From: Candidatus Cloacimonadota bacterium
Lineage (GTDB): Bacteria; Cloacimonadota; Cloacimonadia; Cloacimonadales; TCS61
Length of the DNA stretch: 64,000 nucleotides
Assembly: GCA_034660955.1 (NCBI GenBank)
Contig: JAYEKK010000226.1
Coordinates: forward strand, 1,966 to 65,965
Direction: 5' to 3'
The notes beneath the pieces were generated by a model that saw only the letters and a program-made list of their open reading frames with translations, was not told where the DNA came from and made no database searches. This document shows positions 1 through 64,000 of the stretch, piece by piece. Numbering within the stretch: position 1 is the first letter of the stretch; each line of letters begins with the position of its first letter. The position numbers and the translations under genes are program-made.

Positions 1-1253
1 AATTTGGTCATCGCAGCGTGTTGGTATGTTCCGGCAGAGCGATGGAACCAGGCATCATTAGTTATATTTACAATAAAATCAACATCATTATTTGCCATCT
101 CTGTAGTAAGCTGAGGAAAGGCAATTTCAAAACAGATCAGTGGAGAAAATTTATAATCGTTAACTGAGTAATATTCCAGTTTTTCTCCATATTCCCAATT
201 AGCTTGCCCCAAGTGTACGTTCCACAAAAATGGGAAATATTTAAGGAATGGAATTCGCTCTCCAAAAGGAACTAAAATATTCTTATAATAAGAAGGATAA
301 ATTTTTCTGTTTTTCTTAATTAGAGTAGCAGAATTAAAGAACTTGAATTCATTTGGATGACCTTCACCCACATATTTATAGTGTGGGAATCCAGTAAAAA
401 TATCGGTATTTAACTCTTCAGATAAATCTAAAATCCATTTCCGATATTCCATCTGCCTCAATAAATAAACAGGTGTTGCTGATTCCGGCCAAATGATGAG
501 ATCAGTTTTTTCTTCTGCAGCTTTGTGGCTGAAATTTTCATAAAGTGCAAATGTTGAATCTCTATACAACTCTTCCCATTTTTTATCCTGCGGAATACTT
601 ACCTGAATAATAGAAACATTGAAATCGGTTTTTGTTAAATTAATTGTTTTAAGCCGGATAACTCCATAAGCAGACCACACAATAATGATTGCAGAAACAA
701 TAATTATATTTCGTTTAAAATTTCCTTTTAATTCAAAAAGAAGAATATTCACAAGTAAGATAAGTAACGAAAGAAGCGGCATTCCACCAAGCTCAACAGG
801 TTGAATGAACGGTAAATATTCTGCCAAAGAATATCCTAAATTGAACCATGGAAAACTGAATTCACCAAAATTCTGCAAGAACTCAAAACTTATCCAAACT
901 AGAATAAACCCAAGATAACCAAATTTTGAATTTTGCTGTTTTATAAAATAATAGAGTTGGAATACAATATAGAAATATGCAGCAAATAAGAGGAATGTTC
1001 CCAAATAGCCAGGAAAAGTAACTAACGAAATCCAGTGCAGACAGACAAGAGTGTAAGCAGAACCAAAAGCCGCTGCTGCTAAGAAGATCTCTTTCTTTTT
1101 TCGTTGTTCACTAAAGAAATAAAATAATGGGATGAAGGCAAAGAATACTAAAAATCCGAGATGAATGGGAAGTCTGCTCAATCCTAATAATGAACCCGCC
1201 AAAGCTGGGAAAAGATAAGCTTTAAGTTTTGTCTTAGTTTTTATTGAAACCAA
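1..1253 (-). CDS. lnt: apolipoprotein N-acyltransferase; C-terminal end runs off the window (not in ORF track)
   Basis: Own translation from TTG at 1253 gives MVSIKTKTKLKAYLFPALAGSLLGLSRLPIHLGFLVFFAFIPLFYF..., a multi-TM N-terminal half. At the window edge it reads ...ITNDAWFHRSAGTYQHAAMTKF, an Lnt-typical CN-hydrolase region. The start abuts the stop of the upstream ORF at 1255. Confidence 0.8.
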   Translation of the reverse strand, partial: MVSIKTKTKLKAYLFPALAGSLLGLSRLPIHLGFLVFFAFIPLFYFFSEQRKKKEIFLAAAAFGSAYTLVCLHWISLVTFPGYLGTFLLFAAYFYIVFQLYYFIKQQNSKFGYLGFILVWISFEFLQNFGEFSFPWFNLGYSLAEYLPFIQPVELGGMPLLSLLILLVNILLFELKGNFKRNIIIVSAIIIVWSAYGVIRLKTINLTKTDFNVSIIQVSIPQDKKWEELYRDSTFALYENFSHKAAEEKTDLIIWPESATPVYLLRQMEYRKWILDLSEELNTDIFTGFPHYKYVGEGHPNEFKFFNSATLIKKNRKIYPSYYKNILVPFGERIPFLKYFPFLWNVHLGQANWEYGEKLEYYSVNDYKFSPLICFEIAFPQLTTEMANNDVDFIVNITNDAWFHRSAGTYQHAAMTK

Positions 1254-1254
1254 T

Positions 1255-2091
1255 TTATTTCTCTTTAGGTTCTGAATATGTAAGTTTCCCAATCCATATT
1301 TCGTTATCAGAAAGTAGGATCACATTATCTTCGATTGAAAAATCGTTCCATTTATTTGTAGAAATTGCAAATTTACTATCACTTTTGGGATGATAGATAA
1401 AATAGTTTTTCAAAATGTATTGCTGCTGTTTTTCAATTTGGATATTACCATCAATTTCATTTTGGAATCGTCCTAAAATACCAAAAATTAACGTAGAATT
1501 TTTCAACTTATCATAGATCATGATCTCATTTTTTCCTAAATTAATTTTACTGGGATTGTTAAGCTGAAATTTCCCAAAAGTATACCAGTCAGATTGGCCG
1601 AATGTACGTGTTATTATTATTTCTTTGAATGCATTATCATAGATGTAATAAGTTTCATCAATAGCAACTGCTAGAAGCGCCGGTTCAATAAAATCGTTCA
1701 GGTTAAGTTCTGCAATAAGCTTTCCATCAATATCAAATTTTTTAATCTTTTTTTGGAAACTATCGAGCGCTAAAAGGTTACCATCCGGTGAGAGAGTGAT
1801 ATCTGCTAACTTATTAAAACTTGTAGATGTAAAACCAAGTCCACCAATTGTATTGATCTTTTTACCATTTTTATAAATATGAATTATATTAGCTTCTTTT
1901 TCTAAAACAAAAGCGGTTTTATTAATGGAAGAATAAAGGCATTTTTTAGGTACAAAATCTGTTTTGATCTTTTGGATTATATTAATTTTTTCCGGAATTC
2001 TATAATATTGCATTTCTATAGTTGAGCAGGCAGTTAAAAATAAAATGAGCAAGATAAAAGGTCTATAACTATGTCTTTTTGTCATGATCAA
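1255..2091 (-). CDS. putative lipoprotein with NHL/beta-propeller-like repeats
   Basis: Signal peptide plus lipobox (LFLTAC). Repeated segments such as LADITLSPDGNLLALDSFQKKIKKFDIDGKL resemble NHL repeats. 4-nt overlap with recJ. Confidence 0.55.
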   Translation of the reverse strand: MIMTKRHSYRPFILLILFLTACSTIEMQYYRIPEKINIIQKIKTDFVPKKCLYSSINKTAFVLEKEANIIHIYKNGKKINTIGGLGFTSTSFNKLADITLSPDGNLLALDSFQKKIKKFDIDGKLIAELNLNDFIEPALLAVAIDETYYIYDNAFKEIIITRTFGQSDWYTFGKFQLNNPSKINLGKNEIMIYDKLKNSTLIFGILGRFQNEIDGNIQIEKQQQYILKNYFIYHPKSDSKFAISTNKWNDFSIEDNVILLSDNEIWIGKLTYSEPKEK

Positions 2092-3824
2092 TAATCCTCT
2101 TGATCTTGTCTGGCAATTCGAAGATCTTTTAATTTTCCCTGAATTGACGTTCTTCCCTGCCAGATATTGAATTCTAAAGAATATGCGATATCAACATTTG
2201 AACCTTTTTTTAGGAATGGCAGGTAATCTCCCAGGTTAAACCCGATAAGATCGAGTTCACAGCCATCCTTCATAACTTTTAATTTGAGGTGATTCTTCCC
2301 TACATTATAAGGAAATCCGACTACCATAACCCGCTCTGTAAAAAAAGTGGGACGCATATTTCCGGGACCGAAAGGAGCAAATTTTTCCAACCATTCAAGT
2401 AGATTATCATTGATCTCAAATAATTCTAATTTTGTATCAATATTCAACGGTGGAATTAACTGCTCTTCTGTTATATGTTCTTTAACATATTTTTTTAATT
2501 TATTTTCAAGTAAATCTACATATTCCACAAGTATTTGCAAACCAGCAGCATATTTATGTCCACCGAAAGTTTCTAAATATTCTTCTACAGATACAAGCGC
2601 ATTAAAAAGATTAAATCCTGCAATACTTCTTCCGGAACCGCTTCCAATTCCATCCTTGAATGTTATCATAATTGATGGACGATAATATTTTTCTACCAAT
2701 TTAGAAGCGACTATACCAATAACTCCGGGATGCCAACCATCAGATGAGACAACTATAATTGGCGTTTCATCGATATTTTTATATTTCTTTTCGATAATGT
2801 CACAAGCTTCCTGGAATGTGCGTTGGTCTATTTGCTGTCTTAATGAGTTTTCTCTTTCAATGTTCTGAGCTAATTCTTCACTTTCTTCTTCGTTAACAGA
2901 GACCATAAGCTCAACAGCTCGCATTGCACTTCCCATTCTACCTGCAGCATTTATTCGTGGTGCAATTCCAAATACAATATCAGCAGAATTAAGCTCTTTC
3001 TTTGAAAGTCCGGCAAGTTTGATGAGCGCAGTTAATCCAATATTTTGTCTCTTAATCAGTCTTTCTAAACCGAGGCTGGCAATTATTCTATTTTCATCCG
3101 TAAGTGGAACAATATCGGCAATAGTTCCCAGTGCAACAAGATCTAAATATTTATCAATAAGTTCGTCTGTATTGATCTCTAATTGGGAATAAACCGCAAT
3201 GAGAAGTTTGTAAGCGACACCAACACCTGCAAGCATATCGTAAGGATATCCGCAACCTTTCATTTTGGGATTTATGATCGCAAATGCATTGGGTAATTCT
3301 TCTTTTGGATTATGGTGATCTGTAACTATGATATCCATTCCCATATCATTAATTTGTTCAACTTCTTCAATTGCATTAATTCCGCAATCTACACTTATAA
3401 TTAGTTTTGTTCCGTTTTCTTTGAGAATGTCAACACCACTTAAAGATAATCCGTAACCATCGATCATTCTATGCGGAATATAGTAATCAATATTAGCACC
3501 GATTTTTTTTAGTCCTAGATATAATAGAGCCGAGGAGGTTGTACCATCAACATCGTAATCGCCATAAATAGTTATTAATTCTTTTTTTTCAATTGCGGAT
3601 ATAATCCGTTCAGTTGCCTTTTTCATATCCTTATAAAGGAACGGATCGTGCATATTATTTAAATCCGGGTGGAAGAATTCTTCAATATCACCAATTTCAA
3701 TAAGTTCTTTTCTGATCAACATTTCTGCAATCATATCGGGGCATTTTATGTTTTCAACTATATGTTCTTTTTGTTTCTGTAGTTCCTCAGATAGAGGTTT
3801 AGATATTCTCCATTTTTTTTGCAT
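2088..3824 (-). CDS. recJ: single-stranded-DNA-specific exonuclease RecJ
   Basis: DHH family motifs (YGDYDVDGTTS, VDCG, VTDHHNP), a DHHA1-like GGHKYAAG, and typical length of 578 aa. Confidence 0.93.
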   Translation of the reverse strand: MQKKWRISKPLSEELQKQKEHIVENIKCPDMIAEMLIRKELIEIGDIEEFFHPDLNNMHDPFLYKDMKKATERIISAIEKKELITIYGDYDVDGTTSSALLYLGLKKIGANIDYYIPHRMIDGYGLSLSGVDILKENGTKLIISVDCGINAIEEVEQINDMGMDIIVTDHHNPKEELPNAFAIINPKMKGCGYPYDMLAGVGVAYKLLIAVYSQLEINTDELIDKYLDLVALGTIADIVPLTDENRIIASLGLERLIKRQNIGLTALIKLAGLSKKELNSADIVFGIAPRINAAGRMGSAMRAVELMVSVNEEESEELAQNIERENSLRQQIDQRTFQEACDIIEKKYKNIDETPIIVVSSDGWHPGVIGIVASKLVEKYYRPSIMITFKDGIGSGSGRSIAGFNLFNALVSVEEYLETFGGHKYAAGLQILVEYVDLLENKLKKYVKEHITEEQLIPPLNIDTKLELFEINDNLLEWLEKFAPFGPGNMRPTFFTERVMVVGFPYNVGKNHLKLKVMKDGCELDLIGFNLGDYLPFLKKGSNVDIAYSLEFNIWQGRTSIQGKLKDLRIARQDQEDY

Positions 3825-3852
3825 TTATCATTCCTTTAATATAAAAAATAAG

Positions 3853-4243
3853 CGTCAAAGAAGATATTAAGCCGAATTCTGTAAATTGCTTATTAAGCAA
3901 TCCAGTGTCTATTTCTCTAAACCGGATATTGCTATACCCGATCGGGTTCATTACTGACCGGTTTTAGCTGCCCACCCGAGAACTTAACAAGCCGGGCCGG
4001 CTCTTATTCTCCTATTTGGCATTGCACCGGATAAGGCTTTCCTAACTTCCCGATTCACACCGAGAATTGGTGGTCTCTTACACCGCCATTTCACCTTTTC
4101 CAAACATCAAATGATATCTGGTAGTTTATTTCTGTGGAGCTAGCTTTCTGTTACCAGAACTTCCCGTTAAGAAGTATCCTGCCCTTAGGTGTTCGGACTT
4201 TCCTCTCCGTGTTTCCACGCAGCAGACACTTTATCTTCTTTGA
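3853..4243 (-). ncRNA. rnpB: RNase P RNA, bacterial type A; ends approximate
   Basis: The minus strand carries GAGGAAAGTCCG (plus 4194-4205), ACAGAAA, GGTGAAATGGCGGTGTAAGAGACCACC and the 3' ACAGAATTCGGCTTA (plus 3868-3882). P1 pairing is CAAAGAAGATA / TATCTTCTTTG. The region has no credible ORF and is GC-enriched relative to its flanks. Confidence 0.85.
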
Positions 4244-4257
4244 CTACACTAATTATA

Positions 4258-4962
4258 TTATAAATGAGCTACAAGAATTCTTCCGCAACTTTCACAATAA
4301 ATTACAGATTTACTTTCTTTTATGTCAATAGCAACTTGAGGTCGAATAGTATACCCGCAACCACTGCAAGCATTATTATCATTAAATGCAACTGCTTTGC
4401 GATTTCTATTTTTTATTAAAGCAGCGTATCTTCGGATAAGATCCCTTGGAAGTTCTATTGCTAAAACATTCCTCTTGCTTTTTAGATCTTGGATATCTTT
4501 TTGTACTTCTTGTATTTCTTTTTCAAGCTTTTCCTCATTAGCCTTAAGTTCATCAGAAGCTTTCTTTTGTGCTTTTCTCTCTTCTTCCAGGCGCTCTTTA
4601 AGCTCAGATTCAACTTCCATTAACCCGATCAATTCATCATCAATTCCAGAGTTCTTTTTTTCCAAATGATTTATCTCACTGTTAAGTGCCTTATACTCTT
4701 TGTTGGTTTCGATAGTAAGAAGTTGATTTTTATATTTTGCACTTTTGGTGTTATTGTCTGCAATATCGAGTTCTTTTAATTTTTGACCTTTCTGATTTTC
4801 ATCAAGCTCACTTTTTGTAGCTGCTGCAGTTTCATCTGCATTCTTTAGAGATTGCTTTAAACTATTCAATTGCTGGGGTAATTCTTTTGTTAGAATATTT
4901 TTCTCCCCGATGATCGTATCGAATTTTTGCATTTGAACTAATATCTCTAATTGCTTATTCAT
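4258..4962 (-). CDS. coiled-coil protein with C-terminal C4 zinc ribbon (COG1579-like)
   Basis: Long heptad-rich K/E region followed by CSGCGYTIRPQ...CESCGRIL. The stop lies about 15 nt upstream of the rnpB 5' end. Confidence 0.7.
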   Translation of the reverse strand: MNKQLEILVQMQKFDTIIGEKNILTKELPQQLNSLKQSLKNADETAAATKSELDENQKGQKLKELDIADNNTKSAKYKNQLLTIETNKEYKALNSEINHLEKKNSGIDDELIGLMEVESELKERLEEERKAQKKASDELKANEEKLEKEIQEVQKDIQDLKSKRNVLAIELPRDLIRRYAALIKNRNRKAVAFNDNNACSGCGYTIRPQVAIDIKESKSVIYCESCGRILVAHL

Positions 4963-4985
4963 TTACACCCCTTTAATCATTTACA

Positions 4986-5018
4986 AACAAAAAAAGCATT
5001 TACCGATCGGTAAATGCT
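4986..5018 (-). terminator. Rho-independent terminator downstream of the FapA-like gene
   Basis: Perfect hairpin AGCATTTACCG-AT-CGGTAAATGCT (4995-5018), followed on the minus strand by a T-run (plus-strand A-run 4988-4994). Confidence 0.65.
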
Positions 5019-5123
5019 TTTATCATTTATACTAAAAATCTTTTTTATCTATTGTTTTAATCCACAGATACTTCACTTTACTCATACCCACTAATTATTT
5101 TTATTAACAAAAGATATTTAGAG

Positions 5124-6386
5124 CTATAATCTGTCAACTTCATTTATTTCCAAACCAGAATCATTTACTGTTATTTCAATATTAGTTTTTTCCTCAGAAA
5201 TTTCAAGAATATCTTTCAATATTCTGATATTTGAATTTGGATATACTTTTTCTTTAATTATTATCTTTAAAGAATCAATATTGTGTGATTTTTCTATTTC
5301 TTTATCAAACTCTAATTTCAATTCTTGTAATTTTGCTACAAGAGAGGATATTAAGGTCTCATCAACTTCCGAATCATTTCTTGCCTGAGTGAGTTTATTA
5401 ACAGTAATGCGTATTTGCTCTTTTAAAAACGGCGCAATTGCAATTTCTACTTCAGTAAGAATGCCAAGGGGACTTCCAATAGAAAAAACATCCAAACCTT
5501 CACCACTTTGGATAACTCCTCCGGAAATTGAACTGTTTTTTTCGGCTTCTATTATTCCATTTGCATAGATCAGACTGTTTCGAGAATTTTTATTTATCGT
5601 GATTTTTCCGGAAGCAATAATTTTAGAGTTTTCCGCATAATCAAAGATAATATTTCCATGAACTATAATTCCGCTATTATCACAATTTCTAATGTTTCCT
5701 TTAACCCAAAGATCACCAAAAACCTCTAAATTAGAATTTGAAATAACTCCATCAATTGTTGTATTCCCATAAATAGTTTTATTTGTATCGTGAATATCCT
5801 CTGAAATAAAAGTAGATTTCACACAAATTTTATTTTCATGATCGAAATACGGATACCCTGCTTCCGATGATAATATCTGATTTGTTTCTGCGGAATAGTA
5901 AACATTTTTACCTAAAATATCATCCACATTTACTTGAGGTTCTGGCTCTGAAGAGACCTCATTGCCCAAAACATCAATTCCACTCTCTTGCGCACCACTA
6001 ATAGAAATATCAGCCAGTGGTTGATCTTTTTCAACTTTTTCAAATTGAGATAAAGCATCCATTTCATAATGTTCATCAATATTAATACAAGACTCAGGAA
6101 CAAATTTATGCATTATCCCAGCTTTAGCTTTCCTAGCGGAAGCTAAAGCAATGAGGAATGGATTACCAATTTCTTTTAATATTCTATGTTTGATATTATA
6201 ATCTAATGCTTCTTCCAATCCATTCTTAATTCCCACAGAAGAGATAAGAGAAGATATTTCTTTCTCATCGATCATATTACCGTTATCTTCTATTGTGAGA
6301 TAGGCAGAAAGATTATCTTTTGAAATTGTTAAATAAAGTGTTTTATCTGAATTTGTATAAACTTTTCCATCAGTGTTATCATTCAT
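5124..6386 (-). CDS. FapA/DUF342 family protein
   Basis: Beta-helix-like repeats (GNIIFDYAENSKIIASGKITINKNS...ISGGVIQSGEGL) followed by a C-terminal coiled coil, typical of DUF342/FapA. Confidence 0.65.
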   Translation of the reverse strand: MNDNTDGKVYTNSDKTLYLTISKDNLSAYLTIEDNGNMIDEKEISSLISSVGIKNGLEEALDYNIKHRILKEIGNPFLIALASARKAKAGIMHKFVPESCINIDEHYEMDALSQFEKVEKDQPLADISISGAQESGIDVLGNEVSSEPEPQVNVDDILGKNVYYSAETNQILSSEAGYPYFDHENKICVKSTFISEDIHDTNKTIYGNTTIDGVISNSNLEVFGDLWVKGNIRNCDNSGIIVHGNIIFDYAENSKIIASGKITINKNSRNSLIYANGIIEAEKNSSISGGVIQSGEGLDVFSIGSPLGILTEVEIAIAPFLKEQIRITVNKLTQARNDSEVDETLISSLVAKLQELKLEFDKEIEKSHNIDSLKIIIKEKVYPNSNIRILKDILEISEEKTNIEITVNDSGLEINEVDRL

Positions 6387-6613
6387 TTTAAATACTCTCT
6401 CTTATAAAATCTATTATATTCATTCCCGTACTCTGCAATGCTCTTGCAATATATTTTGCACCTATTGTGTTCGTCTAACCCGGGTTTTGCAATCATTACC
6501 CTGATCTTCTTTTGTGCACCTATTAAGCCCTCATATACAAAAAACATTAATAAGTACTTGTATTTGGCGTCAACTTTTTTCTTACGTAATTCATTGGTTG
6601 ACACATAATTCAA
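6383..6613 (-). pseudogene. short ORF carrying a degenerate B12-binding-domain start (possible gene relic)
   Basis: KIRVMIAKPGLDEHNRCKIYCKSIAEYG resembles the start of mutase cobalamin-binding domains ([24 protein letters not shown].G). It is only 76 aa, and the DxHxxG glycine is lost. Confidence 0.3.
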
Positions 6614-6659
6614 GTAATATTTTTGTGCTTAATATTTCAACTAAAGGAGAGTGTAAAAA

Positions 6660-7901
6660 ATGTATTCTACTGCTGTTTTAGGCTGTGCATGGGGTGATGA
6701 AGCAAAAGCAAAGATCGTCGATGTTCTGGCAAAGGATGCAGACTATATCGTTCGTTTTCAAGGTGGGAATAATGCCGGTCATACAATTAAATTGAAAGAT
6801 AAAAAATATGTATTTCATCTCGTTCCTTCCGGAATTCTATATCCGGAAAAAACATGTCTAATTGGAAGCGGTGTTGTTATTGATCCATTTCAACTATTAG
6901 ATGAGATGAACAAACTTAAAGTACAGGGTATTTTGTTTGATGATAGATTTTTTATCGATCCGAGAGCTCAGATCGTACTTCCGTTACATCGTGAACTGGA
7001 TGGAAAAGCAGAAGCAGACAGTAAACAAACAAATATTGGAACAACAAAACGTGGAATTGGACCATGTTATTCAGATGCAATTGCACGCTATGGAATCCGT
7101 TTCGGAGATCTATTTGACAAAGAATACTTACGGGAACGCCTAGAAAATATTTTAAGATTTCATAATTATCCAATTTCTACAGTAGATAATATTTTAGATG
7201 AACTATCTGCTATCACAGAAAAGTTAAGACCATTTTTGAAGAAGATACCATATTTATTAAATGACGTTACAGATAAAAATATACTCTTTGAAGGAGCTCA
7301 GGGTGCATTGCTTGATGTAACATTTGGCACATATCCGTTTGTTACCTCTTCTCACACTATTGCCGGTGGAATTGCTATTGGAGCTGGATTTGGCAAAAAA
7401 GTAGATCGGACAGTTGGTATTTTTAAAAGCTATTATACCCGTGTTGGTAAAGGACCATTCCCCACAGAGCTGCATGATGAGACCGGCAACAAAATAAGAA
7501 TTCAGGGAAATGAATTTGGTTCTACAACTGGGCGTCCACGCCGTTGTGGTTGGTTTGATGCTGTTGCAGCCAAATATACAGCTATGCTGAACGGCATTGA
7601 TGAAATTGCATTTACTCTTCTGGATGTTCTATCCGGTTTTGATACTTTGAAAATTTGTACAGGATACAAGATCGGAGATACCATAACCAATGAATTCCCA
7701 CATTCTGCTAAAGCTTTGGAACAAGCAATACCTCAGTACATTGAACTTCCAGGCTGGAATGATGATATCACTGGAATCACAGAGTATGATCGGCTACCAG
7801 AAAACGCACAGAAATACATTGCGAAGGTAGAGGAGTTTATCGGTAGAAATATAACAATTGTTTCTGTAGGACCTGAACGGGGACAAACAATCTTCAGATA
7901 A
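6660..7901 (+). CDS. purA: adenylosuccinate synthetase
   Basis: Motifs GGNNAGHT, TTKRGIGPCY, EGAQGALLD..GTYPFVTSS, RVGKGPFPTEL, GSTTGRPRRCGWFD and SVGPER. The P-loop is atypical (GDEAKAK). Confidence 0.93.
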   Translation: MYSTAVLGCAWGDEAKAKIVDVLAKDADYIVRFQGGNNAGHTIKLKDKKYVFHLVPSGILYPEKTCLIGSGVVIDPFQLLDEMNKLKVQGILFDDRFFIDPRAQIVLPLHRELDGKAEADSKQTNIGTTKRGIGPCYSDAIARYGIRFGDLFDKEYLRERLENILRFHNYPISTVDNILDELSAITEKLRPFLKKIPYLLNDVTDKNILFEGAQGALLDVTFGTYPFVTSSHTIAGGIAIGAGFGKKVDRTVGIFKSYYTRVGKGPFPTELHDETGNKIRIQGNEFGSTTGRPRRCGWFDAVAAKYTAMLNGIDEIAFTLLDVLSGFDTLKICTGYKIGDTITNEFPHSAKALEQAIPQYIELPGWNDDITGITEYDRLPENAQKYIAKVEEFIGRNITIVSVGPERGQTIFR

Positions 7902-8036
7902 TTGCTAAATTGCTATAAACAAATAAATCTTGACAGTAAGACTTCCTATTTCAGTTTGTTCCAGCCTTTATAAAAAGGTATAAAATAAAGAGTTATCTGT
8001 TATATAGATTGGAAAAATTTTATAAGGAGAATTAAC

Positions 8037-8177
8037 ATGAAAAGGACTTATCAACCTCATAATAGAAAGAGGAAAAATAAGCACGGCTTTAGGTTAAGAA
8101 TGTCTACGAAAGCCGGTCGCAAAGTTTTAGCCAGAAGAAGAGCAAAAGGTAGAACTCGCTTGACCGTAAGCGATTAA
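8037..8177 (+). CDS. rpmH: 50S ribosomal protein L34 (below the ORF-track size cutoff)
   Basis: Own translation: [54 protein letters not shown] upstream. The stop abuts the rnpA start. Confidence 0.95.
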
Positions 8178-8492
8178 ATGCTATCTATAACCTTAAAAAG
8201 AGAATACCAGAATATTTATAAAGAAAATATTAAAATAGAAGGTAATCTCTTTATTTTTTTAAAGAAGAAAATACTTGAAGATTATTTTGCAGTTGGAATT
8301 GTAGTAAGTAAGAAAGTTGGCAATGCGGTTATTAGAAATAAAGTGAAACGTCGCGTTCGTGCCTTCCTACGAGAACATGAAGAATTACATCCGACTGGTG
8401 TGAAATTGGTAATTGTAGCAAAACCCGAAGCGGGAACTGCCATTTGGCAGAAAATTAAGGATGATTTAATCCAATTATTTGAAATAATATAA
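8178..8492 (+). CDS. rnpA: ribonuclease P protein component
   Basis: GIVVSKKVGNAVIRNKVKRRVRAFLRE (RNR-type motif). Position directly after rpmH. Confidence 0.9.
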   Translation: MLSITLKREYQNIYKENIKIEGNLFIFLKKKILEDYFAVGIVVSKKVGNAVIRNKVKRRVRAFLREHEELHPTGVKLVIVAKPEAGTAIWQKIKDDLIQLFEII

Positions 8493-8494
8493 AA

Positions 8495-8713
8495 ATGAAA
8501 ATTTTTAACAAAGCTGTTTTATTGATCATAACTTTTTATAGAAAATATATTTCTGTTGTCTTACCACCTTCTTGCCGGTTCACACCAACTTGCAGTCAAT
8601 ATTCATATCAGGCATTCTCTAAGTATTCATTCCTAAAAGCCCTGAAATTATCGATCTTCAGAATTTTAAAGTGTCATCCTTTTCATTCGGGTGGACACGA
8701 TCCACTACCATAA
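8495..8713 (+). CDS. yidD: membrane protein insertion efficiency factor YidD
   Basis: YRKYIS...PPSCRFTPTCSQYSYQAF...RILKCHPFHSGGHDPLP. Confidence 0.9.
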   Translation: MKIFNKAVLLIITFYRKYISVVLPPSCRFTPTCSQYSYQAFSKYSFLKALKLSIFRILKCHPFHSGGHDPLP

Positions 8714-8722
8714 GGAGAATTC

Positions 8723-10333
8723 ATGGACAAAAAAACTCTATTAGCTGTTTTGCTTATACTTGTTGTGTTTTGGTTAAGTAGTGAATTTATTTGGAAAAAC
8801 AAAAATACTCAGCAAACCCAACAACAATCTACAGAGGAAAATGTAACTGATTTATCTAACCAGATAACGGAATCCTCCAACCCAACCGTTGAACCATTAG
8901 AAAACGAAACAGAAATCATTGCTCTGGACAATAACATTGACATCAATAATAATATTGTACTCGAAAACGAACTTACTAAAATAACATTCAGCAATAAAGG
9001 TGCTGTTATCAATTCGATTCAATTGAAAGGCTTTTTTATGAAGGACAAAGTTTCTTTTGTGGAATTGATTCATGAAAACAGCAGCATCCTTAATACAAAA
9101 TTGAACGATACAGCCGGCAATATTTCAAACTATTCTAACATTCCATTCCAATATGAACTTAACGAAGCCAGCCGCAAGATCACCTTCATTTCCAAAACTG
9201 AAAAAGGAACTTATAAAAAAATATTCACACTTTCAGATGACTACGAAATTAACCTTGAAACGCAACTTAGCGGATTTAATAATCTGAGCGGTTATGAATT
9301 TGATTTCGGCAAAGGTATTGCAGATACAGAAGAATACCTGAAAATGAAAAACAGAGAATATGCTGTTATTTCTCAAATAGATAATGACTATAAGAAGATC
9401 GCACTTTCTAAATTGAAGGAAGAGAAAAAAGCAACTGGAAGTATAGATTGGGCTGCAGTTCGTTCCAAGTATTTTACATTAGCAATTATCCCTGATGAAC
9501 TTATAGAGATGAATAAAATTTCTGCTTTTAAAGTTGAGGAAAACCCTTCCATGAAATTATCCATTTCAACAATCGGCTCACAGATCAATCACAAATATCG
9601 CTTGTATTTGGGACCTCTCGATTATGGTAGATTAAAAGAATACAATAATGGAATTAAAAACATTGTGGAAATGGGACCAAAATTCTTACAAGGTCTCAGT
9701 AAATTATTCCACTGGTTCTTATCTTTTTTATATGGTTTTATTCCAAGTTGGGGGTTGGTTATTATTATTTTTTCTATCATTCTTAAAACTCTTCTTTATC
9801 CACTAACTCACAAGAGTTTTGAATCTACAACCAAAATGCAGAAGATCCAGCCACTTACCAAAGAGCTTCAAGCAAAATATAAGGGTGATCCGCAGAAGAT
9901 GAACGCAGAGCTTAAAAAACTATATAAAGAACACGGAGTTAACCCGCTGGGCGGATGCTTACCAATGTTGCTTCAAATGCCAGTGATCTTTGCACTTTAT
10001 CCTCTGCTAAGATATTCTATTTCCTTAAGACAGGCTAGTTTTGGCTGGTTACCAGACCTTTCTGAGCCGGATCCAATTTGGGCACTTCCAATTTTAATGG
10101 CAGTATTTATGTTTGTTCAACAAAAACTGATGGCTCCTTCTAAAAAGAATCTGGATGCAATGGATGATAAGCAAAAAGCACAACAGCAAACTCAAAAAAT
10201 GATGATGTATTTTATGCCTATTATGATGTTCTTCATCTTTAAAGGATTATCATCCGGATTAGTTTTATACTGGACAGTATTTTCAATAATCGGTTCCGTT
10301 CAACAATACTTTATCAAGAAAAAATTTATGTAA
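8723..10333 (+). CDS. yidC: membrane protein insertase YidC
   Basis: N-terminal TM, large periplasmic domain, and a conserved C-terminal core (YPLTHKSFESTTKMQKIQP...NPLGGCLPMLLQMPV...GLVLYW). Confidence 0.93.
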   Translation: MDKKTLLAVLLILVVFWLSSEFIWKNKNTQQTQQQSTEENVTDLSNQITESSNPTVEPLENETEIIALDNNIDINNNIVLENELTKITFSNKGAVINSIQLKGFFMKDKVSFVELIHENSSILNTKLNDTAGNISNYSNIPFQYELNEASRKITFISKTEKGTYKKIFTLSDDYEINLETQLSGFNNLSGYEFDFGKGIADTEEYLKMKNREYAVISQIDNDYKKIALSKLKEEKKATGSIDWAAVRSKYFTLAIIPDELIEMNKISAFKVEENPSMKLSISTIGSQINHKYRLYLGPLDYGRLKEYNNGIKNIVEMGPKFLQGLSKLFHWFLSFLYGFIPSWGLVIIIFSIILKTLLYPLTHKSFESTTKMQKIQPLTKELQAKYKGDPQKMNAELKKLYKEHGVNPLGGCLPMLLQMPVIFALYPLLRYSISLRQASFGWLPDLSEPDPIWALPILMAVFMFVQQKLMAPSKKNLDAMDDKQKAQQQTQKMMMYFMPIMMFFIFKGLSSGLVLYWTVFSIIGSVQQYFIKKKFM

Positions 10334-10346
10334 GGAATATACTAAC

Positions 10347-11150
10347 ATGAAAGAAACACTAAAAGAAATACTAATAATAGGAAAATCAACCTCAAAAATA
10401 ATATCCGACTTTATGAAAGAGTATAACCTTGGGCTTAACGACTTTAAATTTGAAGTGATGGAAGAAGGTTCAAGTGGTTTTTTAGGTCTATTTGGTTCTA
10501 AGCCAACAACTATCAAATTCATCTATAAAGAAAGTAAAGCTCATCTTATAAAATCCAAAGCAAAAAAAATTGTAAAAACCAGTGTTAAACCTGAAAAGAA
10601 GATCAAGAAAAAGATTGGTAAGAAAATCAACTTTAAAAAGGAAAATTCACCAAACAGCAACCCTGAAGACATAATTATAATAACCAAAGATTTTGCGCAG
10701 GGAATTTTGGCAAAAATGAATATTACTTCCGCTGATGTGAAAGTTACCCAAGAAAACGGCATCTATTATGTAACCATAAATAACTCAAAAGATGCAGGTT
10801 TTATTATTGGAAAAGAAGCTAAAATGCTTGATAGTTTACAACATCTTTTAAACCAGATGGTAAATAAAGCTGAGAAGAAAAAAATTCAAGTTATTATAGA
10901 CGTTGATGGATATAGAGATAGACGTAAAAAAGCTTTATTAGAGAAAGTTGACAGCATTGCCAAAAGAGTGAAGGAAACTGGAAGAAGTTACACTTTCGAA
11001 CCACTTCAAGCCAGCAACAGAAAAGTTGTGCATCAGCGAATTGAGAAAGACAGTGCACTTAGAACCAGAACCATTGGTGACGGCTCCAGAAAACGTGTTG
11101 TAATCCTTCCTGCTAATAAAACAAAACAAGGGCAGAAGAAATCAAAATAG
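10347..11150 (+). CDS. jag: Jag/KhpB-type RNA-binding protein (Jag_N, KH, R3H)
   Basis: GFIIGKEAKMLDSLQHL (KH-like), R3H-like C-terminus (FEPLQASNRKVVHQRIE), Lys-rich linker, and position after yidC. Confidence 0.85.
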   Translation: MKETLKEILIIGKSTSKIISDFMKEYNLGLNDFKFEVMEEGSSGFLGLFGSKPTTIKFIYKESKAHLIKSKAKKIVKTSVKPEKKIKKKIGKKINFKKENSPNSNPEDIIIITKDFAQGILAKMNITSADVKVTQENGIYYVTINNSKDAGFIIGKEAKMLDSLQHLLNQMVNKAEKKKIQVIIDVDGYRDRRKKALLEKVDSIAKRVKETGRSYTFEPLQASNRKVVHQRIEKDSALRTRTIGDGSRKRVVILPANKTKQGQKKSK

Positions 11151-11292
11151 GTAAAAATGAAAATACTTTCAGAAATCAAAGAAAGAAACGGTTTTATCTT
11201 TTTGGGACATGATTCGAATAAGCAGTTTATTAGGTTTGGGAAGTGATTTACTCACAAAATTTAATTATTTAACTTAAGATAATGAAACTTTA

Positions 11293-11973
11293 TTAACTTT
11301 TTTTCAACATTTTTTTCATGTTTTCACATAGATGTTTATTGTTTATACATTCAGTATAAAATTTCTCATTTGAACAATTCTTATCTCTGCATTTTGAACA
11401 AAATAAAATACCCACAACATAGAAAATTTCACAAACTGTTTGCGTATTTTTATCATTAAAGAGTTTAAGTGAGTAAGAACAAGCATTAATTAATTTCGGA
11501 CGTAAAAAAGAATAAACACCTTTCCCACTTACTGTTCTGTAAAATTTATTACTCTTTTCATATTTATCAATTATCTTCTGAACTTCTGGTTTTAATGGAT
11601 CTGTATTTTCCCATGTTGAAAAATAACGAGAAGAGTATTTATCATTATGTAAATAAAACCAGTATTCAAAACATGGTTGTGATTGAATTAAATAAAATTC
11701 TGAATTACCATCTGATAGGTTTTCTAGTTTTTTTAGTTTTGATTTATCTCCTTTTAAGGCATCAAGATCTATTAAACCAAAGATATAATCAAAAATTTTA
11801 TCTTTTAATAACTCGTTAGCTTTATTGTATAAAGATTCTAGTTTTTTCCCTTCTTTTGGATATGTTTTTATGTGGACTCTTTCAATTTTTGATAGCTGAT
11901 TAAAATACCAGGCTTCTGTATCTCCCTCAGAAATTATAGCAATTGAAATACCTTCATTTCGTTTAGTCATCAT
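11293..11973 (-). CDS. RloB-like / TOPRIM-like protein (AbiLii-like) with a Cys-rich C-terminal tail
   Basis: IAIISEGDTEAWYF (family pattern: EG..TE..YF), an acidic IDLD motif, and SQPCFEYWFYLH (family pattern: SNPCFELW..H). Overlaps the upstream ATPase gene by 11 nt. Confidence 0.7.
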   Translation of the reverse strand: MMTKRNEGISIAIISEGDTEAWYFNQLSKIERVHIKTYPKEGKKLESLYNKANELLKDKIFDYIFGLIDLDALKGDKSKLKKLENLSDGNSEFYLIQSQPCFEYWFYLHNDKYSSRYFSTWENTDPLKPEVQKIIDKYEKSNKFYRTVSGKGVYSFLRPKLINACSYSLKLFNDKNTQTVCEIFYVVGILFCSKCRDKNCSNEKFYTECINNKHLCENMKKMLKKS

Positions 11974-13285
11974 CTACATTATCCTCTTGTATAAAGGCAG
12001 ATCCAATAAATGGTTTTGCTCCAAATTTTCCAGTTTTATATGCTTTGTAATAATTTAATGAAGACCTAATATTTATATCCTTCAATGAGTATAAATCCGT
12101 AGAACCATCTTCACGTTTTTCAGTAAACCATACAATATCTTTTCTTAACTCGTCCGTTTCTTCAAGTAACGGATGATAATGTGAAGTAAAAATTAATTGA
12201 GATCGTTTAGTATTTAGCATAAAAGTATTAATATAATGATTTAGTAAATCAGGATGAAGAGAAGATTCTAATTCATCAATATTAAGTATACCACCCCTAT
12301 CTACAGTTTGTGATAGAATTCCTGATAGTCCATAATATCTTAAAGTACCTAAAGATTCCAAATTATTTTCTAATTTATAGGTAGTTTCTTTATTGTTATC
12401 CTTAACTAAGTGTTTGAAATAAAGATCTAGGCTAATAAGTTCTTCTTTCGTTTCAAATTTCTTTCTCAACTTATTATATAAAACTGTATCTATTTCTTTT
12501 ATTTTTTCTACCATTTCCTTTGTAACCTTTATTTCGTTAATGTATGCTTCATCTATATTAAAATCGGCTTCTTTAAGCATGTTCAACACATTTTGCTTTT
12601 TTATTTCTTGCTTATGTATTCTATTTGTTACATATTTTTTTAATCGAGTTTTTGGTTCAATAATGGGACGTAAATATTTATGAAACCATTCTCTGACTTT
12701 AGTTAGTATGTCCAGTTGTAGGCTTGTTTTATTATATCCAGATAGTATTGTCATATTTGGTAGAGTATTGCCAGTTATTGTTCTAATATCTACTTCATCA
12801 ATACTGAATTTACTACCAGGATGCAAAATAACTTTCCCTGTTCCTGTTTCTGTAATTCTTGAAAAGTATTTTACTTTATTAGGATCGTAAATACGCAAGA
12901 TCTCATTTAAAATAAATTTGTCATTAAACTCTATTTTGTATGAATATTTTATAGAATCTATTAACATTTCAATTTCAAAAACAGTTGGTGTTTCTTTTGA
13001 AACAGCATCAAATTCAAATGGAATTTGTTGGATTGGATCATCTTTACTTAAGTTATCATCTAATACTATATTGCGAAATCTATCTAAAGAATGTAAAATA
13101 TTAGATTTACCAGATGCATTTGGACCGAAAAGCATCGCAATCTTTAAAACCTTATATTTTCCAATTTCTTCACAAAAGAAATCAAAGTGTTTACCTTTCT
13201 TAGTTGCTACAAAATCCAATACTACTACATCCTTAATAGATAAGTGATTTTTTATTTTAAATTTAAGTATCATTATTTCCTCCAA
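11963..13285 (-). CDS. ABC/SMC-type AAA ATPase (AAA_21/AAA_15-like, AbiLi-like)
   Basis: Walker A GPNASGKSN near the N-terminus. Walker B/D-loop LNIDELESSLHPDL and FTSHY near the C-terminus, with a long helical insert between them. Confidence 0.75.
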   Translation of the reverse strand: MEEIMILKFKIKNHLSIKDVVVLDFVATKKGKHFDFFCEEIGKYKVLKIAMLFGPNASGKSNILHSLDRFRNIVLDDNLSKDDPIQQIPFEFDAVSKETPTVFEIEMLIDSIKYSYKIEFNDKFILNEILRIYDPNKVKYFSRITETGTGKVILHPGSKFSIDEVDIRTITGNTLPNMTILSGYNKTSLQLDILTKVREWFHKYLRPIIEPKTRLKKYVTNRIHKQEIKKQNVLNMLKEADFNIDEAYINEIKVTKEMVEKIKEIDTVLYNKLRKKFETKEELISLDLYFKHLVKDNNKETTYKLENNLESLGTLRYYGLSGILSQTVDRGGILNIDELESSLHPDLLNHYINTFMLNTKRSQLIFTSHYHPLLEETDELRKDIVWFTEKREDGSTDLYSLKDINIRSSLNYYKAYKTGKFGAKPFIGSAFIQEDNVDDD

Positions 13286-13547
13286 TTGAAAAAAATTACG
13301 ATGTCAGAATAAGATATCGACTTATAAATAGTCAATAAGTATTTTTTTAATTAGTGCAATTTATTTGCATTTTATTATAATAAAAGCTGAAATATTGGTT
13401 ACCCTTTGGTTAATTTGTTGTATATTTTACATTAATCTGTTTTTTATCATTATTCAAAATAACTTCTTATTATCATATTTTTTCATAATAATCTTTACAC
13501 AAAATTCATTACGCCATTTTTTCAAATTCAAACAAAGGAAGTGAAAA

Positions 13548-14207
13548 TTGAAAACTTGTCCGTTTTGCGGAAATGAATATGAAGTGAAGAATGATGGAAA
13601 TGGTTTATATCATCAGTGCATAAAATGTAATTCCAAGGTTTACAACTTATCTTTATTAAAGAGATCAAATTATAATAGCGCAATATTTACAAATTTACTA
13701 CTCTCTGCCAAACAAGAGCATACAAAGTCAGATGGAAAATGCTTTAGTTGTGAACAGTCCTTTAGAGAAGTATTATATGAGGCAAACGATTATAAAACAA
13801 AAGTTTATGTTTGCCCTACCTGCTTCTTATTTGCAATAAAGAATTTGGATCTGGCTGTGTTTAAGAATAGCGTGGAGATGCCAGTAGTTCCTGAGATAAA
13901 GATGTCTGCAGAAGCTGAAAAAGTTATAAATGAATTTGATGCACAATTAGTTAATGACAATAAATCATGGGGAACATTTGATCAGGCAGTAATAATTTCC
14001 AAAAATAAAACAATTGGATTTTTCGTTTTTGTGTTCTCTCTTGTTTTTGCTTTTGTAAGATTGGGTTTTTCTTATGGTATTTCAACACCTATTGGTAAAA
14101 TATTTTTTGGTTTATTGTTTATAGTTTGTATGATTGCCGGGTTATTATTAATAATTGGAAAAAAGAATATTAAAGCAATTTTAGAGAAGCTGTTCGTAAA
14201 ACAGTAA
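13548..14207 (+). CDS. membrane-anchored double zinc-ribbon protein, function unknown
   Basis: TTG start. Two CxxC...CxxC units (CPFCG...CIKC; CFSC...CPTC) resembling zf-TFIIB-type ribbons, plus two C-terminal TM helices. Confidence 0.55.
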   Translation: MKTCPFCGNEYEVKNDGNGLYHQCIKCNSKVYNLSLLKRSNYNSAIFTNLLLSAKQEHTKSDGKCFSCEQSFREVLYEANDYKTKVYVCPTCFLFAIKNLDLAVFKNSVEMPVVPEIKMSAEAEKVINEFDAQLVNDNKSWGTFDQAVIISKNKTIGFFVFVFSLVFAFVRLGFSYGISTPIGKIFFGLLFIVCMIAGLLLIIGKKNIKAILEKLFVKQ

Positions 14208-14225
14208 TAGAATACCCGCTTCCGT

Positions 14226-14260
14226 GGGAATGACAGTTGCATTTACTTTTTTACTGTTTC
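14226..14260. repeat. intergenic repeat R1, copy a
   Basis: Shares an identical 22-nt core AATGACAGTTGCATTTACTTTT (14229-14250), plus similar flanks, with 15045-15080. Confidence 0.8.
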
Positions 14261-14460
14261 CTTTCGACATTACATTTGTCACACTGAGTTTATCGAAGTG
14301 TGAAGTACACTTTGTAAGTAAAGTTGGAAGAAAACTCTATCCTTCCTATGGAGAACAACGCCTGCCCCGCTGAATAGCTTGGGGTGAAAGACTCGTCCAG
14401 TCTTCTCAGGCAAATGCCGAATACGCTGCAGCAAGTAGGATGACAGGAGGGATCGTTACA

Positions 14461-14494
14461 GATTTATCTGTGCAATCCGTGTTTATCCGTGAGC
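14461..14494 (-). repeat. triple ~10-nt CACGGAT-type repeat abutting a stop codon, copy a
   Basis: Minus strand reads GCTCACGGATAAACACGGATTGCACAGATAAATC, beginning 7 nt after the stop of 14501-14941. Related copy at 15447-15480. Confidence 0.7.
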
Positions 14495-14500
14495 TAAAAT

Positions 14501-14941
14501 TTATTCCACCCTGGTAAGTATCATTGTATATTCACCTGTTTTATCTTCAGGAAAATCGGTGGGATAATTGCCGTCCGGTGAAGTACAGATCTCAAGTTTA
14601 TTATCCGGTAAAATTCTTATAATTCCAAAACTATTTGTCCACTTAGAACCTGGACAATTACCCAAACAAAATTTGATAGTTACAGGTGATGTTTTACAAT
14701 TTAGCTCAAATCCGCCTTTCTTTCCAACACCGGATCCATCATGGAATTTTTCATTCATGTCATATTTGCCGTTTTCATCAAAGGTAATATCACCGCTAAT
14801 TGCACGTTTGTTGGACGCAATTTCCCATTTTCCTATAATGAATTTAGAGATGTCTTCTTTCACATCAGCATCCTGAGCATAAATTGTGCTTGTAATAACG
14901 AAAACGATAGCGATAAATAAAAAAGCCTTAAAACGATTCAT
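14501..14941 (-). CDS. small secreted protein (lipocalin-like?), function unknown
   Basis: Cleavable signal peptide (FIAIVFVITSTIYAQD) and a beta-rich 146-aa body. Confidence 0.55.
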   Translation of the reverse strand: MNRFKAFLFIAIVFVITSTIYAQDADVKEDISKFIIGKWEIASNKRAISGDITFDENGKYDMNEKFHDGSGVGKKGGFELNCKTSPVTIKFCLGNCPGSKWTNSFGIIRILPDNKLEICTSPDGNYPTDFPEDKTGEYTMILTRVE

Positions 14942-15044
14942 AGAGTCCTCCTAATTTTTTAATGTATCTTATACAAAAAAATCGCATTATTTTTGATGTC
15001 AATGTTATTAATTTTTTGTTTTGTATTAATAGATTCCCATTTTG

Positions 15045-15080
15045 CGGAAATGACAGTTGCATTTACTTTTTACTGTTTTC
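15045..15080. repeat. intergenic repeat R1, copy b
   Basis: Same 22-nt core (15049-15070) as 14229-14250. Confidence 0.8.
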
Positions 15081-15327
15081 TTTTAACCCAAATAATGCAG
15101 TAGGTTTAATTTTAACTTCCTAATTTCAACTTATACAATATAATCAGCTATTTACTTAACTTCTTATAATTGGATATGTTGAACTGCATTGCAGTAGAAA
15201 TTTAGCTCAAATTCTATCTATCTGCTTCATTAATTTAAAACTCGATTATGAATATTTTTCTTTCATATCTTCTTTTTGATTATTTAATTTAAATAATTGA
15301 TTTTTGAGTCCACTCTAAAAAGTTAGA

Positions 15328-15358
15328 TTCAATAAAATAAGAAACCGTTAAAACGGTT
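15328..15358 (-). terminator. possible terminator hairpin downstream of comM
   Basis: AACCGTT-AA-AACGGTT hairpin (15343-15358), followed on the minus strand by TCTTATTTTATT. Confidence 0.4.
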
Positions 15359-15377
15359 ATTACTTATTTTTGTCTCA

Positions 15378-15405
15378 TTAACCACCAACTTAAGTTGGTG
15401 GTTAA
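15378..15405. repeat. perfect 28-nt palindrome
   Basis: TTAACCACCAACTT|AAGTTGGTGGTTAA. Flanked by two further small hairpins (15343-15358, 15422-15437). Confidence 0.85.
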
Positions 15406-15446
15406 TGAAAAGATAGTAATTAACCGATTCATCGGTTTGCAAAAGA

Positions 15447-15480
15447 TTTATCCGTGAATTCCGTGTAAATCTGCGAGCAA
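15447..15480 (-). repeat. triple ~10-nt CACGGAT-type repeat abutting a stop codon, copy b
   Basis: Minus strand reads GCTCGCAGATTTACACGGAATTCACGGATAAATC, starting 9 nt after the comM stop. Confidence 0.7.
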
Positions 15481-15488
15481 CCTCTCTC

Positions 15489-17027
15489 TCACTCCCAAAA
15501 TTTCTTATCTAAACTTCTATATTGTACCGCTTCACTGATGTGTTCAACACTAATATTTTCGCTTTCATCCAGATCTGCAATTGTGCGAGAAACTTTTAAT
15601 ATTCTATCGTAAGCTCTGGCGGATAAGCCCATTTTATCCATTGCCATTTTTAAGATAGATTTACTGTCTTCATTAAGAATGCAATGTTTCCTTATTAATT
15701 TTGATGTCATTTGAGAATTACTGAAAATATTATTTTCTGCAAATCGTTTTAGTTGAATTTCCCTGGAATTATTTACTCGTTCTCTTATTGCAGAAGATTT
15801 TTCTCCGGTTGGAATACTACTGAGTTCATCATATTTAACAGCGGGAACTTCAATATGAATATCGATGCGGTCTAAAAGTGGTCCTGATATCCGGGAACGA
15901 TATCTCTGAATATTACCGATAGGACAAGAGCAAGTATGTCCTTCCACTCCACTTCCAAAATATCCGCACGGGCAAGGATTCATCGAAGCTACCATCATAA
16001 ATTTTGCAGGGAATTCCAAACTTTGTGTAGCACGGGAAATAGTTACAACTTCATCTTCCAACGGCTGACGTAATACTTCCAAAACTGATTTTTTAAATTC
16101 GGGAAGTTCATCCAGAAACAAAACACCATTATGGGAAAGTGAAACTTCTCCAGGTTTGGGATAACTCCCACCGCCAATTAGAGCAACATCGCTAATTGTA
16201 TGATGTGGTGAACGAAATGGTCGGCTGGTTACGATTCCTTTTTGAGCACCAATAAAACCTGCCACCGAATGGATCTTGGTTGTTTCTAAAGCCTCTTCCA
16301 GTGTAAATCCGGGTAGTATCGTGGGAATGCGTCGAGCCAACATTGTTTTCCCAGATCCCGGAGGACCGATCATTAAAACATTATGCCCTCCGGCTGCTGC
16401 AACTTCTAATGCACGCTTCACATGAAACTGTCCTTTCACATCAAACATATCAACCGGACTTTCATCTAAGTGTGAGAACATCTCCTTTTTATCAACTTTA
16501 AAGGGCTCGATTTTTAATTTATCTTCCAGAAAATTTACAACTTCATTTAAAGACGCAGCTGGATATACATTCAATTCATTAATAATTGCAGCCTCTTTGG
16601 CATTTTCATAGGGAAGTATAAGCCCATCCATCCCATCTTTCCAGCAGGCAACTGCAACCGGCAAAACACCATTTACCGGACGCAAACTACCATCCAGGGA
16701 GAGTTCACCAATGAAGGCATATTTCTCTAATTTTGTGGTTTTCATTTGGTTTAAAGCATAAACTAACGCTAACGAAGTAGGAAGATCCAGCGCAACGCCA
16801 TCCTTTCTAATATCCGCCGGAGCTAGATTCACGGTATAGCTATGAGTAGGAAAGCGAAACCCGGAATTCTTAATAGCTGCCGAAACACGATCTTTACTTT
16901 CTTTAACTGAATTTGAAGGCAGACCAACAATAGAAAATTTTGCTAATCCTCCTTTTATATCGGCTTCTACCGTTATCTGCTGTGCGTCTATTCCCTGAAT
17001 TGCATACGATATTGTTTTCCCGTACAT
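15489..17027 (-). CDS. comM: YifB/ComM family Mg-chelatase-like ATPase
   Basis: Lon-protease-like N-terminal domain, Walker A GPPGSGKTM, Walker B LFLDELPEF, a Cys cluster (NPCPCGYFGS...HTCSC), and 512 aa. Confidence 0.9.
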   Translation of the reverse strand: MYGKTISYAIQGIDAQQITVEADIKGGLAKFSIVGLPSNSVKESKDRVSAAIKNSGFRFPTHSYTVNLAPADIRKDGVALDLPTSLALVYALNQMKTTKLEKYAFIGELSLDGSLRPVNGVLPVAVACWKDGMDGLILPYENAKEAAIINELNVYPAASLNEVVNFLEDKLKIEPFKVDKKEMFSHLDESPVDMFDVKGQFHVKRALEVAAAGGHNVLMIGPPGSGKTMLARRIPTILPGFTLEEALETTKIHSVAGFIGAQKGIVTSRPFRSPHHTISDVALIGGGSYPKPGEVSLSHNGVLFLDELPEFKKSVLEVLRQPLEDEVVTISRATQSLEFPAKFMMVASMNPCPCGYFGSGVEGHTCSCPIGNIQRYRSRISGPLLDRIDIHIEVPAVKYDELSSIPTGEKSSAIRERVNNSREIQLKRFAENNIFSNSQMTSKLIRKHCILNEDSKSILKMAMDKMGLSARAYDRILKVSRTIADLDESENISVEHISEAVQYRSLDKKFWE

Positions 17028-17079
17028 ACATCTCTCCCTTTATTAAAGTTTATTTTGGAATTCTGATATTTTCTCGTTC

Positions 17080-17180
17080 GTCATTGCGAGAAGTGAAACG
17101 ACGTGGCAATCATTTTTTTTCTTCTCTTAGCAGTTGAGATTGCTTCGTTTGTAGCAGCATGAAGAAAATCTCGCAAAGAC
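17080..17180. repeat. ~100-nt imperfect inverted-repeat element (MITE/REP-like)
   Basis: Left arm GTCATTGCGAG...GCAATC, right arm GATTGC...CTCGCAAAGAC. Lies between the LTD gene stop and the comM start. Confidence 0.5.
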
Positions 17181-17256
17181 GCTCTTTTTTTAAATTATCG
17201 GCAATTTAACCTTGCGAAGGTCAAAAAACAAGAAGCATTACAACCTTCACAAGGTT

Positions 17257-19650
17257 TTATTTTCCAATAACAACTGTTATTTTCTTTGAATATACTTTTT
17301 CACTTTCCCGAGCAGTCGCCTGCATTAATACTATATAAACTCCAACAGGCAATTTTTTCCCATTATCGTTCCTGCCATCCCAGATGATATTCCCTGTCGA
17401 AGACTGTAAAACCTGGTCTACCAACCTTCTTATCATTCTTCCTTTAAGATCAAAAATACGCAGAGTCACTGTGCTTAAAACTTCCGGCAGTACATAAGAG
17501 AATATCGTTCGTTCATCACGATAGGGCGAAAATGGATTGGGTTCAACGTTAAGTTTCATATTATTGGGAAGCATCTGCACAAAAATACTGTTGGCTCTTC
17601 CTGGCGTACATTGATTTGTAGAAGGTCCCCAATTCTGTTCTGTAGAAATAATTTCCGGATTTACTCTTTCTATTGAAACGCCATCCAGTTCATCGTTCCA
17701 CTCGGGTTGATAGAAAAACTCTTCGATCAAATTTCCACATTCATCCATCAAACACATTTGTTCTCCATCATTGGAAAGGCTAGATAAACCGGTTAATATA
17801 GTAATGTCATCAATATCATATTTAGCTTTTAGATAATCTACATCATTTTCTGAATTGGTGATCAAATAATAATTTTCCGTATAATATGGAATTTCAAGAG
17901 TATCTTCATCAACAACGAGAACGATTTCGGTTAGATCTGAAATTTGAAAATTATTTATTATTTCAATCCATTCAGGTTCGTCTCCATCCGGATCATACAT
18001 GATCTCATTAATTACAAATGGCAGAAAGCCGTTATTATAAAAGCTGAAGTTAATGTTGTTTGCTGGATTCATATCATCTTCTGAAATTACTTCATACAGA
18101 AAACTGAAATATCCATTTTGTACAATATCAGTAGTAAATTCATAAGTTGTGGAATCTTCTAAGCTGATCTCATCAACAAAAATATTTTCTGAAGGATATT
18201 CGCCATTCATAATAAGTTCACAAGAAATAATTGCATCGAAGATATTTTCCAAACCAATATTTCTAATTATTACAGTATGAGCTATAGAATTTTCATTTAT
18301 CTGCATATTATTAAATTCTAAACTCAGATCGTATTGCATGGGAAAAACACTGTTGGGAAAAGTTGGAGTTCCTAAACTGTCAGTACAAATACTCCATTGA
18401 ATATTTTCATCATCAAATGGATTTACTCGTTCAATTGAAAAATCTACCGGACAGTTAGTTCCATTATAGGAAGTTGAATCGAATTTAGTTTCAAATTCAT
18501 CTGTGAAAAGCAATGTTTCATCTGTGTTATTCAGAGAAGTCCATTGTGGTGCAAAGATAACTTTTTCAGGATCTATATCCGGATAGATTTGCAGAAACAA
18601 AATTGTATCATGACATACAACAATAAAATCCAGTGGCGGGATATTTCCATTAAAGCTAATTATACTGCCCGATGCGTCCATTATTTTCAAGTTATCCACA
18701 CTATATACACAATTCGTTCGATTAAATATCTCAATCCACTCCTGATTAGTACTGAGCGGTTTAAACATGATTTCATTCAACACAAAAGGTGAAGCACCGT
18801 TCAATAATGAACTTTCAGCATAATTATTCCATAACTCATTATCATACAAGTAAATAAGCTCTGCCGATATTTGATGATATCCAATTATTAATTCTAAAAT
18901 CTGGCATGAGAAAAGTATCGTACTTTCTGCAGGAATCGCTGGAAGTTCATAAGTACCATTAAGTGTGTCATTTACTGAGATATTAATGCTGGCTGTAAGG
19001 TTATCCACATTCTCTGTGGATAAATTCTCAACTTCTGTTTGAAGCCAGTATTCACCGTTATTTTCATAAATTACCAGGTAATTTAATGCCAGATCTATTG
19101 GGTAGAAATTAGCTTCTCCTGGAGTTGGATCTATACATTCAAAAAAATCTATTTCACAATTATTAGAATCTTCCCCATCGTGTTTTCTGGCAAGAGTATT
19201 TCCACTATCTACATCAGGAGCAAAATATTCTCCCGGATTTGAAATATCATCGGGAAGCTCATTAGTGTTTGGAGAGTCATATAGAATAGTATCAGTATAC
19301 ATTCCATCTGTCGAGATCAGGCGAATACCATCTGTTTCAGAACCACCATTTTGGAAAGCAAGCGAAGCTATAAGATCAGTATTGGGAACAAACTCTTCTC
19401 CAACGAGAAGGAAACCGGAAGGTTCAATATTGATATTAGGAAAAGTGAAAACCAACTCGAATAAGACACCTGCTTTTTCAATAGTCCAACCTTGCAGATT
19501 AATTGTTAAATCAGAAGAATTATATAGTTCGATCCATTCGTAACCGGTATCAGCACCATCCGGATCATATAAAACTTCATTAATAACTACATCTAGAGCA
19601 TTGAGAGATACGATCAACATAAGACACAAAATACACCATAAAACTTTCAT
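17257..19650 (-). CDS. secreted protein with three lamin-tail-domain (LTD)-like units and a T9SS-type C-terminal domain
   Basis: Signal peptide. VINEVLYDPDGADTGYEWIELYN, VLNEIMFKP..NQEWIEIFN and VINEIMYDPDGDEPEWIEIIN. C-terminus reads NPFSPY...LRIFDLKGR...WDGRNDNGKKLPVGVYI. Confidence 0.8.
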   Translation of the reverse strand: MKVLWCILCLMLIVSLNALDVVINEVLYDPDGADTGYEWIELYNSSDLTINLQGWTIEKAGVLFELVFTFPNINIEPSGFLLVGEEFVPNTDLIASLAFQNGGSETDGIRLISTDGMYTDTILYDSPNTNELPDDISNPGEYFAPDVDSGNTLARKHDGEDSNNCEIDFFECIDPTPGEANFYPIDLALNYLVIYENNGEYWLQTEVENLSTENVDNLTASINISVNDTLNGTYELPAIPAESTILFSCQILELIIGYHQISAELIYLYDNELWNNYAESSLLNGASPFVLNEIMFKPLSTNQEWIEIFNRTNCVYSVDNLKIMDASGSIISFNGNIPPLDFIVVCHDTILFLQIYPDIDPEKVIFAPQWTSLNNTDETLLFTDEFETKFDSTSYNGTNCPVDFSIERVNPFDDENIQWSICTDSLGTPTFPNSVFPMQYDLSLEFNNMQINENSIAHTVIIRNIGLENIFDAIISCELIMNGEYPSENIFVDEISLEDSTTYEFTTDIVQNGYFSFLYEVISEDDMNPANNINFSFYNNGFLPFVINEIMYDPDGDEPEWIEIINNFQISDLTEIVLVVDEDTLEIPYYTENYYLITNSENDVDYLKAKYDIDDITILTGLSSLSNDGEQMCLMDECGNLIEEFFYQPEWNDELDGVSIERVNPEIISTEQNWGPSTNQCTPGRANSIFVQMLPNNMKLNVEPNPFSPYRDERTIFSYVLPEVLSTVTLRIFDLKGRMIRRLVDQVLQSSTGNIIWDGRNDNGKKLPVGVYIVLMQATARESEKVYSKKITVVIGK

Positions 19651-19797
19651 TATTTATTCCTCTGCGTAAATACAGCAATAGTCTTTTTAACGTAGTTTCT
19701 CGTTTACTCATAAATGGAGATTTAATTCTCTCTTTTCTTAGCTCAGACAAGAATGTTTGAGCCACCATTGATATTATTTATTAATCATATTTCTAAA

Positions 19798-21180
19798 TTA
19801 TTCAGTTTTGGATACAGTTTTAAAGCTTGGGGTGATCTCAATGTTGGCATAGTTGTGTTTAGTTCCGACACAGAGGTTGAGGATTAATTCGTAAAAATGC
19901 AAATCGTCTTCAAAAATTACAAATTTATCTTTTAACTCTTTAGAACTTGTCTTAGTGCCGGAGCAAACATTTTCTCCATTCAGATCGATCGTCCATTCTG
20001 CGATAAATTCAAATTTGCCTAATGCTTTTTTTTCTCCTTTAATAGAGATTTCAAGATAAGCTTTGTATTGTATTTTTTCGTTTTTAATGTTAAAAAGTGA
20101 ATATTCAGCGGTTCTATTTGCAAATATTTCGTTTTTAAATTGGTTCTTTTCATTCAGTGAAATTGTACGGTAAGTAGAGGGAATACGATGTTCTTTAAAA
20201 TCAGGATCAATATTGTTTTTTCCTCTTTTTATAGAGATCGGAGCATAATAACGCACCATGCGACTCACATTATAATAAATTAAGTAATCACCTCGTTTTA
20301 TTTTATTTAAAAGTATTCGATTTTTCCCAATAGGATCATCATCCAACAGTAATTTTTCTCCACTTTTGTTAAAATATACTTTCTCCGGCCAGAATTCAAT
20401 CAGAGTTACTTGAATTTTTTGGAACTGCATTATAGCAAAAGATAATACTATTCCCAAAAGGATTAGTGAAAATATTATACCAATTTTAGGAATTCCACGT
20501 TTCTTTTTGCCTTTTTGTGGTGGTTTGGGTTTTAGGATGGAAGTATCTGCAACTTCGTAAATATCAATTGGTTCTTTTATTCCTTTAAGAAAGTAAGCCC
20601 CATGTTTTTTCCAAGATATATTTCCAATCTTATGCTGTTCGATCCAGCCATGAGCACTATCAAATACCGGATACGTCATAAAAATTTGTTTGCCGTCTGC
20701 CAGACTTTCTACCCTTGATGCCCGGTTTACATGTCTGCCGAAAAGATCCAGATCGATATCATTTTCTATTGCGATCTGCCCCATGTGCAAACCGATCCTT
20801 ACTTCCAAATTTATATTATCTGAATTTTGTTTATTAAATTTATTAAGTGCTTGTTGTATTTTTATTGCTCGCTCAACTGCGGTTGACGGTTCAGAAAATA
20901 CTGCCATGATAGAATCACCAATATGTTTAACTATCAAACCTTCATTATTCTTTTCAATTATTGGAACTAGAATATTATTATGAGTTTTTCGAACTTTTGT
21001 AGAAAATATCTCCCCTTTTTCCTCAGTGAGATCAGTAAAACCTTTAATATCTGTAAACATAACGGTAAGCACAGAAGTTTCTCTGAGTTTCCGGTAATTA
21101 TCTACCGACGTCATTTCCTTTTGTGAAAGTGAATAATTTTGTTTAATACCGTTTTCGTTACTCATAGCAAACCCGTTCAT
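19798..21180 (-). CDS. class III adenylate/guanylate cyclase with a TM helix and an uncharacterized C-terminal domain
   Basis: VMFTDIKGFTDLTE, HIGDSIMAVF and GRHVNRASRVES. One TM (IGIIFSLILLGIVLSFAIM), then about 215 aa of unknown function. Confidence 0.8.
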   Translation of the reverse strand: MNGFAMSNENGIKQNYSLSQKEMTSVDNYRKLRETSVLTVMFTDIKGFTDLTEEKGEIFSTKVRKTHNNILVPIIEKNNEGLIVKHIGDSIMAVFSEPSTAVERAIKIQQALNKFNKQNSDNINLEVRIGLHMGQIAIENDIDLDLFGRHVNRASRVESLADGKQIFMTYPVFDSAHGWIEQHKIGNISWKKHGAYFLKGIKEPIDIYEVADTSILKPKPPQKGKKKRGIPKIGIIFSLILLGIVLSFAIMQFQKIQVTLIEFWPEKVYFNKSGEKLLLDDDPIGKNRILLNKIKRGDYLIYYNVSRMVRYYAPISIKRGKNNIDPDFKEHRIPSTYRTISLNEKNQFKNEIFANRTAEYSLFNIKNEKIQYKAYLEISIKGEKKALGKFEFIAEWTIDLNGENVCSGTKTSSKELKDKFVIFEDDLHFYELILNLCVGTKHNYANIEITPSFKTVSKTE

Positions 21181-21242
21181 TTGAAATTAATTTTATTGAT
21201 TTTTTAATTCTGGTTAAAAAAAACGAATAACTACTTGCTCTG

Positions 21243-22796
21243 TCAATACTTAAATATATTTTCTATAATATCGGACGGAATTATTGATGCCGGTTTACGT
21301 ATTTCTGCTAGTTTTTCTACGGTTTCTCCCATTAAGTAGGAAGCTGAAACGGCTGCATTTTTCAGTGAAAGCTGTTGCCCAACAAATGAGGTGATAATAC
21401 CGGCAAGTACGTCACCGCTGCCGCCTGTGGAGAGTCCGTCATTTCCGGTTGTATCGAAAATAAATTCCGTTCCATCACAATAAATAGAAGTTGCACTTTT
21501 AAGCAGAACATTACATTTATATTTTGCTGTAAAATCCTGTAAATATTGTAGCGGATCTTTCAAAATATCCTCGATTGTAACATCGCAAAGTCGAGCAAAT
21601 TCACCGATATGTGGAGTTAGAAGAACTCTTTTGCCAGAAATGCTTTTTTTAATATTTTTATTATCAGCTAAAATATTCAAGGCATCGGCATCAAGGATCA
21701 GTGGTATATTCCATGAAGTTATTATTTGTTTTAATAAATCAGCTGTTTCTTTAGATTTTCCAATACCAGGACCAATTAGTAGAACATCCATTGAGTTTAG
21801 TTTATTGAAAAACCCCTCTTTATTTCCCCTTTCCGTCTTCGTTTCACTTCGCCGTGACAAGTCAAAGGGGAGCTTAGGAAGTGCATAAGTCATTACTTCC
21901 AGGAGTTGAGTTTCAAAAATTGTTTCTAATCCTGCTGGATGGAAAAGCGTGATCATCCCTGCGCCTGCACGAAGAGCAGCCTTTGATGCTAAAATTGCAG
22001 CACCGGTAAATCCGGGAGAACCGGCAATTATTCCAACTCTTCCATAATCTCCTTTATGGGAGAATTTGCTGCGATATGGAAATATAATATTATCACAAGT
22101 TGCTAATTTACCTTTTAATGGAAATTCTAAAAATATATTATCAGGAACACCAATATCTATAACCAATACTTCACCGCTTTTTTCTCTGCCTTCTCCTAAC
22201 AACTGACCGTACTTAATAGCAGCCATTGTAAGCGTAAAATCGGCTTTTACGGCAATTTTTGCCTGCCCGGTATTTGCATCTATTCCACTAGCAATATCAA
22301 TCGCTACAATCGTTTTACCAGAAGAATTGATTTTGTTTATTACATCAATCCGCCAGTCTTTAATTTCACCTTTTAAGCCGACTCCAAAGATCGCATCAAT
22401 TATAAGATCAAATTCAGATAGATCATTTGGTTTTTCTTCAATTCTATAAATTGGAATACAGAGTTTTTTGCATTTATGATAGTTAGAAAGTGTTTCTGCG
22501 CTCATTTTATCAATATTTCCCATTAAGAATATTTTGGGAGAATGTTGCGAATTTTGCAGGTAACGAGCAATTACAAATCCATCTCCACCGTTATTTCCGC
22601 TTCCGCAAAAAAGAGCAATTCTACTTTTTGGTGTAATAAGATCATTTATGAATTCACTGCATCCTCTGCCTGCATTTTCCATAAGTTTTTGTCCGGGAAT
22701 TCCAGCTTTTTCAATTGTAAATTTATCAATTGAATACATTTCTTCACGTGAAAGTACAAACATTTTCATTTCCTTTTTATTTTTTACACTTAGCAT
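21243..22796 (-). CDS. nnr: bifunctional NAD(P)H-hydrate epimerase / ADP-dependent dehydratase (YjeF); true start possibly 27-33 nt downstream
   Basis: GSGNNGGDGF (YjeF_N). C-terminal carbohydrate-kinase-like GPGIG, LDADAL and GGSGDVLAGI. Confidence 0.9.
   Translation of the reverse strand: MLSVKNKKEMKMFVLSREEMYSIDKFTIEKAGIPGQKLMENAGRGCSEFINDLITPKSRIALFCGSGNNGGDGFVIARYLQNSQHSPKIFLMGNIDKMSAETLSNYHKCKKLCIPIYRIEEKPNDLSEFDLIIDAIFGVGLKGEIKDWRIDVINKINSSGKTIVAIDIASGIDANTGQAKIAVKADFTLTMAAIKYGQLLGEGREKSGEVLVIDIGVPDNIFLEFPLKGKLATCDNIIFPYRSKFSHKGDYGRVGIIAGSPGFTGAAILASKAALRAGAGMITLFHPAGLETIFETQLLEVMTYALPKLPFDLSRRSETKTERGNKEGFFNKLNSMDVLLIGPGIGKSKETADLLKQIITSWNIPLILDADALNILADNKNIKKSISGKRVLLTPHIGEFARLCDVTIEDILKDPLQYLQDFTAKYKCNVLLKSATSIYCDGTEFIFDTTGNDGLSTGGSGDVLAGIITSFVGQQLSLKNAAVSASYLMGETVEKLAEIRKPASIIPSDIIENIFKY
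21825..21872. repeat. copy of a GC-rich element embedded in frame in nnr
   Basis: TTCCCCTTTCCGTCTTCG..GACAAGTCAAAGGGGAG matches roughly three quarters of positions (aligned by eye) of the intergenic 43699-43750 (TTCCCCCTTTCCGTCTTCG..GACAAGCCAAAGGGGGAC). Confidence 0.65.
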
Positions 22797-22878
22797 ATAT
22801 TCGAAAGATCATGTGCTAAGTCGTTTAAAGATCAACTTTTCCCAAGATTCCTATGGAACTTAGGACAAGTTTCATCTC

Positions 22879-24114
22879 CTACACCTCCGGCAACACTATT
22901 TCAAACGTTGTTCCAACATCTACTTCGCTTTCTAAAACTCTTATTTTTCCATTATGATATTCTTCCACAATACGGTGTGCCAAACTGAGTCCTAGCCCCC
23001 AACCACGCTCTTTATTAGTAACTCCGGGGCGAAATATTTTCTTGAACATTTTCTTTGGCATTCCTTTCCCTTCATCTGCAATGTGAATATAGGTTTTACT
23101 TTTGTGGGAAAATGCTTTAACGCCGATATATCCATCTTTTTGCTTCATTGAATCAATGCAGTTTTTAAACATATTTTCCAGAGTCCATTTTATTAAATCA
23201 GGATCTAAATTTATCTTTTTATCTTTAATTTCGCTTTCAAATTTTATTTCAATTTTTTTGGAAACTGCCGGTAGTCTTCGTTCAAAATATTCTATTGTCT
23301 CCTCAATAATATCATGTAAACTACAAGATTGAAACTTCATTACAGAACCAACCTTACCAAAACGGGAAGCGATCTTGCTAAGTCTTTCTACATCACCCCG
23401 CATAAAATCCAACATTTCCTGAAGTTCTTTTCCATTTTTACAATTTCCCATTTTAGAAGACAGAATATCTATCCAGCCACTCAGTGAAGAGAGTGGTGTT
23501 CCAAATTGATGAGCAGTTTCTTTTGCCAGACCAACCCAGAGAATATCACGCTCTGTTTTTTTAATAGTATAAACACCATACATCCCTAATATTACATAAA
23601 GAAAGATAAAAGCCATACCAACATACGGCATCATTTTTAGATGGATCATTGTTTGAGAATCACCATAAAATACATAACTGTATACCCTATCATCTTCATC
23701 ACTTATTTTAAGTGGGATCATTGAATGTTTTGATTCCATTTTTCTAACCATGCTTCTCAGGATGTTCTGTTGGTGTGTTTCCAATTGATCGAAATTATCC
23801 TGTGGAATATCTATGTTTTCCCAAGAAAATGGAGATTTCAAGCTATCGGTAAGAATAATGGGATAATCAATTCCAGGCAGAATTTCTTCCATGAAATATT
23901 GAAACAAAAAGTGTTCTAAGTTTACATCGGTTGGCATACCAACAAATTTTGAGTAAAGATCCGGCACGATTTGAACATCTTTTTTAACATTATTTATAAC
24001 GATATTTGTGAAGATTATAAAAAGTACAAGTAAAAATACGCTTCCTAAAATAAAATAGACTTTAAGAAGAAGGCTTTTGTTACTCGCTTTCTTTTGCAAT
24101 TTCCCAGATTTCAT
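22879..24114 (-). CDS. sensor histidine kinase
   Basis: Two TM helices bracketing a periplasmic-type domain. H-box ETAHQFGTPLSSL. HATPase_c N/G boxes (NMFKNCIDS, DEGKGM, GWGLGLS). Confidence 0.85.
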   Translation of the reverse strand: MKSGKLQKKASNKSLLLKVYFILGSVFLLVLFIIFTNIVINNVKKDVQIVPDLYSKFVGMPTDVNLEHFLFQYFMEEILPGIDYPIILTDSLKSPFSWENIDIPQDNFDQLETHQQNILRSMVRKMESKHSMIPLKISDEDDRVYSYVFYGDSQTMIHLKMMPYVGMAFIFLYVILGMYGVYTIKKTERDILWVGLAKETAHQFGTPLSSLSGWIDILSSKMGNCKNGKELQEMLDFMRGDVERLSKIASRFGKVGSVMKFQSCSLHDIIEETIEYFERRLPAVSKKIEIKFESEIKDKKINLDPDLIKWTLENMFKNCIDSMKQKDGYIGVKAFSHKSKTYIHIADEGKGMPKKMFKKIFRPGVTNKERGWGLGLSLAHRIVEEYHNGKIRVLESEVDVGTTFEIVLPEV

Positions 24115-24853
24115 CTAATTGCTCCAAGCTTGCATCAAGCATTTTTTTGCCGTTACTAATAAAATGATTTTCTACTTTTTTAAACCGGCTCTCAAACCTA
24201 CTTATTGTTCTTCTTAAAGCGGTTTCCGTATCAAATCCGGATTTTCTAGCAATATTAACTATAGCAAAGATCATATCGCCCAATTCATTTTGCATTTCTT
24301 CGATGTCTTTATTCTCATAAGCTTCCTGAAATTCCTTAACTTCTTCTTCCAGTTTAGCTACTGCCGGAGCCAAATCCGGCCAATCAAAACCAACTGAAGC
24401 GGCTTTTTCCTGCATTCTTTGTGCTACGATCAGTGCCGGCATATTTTGAGGAATTCCATCGATTGCAGAAATGCGGGAATGTTTTTTTTCTTCCAGCTTT
24501 ATCCGCTCCCAATTCATCTTCACACCGTCAGCATCGGTGGCATGACCATCTCCAAAGATATGAGGATGTCGACGAATAAGTTTGTCATTTATTTGCGTAA
24601 GTACATCTTCCATCTTGAATCTATTATCTTCTCTGGCAATTTGTACCTGCATTACAATATGCAGCATGAGATCACCTAACTCTTCGGAAAGATGTTTATA
24701 ATCTTTATTTTCAATTGCTTCAATAGATTCATACAGCTCTTCAATAAAATTGGGGATTAGAGATTCATGTGTCTGCTTTAAATCCCAGGGACAGCCATTT
24801 TTTTTATTACGTAGTTTTTCAATAACCTCTATTAATTTATCAAATTCCTTCAT
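24080..24853 (-). CDS. mazG: nucleoside triphosphate pyrophosphohydrolase MazG
   Basis: Tandem MazG domains (CPWDLKQTHESL...EELYE..EAIE; ELGDMIFAIVNIAR). Confidence 0.9.
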   Translation of the reverse strand: MKEFDKLIEVIEKLRNKKNGCPWDLKQTHESLIPNFIEELYESIEAIENKDYKHLSEELGDLMLHIVMQVQIAREDNRFKMEDVLTQINDKLIRRHPHIFGDGHATDADGVKMNWERIKLEEKKHSRISAIDGIPQNMPALIVAQRMQEKAASVGFDWPDLAPAVAKLEEEVKEFQEAYENKDIEEMQNELGDMIFAIVNIARKSGFDTETALRRTISRFESRFKKVENHFISNGKKMLDASLEQLDEIWEIAKESE

Positions 24854-25575
24854 TTTTCCTCAAGTTTGTTAATGTATTCTTCATCTTTTTTTCCATCCGG
24901 TACAATATCAATATTGTTTTCCCAGTTTTCAACTGTTTTTTTATTTTTTATTTTTTTTCGTATCACACCTACGATCAAGATAAACGGAAGCACTCCCCAG
25001 ATAAGTCCGCTAGAAGCCATTAAAATTGCAGTCTTAAAGTGGATTTTAGAATATTCTTCAAATTGATCTGAGAAGGTTCTGGTCGTCATGAAGAAGCTGT
25101 TTAAGAAAGCTCTCTCAAAATTTCCAGTTGATCCTGCTTTATCCCAAAGGCGATAAAATGATCTCCTTTTTTTTGAATAGAGATATTTTACTGCCAACCC
25201 CGATTTCGCATAGAAAGATTCCCACTCGATCATGTTTTCTGGATATCTTCTCTTCATTTTATCTAAAGGTCGGGAATTGCCTAAAATGTAATTTTTGGCA
25301 AAATTCAATTCACGTTCAATTCCCATATCATTAGAAAAATAGACAGCCATGCCCTCGTTAAACCAGAGTGGCGGATTCTTCCAATATGAACCAACAAAAT
25401 GATGAATGTATTCATGCAGCAAAAGTTTACGGATGTTAGAGATGTTTTTTAAGTACTTAGGATTCTTTAAGAAAATGGTCTTGTTTCTTCTATTATAAAA
25501 ACCGGAACTATGTTCCAAAATTGCTGAGTGCTTTTGTGTCCAACCTTCATAAACTTTGCTGTTAGGTGCCACCAC
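24850..25575 (-). CDS. peptidase MA-like metalloprotein with C-terminal TM; the frame stays open upstream to about 25800 (see findings)
   Basis: LLHEYIHHF (HExxH) and WFNEGMAVYF (PF13485-like). GTG at 25575 is the first canonical start, but a signal-peptide-like sequence is encoded upstream in frame. Confidence 0.7.
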   Translation of the reverse strand: MVAPNSKVYEGWTQKHSAILEHSSGFYNRRNKTIFLKNPKYLKNISNIRKLLLHEYIHHFVGSYWKNPPLWFNEGMAVYFSNDMGIERELNFAKNYILGNSRPLDKMKRRYPENMIEWESFYAKSGLAVKYLYSKKRRSFYRLWDKAGSTGNFERAFLNSFFMTTRTFSDQFEEYSKIHFKTAILMASSGLIWGVLPFILIVGVIRKKIKNKKTVENWENNIDIVPDGKKDEEYINKLEEK

Positions 25576-25801
25576 TATGTTAATAGGAATATCAAGATAA
25601 GAACCTACACTTTTTTGAAATGATTGAATATCTTTATCTAACTGGATGATGAATTTTGAAGTTGCAGTTGTATCTTTTGCCTCTGCAAATAATATAATAT
25701 CCCGATAATAGATCTTTTCATATTTGGTATTTGCGGCTGATAGTGAGGAGAAAAGGTATAGCAGAATAAAAGAAATGAGTACGTTTTTAAATTTGTGCGT
25801 G

Positions 25802-26185
25802 TTATTCTCCCAGAATACGTTTTTTTATTTTATCTGTAAGTTTTTTTATGTCGAATGGTTTAAAGATCACATCCTGCAAACCGGCTTTTTTAGATTTCAC
25901 GACAACATGATCTGGATCATATCCAAAACCGGTCATCATAATTATCGGCAAATGTTCATTATACTCTTTAGCGCGTGAATAAAGCTCATAACCGTCCATA
26001 TCCGGCATGGCAATATCTGTAAGTAGGAGATCGATATTTCCTGTCATAATTCTATTTAATGCGAGATATCCTTCATTTTCGCAGATCACTTCCAATTCAG
26101 AACAACATTCTTCCAATTCCATTTTAAGATATTCTGTTATCGAAATCTCATCATCTACAATTAAAATTCTATGACCCATTGCCAA
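25802..26185 (-). CDS. single-domain response regulator (CheY-like receiver)
   Basis: ILIVDDE, LLLTDIAMPDMDGYEL, PIIMMTG and KPF. Confidence 0.9.
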   Translation of the reverse strand: MAMGHRILIVDDEISITEYLKMELEECCSELEVICENEGYLALNRIMTGNIDLLLTDIAMPDMDGYELYSRAKEYNEHLPIIMMTGFGYDPDHVVVKSKKAGLQDVIFKPFDIKKLTDKIKKRILGE

Positions 26186-26206
26186 ACCTCTGCCTAATAA
26201 TCCAGA

Positions 26207-27202
26207 TCAAGTTAGATATGACCTGATCTTAAGCTGAGACTTTTTATAGAACTCATTTATTCTATCAAGAATTATTTTATCATTTTTATTTATGAGATAT
26301 TTATACACGATCCAGCGTTCTGCCAATTGATCTTTATTAAAAGCTAATACTTCGCTATCTCTGAATTCTACTGTAATAAGTGGAAATTCCTCTTTTTTCC
26401 CATTCTCAACTATTCCGTTCAATCTTCCATCTTTAATTATTAAATCTCTTCCATTTTCATCGAATTCTAAGTTTAAATTTTTAGTTACATTAATAAACCT
26501 TATGTATTCAAAATATTTTTCTACCAATTGAATTTTATTCTTTAGTTTTTCTGCTTTTTCAAATTGGAGATTACTGAAATATTTATCACATTCTTTCTGT
26601 TTGGAAAATAAGAGATCTTTGGTTGAAATTATGTACGGAAGAATGGCTTTTGTAAATGTTTCATGTTTTTCTTTAATACACCAGCCGGGGCATTTATCAT
26701 TTTTGTACCTTGAGCAGGGATATGGTTTTTCATCCGGACAAAGTGGGAATCGGAATAGTTCTGCCATTGCATCCAGCAGATCAAATAGAAAGAATCTATC
26801 TTTGAATGGTCCAATGTAGAACTTGTTCTCTTGTGTATCTTCTACAACTTTAAAGTATGGAGGTCTTTCAAGATCAATTCCCAGATATACATATTTTTCA
26901 TAGGGTTTAATCATCGAATTGAATTCCGGATGAGAAGTACTTTCCAGTTTCTTTTGATGAACAAGTGCTGCAAAAAGTGATGTGTGTTCTTCAAAAGCAA
27001 TTTCTACTGTTTGAGACACTAGTTGAAAAATATTTTTATCATCCTTTGCGACTTTGAACAATTGCCTGATACTTTTATCAAGATTAGAAGTTTTGTTAAC
27101 ATACAAAATATCGTTATTACCTGAAAAAGTAAAAATTCCCGTTCCTGATGCGATCTTTTGTTCATTAATTTCTGTTTTATTAAACTTAATCATGAGGTTC
27201 AA
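26207..27202 (-). CDS. UvrC N-terminal-half homolog (Cho-like; GIY-YIG-like plus UVR-like region)
   Basis: GIFTFSGNNDILYVNKTSNLDKSIRQLF (GIY-YIG pattern), YIGPF, a Cys-rich PLCPDEKPYPCSRYKNDKCPGWC, and the UVR-like FEKAEKLKNKIQLVEKY. At 331 aa it lacks the UvrC C-terminal half. Confidence 0.6.
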   Translation of the reverse strand: MNLMIKFNKTEINEQKIASGTGIFTFSGNNDILYVNKTSNLDKSIRQLFKVAKDDKNIFQLVSQTVEIAFEEHTSLFAALVHQKKLESTSHPEFNSMIKPYEKYVYLGIDLERPPYFKVVEDTQENKFYIGPFKDRFFLFDLLDAMAELFRFPLCPDEKPYPCSRYKNDKCPGWCIKEKHETFTKAILPYIISTKDLLFSKQKECDKYFSNLQFEKAEKLKNKIQLVEKYFEYIRFINVTKNLNLEFDENGRDLIIKDGRLNGIVENGKKEEFPLITVEFRDSEVLAFNKDQLAERWIVYKYLINKNDKIILDRINEFYKKSQLKIRSYLT

Positions 27203-27252
27203 TGTTGGAAATTAGAATTGAATGTCAATAAGAAAAGAAGAGGAAAAGTGTT

Positions 27253-27308
27253 TGAGTAATTGAGTGCCTAAGTAACTGAGTGCCTGAGTAACTGAGTGCC
27301 TGAGTTGA
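27253..27308. repeat. tandem repeat, 8-nt period (16-nt super-unit), about 7 units
   Basis: TGAGTAAT TGAGTGCC TAAGTAAC TGAGTGCC TGAGTAAC TGAGTGCC TGAGTTGA. Confidence 0.85.
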
Positions 27309-27735
27309 GAAGTTAAGAGGTTTATGGTTTAATTGTTGAGTGATTGAAAGTAATCTTCTTCATTCATTCACGAGGAGTAAAGCTGAAAGTTATTCCAAAA
27401 GATTCTTCGTGGGTAAGGCAAAAAGAAACCTCCAACCTTCATGCTATTTCGGCTTGGCAGGCAGAAAGACAGCATTTTTATATTCTCAAATCTTCAATTC
27501 TATATCGAAAATCTTCAATCGGAAATTAATTCTTCCACCAGCTTCTTATGTTCCCTCACCTGAGATGAAAGAGCAGGAGAGGGACAGCCGGGTGAGGTTA
27601 GTTTCAGAGTTCCCAAGAAAAACTTAGGAACGAATATTAACGAGTGTTTCAATCTTTTCTTTTCGCGTTCTTTCGCGTGTTTAGCGGGCATTCTTTTGAG
27701 TCATTATTCTTGACGTTTTCCAGCTCATTTTCAAA

Positions 27736-30700
27736 TTGCGATTTATGAGTACATTTTATACTAAAATTAGATCTCTGATTGATAGATCGGAGTTCATAAA
27801 AAAATTCGATGCGGAAATTGCTGAGAATAAAACAAAAGGATTATTCCACAATCTTAACCGTTCTGCAAAATCAATATTGCTGGCACGTGTATTTAAGCAG
27901 ACAGGGAAGAATATAATTTTTGTTACTGCGGATGATAAAGTTGCAGAAGATTATCTGGAAGATCTCGATCTTCTAATTGGAAGAGATAAGGCACATTTTC
28001 TGCCGGATTATGAGGTTTTGCCTTATGAACAGCGTTCACCGCATTATATGCTGCGAGGTCAGAGAATTGAAACTCTTACGGCTGCCGTATCTTCTGAACC
28101 GGGAATTTTTAGTGTTTCTATTCGCTCACTTCTGCGTAAAATAACTTCTGCAGCAATTTTTAAAGAGAATATAATCCGATTCTCTGTTAACGAGGAGTAT
28201 GATCCTGATGTACTTATTTCTAACCTGGTTGGAATGGGATACGAGACTCAGTTTCAGGTTTCAAAAGTTGGAGAGATCGCCCGTCGCGGTGGCATTATTG
28301 ATGTTTTCAGTCCAAATTCACAACGCCCGGTTAGGATCGAGTTTTTCGGTGATATAATAGAATCGATCAGAGTATTTTCTGTAAATTCTCAACGTTCTAC
28401 CGGTGAAGAATTAACTAAAATCACCTTAATTCCCTCCCGTGAATTTTCGCTGCACGATATTGATACAGATGATAAGATGTGGCAGAAGATCCATGACAAT
28501 GGATTTTATGATGGGATTGAACTCGATGTTTCTATGCTTATCCCAAAAATTGAGACTTTCGTGGAATATTTTCTACCTGATAATTGTATTATTTTCTGGG
28601 ATGAATTTCAATATATTCCATCTTACATAAAAGAAATTTTTGAAGAAACAACCGATCTTTATCGGAAAATTCGAACTAAATATAAAAATCGTATAATCCC
28701 ACAACCAGAATCACTTTTTGCTGATAAACGCTTTGTGAATAAACTATTGAAGAAATATCCAAATTATTTTCTATCTTCTTCATATCAGGAATTTAAAGAG
28801 ATCACTGCTAAATTTAAAGCTCCAATTGCTTCCCAAACAAATCTGCAGGGAAACCTGGAAATATTTGAGAATGAACTTAAAACTAAGTTGAATAATGGTT
28901 ACAGAATAATAATTCAATCTGATAATAGCAGTCAAAGCAAACGGATGCGTGATCTATTGCCGCAATATGATGATCAGATAGATTTTACGATAGGTGTTTT
29001 ACAATCCGGCTTTGATCTTACCGATGCAAAAATTGCAGTTTATACTGATCATGAAATATTCAGCAGATACAAACGAAAACGACATCAGAACAGATTTTCT
29101 AAAGAAGAAGCTCTGGTAGATTACGATGCACTTAAACCCGGGGATTACATTGTTCATATTGATCATGGAATTGGTATTTATGCCGGATTAAAGCGATTAA
29201 GTATTGAGGGAAATACAATTGAAACACTCACTTTACGCTATGCCGGAAACGATGTAGTTTATGTTCCAACCTTTCAACTTTCGTTAGTTTCTAAATTTGT
29301 TTCGGAAGAAGGAATAGCTCCCACAATTCACAAACTCGGCAGTAAAAAATGGGAAAATATGAAATCTCGGGCACAGAAACAAATCGAGCTTATTGCTGAG
29401 GATCTGATAAAACTATATGCCGAACGAAAAGTGAAAAAAGGTATTGCCTTTGAACCCGATTCTGCCTGGCAAACTGAGATGGAGGAATCATTCATCTACG
29501 AAGATACACCGGATCAGAAAAGAGCGACCGAAGAGATCAAGACAGATATGGAAGATGATACCCCCATGGAACGCCTGTTATGCGGAGATGTGGGATTTGG
29601 AAAAACAGAAGTTGCCATTCGTGCTGCATTTAAAGCTGTGAACAGCGGATATCAAGTTGCTATATTGGTTCCTACAACGCTACTGGCAGAACAGCATTAT
29701 CTTGTTTTCAGAGAAAGGCTGGCTCAATACCCGGTGAGTATTGCCATGTTCAGTCGATTCCGTTCTAAAGCCAATATTAACAAAGATCTGGCAAAATTGG
29801 CAACCGGTGAAATTGATATTGCCATAGGAACTCACCGACTACTTTCTAAAGATTTAAAGTATAAAAAACTTGGGTTGCTAATAATTGATGAAGAGCATCG
29901 CTTCGGAGTACGGCATAAAGATAAACTGCGCCAGATCAAAACAAATGTTGATACACTTTACATGAGTGCAACACCAATTCCACGTACAATGTATATGGCA
30001 CTTTCTAAACTAAAAGAGCTTTCACTTATTCATACTCCACCCAAGGCAAGATTACCAATAAGAACCATTATAGTCCCTTACGATGAGAGTATTATCAAAG
30101 ATGCGATTAACAGAGAAGTTGACCGTGGTGGGCAGGTTTTCTTTGTTCATAACAGAGTTCAAACAATCGAAAGCATCGCTGCCGAATTGCAGGAACTTCT
30201 CCCCCATGTAAGTTTTGAAATTGGTCATGGGCAATTGCCTGAGAAACAGTTGGAAAGAATAACACTTGATTTTGCACATCATAAATTTGATGTACTTATC
30301 GCAACAACAATTATTGAATCCGGAATTGACATACCAAATGCAAACACAATGATCATAAATCGTACCGATATGTTCGGACTTGCCCAATTATATCAAATGC
30401 GAGGTAGAGTTGGTAGAAGTAATCGTCGTGCTTATGCGTATCTAATAATTCCACCAAAATTGAATGAAGTTGCACGAAAAAGATTGGAATCGCTCATTGA
30501 ATATGAATCATTAGGAAGCGGTTACCAGATCGCTATGCGGGATATGGAGCTTCGTGGAGCCGGATCACTTTTGGGAACCAAACAAAGCGGTATAATCAAT
30601 TCAATCGGATTTAATTATTATAACCGTCTTCTAGAAAGCGCAATAAAAGAATTGCAAGATGAAGAATTTGTTGGAGAACTTGAAAAAGAAAAGCTGCTTC

Positions 30701-31149
30701 ATCTTAAACTGAATATCGATCACTATTTCCCTGAAACTTATATTTCAAATGAAAAAGAGAGATTGGAAATTTATCGTAAGCTTCTACATTTTAACTTACT
30801 AAGTGAATTTGATGATGTCGAAAAAGAATTAATTGATAGATTCGGTGAGATACCTGAAAAATCTGTAAATACAATTCTTTATTATAAATTGCGCATGCTG
30901 GCTCTACAAGCCAATCTTCGTTCCCTCGATATTAAGAAGGATAAATTCATAATTGAATTTGATTCCAAACGTCTTCCATCTCGTTCTTTGATCATAAAAA
31001 TTATTGGTAAATTCAATTATTCGGTTAATTTTGATACGACAAAAAATCTAAGGATAATTTTTAATATCTCAGAGGAAACGAAAACTACAAAAAATAGTCA
31101 TCTGAAAATAGCTCTAAAGATATTGCAATTCATCACTGAAATTTCTTAA
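27736..31149 (+). CDS. mfd: transcription-repair coupling factor Mfd (TTG at 27736, or ATG at 27745)
   Basis: UvrB-homology N-terminus, CarD-like GDYIVHIDHGIG, helicase motifs GDVGFGKTEVA / DEEHRFG / SATPIPRT, TRG motif, 1137 aa. Confidence 0.95.
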   Translation: MRFMSTFYTKIRSLIDRSEFIKKFDAEIAENKTKGLFHNLNRSAKSILLARVFKQTGKNIIFVTADDKVAEDYLEDLDLLIGRDKAHFLPDYEVLPYEQRSPHYMLRGQRIETLTAAVSSEPGIFSVSIRSLLRKITSAAIFKENIIRFSVNEEYDPDVLISNLVGMGYETQFQVSKVGEIARRGGIIDVFSPNSQRPVRIEFFGDIIESIRVFSVNSQRSTGEELTKITLIPSREFSLHDIDTDDKMWQKIHDNGFYDGIELDVSMLIPKIETFVEYFLPDNCIIFWDEFQYIPSYIKEIFEETTDLYRKIRTKYKNRIIPQPESLFADKRFVNKLLKKYPNYFLSSSYQEFKEITAKFKAPIASQTNLQGNLEIFENELKTKLNNGYRIIIQSDNSSQSKRMRDLLPQYDDQIDFTIGVLQSGFDLTDAKIAVYTDHEIFSRYKRKRHQNRFSKEEALVDYDALKPGDYIVHIDHGIGIYAGLKRLSIEGNTIETLTLRYAGNDVVYVPTFQLSLVSKFVSEEGIAPTIHKLGSKKWENMKSRAQKQIELIAEDLIKLYAERKVKKGIAFEPDSAWQTEMEESFIYEDTPDQKRATEEIKTDMEDDTPMERLLCGDVGFGKTEVAIRAAFKAVNSGYQVAILVPTTLLAEQHYLVFRERLAQYPVSIAMFSRFRSKANINKDLAKLATGEIDIAIGTHRLLSKDLKYKKLGLLIIDEEHRFGVRHKDKLRQIKTNVDTLYMSATPIPRTMYMALSKLKELSLIHTPPKARLPIRTIIVPYDESIIKDAINREVDRGGQVFFVHNRVQTIESIAAELQELLPHVSFEIGHGQLPEKQLERITLDFAHHKFDVLIATTIIESGIDIPNANTMIINRTDMFGLAQLYQMRGRVGRSNRRAYAYLIIPPKLNEVARKRLESLIEYESLGSGYQIAMRDMELRGAGSLLGTKQSGIINSIGFNYYNRLLESAIKELQDEEFVGELEKEKLLHLKLNIDHYFPETYISNEKERLEIYRKLLHFNLLSEFDDVEKELIDRFGEIPEKSVNTILYYKLRMLALQANLRSLDIKKDKFIIEFDSKRLPSRSLIIKIIGKFNYSVNFDTTKNLRIIFNISEETKTTKNSHLKIALKILQFITEIS

Positions 31150-31262
31150 AACAGTATATTTACGGCTGTATGAAAACATTTGACAAAAAAGCTTAACTTT
31201 AGAATTTTCCCTTATCTTAATAAAGAATGTTGTTAGTTAGTATTAGAAGTTCTGGAGGTTTA

Positions 31263-32615
31263 ATGAAAAATATATACAAAGTTGTATTGGTAATGGTCAT
31301 ACTTCTTTTTTCAATTTGTCTTTTCGCTCAGGAAAATAACGATACAAAATACAGCAGTGAGATCATGTATAATGTCTCTGTTGTTGGAGCTGTAAAAAAT
31401 CCGGGAGTATATATGTTCCCGCCAATCAGTCGTGTTTCGGAAGCTATTAAACTTGCCAATACACTTATTGATACACTCAACGTTCCCGTTTATGCTGCAA
31501 GTAATGCCTCAAAAAGAAACATTACTTTAAAAAGAAATGATGAAATCATAAAACTCGATCTTTTGAGATTCCTTGTTTTGGGTGAAGAAAATTCCAATCC
31601 ATATTTAGAAGATGGAGATATTATTATTGTTCCTGCAATTAAGAAGCAAGTACATATTTTTGGAGCTGTCAGTAATAGAAATAATGAGGAACTCCAAAAT
31701 TCTATCGAGTTAGGAGAGGGAGATAGAATATCAGATATTATTGAACTTGCAATGGGCATAATGCCAAGTGCAGATAAGCAAAATGCTGAACTTGTAAGAT
31801 TTATTGGGAATTCATCTGAAACTGAATCTATCGAAATAAACCTTAGCACTATTATGAACGATCTGGAATGCGAAGATAATTTAGTCTTACAAAATAATGA
31901 CAGGATATATATTCGTGACATTCCTCAATACCATAATAAAAGTTTTATAACATTAATTGGTGAAATTGCTTATGCTGGAACTTATGCAATCGAAAATAAC
32001 AAGACGACTCTTCTACAAATTATAACAAAAGCTGGTGGACCGACTGAGGATGCTGATCTTTCTAATGCCTATTTGCAAAGAATTAGCGAAGAAGATCTTC
32101 GCGAACCGGAATATGATCAATTAAGAAGAACAAAGGCTGATGATATGTCTCATCTAGAATATCGCTATTTCAGGAATAATATCACTGAAGAAAACGGTGT
32201 ATTTGCAAAAAACTTCGATATTTTATGGAATAATAAGGAAATTGAATACGATATCAAGCTAAAAGATGAAGACATAATATATTTTCCAGCAAAAGCTGTT
32301 GCCATTAAAATTAGTGGGGAAGTTGCAAATCCCGGCTTGATCAATCATGATCCTGAACTGACTTATCTTGAATATATCGAGCTTGCTGGTGGTCTTACCG
32401 ATAAATCGTGGAAAAGAAAAATAAAAATAATCCGGGCAAAAACAGGAGAATGGATAAACCCTAATAAGAATACAAAACTTTTCCCGGGAGATACTATTTT
32501 TATCCCACGCACAGAAAGATTTTCATATTACTGGCCTTACATACAGGAAACAATTTCATTTATAACTGGTCTTGCTACTAGTATCATTGTAATTAGAAGC
32601 TTAATAGATAATTAG
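31263..32615 (+). CDS. polysaccharide export protein (SLBB domains)
   Basis: GGAGG RBS 5 nt upstream of the ATG at 31263, then a signal peptide. Repeated SLBB-type units (GAVKNPGVY..., DGDIIIVP, NDRIYI, DEDIIYFP, PGDTIFIP). Confidence 0.75.
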   Translation: MKNIYKVVLVMVILLFSICLFAQENNDTKYSSEIMYNVSVVGAVKNPGVYMFPPISRVSEAIKLANTLIDTLNVPVYAASNASKRNITLKRNDEIIKLDLLRFLVLGEENSNPYLEDGDIIIVPAIKKQVHIFGAVSNRNNEELQNSIELGEGDRISDIIELAMGIMPSADKQNAELVRFIGNSSETESIEINLSTIMNDLECEDNLVLQNNDRIYIRDIPQYHNKSFITLIGEIAYAGTYAIENNKTTLLQIITKAGGPTEDADLSNAYLQRISEEDLREPEYDQLRRTKADDMSHLEYRYFRNNITEENGVFAKNFDILWNNKEIEYDIKLKDEDIIYFPAKAVAIKISGEVANPGLINHDPELTYLEYIELAGGLTDKSWKRKIKIIRAKTGEWINPNKNTKLFPGDTIFIPRTERFSYYWPYIQETISFITGLATSIIVIRSLIDN

Positions 32616-32623
32616 GAGAATAA

Positions 32624-33583
32624 ATGAACATATTAATAACAGGTGGCGCAGGTTTTATCGGATCACATTTGGCAGAAAAACTTTTAAAAGAAGGGCACTC
32701 AGTTTCTGTGATCGATAATCTATCTACAGGAAAATATTCTAATATTATCCATTTAACAAAGAAACAAAATTTTAATTATGTTATCGATTCTATCTTAAAT
32801 CGTGATGTATTGGAAGAAATGATAAAAAAATGTGACCAGATATATCATCTTGCAGCGGCGGTTGGAGTAAAATATATCATAGATAATCCTCTCCTTTCGC
32901 TTCAAACAAATATTGGTGGTGCCGAAAACGTTCTGGAATTTGCCAATAAATATAAGAAAAAGGTGTTGATGGCATCCACTTCCGAAATCTACGGAAAGAA
33001 CGATAAAATTCCGTTCAAAGAAGAGGATGACAGGTTATTGGGTTCTACACACATCTCCAGATGGAGTTATAGTGCGGCAAAAGCAATAGATGAATTTTTT
33101 GCATTAGCCTATTATAGAGAAAAGAAACTTCCGGTTGTTATTGTGCGTTGTTTCAATACAGTTGGTCCACGTCAGACAGGGCAGTATGGAATGGTTATTC
33201 CCAAATTCGTTAGAAATGCTCTGCTTAATCATCCAATAACGATCTTTGGTGATGGTAAACAAACCAGATGCTTCTGTGATGTGGATGATGTAACCGATGG
33301 TATGATTAAATTAATGAACAATAAAAAAGCAGTTGGTGAAATCTTTAATATTGGAAATGATAAAAGTATTAGTATTGAAGAACTTGCACATAAGATAAAA
33401 AAACTTACTAACAGCAAATCAAAAATTGAATATATAAATTATGAAGATGCGTATGAAGAAGGTTTTGAGGATATGCGTCATCGAAAACCGGATCTATCAA
33501 AAGTAATTGAATTGATCGATTATAAACCTAAATACAATCTTGAACAAATTCTTAAAAGAACAATAGATTATTTTGAGGAATAA
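32624..33583 (+). CDS. NAD-dependent sugar epimerase/dehydratase (UDP-glucuronate decarboxylase-like)
   Basis: ILITGGAGFIGSHL Rossmann motif and YSAAK (YxxxK). Confidence 0.88.
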   Translation: MNILITGGAGFIGSHLAEKLLKEGHSVSVIDNLSTGKYSNIIHLTKKQNFNYVIDSILNRDVLEEMIKKCDQIYHLAAAVGVKYIIDNPLLSLQTNIGGAENVLEFANKYKKKVLMASTSEIYGKNDKIPFKEEDDRLLGSTHISRWSYSAAKAIDEFFALAYYREKKLPVVIVRCFNTVGPRQTGQYGMVIPKFVRNALLNHPITIFGDGKQTRCFCDVDDVTDGMIKLMNNKKAVGEIFNIGNDKSISIEELAHKIKKLTNSKSKIEYINYEDAYEEGFEDMRHRKPDLSKVIELIDYKPKYNLEQILKRTIDYFEE

Positions 33584-33586
33584 AAT

Positions 33587-34696
33587 ATGAACGTTCCATT
33601 ACTCGATCTGAAATTACAATATGATCTGGTTTTAACTGATATAAAAACTGCTATCGAAAAAGTATTTGAATCACATAGATATATTCTTGGTCCACAAGTT
33701 AAAGAATTTGAAAAAGATATGCAGAAATATTGTGAAGTTAATCATGCTGTCGGTTGTGCTTCCGGTACTGATGCTCTCGTTCTCGCATTAAAAGCTCTTG
33801 AAATACAAGAAGATGATGAAGTTATTACAACAACTTTTACATTTTTTGCAACTGCCGGCTCAATTTCACGAGTTGGTGCTAAACCTGTCTTTGTAGATAT
33901 CAAACCGGATACTTTTAATATCGACCCACAAAAAATTGAAAATGCAATAACAACTAAAACAAAAGCAATAATTGTTGTTCATCTATTTGGTCAACCTGCC
34001 GAAATGGATAAGATCATGGAAATTGCCCGAAAATATAATCTAAAAGTTATTGAAGATAACGCTCAAGGGATTGGTGCTAAATTTGATGGAAAAGTTGCCG
34101 GAACAATAGGAGATATTGGTACACTTTCATTTTTTCCAAGTAAAAATCTGGGAGCGATGGGTGATGCTGGAATGTGTCTGACAAACAGCGATGAACTTGC
34201 AGCGAGATTGATGCAGCTTCGTGTTCACGGTGAAAATCCACAATACTTCCATAAGTGGGTAGGATTGAACAGCCGACTCGATACCATTCAAGCAGCAATT
34301 TTAAAAGTAAAACTTCCACACCTTGAAAATTGGAGTGATGCTCGTCGTAAAAACGCTCAATATTATTATAATAATCTAAATGATGTTTCGCAAATAAAAT
34401 TACCTTTTATTCATGAAAAAGCAACTTCGATCTATAATCAATTCACGTTGATCGCAGAAAATCGTGATGGTTTGCTTGAACATTTGAGAAAAAACGAAAT
34501 TGGTTGTGCAGTTTATTATCCAAAACCGCTTCATGTTCAAGAGTGTTTTTCTAAACTTGGTTATAAAAAAGGTGATATGCCAATTGCAGAAACTATTTCA
34601 CAAAAAGTTATTTCAATTCCTATATTTTCAGAAATCACACCCGAACAACAGGATTATGTGATAGAAACTATCAAGAAATTCTACGCACAAGGATAG
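33587..34696 (+). CDS. DegT/DnrJ/EryC1/StrS family sugar aminotransferase
   Basis: GPQVKEFE, SGTDALVLAL, and the PLP-lysine region SFFPSKNLGAMGDAG. Confidence 0.9.
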   Translation: MNVPLLDLKLQYDLVLTDIKTAIEKVFESHRYILGPQVKEFEKDMQKYCEVNHAVGCASGTDALVLALKALEIQEDDEVITTTFTFFATAGSISRVGAKPVFVDIKPDTFNIDPQKIENAITTKTKAIIVVHLFGQPAEMDKIMEIARKYNLKVIEDNAQGIGAKFDGKVAGTIGDIGTLSFFPSKNLGAMGDAGMCLTNSDELAARLMQLRVHGENPQYFHKWVGLNSRLDTIQAAILKVKLPHLENWSDARRKNAQYYYNNLNDVSQIKLPFIHEKATSIYNQFTLIAENRDGLLEHLRKNEIGCAVYYPKPLHVQECFSKLGYKKGDMPIAETISQKVISIPIFSEITPEQQDYVIETIKKFYAQG

Positions 34697-34708
34697 CAGG
34701 AGCAAAAA

Positions 34709-35491
34709 ATGAATATTATTGTTTGCATCAAGCAAGTTCCCGATACAACTGAGATCAAAATAGATCCTGAAACAAATACCCTGATCCGGGAAGGCGTAGA
34801 AAGTATTATAAATCCATTCGATCTTTATGCAATTGAAGAAGCTATAAGATTGAAAGAACAATATGGCGGCACGGTTACAGCAATAAGTATGGGGCCTCCA
34901 CAAGTAGAATCGGCTCTCCGCGAATCTGTGGCAATTGGTGTTGATGAGATATTGCTTCTTACAGACAGAAAATTTGCCGGAGCCGACACATGGGCTACAA
35001 GCCTTACACTTGCAGAAGCTATCAAGAAAATTGATGAATATGATATTATTCTTTTTGGACAGCAGGCAATTGATGGTGATACTGCTCAAGTTGGACCTGG
35101 TGTTGCTACACATCTCGGAATTCCACAAACCGGTTTTGTGAAAAAGATCGAAGAGATAAAAGATAATAGAATACTTTTACAAAGATTAATGGAAGATGGC
35201 TACGATAGATTGGATATGCCGCTTCCGGCTGCTATAACTGTTGTGAAAGAAATTAATGAACCACGCCTTCCTTCTCTTCGTGGTAAGAGAAATGCCAAAA
35301 AAACTGAATTGAAAACCTGGACGGCTGAAGACCTGGGATTAAATGAAGAAAAAATCGGATTGAACGGTTCTCCAACGCAGGTTATCAAAATATTCTCACC
35401 TGATCTGCAAAAAGATGGAGAAAAGCATGAGCTTCCTGCAGAAGAACTCGTGGAAATACTTTATAATAAACTGAAAGAACTTGGGAAATAG
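34709..35491 (+). CDS. etfB: electron transfer flavoprotein beta subunit (EtfB/FixA-like)
   Basis: MNIIVCIKQVPDT...INPFDLYAIEEA...GPP...GQQAIDGDTAQVGP; 260 aa. Confidence 0.85.
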   Translation: MNIIVCIKQVPDTTEIKIDPETNTLIREGVESIINPFDLYAIEEAIRLKEQYGGTVTAISMGPPQVESALRESVAIGVDEILLLTDRKFAGADTWATSLTLAEAIKKIDEYDIILFGQQAIDGDTAQVGPGVATHLGIPQTGFVKKIEEIKDNRILLQRLMEDGYDRLDMPLPAAITVVKEINEPRLPSLRGKRNAKKTELKTWTAEDLGLNEEKIGLNGSPTQVIKIFSPDLQKDGEKHELPAEELVEILYNKLKELGK

Positions 35492-35500
35492 ATATAGTAA

Positions 35501-36295
35501 ATGCTGCAATTTCCTGAAATAAATCCAACAATTATCAAACTTGGAATGTTTGAAGTCCGCTGGTATGGTCTTTTTTATATCATTGGTTTTTTGATTGCTT
35601 ACATTTTTGTTAAAAAGAGTTATGCACATAACAATATTAAATTAAAAAAAGAGGATTATGAAACTCTTCTCTTTAATCTTATGCTTGGGGTGATCATCGG
35701 CGGCAGGCTTGGATATATTTTATTCTACAATTTCCAATTTTATTTGAGTAATCCGTTACAAATCCTTGCTGTCTGGCAAGGTGGGATGTCATTTCATGGC
35801 GGAGCAATCGGAGTTTTAGTATTTGGTTATTTCTTCTGTAAAAAGCATAATTACAATTTCTATAAATTGGCTGATCCTGTAGCACCATTTGCTTCTATTG
35901 CACTTTTTTTGGGACGGATCGGCAACTTTATTAATGGTGAATTGTGGGGACGAGCCACAAATGTACCATGGGCAATGATTTTCCCCTCAGATCCCCAGAA
36001 ACTTGCACGTCATCCTTCACAACTTTATGAAGCTTTTTTAGAAGGAGCATTACTCTTTACAATAACCTACATCATGTTTCGTAAAGTCAAAAAAGCGGGA
36101 ATTGTTTTTTGGACATGGATAGGATTATATGGCTTTTTTAGAACCTTGGTTGAATTTGTACGTCAACCCGACGCAAATTTGGGTCATGTACTTGGCTTTA
36201 TGACAATGGGACAAATATTAAGTTCATTAATGATTGTTTCAAGCTTGATCGGTATTGGTTTAATTTTTCGAGTTAAAAAAGATGAAACTGAATAA
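35501..36295 (+). CDS. lgt: prolipoprotein diacylglyceryl transferase
   Basis: RWYGLFYIIGF, GGRLGY, GGMSFHGG, GRIGNFINGELWG and HPSQLYE. Confidence 0.92.
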   Translation: MLQFPEINPTIIKLGMFEVRWYGLFYIIGFLIAYIFVKKSYAHNNIKLKKEDYETLLFNLMLGVIIGGRLGYILFYNFQFYLSNPLQILAVWQGGMSFHGGAIGVLVFGYFFCKKHNYNFYKLADPVAPFASIALFLGRIGNFINGELWGRATNVPWAMIFPSDPQKLARHPSQLYEAFLEGALLFTITYIMFRKVKKAGIVFWTWIGLYGFFRTLVEFVRQPDANLGHVLGFMTMGQILSSLMIVSSLIGIGLIFRVKKDETE

Positions 36296-36905
36296 GTTTT
36301 TTCTTTTATTTATATTATTACTTTTCGTCACAAGTTGTGCATTTTTATTAAAGCCTGCAGAGAAAGATAAAGAAAAATTACTTTTTACACATCTCAAATT
36401 CTGGGAAAATATCCGAATCGATGGAATTATCGAAGCAAATTATAAAAATTTTGTTTTCCGAAAAAACATAACCATCAAGAAAAATAGCTCTACCTTTAGA
36501 ATCGATATTTATGATTCCGGAATATTTGGAATGCAGCCAACACCATTTATTTCTGCTTATTACGATTCAGTTTTGACGATCCGCACTCCAGATCAGCAAA
36601 TTAATCAGCTTGGTTATGAAGAAAAAGAATTTGATCTTTCAATTCTATTTGAATTATCCGACCTGTTTACAAATAAAGATGAAATAATTAAGCACCAAAA
36701 ACTTAATTATAAAGATGCAATAATCATTTTTTCTGATAACATGAATATCAGTGAGATCGTCAGTAGTACTAATTCTACAAAGATAATATTTAATTACTTA
36801 CAAGATCTTGATTCAATAACGTTCCATAAAGAAAAAACAGAAATTATTAATATTCAAATTGACAAAATTATGCATCTGAATGAAGAAATTAATAGATTAA
36901 ATTAA
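36282..36905 (+). CDS. putative lipoprotein, function unknown
   Basis: Signal peptide plus lipobox (LFVTSC). Overlaps the lgt stop by 14 nt. Confidence 0.55.
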   Translation: MKLNKFFLLFILLLFVTSCAFLLKPAEKDKEKLLFTHLKFWENIRIDGIIEANYKNFVFRKNITIKKNSSTFRIDIYDSGIFGMQPTPFISAYYDSVLTIRTPDQQINQLGYEEKEFDLSILFELSDLFTNKDEIIKHQKLNYKDAIIIFSDNMNISEIVSSTNSTKIIFNYLQDLDSITFHKEKTEIINIQIDKIMHLNEEINRLN

Positions 36906-36942
36906 TGAACTGCCAAAATGGAATTCAGTTCTGAGGTATATT

Positions 36943-38238
36943 ATGATTGATAGATACTCACGAAAGGAAATGACCAAGATCTGGGATTTGCAGAATCGTT
37001 TTCAATGTATGCTGGATGTAGAGATCGCAGCATGCAAAGCAATGAACGAGCTGGGAATAATTCCTAAAGAAGACCTTGATGTGATCGTAGAGAAAGCTGA
37101 TTTTGATGTTGAGAGAATTGCTGAGATCGAAGAGATCACACATCATGATGTTATTGCTTTTCTTACAAATATAGCAGAATATGTCGGTCCTCCATCACAC
37201 TGGATACATTTTGGAATGACTTCATCCGACGTACTTGATACGGCTTCCTCCATCCAGCTTAAACAAGCTGGAGAACTTATTCTTCGTGATTTACAAAAAT
37301 TTTCTGAAATCCTTAAAATGAAAGCTCGTGAATACAAAAAGACCCTTTGTATCGGAAGATCCCACGGTATTCATGCAGAGCCTACTACATACGGTCTGAA
37401 ATATGCACTTTGGTTTGATGAAATGCAAAGAAATATTACAAGAATGGAAAATGCAATTAATATTGTTTCGGTAGGACAAATTTCCGGTGCTGTTGGAAAC
37501 TATGCTCATCTTTCTCCCGAAATTGAAGAGATAGCCTGTAAATATCTTGATCTTGATCCGGTAAATATTTCTACACAAGTTATTCAAAGAGATAGAATTT
37601 CTGAATTTATGAACACTCTTGCAATTATTGGTTCAACCATAGAAAAAATATCAATGGAGATTCGACATCTACAACGAACCGAAGTTCTGGAAGTGGAAGA
37701 GAATTTCTCCAAGGGACAAAAAGGTTCCTCGGCAATGCCGCATAAACGTAATCCAATTATTACGGAACGTATGTGTGGAATGACTCGTCTCCTGCGTTCT
37801 AATGCGATTGCAGCGTTAGAAAATAATGCTCTCTGGCACGAAAGGGATATCAGTCATTCTTCAGTTGAACGAATTATTTTACCCGATTCAACTATCTTGA
37901 TGAACTATATGTTGAATAAAATGATCCCTTTAATAGAAAATTTACTTGTATACCCTGAAAAAATGATGCAGAATATTGAGATCACAAATGGTCTTGTTTT
38001 TTCTCAAGTTGTCTTATTGGAGCTTTCCAAGAAAGGAATTTCTAGAGAAAGATCTTATGCCCTGGTCCAACGAAATGCAATGGAATGCTGGAAATCTAAA
38101 AAACCATTTGCAGAGCTGATCCTTGCCGATGAAGAAATCCGTGAATTCCTTACCGAAGAGGAACTAGTTGATATTTTTTCCTATGAAAGATATTATAAAA
38201 ATATTGATTTTATCTTTAACAGAATTGGAATATTGTAA
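36943..38238 (+). CDS. purB: adenylosuccinate lyase
   Basis: Fumarate-lyase signature GSSAMPHKRNP. Also HFGMTSSD and RSHGIHAEPTT. Confidence 0.95.
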   Translation: MIDRYSRKEMTKIWDLQNRFQCMLDVEIAACKAMNELGIIPKEDLDVIVEKADFDVERIAEIEEITHHDVIAFLTNIAEYVGPPSHWIHFGMTSSDVLDTASSIQLKQAGELILRDLQKFSEILKMKAREYKKTLCIGRSHGIHAEPTTYGLKYALWFDEMQRNITRMENAINIVSVGQISGAVGNYAHLSPEIEEIACKYLDLDPVNISTQVIQRDRISEFMNTLAIIGSTIEKISMEIRHLQRTEVLEVEENFSKGQKGSSAMPHKRNPIITERMCGMTRLLRSNAIAALENNALWHERDISHSSVERIILPDSTILMNYMLNKMIPLIENLLVYPEKMMQNIEITNGLVFSQVVLLELSKKGISRERSYALVQRNAMECWKSKKPFAELILADEEIREFLTEEELVDIFSYERYYKNIDFIFNRIGIL

Positions 38239-38753
38239 TGTCAGAATATACTCCTGTTGAGCATTTAACCAAGATCCAAAAACTAAAATATAGAGCTGCT
38301 TTTTTTCCAATTCTGCTAGTTATTATTAGTTTTGTATTAAATATGATTTATGGAATTGATCAAACCAAATATCTCTCAATTTTTGGATTTATCTGGTATT
38401 TAATTATAATAATTCAATTCAGGGTTAGAAGAAACTATCCACCGGAAAGCAAAACGGAAATTGCACTTTCCCCGATTTATGGAAAAGTTAGCAAAATTGA
38501 AGATCGTTCCATCACCATAAAAAAGGGATTTTTTCAATCTGCAGATATTCGTTATGCCGGACAAAATATCGAAGTAACAATAAGATCTAAACAAGCTAAA
38601 TATTTTGAAGACCAACCTTCTCTTGCTGGAAGATTAATTGGTGTAATCTCATCCTCAGGAATTTGCATTTGTGGAATTCCGGAAGGCTGGAAAATTGAAT
38701 TAAATGTCGGTGATAAAGTCACAGCCGGTGAATCAATTTTGGCGGTAAAATGA
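38238..38753 (+). CDS. small membrane protein, possibly a minimal phosphatidylserine-decarboxylase-like protein
   Basis: Two N-terminal TM helices. LSPIYGKVSKIE and ...SSSGICICGIPEGWKIELNVGDKVTAGESILA resemble the ends of short Asd/Psd proteins. 4-nt overlap with pssA. Confidence 0.4.
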   Translation: MSEYTPVEHLTKIQKLKYRAAFFPILLVIISFVLNMIYGIDQTKYLSIFGFIWYLIIIIQFRVRRNYPPESKTEIALSPIYGKVSKIEDRSITIKKGFFQSADIRYAGQNIEVTIRSKQAKYFEDQPSLAGRLIGVISSSGICICGIPEGWKIELNVGDKVTAGESILAVK

Positions 38754-39463
38754 ATACAACTAAATTAAAGTATATTGTCCCAAATTCATTCACGGCTCTT
38801 AGTCTTATTTTAGGATTATCTGCATTGCATTTAATAAGTTTAGGCAACTATTTTTTAGCTGCCTGGCTAATCGGTTTTGCCATGGTTTGTGACTTTTTGG
38901 ATGGAAAATTTGCCAGGATGTTGAATGCTCAAAGTAAATTTGGAGCTCAATTTGATACATTATCCGACTTTGTAACCTTCGGAGTTACTCCCGGATTTTT
39001 AGCTTATTCCAGTTTACTAAATGAAGTAAATATTGTTGGTGCAGTAGTATCAATTTTCTATGTTTTTTGTGGAGGATATCGTTTAGTAAGATTCACTCTT
39101 AAAAATAATATCACTTCAAAAAAACAACCTTTTATCGGATTACCTATTCCGGCAGCTGCCGGAATGATAGCTTCATTTATTATTTTAAATTCATATTTTC
39201 AAGATGCTAAAATCATCGTTGATCTTTTAATAATTTCAACTTTTATAGTATCTATTTTGATGATAAGCAAGATAGAATATCTGCCGCTTGAAAAGGGTAA
39301 AAAATTATCAAAAGAATCAAAATTATTTATCTCTTTAGCAATTATTAGTATTGTTTTAGCTATTAAATTTTCCTATTTTATTTTCATAATCTGGATGTTG
39401 ATATATATTCTTTATGGTGTGCTCAGACAAATATTGCTTTCTTTCAAAAAAACACGCTCCTAA
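38750..39463 (+). CDS. pssA: CDP-diacylglycerol--serine O-phosphatidyltransferase
   Basis: CDP-alcohol transferase motif DFLDGKFARMLNAQSKFGAQFDTLSD; multi-TM. Confidence 0.85.
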   Translation: MNTTKLKYIVPNSFTALSLILGLSALHLISLGNYFLAAWLIGFAMVCDFLDGKFARMLNAQSKFGAQFDTLSDFVTFGVTPGFLAYSSLLNEVNIVGAVVSIFYVFCGGYRLVRFTLKNNITSKKQPFIGLPIPAAAGMIASFIILNSYFQDAKIIVDLLIISTFIVSILMISKIEYLPLEKGKKLSKESKLFISLAIISIVLAIKFSYFIFIIWMLIYILYGVLRQILLSFKKTRS

Positions 39464-39572
39464 AATCACATAACATCTCATTTCCAAATTATAATAACAC
39501 CCTATAGCTCACTAACTTCTTGTATTTAGAGTTATTACCATCATGTATATTTACGTATCTTTTATATTATCC

Positions 39573-39600
39573 TTGACATACATATGCTCATTCTTATAAA
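39573..39600 (+). promoter_or_regulatory. candidate sigma70-type promoter
   Basis: TTGACA (39573-39578), 16-nt spacer, TATAAA (39595-39600), about 70 nt upstream of the ATG at 39672. Confidence 0.3.
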
Positions 39601-39671
39601 AGACATATAAATGTAATCAGAGATTAATAGATTTGTATTGCAAGATTTTAACAGTGTTTTAAGGAGATATT

Positions 39672-40367
39672 ATGCCAATATTCAAAGATAATTATTTTAC
39701 AAATGACACCTATTCACTTCGTACTGAAAGACTGAAGATAATAAAAAATTATATACTCGACTGGTCGGGACATTTATCGCTTTCAAAAGAGTTACTTGAT
39801 TGGGGAATGGCGGCTCCGAATAGATGGCAAAATATCCAAAAAAAAGTTGAAGAAAAAAAGAATAAGTCCAACGATATTTTTCTGGAACTAAAAGAAATTG
39901 ATGAAATAACTTTCAAGTATTATCTACGCTGTAAACGTTTGATCTATAACAAATATATTGAAAACAAAAAGATATTACATCAATATGGAATCGATACAAA
40001 ATTCCCCAGGAACAGGCAGGAAAAAATTTATACAATTAAGAAAATGCTAAAGGCATTTACCAAACAAAAAGAACATAATGAACCCGATCTTATCCCGGAA
40101 GATTTTATTTTAAAACTTGAATCATTATTTAAAAAATCGGAAACAACATTTGAAAAAGCTCATTCAAATAGCAGATCAATTTCTTCAGAAGCAGTTGAAA
40201 AACAAGTTGAAATTTTTAAAGAGGATTCTAAGAAATTACGGACATTATATTCATGGGCATTAATGACCTGGGAACCGGATGAACCTTACCTGGTTCAACT
40301 AGGATTTGCCGTAAAAGCTAAGAAGAAAAGTAAGGCCGAAAACGAGATAGATGAGGTATTGGAATAA
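39672..40367 (+). CDS. hypothetical protein (helical, charged, no recognizable motif)
   Basis: AGGAG RBS; 231-aa ORF; overlaps comF by 17 nt. Confidence 0.5.
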   Translation: MPIFKDNYFTNDTYSLRTERLKIIKNYILDWSGHLSLSKELLDWGMAAPNRWQNIQKKVEEKKNKSNDIFLELKEIDEITFKYYLRCKRLIYNKYIENKKILHQYGIDTKFPRNRQEKIYTIKKMLKAFTKQKEHNEPDLIPEDFILKLESLFKKSETTFEKAHSNSRSISSEAVEKQVEIFKEDSKKLRTLYSWALMTWEPDEPYLVQLGFAVKAKKKSKAENEIDEVLE

Positions 40368-41067
40368 TATGAATATTCTACAAACATTTATTGGACTTTT
40401 TTTTCCAAAAATATGTTTGAGTTGCGATGAACATCTTTTAGAAAATGAACAATTTCTCTGTTCAAATTGTTTTAGTTCACTTAAGTTTTTAGAGGATATT
40501 TGTATCATTTGTGGTGCACCAAAAACCATAAGAGAATGTAAGGTTTGTCAGACTAATGAATTTCAATTTGATAAAGCTCGTTCGGTTTTCATGTTTAATA
40601 AAGTCGTGCAAAATATGATACATGAATTCAAATATAACGAAATGACGCGGGTTGCAAAATTTATGGGAATGCAAGCACAAGAATATATTGAAAAATTCCA
40701 GCCCTTTGATCATATTGATTATATTGTTCCGGTTCCACTTCATAAAGTAAAAAAACGCTCCCGCGGATTTAATCAAGCTGAATACCTTACCCGAGAGATT
40801 TCTAATAACATGAACTGGAAGTATCTCCCTAAACTAATTAAGAGAAAGAGATTCACAGAAACTCAAACGAAATTAAATAAAGATCAAAGAAAGAAAAATG
40901 TATCTCTTGCTTTTGCGATTAATACTAAATATAAGATCATGGGAAAGAACATTTTACTGGTGGATGACGTGTTCACAACCGGTGCTACAGCTAATTCTAT
41001 TGCCATAGCCTTAAAGGAAAAACAAGTAAATAGGGTTTATGTTTTAACAATTGCAAGAGCGTTGTAG
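40351..41067 (+). CDS. comF: ComF family phosphoribosyltransferase-like protein
   Basis: N-terminal double CxxC zinc finger. PRTase motif ILLVDDVFTTGATA. Confidence 0.8.
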   Translation: MRYWNNMNILQTFIGLFFPKICLSCDEHLLENEQFLCSNCFSSLKFLEDICIICGAPKTIRECKVCQTNEFQFDKARSVFMFNKVVQNMIHEFKYNEMTRVAKFMGMQAQEYIEKFQPFDHIDYIVPVPLHKVKKRSRGFNQAEYLTREISNNMNWKYLPKLIKRKRFTETQTKLNKDQRKKNVSLAFAINTKYKIMGKNILLVDDVFTTGATANSIAIALKEKQVNRVYVLTIARAL

Positions 41068-41126
41068 TAGAAATTATTATCCCTAATCGTCCGCAAAAAA
41101 AGTTATGTGGTAGATCATTGATTGTA

Positions 41127-41172
41127 GCTCAGACACTCTTGTCTGAGCATGCACGTTCAGGAGTGAACGTGC
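41127..41172. repeat. twin perfect hairpins (9-bp stems, 4-nt loops)
   Basis: GCTCAGACA-CTCT-TGTCTGAGC, AT, GCACGTTCA-GGAG-TGAACGTGC. Lies between convergent genes with no adjacent T-tract. Confidence 0.85.
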
Positions 41173-41176
41173 TACG

Positions 41177-43591
41177 CTACTTTAATAACAGCATCTTCTT
41201 TGTAATATATTTCTTTGGTGTTTGTAATCTATAAAAATATACTCCTGATGAAACTCTTTTGCCATTATCATCTCTGCCATTCCAGATCATTTCGCTTCTA
41301 CCCGGACTCATATAACAGTCTAATAAAGTTTTTACTTTCTGTCCTTTAATGTTGTAAATTTCTAACTTAACCTGCCCAGATTCCGGCAGATCGAAAACTA
41401 TTTTAGTTTCCGGATTAAAGGGATTGGGGAAATTTGTTAATTGGTAATCGGTCACTGGTAATTGGTCATTGGTAATTCCAACAGGATATTCATCTGCTCC
41501 AAACTCATAACAACCCATATCAATGATAGCAGTTCCGTTATTGTCTCCATCCCACACACGGTAATTATGCAAAAGATCCCATGGTGGCAAGAATAGTCCT
41601 AAAGTATCCGGTGTACCGGTATCTACGCAGGGTGAATCTAAAGTTAGTTGATACGGATAATCACCAGTTAGAAGAAAAAGTGGATCTTCGTCTATGTTGC
41701 CTTCTAACCAATTTACTATGTTAACTCCATTTTGATTATAAATTGCGCTTTCTCCACCCAAAATATTGCAATTGGAAATATCTATTTCACTAATTATTCC
41801 TTGCCCTGATTTATCAAAAAGAGCTATCTCATAATCACCGATATTTCTTAAAATATTATTTCTACAGTTTATATTCCCCTGAACCTCGATACCATACGGA
41901 GATTCATTATTAATTACAGTATTATTTGTGAATGTTAAGTTATGATCATTCAAAAGTTTAACATATATAGTACTTCTACCAAACGTAACTGAATTATCTG
42001 CAAATAAGCAATTATTGATTATTACATCTCCTACTTCTTGATTATAATAGGATATTATTAGAGCACTAGCATATCCTTCCCACAAAGTATTTACAGCATT
42101 GTTATTAATGAACTCACAATTTTCAATTATAAAATCTCCATAACCATCCGTATGTAACCCGGCTGCAGGTGCTATTGATGAACTTGAAGATGTATTATTT
42201 GAGAAAATGCAGTCTTCTGCTTTAAAAAAAGTAGTACCATTAAACTGACCGCTAGCCGATAATTGCATATCTATGTTATCTATTGTAACATTTTTCAATT
42301 GTATGTTCCCACCTGATGTAGCACTACAGATTGCACCTCCCAAATCCAAAACTATGCAATCTTGAATTAACAGATTTTCGAATTTAATAAAATCACTATA
42401 TGATATCATTATAAAATCATTATTAGTCAAACCATTTTGGAATGTCATATTTTTTATGGTTGAATTATCATAATCTGTTCCCGCATAAAAAAAAGGATAA
42501 CCACCCATTTCTCCATCGATAATAGTTGTGTTCGTATTTTCACCAATAATATTCACATTCGACTTGCAGCCAAAGGTAAGTTGTTGCTGATTTAAACTTT
42601 TACTATAAATCCCCTCCGCCAGATGGACAGTATGAGGGTTATCACTATTGGAGGCAATATTTCTAACAGCAAGATTAATTGTTTTCAATGGTTCATCTGC
42701 AGTTAATCCGGAATTTTCATCATTCCCTTCGGGAGAGACGTAGAGATCGTGGTCTATTGGTTCAATAATATGATGCAGGATATCAAAATTATACGTAAAA
42801 TTGTCATCCCCCGGATATTTCTGGGCAAAATACCTTGTTGGTTCCGCTACTGTGAAAGTATCAACTATTACTGTTTGTTCATCACTGTGTATTGATTGTA
42901 CAAACATTTCAACACCTGTAGCCGCAACATTGTTATATATACTGCATCTGTTAACAGGATCAAACTCTACTTGAGATTCACCACCAATAGCTAATCCTCC
43001 ACCAGTTTTATAAGCAAAATTCTGTTTTATAGAATTACCAGACAAAAAAACCAATCCATTGATTATTGACAAACCACCAGTAACAAAGCTAAAATTATTA
43101 ATGATATGGCAATTAATTATATCACATTGTACAAATTCTTGATAATCAGCGAATATGCTTATCCCACCACCGAAGAGCGGATCATCATCCACCCCCTGTC
43201 CATTTGTAATGGTCAAACCACGCAAACATGTGTCAGTTTCCTGTGAGATGATACTCACACAACTTGATAATCTTTGACCATCGATGATAGTAGAATATAT
43301 GTATTGTTCATCACCTGTGGTTAATTCAAGACTGGCAACTGTGATGTTTTTGCCGATGTAATCGATATTTTCGTAATATGTACCAGGATAGACGAGAACC
43401 GTATCAGTATCAGCAGAAGCATTTATTCCTTCCTGGATAGTTATAAAGTTACCTGTGCCGTCTTGTTTGATGTGGTAGGTAACGGAATTTAGCAACGAAC
43501 AAACGCTAACAAAAACGAACAGAAGAAATAAATGCCGGCTTTGCAAAATAGAAGGACATCTTCGGAAGAATAACTTGGTATTAGTATTCAT
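41177..43591 (-). CDS. secreted right-handed beta-helix (pectate-lyase-fold) protein with a T9SS-type C-terminal domain
   Basis: ATG at 43591 preceded by GGAG. Signal peptide, many beta-helix repeats (NCHIINN, NCEFINNNA, NCLFADNS, NNTVINN). CTD reads NFPNPFNPETKIVFDLPESGQVKLEIYNIKGQKV...SGVYFYRL. Confidence 0.8.
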   Translation of the reverse strand: MNTNTKLFFRRCPSILQSRHLFLLFVFVSVCSLLNSVTYHIKQDGTGNFITIQEGINASADTDTVLVYPGTYYENIDYIGKNITVASLELTTGDEQYIYSTIIDGQRLSSCVSIISQETDTCLRGLTITNGQGVDDDPLFGGGISIFADYQEFVQCDIINCHIINNFSFVTGGLSIINGLVFLSGNSIKQNFAYKTGGGLAIGGESQVEFDPVNRCSIYNNVAATGVEMFVQSIHSDEQTVIVDTFTVAEPTRYFAQKYPGDDNFTYNFDILHHIIEPIDHDLYVSPEGNDENSGLTADEPLKTINLAVRNIASNSDNPHTVHLAEGIYSKSLNQQQLTFGCKSNVNIIGENTNTTIIDGEMGGYPFFYAGTDYDNSTIKNMTFQNGLTNNDFIMISYSDFIKFENLLIQDCIVLDLGGAICSATSGGNIQLKNVTIDNIDMQLSASGQFNGTTFFKAEDCIFSNNTSSSSSIAPAAGLHTDGYGDFIIENCEFINNNAVNTLWEGYASALIISYYNQEVGDVIINNCLFADNSVTFGRSTIYVKLLNDHNLTFTNNTVINNESPYGIEVQGNINCRNNILRNIGDYEIALFDKSGQGIISEIDISNCNILGGESAIYNQNGVNIVNWLEGNIDEDPLFLLTGDYPYQLTLDSPCVDTGTPDTLGLFLPPWDLLHNYRVWDGDNNGTAIIDMGCYEFGADEYPVGITNDQLPVTDYQLTNFPNPFNPETKIVFDLPESGQVKLEIYNIKGQKVKTLLDCYMSPGRSEMIWNGRDDNGKRVSSGVYFYRLQTPKKYITKKMLLLK

Positions 43592-43698
43592 ATAATCTCC
43601 TTTTTTGCTTTGTCTTCCTGAAAAATTCTTCTTCGACATTCGACGAAGGAACTGAAGCAAATTGGTTATTAATATTTTTTATCATATAACCCCCCGTT

Positions 43699-43750
43699 TT
43701 CCCCCTTTCCGTCTTCGCCAAGCTACGTCGCGACAAGCCAAAGGGGGACT
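43699..43750. repeat. GC-rich element, intergenic copy of the family seen inside nnr
   Basis: TTCCCCCTTTCCGTCTTCGCCAAGCTACGTCGCGACAAGCCAAAGGGGGAC with terminal CCCCTTT/AAAGGGG complementarity. Confidence 0.65.
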
Positions 43751-43858
43751 CTATTGTCATCCTCGCAAAAGCGGGGATCTTAGATTCCCGATCGGAGTTG
43801 GGAATTACAATTTTTTTCCTTTTTTTGTCATCCTCAGCTTGACTGAAGATCTTTCCTT

Positions 43859-43913
43859 GTTCACAAGTTGAACTTGTGAACACAATTGCGTATGCAAGTT
43901 CAACTTGCATACG
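43859..43913. repeat. twin perfect hairpins (10- and 11-bp stems, 3-nt loops)
   Basis: GTTCACAAGT-TGA-ACTTGTGAAC (43859-43881) and CGTATGCAAGT-TCA-ACTTGCATACG (43889-43913). Confidence 0.85.
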
Positions 43914-43931
43914 AGTGACCGACCTAAAGTT

Positions 43932-43957
43932 CCCTCTCCCGATTAAACGGGAGAGGG
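43932..43957. repeat. GC-rich hairpin just downstream of the 864-aa gene stop
   Basis: CCCTCTCCCG-ATTAAA-CGGGAGAGGG followed by TTAGGGTGAGGG. Confidence 0.75.
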
Positions 43958-43969
43958 TTAGGGTGAGGG

Positions 43970-46564
43970 CTATTTCAACATTAACATTTTCTTCATTATT
44001 GTATCATCTTTAGTTGATAATTTATAGAAGTATATTCCTGATGAAACACTCTTTTCATTGCTGTCTTTTCCATTCCAAACTGTTTCATATGATCCTGCTA
44101 ACTGCTCTCCTTTAACAAGGGTTTTTACAAGTTGCCCCTTGATGTTGTAAATGCCGATCTCAACCATACCATCATCTGGAAGAGAATAAGCAATTGTTGT
44201 AGTTGGATTGAAAGGATTAGGATAGTTCGAAGTTGAAAGTTTAACTGGTAAATTATCAGACTGATCTCCACGGAAAGAGACATAATAACATTCCTGCTTG
44301 TCTTTCAAATCAATTTTCGTTGTCTCCCGATAACCGGTTTCCGGTTCGTAAACTAAATACTCCTTGTAATTTGTGTTTACTCCTCTGCTGCCATACGAAA
44401 ATTCAAATTCCAGAGTTCCGCCCTGAGAACCGGTTATATAGGCACAAATATTTGCCAGAGTATCTTGAACCACAGTAGCTCCTTTGCATTCACCATCAAG
44501 CAAAACACCGATCTCTTCAGGCATATTTTCTGGATCCAAGTCTATGTATATAGGGATGTAATCTGCTTCTTCCGTGTAGGAAAAGCTTTGGGGTTCTTCG
44601 ATAATAAACGGTTCGCTTGGTGTATTATTTGCCCATGAGAAATTTGGGATGTCTCTCACACACCAAACTACTACCATATCTCCCGGATTCAGGGTATTAG
44701 AAATATCTGGCCAAGGGCTGCTTACTGACCAGTGTTGTGTTTGTATTAGATAAATATTATCGAGATGATCGGCAAAAGCATCATAAACATGCTGGGAATT
44801 TTCCAAAAAGTAACCGATCCAGTTACCTACCGGCATTTCAGCAAGTACAGGGAATATAGTCGTATATTTACATCGGAAACCGGAGACTTCTATCTGATCT
44901 GATTCTGACTCCATTTTCACTTTAAAACCATCAGGACTAATCACTTCATAATCTCCATTTTGCCAATTTGGATAGGAATATGAAAAATTGGTTTCTTCTT
45001 GTAGACCATAATCTATACTGTTTTCTATGGGACCCCATAATTCATCAATCCTATTTGTTGTTGCAGCTTCAAAGATATCCAGAATATCAAATGAGAGCCA
45101 TGTCCAACCATCATGTGCACCATTTATCCCTTCGAATTCATAGGTTTTCATATCATGATCTTTATAATATGCACCCATATCTACGCGAGAACCGTCTGGA
45201 TCTGAAGGACTACTCGGATCACCAGTATTTATACAGGGAGATTTTTGGGTTTCTGTCCAACTAAGAGAAAATTCATAATTTAAAGGTTCTTCGAATAGAG
45301 GATCTTCATTAATGTTATTAGTTCCTACTGTTAAAGGCAAATCTGAGTAGCTTATTGTCGTTATACTCGGATTATAGTTCTCAAAGGTAATCCCGTTATC
45401 CCATAAGATGCTATTACTGATTAAAACCTCATTATTAGTTGGCATAGGGATAAAAAATTTAATAGCAACCAAGTTTTGAGTTAATGTGGTTGTAACGATA
45501 CTTGCACTGTTTGCAAGTCTAATTCCATAATTATGATTATCATAGATAACACAATCAATAATCTTTATCAAAACATAATGATAAGTTGAAGTGGTTAAAT
45601 CTACAATTCCATTATAATTATCAAAAATATTGCAATTTTCAATAACTACATTTGATGTTAAGTTGTTTTGAATAGCAGAAGCTCCATTGTTATAGATATC
45701 ACAATCATTAACATAATTCATTGCTCCATCAAAATTACTTATCCCATGATGATCATTATCATAAATAGAACAATCTGAGATAGTTCCTGATGAAAGAAAA
45801 TTGTTAATTCCCATATCATCATTATTATATATTTCACAATTCATAATATTGAAAATAGACATTTCATTGGTTATACCATCTACGTTATTAGCATATATAG
45901 AACAATCTAAAATATTAATTTCAGCATTAATACTTTTGATACCGTAGTCATTAGAAAATATATTGTTGTCATAAATAATAGGATTACATTCTGAGGGCTG
46001 AATAATTCCTCCATTAGCATAAATACCCTTTGTGTTATTATTAATAAAATTAGAATAAATATTTGGATAAGTATCCTCATAACAAACTATTCCACTAGAA
46101 GAATTATTAGAAATTTCATTATTGCAAATATCCGGTGAAGCGGAATTTCCCCTAATATAAATCCCGTCATCATTATATTGTATTTTACAATTTTGGATTA
46201 TAGGAGATCCTTGAGGACCAACTTTTATACCCATGACTCCATCCTGGATCGTGAAACCATTTATCTCAGCATAACTCTCACCCAAAATAAAATTTACAAC
46301 TCCATATGTGTTTGAGCTTGAGTCTGATATAATTGTATTCTCGACAATTGCTGAATTAGCCTTAACCAAAATGTTTTTACCAAGGAAATTTATTAGCTCA
46401 TTATAAGTACCTTCATAGACTTCTATTACGTCATCATCAACAACAAAATCTATAGCAGCTTGGATCGTAGTAAAATCTCCTGTACCATCTTGTTTAACTG
46501 TGTATGTAGTTGAAAATAACATTGAGGTTATAATCAACATTATTAGTATTAAAATCTTTTTCAT
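43970..46564 (-). CDS. secreted right-handed beta-helix repeat protein with a T9SS-type C-terminal domain
   Basis: Signal peptide, then about 12 beta-helix repeats (CKIQYNDDGIY, CNNEISNNSSSGI, CSIYANNVDGI, CEIYNNDDMGI, CSIYDNDHHGI, CDIYNNGASAI, CNIFDNYNGI, CVIYDNHNYGI). CTD reads NYPNPFNPTTTIAYSLPDDGMVEIGIYNIKGQLV...SGIYFYKL. Confidence 0.8.
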   Translation of the reverse strand: MKKILILIMLIITSMLFSTTYTVKQDGTGDFTTIQAAIDFVVDDDVIEVYEGTYNELINFLGKNILVKANSAIVENTIISDSSSNTYGVVNFILGESYAEINGFTIQDGVMGIKVGPQGSPIIQNCKIQYNDDGIYIRGNSASPDICNNEISNNSSSGIVCYEDTYPNIYSNFINNNTKGIYANGGIIQPSECNPIIYDNNIFSNDYGIKSINAEINILDCSIYANNVDGITNEMSIFNIMNCEIYNNDDMGINNFLSSGTISDCSIYDNDHHGISNFDGAMNYVNDCDIYNNGASAIQNNLTSNVVIENCNIFDNYNGIVDLTTSTYHYVLIKIIDCVIYDNHNYGIRLANSASIVTTTLTQNLVAIKFFIPMPTNNEVLISNSILWDNGITFENYNPSITTISYSDLPLTVGTNNINEDPLFEEPLNYEFSLSWTETQKSPCINTGDPSSPSDPDGSRVDMGAYYKDHDMKTYEFEGINGAHDGWTWLSFDILDIFEAATTNRIDELWGPIENSIDYGLQEETNFSYSYPNWQNGDYEVISPDGFKVKMESESDQIEVSGFRCKYTTIFPVLAEMPVGNWIGYFLENSQHVYDAFADHLDNIYLIQTQHWSVSSPWPDISNTLNPGDMVVVWCVRDIPNFSWANNTPSEPFIIEEPQSFSYTEEADYIPIYIDLDPENMPEEIGVLLDGECKGATVVQDTLANICAYITGSQGGTLEFEFSYGSRGVNTNYKEYLVYEPETGYRETTKIDLKDKQECYYVSFRGDQSDNLPVKLSTSNYPNPFNPTTTIAYSLPDDGMVEIGIYNIKGQLVKTLVKGEQLAGSYETVWNGKDSNEKSVSSGIYFYKLSTKDDTIMKKMLMLK

Positions 46565-47336
46565 TTTATCTCCATGTATTTATTTTTATTTTCATTTCAA
46601 TTTTATTTGTCAATTTCTTTTATTTCTCTACAAAAACTCTTTCCAATTCACCCTCTCCAATCACTCAGAGAGGATTTGTCCGAATAAACTTATTTTTACC
46701 AATGTAGAATATGTAATTAGCATTACAAAATCTACTTTCTAAAACTGTTAAGTTACTTTTTTCTGTAAAGAGTAAAATTATTATGTAATTAATTTTTTTC
46801 AGTATATTTTTCTTATTTTCAATTAACAACTTTCATTCCTTTTTAGATATATTTGTCCCTTTAAATATATATGTCGGAAATCTTCAAATTGTGACGAAGC
46901 CACTCAGAAAAAATATTTGTATGTAAGGTTTAAATAATTTATTACTGCCTTAACAGATTTATTTACAAACAGTTAGAATACGGAATGGAATGTGTAAAAA
47001 AATTGAAAAAAATGGATTATTTTAGTTTTAGTAAAAATATTAACTGTAGGGTTAACATATAGTAATAGGTTTTACTTCTCATCATCATAAAAAAGTAGAA
47101 TACAAACTCTGGAGATTTCTTTCACTAACTGTTCCTAAATATTATAGTTTCAATTTCGGAGCATTCGGTGTTTTCGGTGTTCAATATTTCTATAACAAAC
47201 CACTTAGATCTTTCTATAAGTAATCCTATATAAATTTTCCTTGCCATAATTACCCGATATTTTTTTTTAACTTTCTCGATTGCATATAGTTAGATTATAA
47301 TATTGTGATCGACAGCAAAAATGGTTGGGAGAAAGT

Positions 47337-47897
47337 ATGGTAGGAACATCGGATATCAGGAATGGGTTGATAATAAGATTTAAACATGGCCTGTATGAGA
47401 TCGTTGAATTTCAGCACGTAAAACCAGGTAAAGGCGCAGCTTTTGTGCGCACTAAACTAAAAAATGTAGAAACCGGCAAAGTAATAGACAACACTTTCCG
47501 AACCAGTGAAAAATTAGAAGACATAAGAGTTGATAAAGAAAAAAAAGAATATCTCTATTTTGATGGAACTTTTTATGTTTTCATGGATACTGAAAGCTAT
47601 GAGCAGATGCAGGTTTCTGCAGACGTTATCGGAGACCTTGATAAATTTCTTATAGAAAACATGACGGTTGCCATGAAGTTTGATCCTGATAAAAATATTC
47701 TAGGAATTGAATTACCAACAACTGTGATTCAAGAAATCGCAGACTGTGAACCCAATGTAAAGGGTAATTCTGCTTCGGTTAGCGGCAAAAATGCAACAAC
47801 ATCAACAGGATTAAACATTACTGTTCCTTTCTTTATTGAGATTGGAGATAAAGTTAAAATTGATACTCGTTCTGCTGAGTATATCGAAAGAATTTAA
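47337..47897 (+). CDS. efp: elongation factor P
   Basis: ATG at 47337 after a GGGAGAAAG RBS. Sequence VEFQHVKPGKGAAFVRTKLKN; 186 aa. Confidence 0.95.
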   Translation: MVGTSDIRNGLIIRFKHGLYEIVEFQHVKPGKGAAFVRTKLKNVETGKVIDNTFRTSEKLEDIRVDKEKKEYLYFDGTFYVFMDTESYEQMQVSADVIGDLDKFLIENMTVAMKFDPDKNILGIELPTTVIQEIADCEPNVKGNSASVSGKNATTSTGLNITVPFFIEIGDKVKIDTRSAEYIERI

Positions 47898-47922
47898 TTA
47901 ATATAATTATAAGGAGAGTAAG

Positions 47923-48129
47923 ATGCCAAAAGCAAGATCATTTTCTGCAAAACTTGCTCATGAGATCACTACTGAGGGGAAAACAATTTGCCCAAAGTGT
48001 AACCAGGAAATAAAAAAGGTTAAACTTATCCGTGCTCGTAGCTCCAAAGCTAATTCATGGGCACCTAAGTACGATTTTGTGAATATGTGTAAATGTAACG
48101 AAAAAGATATTTTAACCGGAAAAATATAA
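47923..48129 (+). CDS. small basic zinc-ribbon protein, function unknown
   Basis: AAGGAG RBS. CPKC...CKC four-Cys arrangement; 68 aa. Confidence 0.5.
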   Translation: MPKARSFSAKLAHEITTEGKTICPKCNQEIKKVKLIRARSSKANSWAPKYDFVNMCKCNEKDILTGKI

Positions 48130-48161
48130 ACGTTATTTATTTTAAGTTTAGTTAAAAAAAC

Positions 48162-48207
48162 AACACTTGCCCCTCTTGTCTTTGCCGATAGGAGGGTGTT
48201 TGTGTTT
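48162..48207 (+). terminator. possible Rho-independent terminator
   Basis: AACAC..CCCTC / GAGGGTGTT imperfect stem followed by TGTTTGTGTTT. Confidence 0.35.
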
Positions 48208-48224
48208 AAGAATAGGATGATAAA

Positions 48225-51200
48225 ATGAAAAGATCGATTCTAATAATTCTTGCTGTATGCATTATCAGTCCATTTCTCTTTGCAATGCCGCCGATACCGG
48301 GAAAAACGGACAACAATAATTATAAAATATATCCTTCAGAAAAATACGGTAAAAAAAACTCATTTTTCCGAGAGGAACTTCCTCAAAATATTTTAGCAAT
48401 TATGGTGCAATTCAGTGATATTACTTTCGATCTTGTGCCGGACTACCCCGATTCACTTGCTCATGACAAGGAATATTTTGAACGCCTCTTTTTCCACCTT
48501 GCTTCCTTTTATGCTGATGCTTCTCATGGAAATTATGTACTCACGGAAAACAACTACACAGTTTGGGATGATGTTATTACTCTCACTCAACCAATGGCAT
48601 ATTACGGTGATAATGAGTTACAGATCGAGCGTATTTGTGAATTCACACAGGAAACCGTACAGCAAATTGATGATCAGATAGATTTTAACGATTACGATGC
48701 AATCATTCTTATTCATGCCGGAGCTGGTGAAGAAGCAGCTCCAATTGGAGAAAATGAAGATCAGATAAGCAGCACATTTCTATCACGCCGTTCTCTACAA
48801 GCTGGATTAGATCCGGAGAATGATGACTTCCCAGGGATTGAAACAAATGATGGATTGTATCTTACTGAGTTTGTAATTATACCGGAAACAGAGTGGCAGC
48901 CGAATTCCGTACCAAATGAAGATCCTATCTACGGAATTTTTGGTGTTATCACTCATCAATTTGGACATCAGATCGGGTTACCAACTCTTTTTGATAACGA
49001 TAGTTCCAATGGGCGTTCATACGGGATTGGCGGTTTTGGCGTGATGGGAACAGGTGTTTGGAATGCAAGTGGGTTTGTTCCTCCTTTGCCGTGTGCCTGG
49101 TCACGTTACTATCTTGGTTGGGAAGATGACAACATCGTAGAAATAAATTCTTCTTTCGAAAACTTGTCGCTTGTTTTCCCAATGGCAGAAGATGATGATA
49201 CCCCTAAACTTTATAAGATAAATATTTCTGAGAGTGAATACTTTTTAATTGAGAATAGGCAACAAAATCCAGACGGAAGCTTTTTCATAAATACTGATGG
49301 AGATACACTTGCTACTTTTACCTTTGAAACTATCGCAGGTCAAAACGTCTATCCTCCCGGACACGCTTATGCCGGACAACCAAAATTCAGTTTTATGGAT
49401 AATTCTTATGCCGGTTGTGAATGGGATTTTTATCTACCGGGTTTCGGATTTGGTGATACCCCTGAAAACGATGGTTCCGGAATTCTCATCTGGCATATCG
49501 ATGAAAATATTATTAATGAAAATTTCACTCCCGATTTTGAAGTTCATTCTGTAAACGGCGACGCTTCTCATAAAGGTGTTGATCTGGAAGAGGCTGACGG
49601 GATACAACAACTTGATTCTACACTTCATGGGTACAGCAGTTTCTATGGCTCAAAAGATGATTCCTACAGAGAAGGAAATAATACTTATTTCGGGAAAAAC
49701 TATCACAATGATATTTTTTCAACTCCAATAGCGGATAGTTATTATGGTGGAATTCCACTTTGGATAACCAACATCAGCAGTTCTGATTCTATAATGACCT
49801 TTTCGGTAGAATATGAGTGGGCGCTTAATGCCTTTTTTCTTGGAGAAAATCCGTATTCTGCTGCTACATTAGATTTTGATGGTGATGATGGTGAGAATGA
49901 AATGTTTTATCTGATGCCGAATGGAAAAATGTGTTTATGGGAAGATGATGAACTTTATCCTGATTTTCCACCATACGTTTTGATCAATTCACAGGTTTGT
50001 AATTATTTTGCATTTGACGAACAAACAAGAAGTATTCTCATTCCTAGCAAATCTGCCAATAACAGCACAGCATTTTTATTCCGAATAAATAAAGATTTAG
50101 AAAATTATCAGGAACACATTCTATTACCGCTTGAACGAAGCTGGGCAGCATCTCCGGTTGTAAATCCTGATGAAGACAGCGAAAACAGAGTGTTCATTCC
50201 GTTGCATGATAATAATTCTACAGGTAGCGAGATCATTCTTTTAAATAGCGATTACGAAATAATTGAGACTTTGAACTTTCCAGAGCATATTGCCTCTAAC
50301 TTAATGTACAAAAATAATAATTTATATTTTATTGATAATAATTGGATTGTACATAAGATCACTCTTCCAGGTTATGAACTTGAAGAATTCCCGTTAGATA
50401 TAGATGTAACACTTTACCCCAAAATTTCATCTGCCCTGCTTGTAGATATCGATCTAGATGATTCTGATGATTTCATTATCACTGCCGGAGATTCTATCCT
50501 TTACGTTTTCGATGCTACCGGAAATAACCTAGATGGATTCCCAAAAGAAATTCCACTTCATTCAACTGCTGTTCCATCCATCAGTGATATTGATAATAAT
50601 GGTTACCCGGAAATATTGATAGGTGGCGAAAATACATTTGCCATATTCAACAAAAACGGTGATGTCTCCAAACCAAGTAATGAGCTTACCGATCCCGATT
50701 CTTCTTTTATTGCTTCAGGCATTATCGCTTTGAATATAGATGATGATGATGAAAAAGAGATACTAGGGAACATGTCCCGCAACAGATTTTGTGTGTGGGA
50801 TAATGTTAATTTTAATGATTTTGAATTAAACAGAAACTACAATATTTCGTTTGGCAGCCGCAGTTTGAATTATCCGTTGATCTCTGCTTATTTAGATACA
50901 GGAATAGATGTATTTATTCCTTCCAATAATGGTACGATTTACAGAGCAGGCATCACTGCCACTCAAGCAGATATAGATGCAGAAATATGGCAAGTAGAAT
51001 ATGCTAATCTTCAAAGAACAGCATCATTGCTTGTTCCGTCCGGAGAATCACCAGAAAACGGGAACAAGGTTTTCAATGTAGCTCAAACATATTTTTATCC
51101 AAATCCTTTGAGTACAACTTTTAATAAAGCCGTAAATTATCATTCTCAAATTCCTGATGAGACAATAATTTTACGGATCGAAACATATCAAAATGTTGAT

Positions 51201-51380
51201 GTAAAAATAAAAATATTTGACATCGCAGCTAATATAATCTATAGAAACACCAGTTCTTGTGAAGTAGGATTTGATAACAAAATAAATATTGATGCATCGG
51301 ATCTGTCATCTGGTGTTTATTTTGCAATATTGAGTGCAAAGGGGAAGATTCTAAAATTAAAATTTGCTATAGAAAAATAG
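48225..51380 (+). CDS. M6 (immune inhibitor A)-like domain protein with an HQxxH variant motif, FG-GAP/VCBS-like repeats and a T9SS-type CTD
   Basis: Signal peptide. GVITHQFGHQIGLPTLFD aligns to the M6 pattern HEFGH.LGLPDLYD. Also DIDNNGYPEILIGG. C-terminus reads FYPNPLS...SGVYFAIL. Confidence 0.75.
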   Translation: MKRSILIILAVCIISPFLFAMPPIPGKTDNNNYKIYPSEKYGKKNSFFREELPQNILAIMVQFSDITFDLVPDYPDSLAHDKEYFERLFFHLASFYADASHGNYVLTENNYTVWDDVITLTQPMAYYGDNELQIERICEFTQETVQQIDDQIDFNDYDAIILIHAGAGEEAAPIGENEDQISSTFLSRRSLQAGLDPENDDFPGIETNDGLYLTEFVIIPETEWQPNSVPNEDPIYGIFGVITHQFGHQIGLPTLFDNDSSNGRSYGIGGFGVMGTGVWNASGFVPPLPCAWSRYYLGWEDDNIVEINSSFENLSLVFPMAEDDDTPKLYKINISESEYFLIENRQQNPDGSFFINTDGDTLATFTFETIAGQNVYPPGHAYAGQPKFSFMDNSYAGCEWDFYLPGFGFGDTPENDGSGILIWHIDENIINENFTPDFEVHSVNGDASHKGVDLEEADGIQQLDSTLHGYSSFYGSKDDSYREGNNTYFGKNYHNDIFSTPIADSYYGGIPLWITNISSSDSIMTFSVEYEWALNAFFLGENPYSAATLDFDGDDGENEMFYLMPNGKMCLWEDDELYPDFPPYVLINSQVCNYFAFDEQTRSILIPSKSANNSTAFLFRINKDLENYQEHILLPLERSWAASPVVNPDEDSENRVFIPLHDNNSTGSEIILLNSDYEIIETLNFPEHIASNLMYKNNNLYFIDNNWIVHKITLPGYELEEFPLDIDVTLYPKISSALLVDIDLDDSDDFIITAGDSILYVFDATGNNLDGFPKEIPLHSTAVPSISDIDNNGYPEILIGGENTFAIFNKNGDVSKPSNELTDPDSSFIASGIIALNIDDDDEKEILGNMSRNRFCVWDNVNFNDFELNRNYNISFGSRSLNYPLISAYLDTGIDVFIPSNNGTIYRAGITATQADIDAEIWQVEYANLQRTASLLVPSGESPENGNKVFNVAQTYFYPNPLSTTFNKAVNYHSQIPDETIILRIETYQNVDVKIKIFDIAANIIYRNTSSCEVGFDNKINIDASDLSSGVYFAILSAKGKILKLKFAIEK

Positions 51381-51421
51381 CTTAGTTTTTCGATATAATA
51401 AGTTTATTTGATTTTGATACA

Positions 51422-52339
51422 GTGGAGGAAAAATTGTTAAGAATATATAAAATATTGATGATCCTGATCATCTTCAGTTTAGTTGTAATGCTTTCTGCAG
51501 AAACCAGTGGAGAATATGGTTTTCAGTTACTCAAAATAGCTTCAGGACCGGAAGGAGCTGCACAAGCAGGAACAGGAGCATTTTCTTCAGGTGAAGCTTA
51601 TGCATTTATGTTAAACCCAACAGCCGGATTATTTGCTAAACAAAGAGTTATCTCTATAGCACAGAATTATTGGATATTTGATACAAAATTGAATAGTGCC
51701 GGATATATTAATACAAACGGTAAATCTTCATTTGGAGTTGCTTACCGTTACCTGGATTACGGCAAGCTTGAGAACAGAACTGATACGGGAGAACTTATCG
51801 GTGAGTTTCATCCGATGGATCTAATATTCTCTCTTAATTTTGGCTACAGAATTACTCCAAACCAATATGCCGGAATTAATGTAAATGCACTTTACGAAAA
51901 AATCGATACTGCCTCTAGTTATGGATATACCTTTGATCTTGGCTACACTTACCTTTCCTTAATACAAGGACAGAAATTTAGTGCTGCCATAAAAAATCTG
52001 GGGCAAACTTCTGCAATGGAAAACGAAACAATTGATCTTCCAATTTCTTTTGAACTAGGAGTTACCCAAGAATTTGCTATTAATAATATAAAACTCTCCA
52101 GTGAAATGAAGATGATAAGACATATTGATGATGACGAATTTAGGGCAGTGCTTGGAACAAAGATGGAATTAAATAAGATCTTGGATTTTAAATTGGGCTA
52201 TAAACTAAATTTCGATGCAGAAAGCTTTACTGCCGGTTTTGGTATTAATTTAAAGAAAATATCTATCGATTATGCATACGTACCATTCGAGTATAATGTT
52301 GACGATGTGCATGTAATAGGGTTATCATATAAATTCTAA
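51422..52339 (+). CDS. PorV/PorQ-like outer-membrane beta-barrel protein (start may be the TTG at 51434, after GGAGG)
   Basis: Signal peptide. FQLLKIASGPEGAAQAGTGAFSSGEAYAFMLNPTAGL matches the FL.I..gaRa.a.GgA......a...NPAGL pattern of T9SS PorV/PorQ-type barrels. Alternating beta-strand pattern, terminal F. Confidence 0.55.
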   Translation: MEEKLLRIYKILMILIIFSLVVMLSAETSGEYGFQLLKIASGPEGAAQAGTGAFSSGEAYAFMLNPTAGLFAKQRVISIAQNYWIFDTKLNSAGYINTNGKSSFGVAYRYLDYGKLENRTDTGELIGEFHPMDLIFSLNFGYRITPNQYAGINVNALYEKIDTASSYGYTFDLGYTYLSLIQGQKFSAAIKNLGQTSAMENETIDLPISFELGVTQEFAINNIKLSSEMKMIRHIDDDEFRAVLGTKMELNKILDFKLGYKLNFDAESFTAGFGINLKKISIDYAYVPFEYNVDDVHVIGLSYKF

Positions 52340-52351
52340 TGAGGTGGTCTT

Positions 52352-55300
52352 ATGAAGTTGGGTTGGAACATAATTCTCATAATGACAATTTCCTTTTCTC
52401 TTTATGGAATGGAATATGTTCCCAATCAGCTTATATTTAAAACTACTTCCCAAAAACAGATAAATAATAAAACGATCGGTCTGGAAAATTTTGATAATTT
52501 TCTTGCCGATAGAGATATTGATAATTTAAAATCTATCCTGCCAAAATCGGATAACAAATATTTTGTAGCTACCTTTCCAAATGATATCAACTGGGATAAT
52601 ATCAAGAATTACCAGTTCGATGGAATTGAATATTTCCAACCTAACTATCTAAATGAATTCTATCTGCATCCCAATGATCCCGAGTTCACTAATCAACAGG
52701 TACATCTTGATAATTGTAATATTCCTCAAAGTTGGGACTACACAGTTGGCAACGAACAGATCATTGTTGGTATTGTTGATTCCGGTCTTCATTTTGATCA
52801 TCCTGATCTGCAGAATAATATTTTTGTTAACCAGGATGAAATACCGGATGACGGCATTGATAATGATGAAAATGGTTATATTGATGATGTTAACGGTTGG
52901 GATTTTGTAGATGCCCCGGAACTTAGCAGTATCGCATTGGGAGATTATCTACAACAAGATAATGATCCTAGTGACGAGCTAAGTCATGGAACTCATGTTG
53001 CCGGCATAATTTCTGCAGATACCAATAACGAAGAGGGCGTGAGCGGTATTTCATGGAATTCTAAATTACTAATTGTTCGCTCTGGCTTCAAAACCCTGAA
53101 CGGCGGTTATCTTCAAGATGACGATGCAGCTGCAGGTATAATATATGCTGCCGATATGGGAGCTGACGTGATAAACCTTAGCTGGGGAGATACAAATTAT
53201 TCCCAGATAATTGCCGATGCCTGTTATTATGCCTATAACATGGGAAGCATTATTGTAGTTGCTGCCGGCAATGAAGGAGCTACCGCAGAACATCAAGTTG
53301 TCTATCCTGCTCAACTTTCAACAACTCTCGCCATTGGTGCGGTTGATAGATATAAGAACCTTGCTTCCTTCTCTAGTTATGGACCTCAAATCGATATTGT
53401 GGCACCGGGACAGATTGTTTTAAGTACTTTTAATACTTCTCCTGAAGATCTTTATAAAGAGCAATCAGGCACTTCTATGGCAGCTCCTTTTGTAAGTGGT
53501 GCAATTGCGCTTCTATTATCAGTAGAGCCCGGTCTGAATTTTTCAGAGGTCCGAGGACGTCTTATATCTTCTGCTGATGATCTCGGTGAAGAAGGTTTCG
53601 ACTATATCTTTGGGAACGGACTTCTGGATGCTTATTCATTACTTACTCATGTTTCCTACCCCGTAATAGAGATAACAACGCCTCAAGATAACGCAGGATT
53701 GAATTCAACTTTTGATATTATTGGAACTGTACAGTGTCCCAATTTCTGGCGCTATTCTGTTAAATATACTTCCGAAGAAATGCCGGTATCAACAGATTGG
53801 CACGATGTTGATTCACAAATTGATTACTATTATGACCCGGTAGAAGATGATCTTATCGCACAATTTATAGTTAATGACGATGTATCAGATGATGCATATC
53901 AAATAAAAGTTGAAGTTATAACAGCTGATCATCAGCATTATAACTATTTTAGAACCGTTACAATCGATCAAACTGCACCAGAATTCTATGCGGAATATGC
54001 AGCCTATATGAAGAGATATGCAGCAGAAATTCCGGAATATTATATTCAAGCTCTATTTGATGAAGATGTGAATATTTTTCTCCGGCAACATCCATCAACT
54101 GAATTTCTTCCTCATTTCGGAGATGCAGATTCACTTCAAATAATTAAGGTAGATGCTTTTCCACAAAACGTTCTCATTGATTTGAAAGCTGAAAATCTTT
54201 GCGGTTTAGAAATTATTATTGATAGTGCATATGTATTTGAAACAGATGTCCAAGCTGTTGAAATTCATGGGTTCAACCAGATAGCTATCGGTAATGAACT
54301 TGTCTCTATCCAAAAAACCTATGATTTTGACGGTAATGGAAAAAATGAGCTATTCGCTCTTGAGATAGAAGATGAACTGCAAACATTAAAAATATTTGAA
54401 TTGAACGGTGAAGAGCTTATCACAAAACATGAATTTTCTGCAGTTTTCTGGCCGAATGATATGGGAAATACAAATGAGAGCGGAATGGAGGTTATGGGTA
54501 TTCAACTTGATCGCCCACTTATCCTCGAAACTTCCGGTGGAACATATCCAAGTGAACCGATTTTCGTTGATGAAAATGCCCTTGGTGCCAATTTTGCTGA
54601 TTATGATGATGACGGGATTGACGAAGTTATTCTAGTAAAAAATGAAGATATTGATGGAATTTCACATCGCGTTCTTACGCTTAATCAGAGAAATGGAAAC
54701 GATTTTAACAGAGAAGAATTAATATTTAATACAACACCAACTTCTTTGAAGAATTTCTTCTCAACAAAAGTAGTTTGCGATAAACTGGATAACGATAACT
54801 ATCAGGATATTCTGGCAGCTGATAAAGATGGGGATATCATGATCTTTGAACGGGAATCTGATGATTTTGAAATGGTTTGGAATTACAGATTACCCGTTGG
54901 TAATGCCTACAATCTTTGTTCGGGAGATTTCACCGGAGATGGCGAATCAGAATTTTGTGTAGGCGGTTATAATCAAGATGCATCAGATCCAGCAAGATCA
55001 TTTTCATATTATGAATTCTTCAAAAATACTGGCACAAATAACGAATTTCAATCACTTGATTATCTTGCTTTTTCAGAGATCGATACTAAAAATTCTATCG
55101 CTTCAGCAGATATGAATGGAGATGGAGATGATGAGATCGTGATAGCTGCACCACCCAATATTTATATTATTGATTATATTGACGGACAATTCCAACCGAT
55201 ATGGCAAGGGATTTCGGTGAAAACGAGTTCGAACGTTATTGCCTTCTCCGGCAAGACAGCTTTACAGGATGCTTTTATTATTACAAATATGAAAGATGGC

Positions 55301-56530
55301 GGAATTGTAAGAAGTGCATTAATTACAGAAATGGAAGAGTTCACGGGTCCATTGTCTCCGCAATTTTTTACTGTAGCTCCTCTTGATTCTGTATCTGTAC
55401 ATCTATCCTGGCAACATGCAGGTGCAGATCACTTCAATGTTTATCGCAAATTTGAAAATGTTGTGACCCTGGCAGCAGATAATGTGCAAGATAACTATTA
55501 CACAGATAGCAACCTTGTTATTGGAGATACAATTTACTACCAGGTTACTGCCGTAGATGGCTCATTCGATCCGACAGAAAGTCTTCCTACTTCATGGGAA
55601 ATTGCAATTCCATATTTTACTCCTGAGCTTAGAGATATCAGAATGATCTCACAATATGAGATAAAACTCAAATTTGATCTGGAAGTTGATAATATCTATT
55701 CAGCCATTTTTTCTGTAGAATTTGGCAGAGAAAAAATTTATCCGATATCCGTAAATATGATCGAGCAAAATACTGCCTTGATCTTAAAGTTTAACATCCA
55801 ATTTGCTGAATATGATGATTACATTTTAAATATTTCAGGACTAACCGGCAAAACAGGTGTTCCGGTATCTCCGGGCCCCTATCAGTTCCAATACCAAGAG
55901 GATACTACGCCACCTGAAATAATCAATGTTGGGGCATCAAGTACAAATATTGTTAACATCATCTTCAGTGAAGCACTAGATGAACTCTTGGCAGAAGATT
56001 TAAGCAACTACACACTAATTTTTCCGGCAGTAGATAAAGATAATGAGATAGAAAACTTACAATATTTTGAGACTGATTCGTGTTATATAGCAATGCAGTT
56101 TAAAGATGAACTCAAATATACAAATCAGCCCTATTTTTTAAAAGTGAAAAACATTATAGATCTAGCTGGTAATTTAATTTCCAATAGCGGCAATAAATGT
56201 CATTTCAGCTTGACATCTATGTTAGGTTTAAAAAATCTAAAACAAATGGTAGTTTATCCTAATCCGCTTAATATCAGTGAAAACCTGATTGATAAGGTTA
56301 ATTTTATTAATCTTCCCACTGATGTTTCCGGCAGGATATGGATATATAATTTAGATGGAGAATTGATCTTTGAGAGCAAAGTGGGTCCTTATAATATTAA
56401 TGATCTGATGCCCTATTTCAGTTGGGAATGTGAAAACATTTTTGGCAACAGGATTTCATCAGGAATATATTTTTATCTTCTTAGAATGGGCAAGGATTCA
56501 CGCAAAGGAAAGATCATAATAATTAATTAG
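52352..56530 (+). CDS. subtilisin-like S8 serine protease with FG-GAP-like repeats, Ig-like modules and a T9SS-type CTD
   Basis: Catalytic triad contexts VGIVDSGL, HGTHVAGI and GTSMAAPFVSGA; oxyanion AAGNEG. CTD reads VYPNPLN...SGIYFYLL; 1392 aa. Confidence 0.9.
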   Translation: MKLGWNIILIMTISFSLYGMEYVPNQLIFKTTSQKQINNKTIGLENFDNFLADRDIDNLKSILPKSDNKYFVATFPNDINWDNIKNYQFDGIEYFQPNYLNEFYLHPNDPEFTNQQVHLDNCNIPQSWDYTVGNEQIIVGIVDSGLHFDHPDLQNNIFVNQDEIPDDGIDNDENGYIDDVNGWDFVDAPELSSIALGDYLQQDNDPSDELSHGTHVAGIISADTNNEEGVSGISWNSKLLIVRSGFKTLNGGYLQDDDAAAGIIYAADMGADVINLSWGDTNYSQIIADACYYAYNMGSIIVVAAGNEGATAEHQVVYPAQLSTTLAIGAVDRYKNLASFSSYGPQIDIVAPGQIVLSTFNTSPEDLYKEQSGTSMAAPFVSGAIALLLSVEPGLNFSEVRGRLISSADDLGEEGFDYIFGNGLLDAYSLLTHVSYPVIEITTPQDNAGLNSTFDIIGTVQCPNFWRYSVKYTSEEMPVSTDWHDVDSQIDYYYDPVEDDLIAQFIVNDDVSDDAYQIKVEVITADHQHYNYFRTVTIDQTAPEFYAEYAAYMKRYAAEIPEYYIQALFDEDVNIFLRQHPSTEFLPHFGDADSLQIIKVDAFPQNVLIDLKAENLCGLEIIIDSAYVFETDVQAVEIHGFNQIAIGNELVSIQKTYDFDGNGKNELFALEIEDELQTLKIFELNGEELITKHEFSAVFWPNDMGNTNESGMEVMGIQLDRPLILETSGGTYPSEPIFVDENALGANFADYDDDGIDEVILVKNEDIDGISHRVLTLNQRNGNDFNREELIFNTTPTSLKNFFSTKVVCDKLDNDNYQDILAADKDGDIMIFERESDDFEMVWNYRLPVGNAYNLCSGDFTGDGESEFCVGGYNQDASDPARSFSYYEFFKNTGTNNEFQSLDYLAFSEIDTKNSIASADMNGDGDDEIVIAAPPNIYIIDYIDGQFQPIWQGISVKTSSNVIAFSGKTALQDAFIITNMKDGGIVRSALITEMEEFTGPLSPQFFTVAPLDSVSVHLSWQHAGADHFNVYRKFENVVTLAADNVQDNYYTDSNLVIGDTIYYQVTAVDGSFDPTESLPTSWEIAIPYFTPELRDIRMISQYEIKLKFDLEVDNIYSAIFSVEFGREKIYPISVNMIEQNTALILKFNIQFAEYDDYILNISGLTGKTGVPVSPGPYQFQYQEDTTPPEIINVGASSTNIVNIIFSEALDELLAEDLSNYTLIFPAVDKDNEIENLQYFETDSCYIAMQFKDELKYTNQPYFLKVKNIIDLAGNLISNSGNKCHFSLTSMLGLKNLKQMVVYPNPLNISENLIDKVNFINLPTDVSGRIWIYNLDGELIFESKVGPYNINDLMPYFSWECENIFGNRISSGIYFYLLRMGKDSRKGKIIIIN

Positions 56531-56550
56531 ATTTCGTAAAGGAGACGACC

Positions 56551-57366
56551 ATGATTTCATTAGATTGGCAAGAAAGACTAAAAATGGATACACAAGATTT
56601 TGTAGAGCAAAAATTACCTAAAGGCAACTATGATATTGATATAGTTTATAATGCATATCCGCAAAGAATCGACGGCAATATTCCAAATGCCGTAATTACT
56701 CTGGTTGGAAAAACAATAGCAGCTAAAATATATAAAAAAGCGGATAAATATTTTGATTTCTACGATTACATTTTAAAGAAAAAAGGTGAGCATGGCGGAA
56801 TAATATTTGCCTATATTATGGCTCGAGCAATAAAAAAACAACCTGTATTATTCCTTAATTATATAGAGGAGTTCTTCTTTAATACACATGATCAAAAAAC
56901 GTGTAACCTGGTTATGGATAAAGCAATATATCCACTTCTAAAGAAAAATGCCCTAGAGCATATTGACTTGATAATTAACTGGATAAAAAAGGATAATAAG
57001 TTACTCGAAGAGAGCATAATTAAATTGTTGAATAAAATTATCGGGCAAAATACAAAACTCATTGCGCCTATCTTTAAAAAATTAGAAACTTCCTGGCTTT
57101 ATGCAACTCCAAATATTATGAAGGTTAATTCAAAATTTTTAAAAGCTATCTATAAAAAAGATAAGAAATTCTATTTATCCGTTTATCAGAATTATCAATC
57201 AACCAGAAACCCGATATTTGCAGAGATTCTTTGTGAAGCTATTTGCTGCTATGATAACAATATTCAAACAATTTGTGATACATGGTCACATAGCGGAAAC
57301 ATTAAGGTGAAAAAGATAGGTATACACGGACTAAAATTACTAAAAAGTAGAAAAGGCAAAAAATAA
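56551..57366 (+). CDS. hypothetical protein (all-helical, HEAT-like?)
   Basis: AAGGAG RBS; 271-aa ORF. Stop overlaps the greA ATG (TAATG). Confidence 0.5.
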   Translation: MISLDWQERLKMDTQDFVEQKLPKGNYDIDIVYNAYPQRIDGNIPNAVITLVGKTIAAKIYKKADKYFDFYDYILKKKGEHGGIIFAYIMARAIKKQPVLFLNYIEEFFFNTHDQKTCNLVMDKAIYPLLKKNALEHIDLIINWIKKDNKLLEESIIKLLNKIIGQNTKLIAPIFKKLETSWLYATPNIMKVNSKFLKAIYKKDKKFYLSVYQNYQSTRNPIFAEILCEAICCYDNNIQTICDTWSHSGNIKVKKIGIHGLKLLKSRKGKK

Positions 57367-57836
57367 TGGCGAACTATATTACAAAAGAGGGGATGCGGCG
57401 CCTTAGGACGCGGTTACAGGAACTCATTAAGGAAAGGCCGACTGTCATAAAACAAGTGGTTACCGCACGTGAAATGGGAGATCTGAGTGAAAATGCAGAA
57501 TATCATGCAGCGAGAGAAAGACAGAGATTTCTTGAAAATGAATTTAATCATTTAAAAAAGAGAATAGATCATTTACAAGTTATAGATGTTGCAAATATCC
57601 CAAAAGATGCTGTAAGATTTGGGGCGAGGGTTTTAGTAAAAGAACTTAAAGATAATTCTCGGAGAAAAGTGCAACTGGTTGGTGTTGATGAGATATTTGC
57701 ATCGGAAGATGAATATGAAAGAATTTCTATTTTATCTCCCGTGGGCAAACCCATGATCGGGAAAAAAGTGGGCGAACAATTCACTGTTATTGCACCTATC
57801 GGCAAAAGAGAATTTGAAATATTAAAAATTAAATAG
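57366..57836 (+). CDS. greA: transcription elongation factor GreA
   Basis: GDLSENAEYHAARERQ motif; 156 aa. Confidence 0.95.
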   Translation: MANYITKEGMRRLRTRLQELIKERPTVIKQVVTAREMGDLSENAEYHAARERQRFLENEFNHLKKRIDHLQVIDVANIPKDAVRFGARVLVKELKDNSRRKVQLVGVDEIFASEDEYERISILSPVGKPMIGKKVGEQFTVIAPIGKREFEILKIK

Positions 57837-57851
57837 GATAAAGAGGAAAAA

Positions 57852-59267
57852 ATGAAAAAAACAGACGAATTACGAAAAAAACTAACTTATTTAAGAAAAA
57901 ACTTTTGGAATGAAGCTTCTGCTAAAGAGCAAAAAGCGGCTTTAAATTTTTCAGAAGGTTACAAAAACTTCCTTGATGAAGCCAAAACCGAACGTGAATC
58001 TATCGACTTTTACGCAAAAGAATTAGAGAAACAAGGTTATAAAGAAATTGATAACGGAAAGAAATCTAAAAAAGTTTTTCGTATCTCCAGAAATAAGAAT
58101 GCCGGCATCGCATTTATCGGCAAGAACCCGATCTCAGAAGGTGTGAATCTTATTGTATCGCATATTGATGCTCCACGGGTGGACCTTAAGCAGAACCCGC
58201 TTTTTGAAGATAGCGGCACAAACCTGGGTATGATGAGAACTCATTATTATGGCGGAATTAAAAAATATCAATGGATGTCTACTCCACTTGCTCTTCATGG
58301 AACCATCATAAAAAAGAATGGTGAAAAAGTGAATATCTGTATCGGGGAAGATGAGAAAGACCCGGTTTTTGTTATGCCGGATCTGCTTCCGCATTTAGCC
58401 AGAAAAATTCAATATACAAAAAAGATCGGAGAAGCGGTGGATGCTGAAAAGATGAATATGGTTTTCAACTCAATTCCATATCCTAAAGATAAAGAAGCTA
58501 AGGAAGCTGTTAAATTGAACGCACTTGTTCTTCTAAATGAAAAGTACGGTATAACTGAAGAAGATTTTTTGAGTGCTGAAATCGAGATAGTTCCCGCCGG
58601 AAAGGCTCGTGATGCCGGACTCGACAGAAGTTTAGTTCTCGGTTATGGACAGGATGACAGAATTTGCGCTTACACTTCTGCCAGTGCGATATTCGATGCA
58701 AAAGAGAAATTAGAGAAAACTGCAATTGTATATTTGGCAGATAAAGAAGAGATCGGAAGTGATGGAAATACAGGTGCAAAATCTATTTTTATTGTAGATT
58801 TTATTGCTGACCTCCTTAAGCATAACGGCGAGGCTTATGATAGCTCAACTTTAAGAAAAACACTTATAAACAGTCAGGTTTTATCTGCCGATGTTAATGC
58901 TGGAATTAATCCAAACTTCCCTTCTGTTCATGAAAAAGAAAATGCTGTTCATATTGGATTTGGCGTTAGCGTAACCAAGTTTACCGGAAGCGGTGGCAAG
59001 GGCGGATCAAACGATGCGAATGCAGAATTTAATTCTAAAATAATTGAAATTTATAATAGAAATAATGTGTGCTGGCAGACCGGTGCACTTGGTAAAGTAG
59101 ATGAAGGTGGTGGTGGAACTATTGCTAAGTTCATGGCTGAGCATGGTGCAGAAGTTATTGATTGCGGTCCTGGTGTTTTAGGAATGCACTCACTTTATGA
59201 ACTCACCAGTAAGGCCGATGTCTACTCATCATACAAAGCTTATAAAGCATTTTTTGAGAATGCATAA
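57852..59267 (+). CDS. M18 family aminopeptidase
   Basis: SHIDAPRVDLKQNPL, THYYGGIKKYQW, DLLPHL, GQDDRICAY and DKEEIGS. Confidence 0.85.
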   Translation: MKKTDELRKKLTYLRKNFWNEASAKEQKAALNFSEGYKNFLDEAKTERESIDFYAKELEKQGYKEIDNGKKSKKVFRISRNKNAGIAFIGKNPISEGVNLIVSHIDAPRVDLKQNPLFEDSGTNLGMMRTHYYGGIKKYQWMSTPLALHGTIIKKNGEKVNICIGEDEKDPVFVMPDLLPHLARKIQYTKKIGEAVDAEKMNMVFNSIPYPKDKEAKEAVKLNALVLLNEKYGITEEDFLSAEIEIVPAGKARDAGLDRSLVLGYGQDDRICAYTSASAIFDAKEKLEKTAIVYLADKEEIGSDGNTGAKSIFIVDFIADLLKHNGEAYDSSTLRKTLINSQVLSADVNAGINPNFPSVHEKENAVHIGFGVSVTKFTGSGGKGGSNDANAEFNSKIIEIYNRNNVCWQTGALGKVDEGGGGTIAKFMAEHGAEVIDCGPGVLGMHSLYELTSKADVYSSYKAYKAFFENA

Positions 59268-59280
59268 ACCGGAGAAACTA

Positions 59281-60015
59281 GTGAAAAAAACATTAATCCT
59301 GATCATTGTTCTGTTTGCTCTATTTGGATGCAGCAGTAATAAATTAGCAAAAACTATGCCTGTTGAAAAAAAAATGGAAATAGCAAACAACTTATTTGAA
59401 AACGAAAAATTCAGTAAGGCGATACCATATTATACTGAAGTAGTTTTTGAACGTAACTCAGTTTATACACCTATTGCTCAAATGAAGCTGGCAGATTGTT
59501 ATTTTAACCAGAATAAATTTACCGAGGCAAGGTTTGAATATCAAGAACTGATACGACTGTTTTCTGACTATAAAGATATTGGAAGAGCTTATTTTCAACT
59601 TGGCATCTGTTACTTCAATGAAACACAGTCTCCTCATTACACACAGGAAGAAACATACAGAGCAATCTCTGCTTTCGAAACATTCATAGAAAAATTCCCA
59701 TTTGACAGTTTGAAAAAAGAAGCGATTGATTATATTCAGCAATGCAGGTACAAACTACTGATGAAAAGTTATTATAATGGCTATGCTTACTATAAACTAT
59801 ACGATTACAGCGGTGCATTAATGTATTTTGATGAAATTATAGAATTGGGAAATAACAATGATCCGGACAGAATGTCTCTTTATTATGCCACAAAAATTTA
59901 TCTGGCAAGAGATGATTTTGAGAATGCAAAACTTACCGGGCAGAAACTCATCAGGCGTTATCCCCAAACAGAAGAAGCGGAAAAAATTGCAACTGAATTA
60001 GAAAAAATAAAATAA
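59281..60015 (+). CDS. bamD: outer membrane protein assembly factor BamD-like TPR lipoprotein
   Basis: GTG at 59281, 6 nt after GGAG. Lipobox LFGC. TPR-like repeats (FSKAIPYY..., KFTEARFEYQELI...). Confidence 0.7.
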   Translation: MKKTLILIIVLFALFGCSSNKLAKTMPVEKKMEIANNLFENEKFSKAIPYYTEVVFERNSVYTPIAQMKLADCYFNQNKFTEARFEYQELIRLFSDYKDIGRAYFQLGICYFNETQSPHYTQEETYRAISAFETFIEKFPFDSLKKEAIDYIQQCRYKLLMKSYYNGYAYYKLYDYSGALMYFDEIIELGNNNDPDRMSLYYATKIYLARDDFENAKLTGQKLIRRYPQTEEAEKIATELEKIK

Positions 60016-60593
60016 TGAAAATTGGATTATTGGGCGGTTCGTTCAATCCGGTGCATAACGGACACATCGAATTGGCACAGACTGCCCTTGATTCTTTTAA
60101 ACTGGATAAAATACTCTTCCTGCCTTCAGGCAACCATCCGCTAAAAAAACACAGCAGCATACTACCTATAGAAATAAGATACGACCTGACCAAGAAAGCA
60201 ATAGCTTCCAAACCCAATTTTGAAATTTCTCGTCTTGATATGGAAACTGAAACTCCAAGTTATACAAAACTTCTTATAATGCGCCTTTATAATGAATTTC
60301 CACAAGATAAATTTTATTTTATTGCCGGCAGCGACATAATTTCTGAACTGAAAAAATGGCACGATTGTAAGTGGATTTTGGATAATATTGAATTTATTAT
60401 TGCTCACCGGCCAAACATTGATAGATCTGCCTGGAACGAACTAGAGTATATTGATAAACTCCATTTCATGGAGATGGAACAGATTGATATTTCTTCTACA
60501 ATTATAAGAGAATTGATTACAAATGGCAAAGATATTTCAGCTTTAGTCCCAACCAATATCAAAAAGGAACTGATCACGCTTTATACCCGTTAA
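60015..60593 (+). CDS. nadD: nicotinate-nucleotide adenylyltransferase
   Basis: GLLGGSFNPVHNGH and ISSTIIRE. Confidence 0.9.
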   Translation: MKIGLLGGSFNPVHNGHIELAQTALDSFKLDKILFLPSGNHPLKKHSSILPIEIRYDLTKKAIASKPNFEISRLDMETETPSYTKLLIMRLYNEFPQDKFYFIAGSDIISELKKWHDCKWILDNIEFIIAHRPNIDRSAWNELEYIDKLHFMEMEQIDISSTIIRELITNGKDISALVPTNIKKELITLYTR

Positions 60594-60724
60594 AAATTCA
60601 TATTCCGTCAAAGCTAACTAACCTTCTCATAATTAATAACCTTAGCGTAATCTATATCTTGACAACAGAAAGCACTAACAGATTTTCTACCGGAAATTAT
60701 AAATTAAGTATCTTGGGAAATTAA

Positions 60725-61102
60725 ATGATTCTGGAAATAAGCGAAGAAAGAGCAATTGAGTTGATAGAAAAATTATCGAATTTCATTGCTAAAAAAAGAA
60801 TGGCAGCACCTGCAATAATGACAATTGAATCTTTGCGTCCACTTGCCAGGATCGGCAGCCAGCTCATGCATTTTTTAGCTCCCTTTGCAGAGATCATTTT
60901 CAACCCAAAAGAATACCAGGAATTTGCAGTATTATTAGAAAACGAAGAATATGTTCGCCTTCTGATAAAACGTATTGACGAAATTGATGTGGATATGTTT
61001 CGTGAGGAACGTAAAAGTAGAAGATTAAGACGAAAAAGAAGAAGAAACAAAATATTGCAGTTCTTTAAAATTAAGAAAAAAGATAAGAATAATAAATTGT
61101 AA
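60725..61102 (+). CDS. hypothetical small protein with a hydrophobic core segment and an Arg/Lys-rich tail
   Basis: 125-aa ORF with tail RKSRRLRRKRRRNK...KKKDKNNKL. Stop lies 1 nt before the next ORF. Confidence 0.45.
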   Translation: MILEISEERAIELIEKLSNFIAKKRMAAPAIMTIESLRPLARIGSQLMHFLAPFAEIIFNPKEYQEFAVLLENEEYVRLLIKRIDEIDVDMFREERKSRRLRRKRRRNKILQFFKIKKKDKNNKL

Positions 61103-61103
61103 A

Positions 61104-62981
61104 ATGGAGGAAAATATGGGCAATACTCAGAAGCTTAAGAGGATCATTGCTACCGATTGCGGTAGCACTACAACAAAATCGATTCTTATTGAGTATGTCG
61201 ATGGTGAATACCGGCAAACAGTTCGCGGTGAAGCTCCCACAACTGTGGAAAAACCATTAAACGATGTGACTAGAGGTGTTGTTAATGCAGTTACGGAATT
61301 AGAAGAACTTGCACGATTGAAATATAACGATGACAGCATCAAATTTGTTAAAGATGAAAAGATCTGGCTCACCGATAAGGAAGGTGAAGGCGTGGATGCC
61401 TATGTATCTACCAGTAGTGCCGGTGGCGGACTGCAAATGATGGTTACCGGTGTTGTTGCTAAAATGACCGGAGAGAGCGCAGAGCGTGCTGCTCTGGGTG
61501 CAGGTGCTATCGTGATGGACCTTATTGCCAGCAACGATAAACGTGCAAACTATGAGAAGATAGAAAGAATTCGTCAACTGCGACCGGACATGATACTTAT
61601 GGCAGGCGGTATAGATGGAGGAACTACAAAACATGTAGCGGAACTAGCGGAACTTGTTGGCGCTGCCGATCCTAAACCGCGTCTGGGTTCCAGCTATAAG
61701 CTTCCGGTAATTTATGCTGGAAATACAAAAGCTCAAGATATTATTAGAGAAACACTAGGAGACAAAACAGACCTCATTATTACCGAGAATCTTCGTCCTG
61801 TTTTAGAACGAGAAAATCTGGGTCCTGCCAGAGATAAGATCCATGATCTTTTTATGGAACACGTGATGGCACAAGCTCCCGGATACAACAAACTAATGAG
61901 TTGGGCTAAGGGACCAATAAATGGTAAGCTTGTGAACATTCCAATTATGCCAACTCCTGCAGCAGTAGGAAACATTATGCAGACTATTGCAAAGATCAAT
62001 AATATCGAGGTTCTGGGAGTTGACATTGGTGGTGCAACAACTGATGTATTCTCCGTATTCACGGAAGATAAAGTATTTAATAGAACTGTGAGCGCAAACC
62101 TGGGAATGAGTTACAGTATTTCTAATGTTCTGGCAACTGCCGGTCTAAAAAATATCCTGCGCTGGGTTCCATTTGACATTGATGAATCTGAACTTCTTAA
62201 TATGATAAAAAATAAGATGATCCGTCCAACCACAATTCCACAAAAACTGGAAGAACTTGTACTGGAACAGGCAATTGCCAAAGAAGCTCTGAGATACGCT
62301 TTTATCCAACATAAAGAATTTGCAGTGGGTCTCAAAGGCGGACAGAAAAAACGTGAGATCGCCGATGCATTTGCTCAATCAGTATCCGGGGCAAGTATTG
62401 TAAATCTTATGAGCCTGAATCTTCTGGTTGGCAGTGGCGGTGTAATGTCACATGCTCCGCGCAGAAATCAATCTGTAATGATGCTGATAGATGCATTCCT
62501 GCCGGAAGGAATTACCAGGCTTGCAGTTGATAGCATCTTTATGATGCCTCAACTTGGTGTTCTGGCAGAGATCAGTGAAAAGGCAGCCACGGAAGTATTT
62601 GAAAAAGACTGTCTTATTTATCTTGGAAGCTGCGTAGCTCCGGTAGGCACAATGAAACCGGGTAAGATTGCTTTAGTTGCAAAACTTGAGCTTCCTTCTG
62701 GTGAAGTATTTGAAGAAAGTATCCCCTTCGGTGAAGTGAGACTTATTCCTTGCGGTGTTGGTGAAGCGGCAAAAGCTACTTTAAAACCGGGTAAAGGATT
62801 GGATATTGGTGCAGGTAAAAATCAGGAAATGTCTTGTGATCTGCATGGTGGTGTTGTTGGAATAGTTTTGGATACTCGAGGAAGACGACCGTTCGTATTG
62901 CCGGTTGATGCTTCTCAGCGTGTTTCGCTACTTAAAAAGTGGATGAAAGAATTCGATGTTTATCCAGAAGAAATTTTATAG
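61104..62981 (+). CDS. GlmL/MutL-family ASKHA ATPase (glutamate-mutase accessory-protein-like); likely start is the ATG at 61116, after GGAGG
   Basis: DCGSTTTK, SSAGGGLQMMVTGVV..TGESAERAALGAGA, PDMILMAGGIDGG, PVIYAGN, IMPTPAAV and GVDIGGATTDVFSV. Confidence 0.7.
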   Translation: MEENMGNTQKLKRIIATDCGSTTTKSILIEYVDGEYRQTVRGEAPTTVEKPLNDVTRGVVNAVTELEELARLKYNDDSIKFVKDEKIWLTDKEGEGVDAYVSTSSAGGGLQMMVTGVVAKMTGESAERAALGAGAIVMDLIASNDKRANYEKIERIRQLRPDMILMAGGIDGGTTKHVAELAELVGAADPKPRLGSSYKLPVIYAGNTKAQDIIRETLGDKTDLIITENLRPVLERENLGPARDKIHDLFMEHVMAQAPGYNKLMSWAKGPINGKLVNIPIMPTPAAVGNIMQTIAKINNIEVLGVDIGGATTDVFSVFTEDKVFNRTVSANLGMSYSISNVLATAGLKNILRWVPFDIDESELLNMIKNKMIRPTTIPQKLEELVLEQAIAKEALRYAFIQHKEFAVGLKGGQKKREIADAFAQSVSGASIVNLMSLNLLVGSGGVMSHAPRRNQSVMMLIDAFLPEGITRLAVDSIFMMPQLGVLAEISEKAATEVFEKDCLIYLGSCVAPVGTMKPGKIALVAKLELPSGEVFEESIPFGEVRLIPCGVGEAAKATLKPGKGLDIGAGKNQEMSCDLHGGVVGIVLDTRGRRPFVLPVDASQRVSLLKKWMKEFDVYPEEIL

Positions 62982-62990
62982 GAGGTTAGA

Positions 62991-64000
62991 ATGGCTCAAG
63001 CATATTCCCCAGGATTGACAGTAACAAAAAGTATAGTACTTAAAAAAGATAGAATTCTTCCTCTTAAAGGAAAAGTTCTAGTTAAAAAAGGCGATAAAGT
63101 AAAAGCGGAAGATGTAGTTGCAGAAACTCTTCTTCCCGGTAAAGTGGTTCCTTTCAACCTGGCTAATAAGCTTGGTGTACCTGCCGAGATGTTAGGACAG
63201 TATCTCAAAGTTAAGGCCGGTGATGAACTAAAAAAAGGACAGGTCATGGCAGAAACGAACGGATTTTTTGGTTTCTTTAAAACTTCCATAAAATCTCCGC
63301 TTGATGGTGAAATTGAAAACATCTCTAAATTGACAGGACAGATGCTGCTGCGTGAACCAAAAATTCCTATCCAGGTAAAAGCATTTATCGATGGTATAGT
63401 TGTGGAAGTGGTAAAAGAAGAAGGCGTTATCATTGAAAACAAATCTGCCTATATTCAAGGGATCTTCGGGCTCAGCGGAGAACGCTCCGGTGAGATTAAG
63501 ATACTTGCTTCCTCGCCAGAAGACATTATCGAACCTTCCAAAGTAGACGATTCATGTAAGGATAAAATAATCGTCTGCGGTGCACTTGTTAGTTATGCAG
63601 TTGTTAAGAAAGCACAAAAAGTTGGAGTAAGTGGTATTATTTCCGGCGGTATTGATGACAAGGATCTTAAAAAACTGCTCGGTTACAATATTGGTGTAGC
63701 AATAACAGGTCATGAAGAGATCGGGCTTACAATTGTGATCACAGAAGGATTCGGTGTTATCAAAATGGCAAAAAGTTGTTTTGAGTTGCTTAAAAACTTC
63801 GAGGGACATAAAGCTTCGATTCACGGAATAACTCAGATCAGAGCTGGCGTTATGCGCCCTGAGATCATTATTCCTATCAAGTTCAAAAAAGAAGAACTCA
63901 AGGTTGAAGAAGCTAAGATGGCTACACTGGAAATCGGTACTACTATCCGTGTGATCCGACAACCTAATTTCGGATTATTGGGAAAAGTTACAGGTCTGCC
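62991..64000 (+). CDS. conserved hypothetical protein with a barrel-sandwich (lipoyl-like) N-terminal region; 3' end off the window (not in ORF track)
   Basis: GGAGG RBS, then ATG at 62991. Own translation MAQAYSPGLTVTKSIVLKKDRILPLKGKVLVKKGDKVKAEDVVAE...SPLDGEIENIS...GVSGIISGGIDDKDL...ITEGFG... is open to the window edge. Confidence 0.65.
   Translation, partial: MAQAYSPGLTVTKSIVLKKDRILPLKGKVLVKKGDKVKAEDVVAETLLPGKVVPFNLANKLGVPAEMLGQYLKVKAGDELKKGQVMAETNGFFGFFKTSIKSPLDGEIENISKLTGQMLLREPKIPIQVKAFIDGIVVEVVKEEGVIIENKSAYIQGIFGLSGERSGEIKILASSPEDIIEPSKVDDSCKDKIIVCGALVSYAVVKKAQKVGVSGIISGGIDDKDLKKLLGYNIGVAITGHEEIGLTIVITEGFGVIKMAKSCFELLKNFEGHKASIHGITQIRAGVMRPEIIIPIKFKKEELKVEEAKMATLEIGTTIRVIRQPNFGLLGKVTGL

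Follow-up and report, generated by a model that had tools for sequence, protein, structure and literature searches.

Rickettsia is the best-known source of palindromic repeats that lie in frame within housekeeping genes, and such repeats are usually regarded as selfish DNA that the proteins merely tolerate. The Rickettsia palindromic elements (RPEs) are also found between genes and, where they lie within them, are translated as an extra peptide judged to be compatible with the fold of the protein (Ogata et al. 2000, summarised in PMC10969869); they measure about 150 bp, fall into several families and account for dozens of insertions per genome (PMC10969869). Intragenic ERIC and MITE insertions can also give in-frame fusions (PMC10969869), MITEs being IS-derived units with terminal inverted repeats and target-site duplications. 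REP, BIME and REPIN elements, known from proteobacteria and cyanobacteria, are short GC-rich imperfect palindromes between co-directional genes, often composed of two inverted units (PMC3116915). REPs are extragenic, reach tens to hundreds of copies per genome and are associated with RAYT transposases. They have been reported to affect mRNA stability. The small dispersed repeats (SDRs) of Nostoc, finally, are reportedly 21–27 nt long, insert into repeats or hairpins and have no obvious transposase.

Here we describe a 45-nt imperfect GC-rich palindrome in a 64,000-nt stretch of DNA from a Candidatus Cloacimonadota bacterium (hereafter, the window), where one copy lies within nnr, the gene for a bifunctional NAD(P)H-hydrate epimerase/dehydratase (Table 1). 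Like an RPE, the element is a palindromic repeat placed in frame in an intact protein-coding gene and also found in intergenic DNA; unlike the RPEs, which we compared by description only, it is small (45 nt, with a net insert of 30 nt), low-copy and known from a single genic host in its phylum, and its nucleotides are under stronger constraint than the synonymous sites of the host gene. The short GC-rich palindrome between co-directional genes is shared with REPs, and the left and right units of the element recall paired inverted REP units, but the element is neither restricted to extragenic DNA nor present in many copies, and we know of no REP with a duplicated 3' arm such as the second G-run described below. 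A nested 30-nt insert and small palindromes between the G-runs bring the Nostoc SDRs to mind, although these belong to another phylum and have another sequence. As in the ERIC and MITE cases, a small inverted-repeat element lies within an ORF whose frame is kept; a target duplication of the MITE kind was not seen for the 30-nt interior, GA ambiguity aside, nor was a parent IS. The reading that we favour, and to which we give about an even chance, is that nnr has long carried, by vertical inheritance and in frame, a copy of a small two-layer REP-like palindromic unit, the hairpin of which is maintained.

Results

Two copies of the element, one within an intact nnr gene

The palindrome occurs twice in the window and nowhere else in it. 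The first-pass annotation had taken the nnr segment for an in-frame copy of an intergenic GC-rich repeat with identical ends and a variable middle, and the comparison bears this out: TTTCCGTCTTCG is found at 21830 and 43706 only (chance expectation in the window, 0.20), GACAAGYCAAAGGGG at 21856 and 43732 only (expectation 0.04), these ends are equally spaced in the two copies and enclose 14 nt of different sequence. A covariance model gives both copies scores (Table 1) within the range of 68–77 bits covered by the eleven intact long-form copies, which are also its own training set. Moreover, the identical long form of nnr is present in four independent assemblies (NCBI, ENA, JGI), so that an assembly artefact is unlikely. 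Apart from the short length of the match, nothing speaks for chance similarity or an artefact, and given the low expectations for the ends, their identical spacing, the model scores and the agreement of the assemblies we regard the probability of either as negligible.

Table 1. Position and strand of the features discussed, in window coordinates
Feature	Position	Strand	Details
nnr, bifunctional NAD(P)H-hydrate epimerase/dehydratase	21243..22763	(-)	506 aa; host of the element; within ORF 21243-22796 (-)
Long-form palindromic element in nnr	21824..21872	(-)	Sense CTCCCCTTT-GAC-TTGTC-ACGGCGAAGTGAAACGAA-GACGG-AAAGGGGAA; encodes LPFDLSRRSETKTERG; covariance model 74.8 bits
30-nt interior missing from the short (empty-site) allele	21832..21861	(-)	Placement uncertain within 2 nt; codes for the ten additional residues
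Second G-run of the nnr copy, GAGGGGTT	21811..21818	(-)	Codons E-G-F; 8 nt past the hairpin
Intergenic long-form copy	43700..43748	(-)	Sense TCCCCCTTT-GGC-TTGTC-GCGACGTAGCTTGGCGAA-GACGG-AAAGGGGGA; covariance model 73.9 bits
Second G-run of the intergenic copy, GGGGGGTT	43688..43695	(-)	2-3 nt ahead of ATG (43685-43683)
Partner palindromic unit with duplicated C-rich arm	43930..43970	(-)	Sense CCCTCACCCTAACCCTCTCCC-GTTTAAT-CGGGAGAGGGAA; compared with Pseudanabaena, Nostoc and Moraxella copies

The intergenic copy sits in the leader of a gene for a T9SS-sorted beta-helix protein. The nnr ORF is intact, and its product is the same, at 100% identity, as the Cloacimonadota MAG protein P0001, an annotated NAD(P)H-hydrate dehydratase, for which the Pfam domains YjeF_N (PF03853) and Carb_kinase (PF01256) are on record. 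It matches PDB 2ax3 over residues 8–485 (E=5e-82), and belongs with Nnr by its N-terminal YjeF_N epimerase domain, its C-terminal dehydratase domain of the Carb_kinase type and its Tm0922 fold. As had been proposed, the element extends the loop that runs from the LEVM strand to the helix preceding GPGIG, the LEVM-to-GPGIG spacing being 39 residues here, 29 in most Cloacimonadota orthologs (range 21–48), 31 in T. maritima Tm0922 and about 23 (manual count) in B. subtilis YxkO. The peptide had been given as PFDLSRRSETKTERGN; this is the right stretch, shifted by one codon relative to LPFDLSRRSETKTERG, which is what 21825-21872 encodes in the nnr frame. The AlphaFold2 model of Nnr (mean pLDDT 93.8) superposes on Tm0922 (2ax3) with a TM-score of 0.88, and the residues encoded by the insert fall in its sole low-confidence stretch, pLDDT values below 50 being confined to residues 303–310 (SRRSETKT). 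The ten added residues are hydrophilic; in the model they are predicted to be disordered and lie in a surface loop, with the predicted fold of Nnr unharmed.

Long, short and absent states of the nnr loop

The insertion is lineage-specific, as expected from the first-pass annotation, but smaller than the 16 or so residues proposed there. In ortholog L034, which has the nearest allele lacking the insert, the empty site reads CTC CCC TTT GAA AGG GGA, against CTC CCC TTT GA[C TTG ... ACG GA]A AGG GGA in the window, and the net gain of the long form is exactly 30 nt, or 10 residues. The remaining 18 nt of the segment are the arms of a palindrome that short-form orthologs also possess; the insert thus sits in the middle of an older 19-nt palindrome, CTCCCCTTT-G-AAAGGGGAG, which is found in nnr across a large group of Cloacimonadota. 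Because GA stands at both junctions, the position of the 30-nt interior is ambiguous by up to 2 nt; this dinucleotide is the sole repeat at the junctions, and the element itself has 9-nt terminal inverted repeats. Only the L025/L029 copy is flanked by a direct repeat of 8 nt, GGTTTAAA. Hairpins of this type are strictly 45 or 15 nt long in all the DNA examined, and the 30-nt inner layer was seen only in Cloacimonadota-like MAGs and in one Phycisphaerae MAG.

Long, short and absent states are scattered across both clades of the nnr tree, which was built by neighbour-joining and is without support values. Since the outlying orthologs L032 and L033 both have the short form and both alleles occur in both deep clades, short is the parsimonious ancestral state, and vertical inheritance therefore needs at least five independent and equally precise 30-nt deletions. 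The L001 copy is decayed, its element being 83% identical to that of the window where the remainder of the gene reaches 93%, and six of the seven changes in its interior are G-to-A. In L005 and L006 the same loop carries a second palindrome (module 2). With long, short, decayed and absent states and a second palindromic module, the nnr loop is a hot spot and not the site of a one-off event.

The main rival to an old, inherited hairpin is that the sequence arrived recently, by precise insertion or homing. An active, tiny mobile or homing element, consisting of the 30-nt interior or of all 45 nt, would then insert precisely and without target duplication at the centre of palindromic units and be capable of precise excision, and identity between divergent nnr genes would reflect recent independent insertion or allele conversion, not selection. 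We consider this possible, if on the unlikely side. Exact presence or absence of 30 nt at the palindrome centre with no more than the GA ambiguity, the bimodal hairpin lengths, and the occurrence of both alleles in both clades with short outlying orthologs all speak for mobility, as do small palindromes between the two G-runs, which resemble nested insertions and are found in the nnr loop of L005/L006 and in the intergenic copies L028 and L025/L029. Moreover, when the window is compared with NIOZ-UU2, five positions differ in the intergenic loop, whereas the loop of the nnr copy is identical at 17 of 17, and from this contrast the nnr copies could be younger than the genomes that carry them.

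Constraint on the nucleotides of the nnr copy

We compared codons among four lineages with nnr proteins that are 64–91% identical. Within the 16 codons of the element, the same amino acid is encoded by the same codon in 93–100% of cases, as against 45–68% when these pairs are compared over the remainder of nnr. The element has a GC content of 54–56% (36–39% for the rest of nnr) and a GC3 of 0.56–0.62 (0.22–0.33), nine of its 16 codons are rare (used at a frequency of at most 0.15 among synonyms in this genome), and identity between nnr orthologs falls at its boundaries. Frozen synonymous sites and rare codons, together with the compensatory stem changes described below, show that maintenance is at the level of nucleic acid, and the best reading of these comparisons is that a hairpin, probably that of the mRNA, is maintained in nnr, of which the peptide would be a passenger. 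The first-pass annotation had suggested a repeat tolerated, or exapted, as a surface loop. The AlphaFold2 model agrees with the surface loop, but mere tolerance of the repeat is at odds with the synonymous sites and rare codons, which are frozen across otherwise saturated lineages. Exaptation, in which the loop would have been adopted for Nnr activity, oligomerisation or interaction, found no support as far as the peptide is concerned: LSRRSETKTERG is indeed identical in six orthologs whose proteins are 66–100% identical to that of the window, but conservation reaches every synonymous site as well as the rare codons, disorder is predicted for the residues, the insert is missing or decayed in close relatives, and the same nucleotide element occurs in non-coding DNA. 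An adaptive peptide is for these reasons highly improbable.

A hairpin with covariation in its stem

Ninety-six per cent of the consensus-stem cells are paired, compared with about 60% in slid controls. Double changes are found at three outer-stem pairs (11 cells), with a covariation score that none of 500 shuffles reached, and in L033 the stem is preserved through a C-G to U-A change and one U.G pair. In the outer stem the two arms are perfect inverted repeats, and the covariation is Watson–Crick. The inner helix, UUGUC/GACGG, includes two G.U pairs and is therefore possible on the sense strand only. A further outer helix, formed in RNAfold predictions for most copies by the second G-run and an upstream pyrimidine tract, is unsupported, its partner varying in position. 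Complementarity of the locus-specific loop to nearby RNA never exceeded that of shuffled controls. Rfam 15, applied at the gathering threshold to the window and six loci, returned RNase P only, and a permissive scan of three copies gave noise, all of it under the gathering scores of the families. Neither window copy was called by the scanner for intrinsic terminators; the sequence directly past the hairpin is AAAUAAAG in nnr and AAAACGG in the intergenic copy, and since the U-tract is missing the terminator reading was rejected.

Intergenic copies and their gene context

A second G-run lies 7–61 nt downstream in all ten Cloacimonadota-type copies (six loci), where the background expectation is 0.018 per 80 nt. 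In L026, L028, L030 and the window it stands 2–10 nt ahead of an ATG or GTG. The G-run of the nnr copy is followed by no start codon, and a role of the leader type is not directly transferable to that copy. The genes downstream of the intergenic copies share no function, and no sigma-70 promoter was detected in a scan of the intergenic region. The intergenic copy of the window and its orthologous site in L028 form an island with 40 of 45 positions identical within an otherwise unalignable spacer; at orthologous intergenic sites the islands are conserved at 40/45 and 44/45, with upstream flanks that are unalignable. The loop sequence is specific to each locus, and the nnr copies are identical across genomes, which argues for inheritance by position.

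The palindrome might instead act as DNA, as a site for protein binding or recombination or as a cruciform or G-rich structure affecting replication or transcription. A perfectly inverted outer stem with Watson–Crick covariation suits DNA and RNA alike, the length of 45 nt is constant, the partner unit has four G3 tracts on the plus strand, and one of the three copies in a Pseudanabaena plasmid is antisense to its neighbour genes. However, the inner helix depends on two G.U (or G.T) pairs and so is confined to one strand, all five Cloacimonadota-type loci (the four intergenic ones and nnr) have the same orientation relative to transcription, co-directional with the flanking genes, and copies adjoin ribosome-binding sites. 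We therefore regard a function of the DNA itself as improbable.

Copy number and related units in other phyla

The covariance model, run over 262 kb of Cloacimonadota DNA, found the two copies in the 64-kb window and none in a further ~200 kb of loci. A strict-pattern scan of 185,579 species genomes gave seven matches, none with an nnr-type loop; a single other copy is present in NIOZ-UU2, and its loop differs from the nnr type. Judged by these scans, the repeat is low-copy in Cloacimonadota and not an abundant family. nnr is the only genic host of the element found in its phylum; a metagenome scan with a single Nnr protein returned one locus, further nnr orthologs having been gathered individually. 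Searches for other host genes by means of the encoded peptide gave nothing at E<=10 with a concatenated six-frame query and a six-frame profile, and a 31-aa peptide query against 1.8 billion representative proteins yielded two unrelated repeat proteins only. Fourteen matches to the 16-mer CGAAGACGGAAAGGGG in viral contigs all lacked the partner arm and were put down to chance, and phage records had no match to the element. Active mobility is thus confronted with the lack of a donor with an nnr-type loop among the species genomes, a differing loop in the one other copy of NIOZ-UU2, no further copies in the 262 kb, none in viral contigs or phage records, and loops that are locus-specific yet conserved between orthologous sites; nor did an unsystematic look reveal a transposase linked to the element.

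The outer architecture of the element (a C-run, a short loop, a G-run, a spacer of 5–7 nt and a repeat of the G-run) is that of the nnr copy and also of multi-copy intergenic repeats in plasmids of Pseudanabaena, Nostoc, Dolichospermum and Moraxella; at times such units lie within annotated genes, as in Nostoc. This multi-copy, cross-phylum occurrence, including the genic units of Nostoc, is a further point in favour of mobility. In Pseudanabaena, TTCCCCCTTTGCAAGGGGGAATTAAAGGGGGTT occurs three times in one plasmid; GGGGGAATTAAAGGGGGTT (19 nt) and the arm CCCCCTTTG are common to the Pseudanabaena unit and to the L026 copy with its interior removed, and the nnr short form CCCCTTTGTAAGGGG matches the Pseudanabaena unit at 14 of 15 positions. 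In the cyanobacterial and Moraxella plasmids, the short form is preceded at a distance of 10–15 nt by a unit of the partner type. When the literature was searched for strings from the element, nothing relevant came up (V5 epitope-tag sequences only), and no description of these unnamed cyanobacterial and proteobacterial palindromic repeats was found in the searchable literature.

Discussion

The palindromic unit seen in the nnr segment has two layers. The outer layer consists of the C-run, loop, G-run, spacer and second G-run, represented in nnr by the 19-nt palindrome; the inner layer is the 30-nt insert at the exact centre of this palindrome, and together they make up the long form, constant at 45 nt, that is also found in a few 5' leaders. 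As 30 is a multiple of three and no examined copy of the element has a stop in the nnr frame, translation continues through the insert. We infer that the element acts on the sense strand as an mRNA stem-loop. Possibly, its CCCCUUU tract, which resembles the anti-Shine-Dalgarno sequence of 16S rRNA, sequesters the Shine-Dalgarno-like AAAGGGG tract beside the second G-run, which in leaders is often the ribosome-binding site; the element would then have a part in mRNA stability or in the access of ribosomes. Where constraint lapses, the element would be lost by precise deletion of the 30 nt or decay through G-to-A changes. Against this reading stand the several precise deletions that vertical inheritance needs, the lack of a common function among the genes downstream of the intergenic copies, and the antisense copy in Pseudanabaena.

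A more specific proposal is that the 45-nt hairpin and the trailing G-run constitute an undescribed structured cis-acting RNA, and that the nnr stretch has a dual function with its RNA structure under selection. The CCCCUUU tract would then pair with either of two Shine-Dalgarno-like G-runs, and the conserved bulge and internal loop would serve as a recognition site; such an RNA would be used in 5' leaders of Cloacimonadota and, in nnr, be embedded in the coding sequence and translated with it. We hold this to be doubtful. Translational bypassing is not required, the reading frame being open.

Relative to Rickettsia, the Cloacimonadota case concerns a different phylum and an element that is far smaller and low-copy. 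Its outer unit is similar to palindromic repeats, as yet unnamed, of cyanobacteria and proteobacteria that also lie inside annotated genes. Since an insert is nested at the palindrome centre and the same loop can hold a second palindrome, small hairpins may attract further insertions, even within genes. That the nucleotides of the element are better conserved than the surrounding enzyme suggests that a coding loop may harbour a functional nucleic-acid structure. Should the hairpin be a functional RNA, it would offer a compact example of overlapping RNA and protein information; should the element be mobile, few known mobile units would be as small.

Results

The first-pass annotation had described a segment inside the nnr (yjeF) coding sequence that matches an intergenic element in its ends and differs in its middle, and both copies are present as it claimed. 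The end motifs TTTCCGTCTTCG and GACAAGYCAAAGGGG occur in the 64-kb window only at these two copies (chance expectation 0.20 and 0.04, respectively); their spacing is equal in both, the intervening 14 nt differ, and the pair was also recovered independently by a repeat search of the window (family D5). At 52–60% GC, the element stands out in composition because the window mean is only ~34%. The genic copy lies within a minus-strand ORF which, read from its second ATG, matches a 506-aa NAD(P)H-hydrate dehydratase from a Candidatus Cloacimonadota MAG with 100% identity.

On the nnr sense strand, the element reads CTCCCCTTT-GAC-TTGTC-ACGGCGAAGTGAAACGAA-GACGG-AAAGGGGAA, an imperfect palindrome. A scan of 185,579 species genomes brought the set of distinct sequences of this 45-nt long form to nine; their RNAalifold consensus comprises an outer stem of 9 bp, a 3-nt bulge, an inner stem of 5 bp (UUGUC/GACGG) with two U.G pairs, and a terminal 2-bp helix that closes a variable 8-nt loop. 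On the opposite strand both U.G pairs become C.A mismatches, and therefore the full fold exists only on the nnr sense strand. When pairs were counted over 18 sequences, short forms included, 96% of cells were paired, versus ~60% after sliding the partner strand by 1–3 columns; double-sided changes were found at three outer-stem pairs (11 cells), and none of 500 shuffles matched the observed covariation score. In all DNA examined, hairpins of this type have one of two lengths from CCCC to GGGG, exactly 45 or exactly 15 nt, and no intermediates occur. An intergenic hairpin in L009, the locus of an nnr ortholog, has the same inner core (GCTTGTC-N14-CGAAGAC) in a different outer stem (TATCCT/AGGATA); to judge from this sequence, the 30-nt interior may also reside inside other palindromes.

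Over 120 orthologs, the QLLEVM-to-GPGIG stretch spans 32–59 residues, with a mode of 39–40. The LEVM–GPGIG spacing of 39 residues stands as first counted; for most orthologs the value is 29, and for Tm0922 it is 31, where the first-pass annotation had given roughly 20–25 for E. coli YjeF. Read from the DNA of 13 orthologs, this hot-spot loop falls into several discrete states (Table). The 30-nt insert is positioned at the centre of the short form, which by itself is a perfect palindrome of 19 nt. The L034 sequence, CTC CCC TTT GAA AGG GGA, lacks exactly 30 nt of the long form, with the dinucleotide GA as the only junction ambiguity. The insert therefore adds a net 10 aa: the proposed lengthening is indeed in frame but is not an insertion of ~16 aa. 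In other Cloacimonadota, a second palindrome, also in frame, is unrelated to the first hairpin and has degenerate versions in L001, L007 and L008; since it occupies the same loop, the nnr loop has acquired two different small palindromes. In several relatives, HepT-type nucleotidyltransferase/HEPN toxin–antitoxin pairs have inserted between nnr and the cyclase gene downstream; in L004, a 69-aa fragment with a Carb_kinase match comes after the pair and resembles a duplicated nnr 3′ end.

An AlphaFold2 model of Nnr (75 orthologs) has a mean pLDDT of 93.8 and superposes on T. maritima Tm0922 with a TM-score of 0.88. Its sole segment with pLDDT <50, residues 303–310 (SRRSETKT), separates strand 291–294 from helix 315–323. 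The fold, as modelled, tolerates the insert.

Four long-form nnr genes, whose proteins form two clades with 63–69% identity between them, were compared codon by codon. At identical amino acids the same codon is used in 93–100% of cases within the 16 element codons versus 45–68% elsewhere in nnr, and identity declines exactly at the element borders. Nine of the 16 codons (CTC, CCC, GAC, TTG, CGG, CGA, ACG twice, AGG) have a share of 0.15 or less among their synonyms in this genome. The decayed copy in L001 reverses this pattern: its host gene is 93% identical to that of the window in nucleotides and 91% in protein (loop excluded), the element only 83%, and six of seven interior changes are G to A, the direction expected of unconstrained GC-rich DNA in an AT-rich genome. 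The short-form stem, with the same rare codons, is retained across three deep lineages, and L033 maintains it by a double change from C-G to U-A and one U.G pair. It is the nucleic acid that is conserved in these comparisons, and the constraint acts on nucleotides.

The strict pattern CCCCTTT-N15-45-GAAGACGGAAAGGGG matches seven sites among the 185,579 species genomes, all intergenic. Six fall on Cloacimonadota-like contigs of low GC content, of which one is binned as Armatimonadota; the seventh, on a 47% GC Phycisphaerae MAG contig (L027), has a 5′ arm longer by 12 nt and no trailing G-run, and is either a cross-phylum copy or on a mis-binned contig. A covariance model trained on the copies detected no additional member in 262 kb of Cloacimonadota DNA; the family is low-copy in this phylum. 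The element is co-directional with the flanking genes at all four Cloacimonadota-type intergenic loci, and likewise in nnr. A second G-run (RGGGG(G)TT or GGAGGTT) follows 7–61 nt downstream in 10/10 Cloacimonadota-type copies, against a background expectation of 0.018 per 80 nt; it lies 2–10 nt upstream of an ATG or GTG in L026, L028, L030 and the intergenic copy of the window, and in nnr it forms the codons GAG GGG TTT. Where intergenic sites are orthologous, the element is an isolated block of high identity (40/45 between the window and L028, 44/45 between L026 and L030) with unalignable upstream spacers, and the loop sequence is locus-specific and kept at each locus.

Some of these loci have further features. 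About 60 nt 5′ of the element (AACTCTTCRTCGWATGCC..TTGYAAGAATTC..CCTCAGAGAGACARAGAAT) are conserved between the different loci L024 and L028, the L028 version being split by a small hairpin, ACGCCAAAGGCGT; this stretch may represent a promoter or leader that both loci share, or a larger repeat unit. In L025 and L029 (both from MAG CSMAG_1570), the 8-nt direct repeat GGTTTAAA brackets the block that the element and an extra hairpin form together, and looks like a target-site duplication, none being seen at the other element loci. In the window, the spacer with the intergenic copy is dense in other GC-rich hairpins (43750–43930). A 34-aa ORF (MIKNINNQ...RRLYEY) starts 2–3 nt past the GGGGGGTT run, and its end overlaps the likely ATG (about 43591) of the T9SS beta-helix protein (MNTNTKLFF...) encoded downstream, to which it may be coupled as an upstream ORF. 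Elsewhere in the window, two minus-strand genes each have a similar hairpin (GCTCAGACA...TGTCTGAGC) immediately after the stop codon, probably a terminator-type repeat that both share.

When plasmids were searched by BLAST with the L026 copy, three sites were found in one Pseudanabaena plasmid. They read TTCCCCCTTTGCAAGGGGGAATTAAAGGGGGTT, the short form followed by a spacer and second G-run that are the same as in L026. A mirror-image unit, CCCTCCCTAACCCTCCCCTTGCAAAGGAGAGGG, lies 12–13 nt upstream. Plasmids of Nostoc and Dolichospermum, and one of Moraxella, also carry the ~85-nt doublet of both units, and the left unit occurs without its partner in Photobacterium, Aeromonas, Pelobacter and Azospirillum replicons. 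In two Nostoc plasmids the doublet is within an annotated CDS, and the reading frame is open across it in both (...ITPLNPPFPRGEKEKSSSLPFTRGGLGWGN...). Neither Rfam nor the searchable literature has a name for the element or doublet sequences.

Positions of the element, its relatives and neighbouring features, with the states of the nnr loop
Feature	Locus	Position (strand)	Remark
Element, genic copy	window	~21824-21872 (-)	in nnr
ORF hosting genic copy	window	21243-22796 (-)	
Element, intergenic copy	window	~43700-43748 (-)	
Left unit	window	43930-43970	~180 nt upstream of long-form intergenic copy
GC-rich hairpin	window	43755-43779	TGTCATCCTCGCAAAAGCGGGGATC
GC-rich hairpin	window	43783-43806	GATTCCCGATCGGAGTTGGGAATT
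GC-rich hairpin	window	43826-43851	TGTCATCCTCAGCTTGACTGAAGATC
Terminator-like hairpin	window	43913-43889 (-)	after upstream T9SS gene
34-aa ORF	window	43581-43685 (-)	
Alike hairpins	window	19741-19768; 41121-41148	
Bacterial RNase P RNA class A, full length	window	3853-4241 (-)	241 bits
nnr loop, long form	window, L003, L004, L005		
nnr loop, decayed long form	L001		
nnr loop, short form	L002, L031, L032, L006, L033, L007, L034		bare palindrome, 3-nt loop, e.g. CTCCCCTTTGTAAGGGGAG, CTCCCCTTCGGAAGGGGAG
nnr loop, no recognisable element	L008, L009		
Second palindrome GATTCCAATTCATTGGAATC	L005	10964-10983	peptide DSNSLES; hairpin-to-GAGGGG interval
Second palindrome GATTCCAATTCATTGGAATC	L006	10934-10953	peptide DSNSLES; hairpin-to-GAGGGG interval
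Nucleotidyltransferase/HEPN pair	L004	11574-12543	beside nnr
Nucleotidyltransferase/HEPN pair	L006	11628-12714	beside nnr
Nucleotidyltransferase/HEPN pair	L031	2655-3340	beside nnr
Hairpin with same inner core	L009	15670-15720	
Strict-pattern site	L027	1272-1328	Phycisphaerae MAG contig
Conserved ~60-nt stretch	L024	3512-3580 (-)	
Conserved ~60-nt stretch	L028	382-470 (-)	
Doublet	L039	401-484	Nostoc sp. C052 plasmid; type I polyketide synthase CDS
Doublet	L040	401-484	Nostoc sp. ATCC 53789 plasmid; TIGR03032-family protein CDS

Discussion

The repeat is real, in frame and nested, with recurrent loss or decay, and has a consistent orientation and a trailing G-run. Each of the two nnr clades has both long and short alleles, and L032 and L033, the outlying orthologs, have the short form. 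Either the same precise deletion removed the 30-nt insert on at least five occasions, which is plausible for a hairpin with GA on both sides and selection on the reading frame, or the insert was gained more than once with identical sequence. Between the window and NIOZ-UU2 genomes, the intergenic loop has diverged at five positions and the nnr loop at none, a contrast that somewhat favours either a younger age of the nnr copies or additional constraint on their loop. That the repeat is a mobile or homing element is a possibility we consider rather doubtful; against recent transposition, no donor with an nnr-type loop was found in the 185,579 species genomes with the strict pattern or in the 262 kb of Cloacimonadota DNA with the covariance model.

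The nnr element is like a Rickettsia palindromic element in that a palindromic repeat lies in frame within a housekeeping gene, but its size and abundance place it outside that family. It is similar to REP/REPIN units in form and intergenic habit; unlike these, it is neither abundant nor exclusively extragenic. The nested small insertions are reminiscent of the small dispersed repeats of Nostoc.

We are evenly divided on reading the repeat as a conserved cis-element. The constrained object would then be a stem-loop of the sense strand, in the simplest case of the mRNA, and in it the CCCCUUU tract, resembling the 16S anti-Shine-Dalgarno sequence, would mask the AAAGGGG tract adjoining the second G-run. 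In leaders, the geometry of hairpin and G-run suggests that the element may control ribosome access or mRNA stability.
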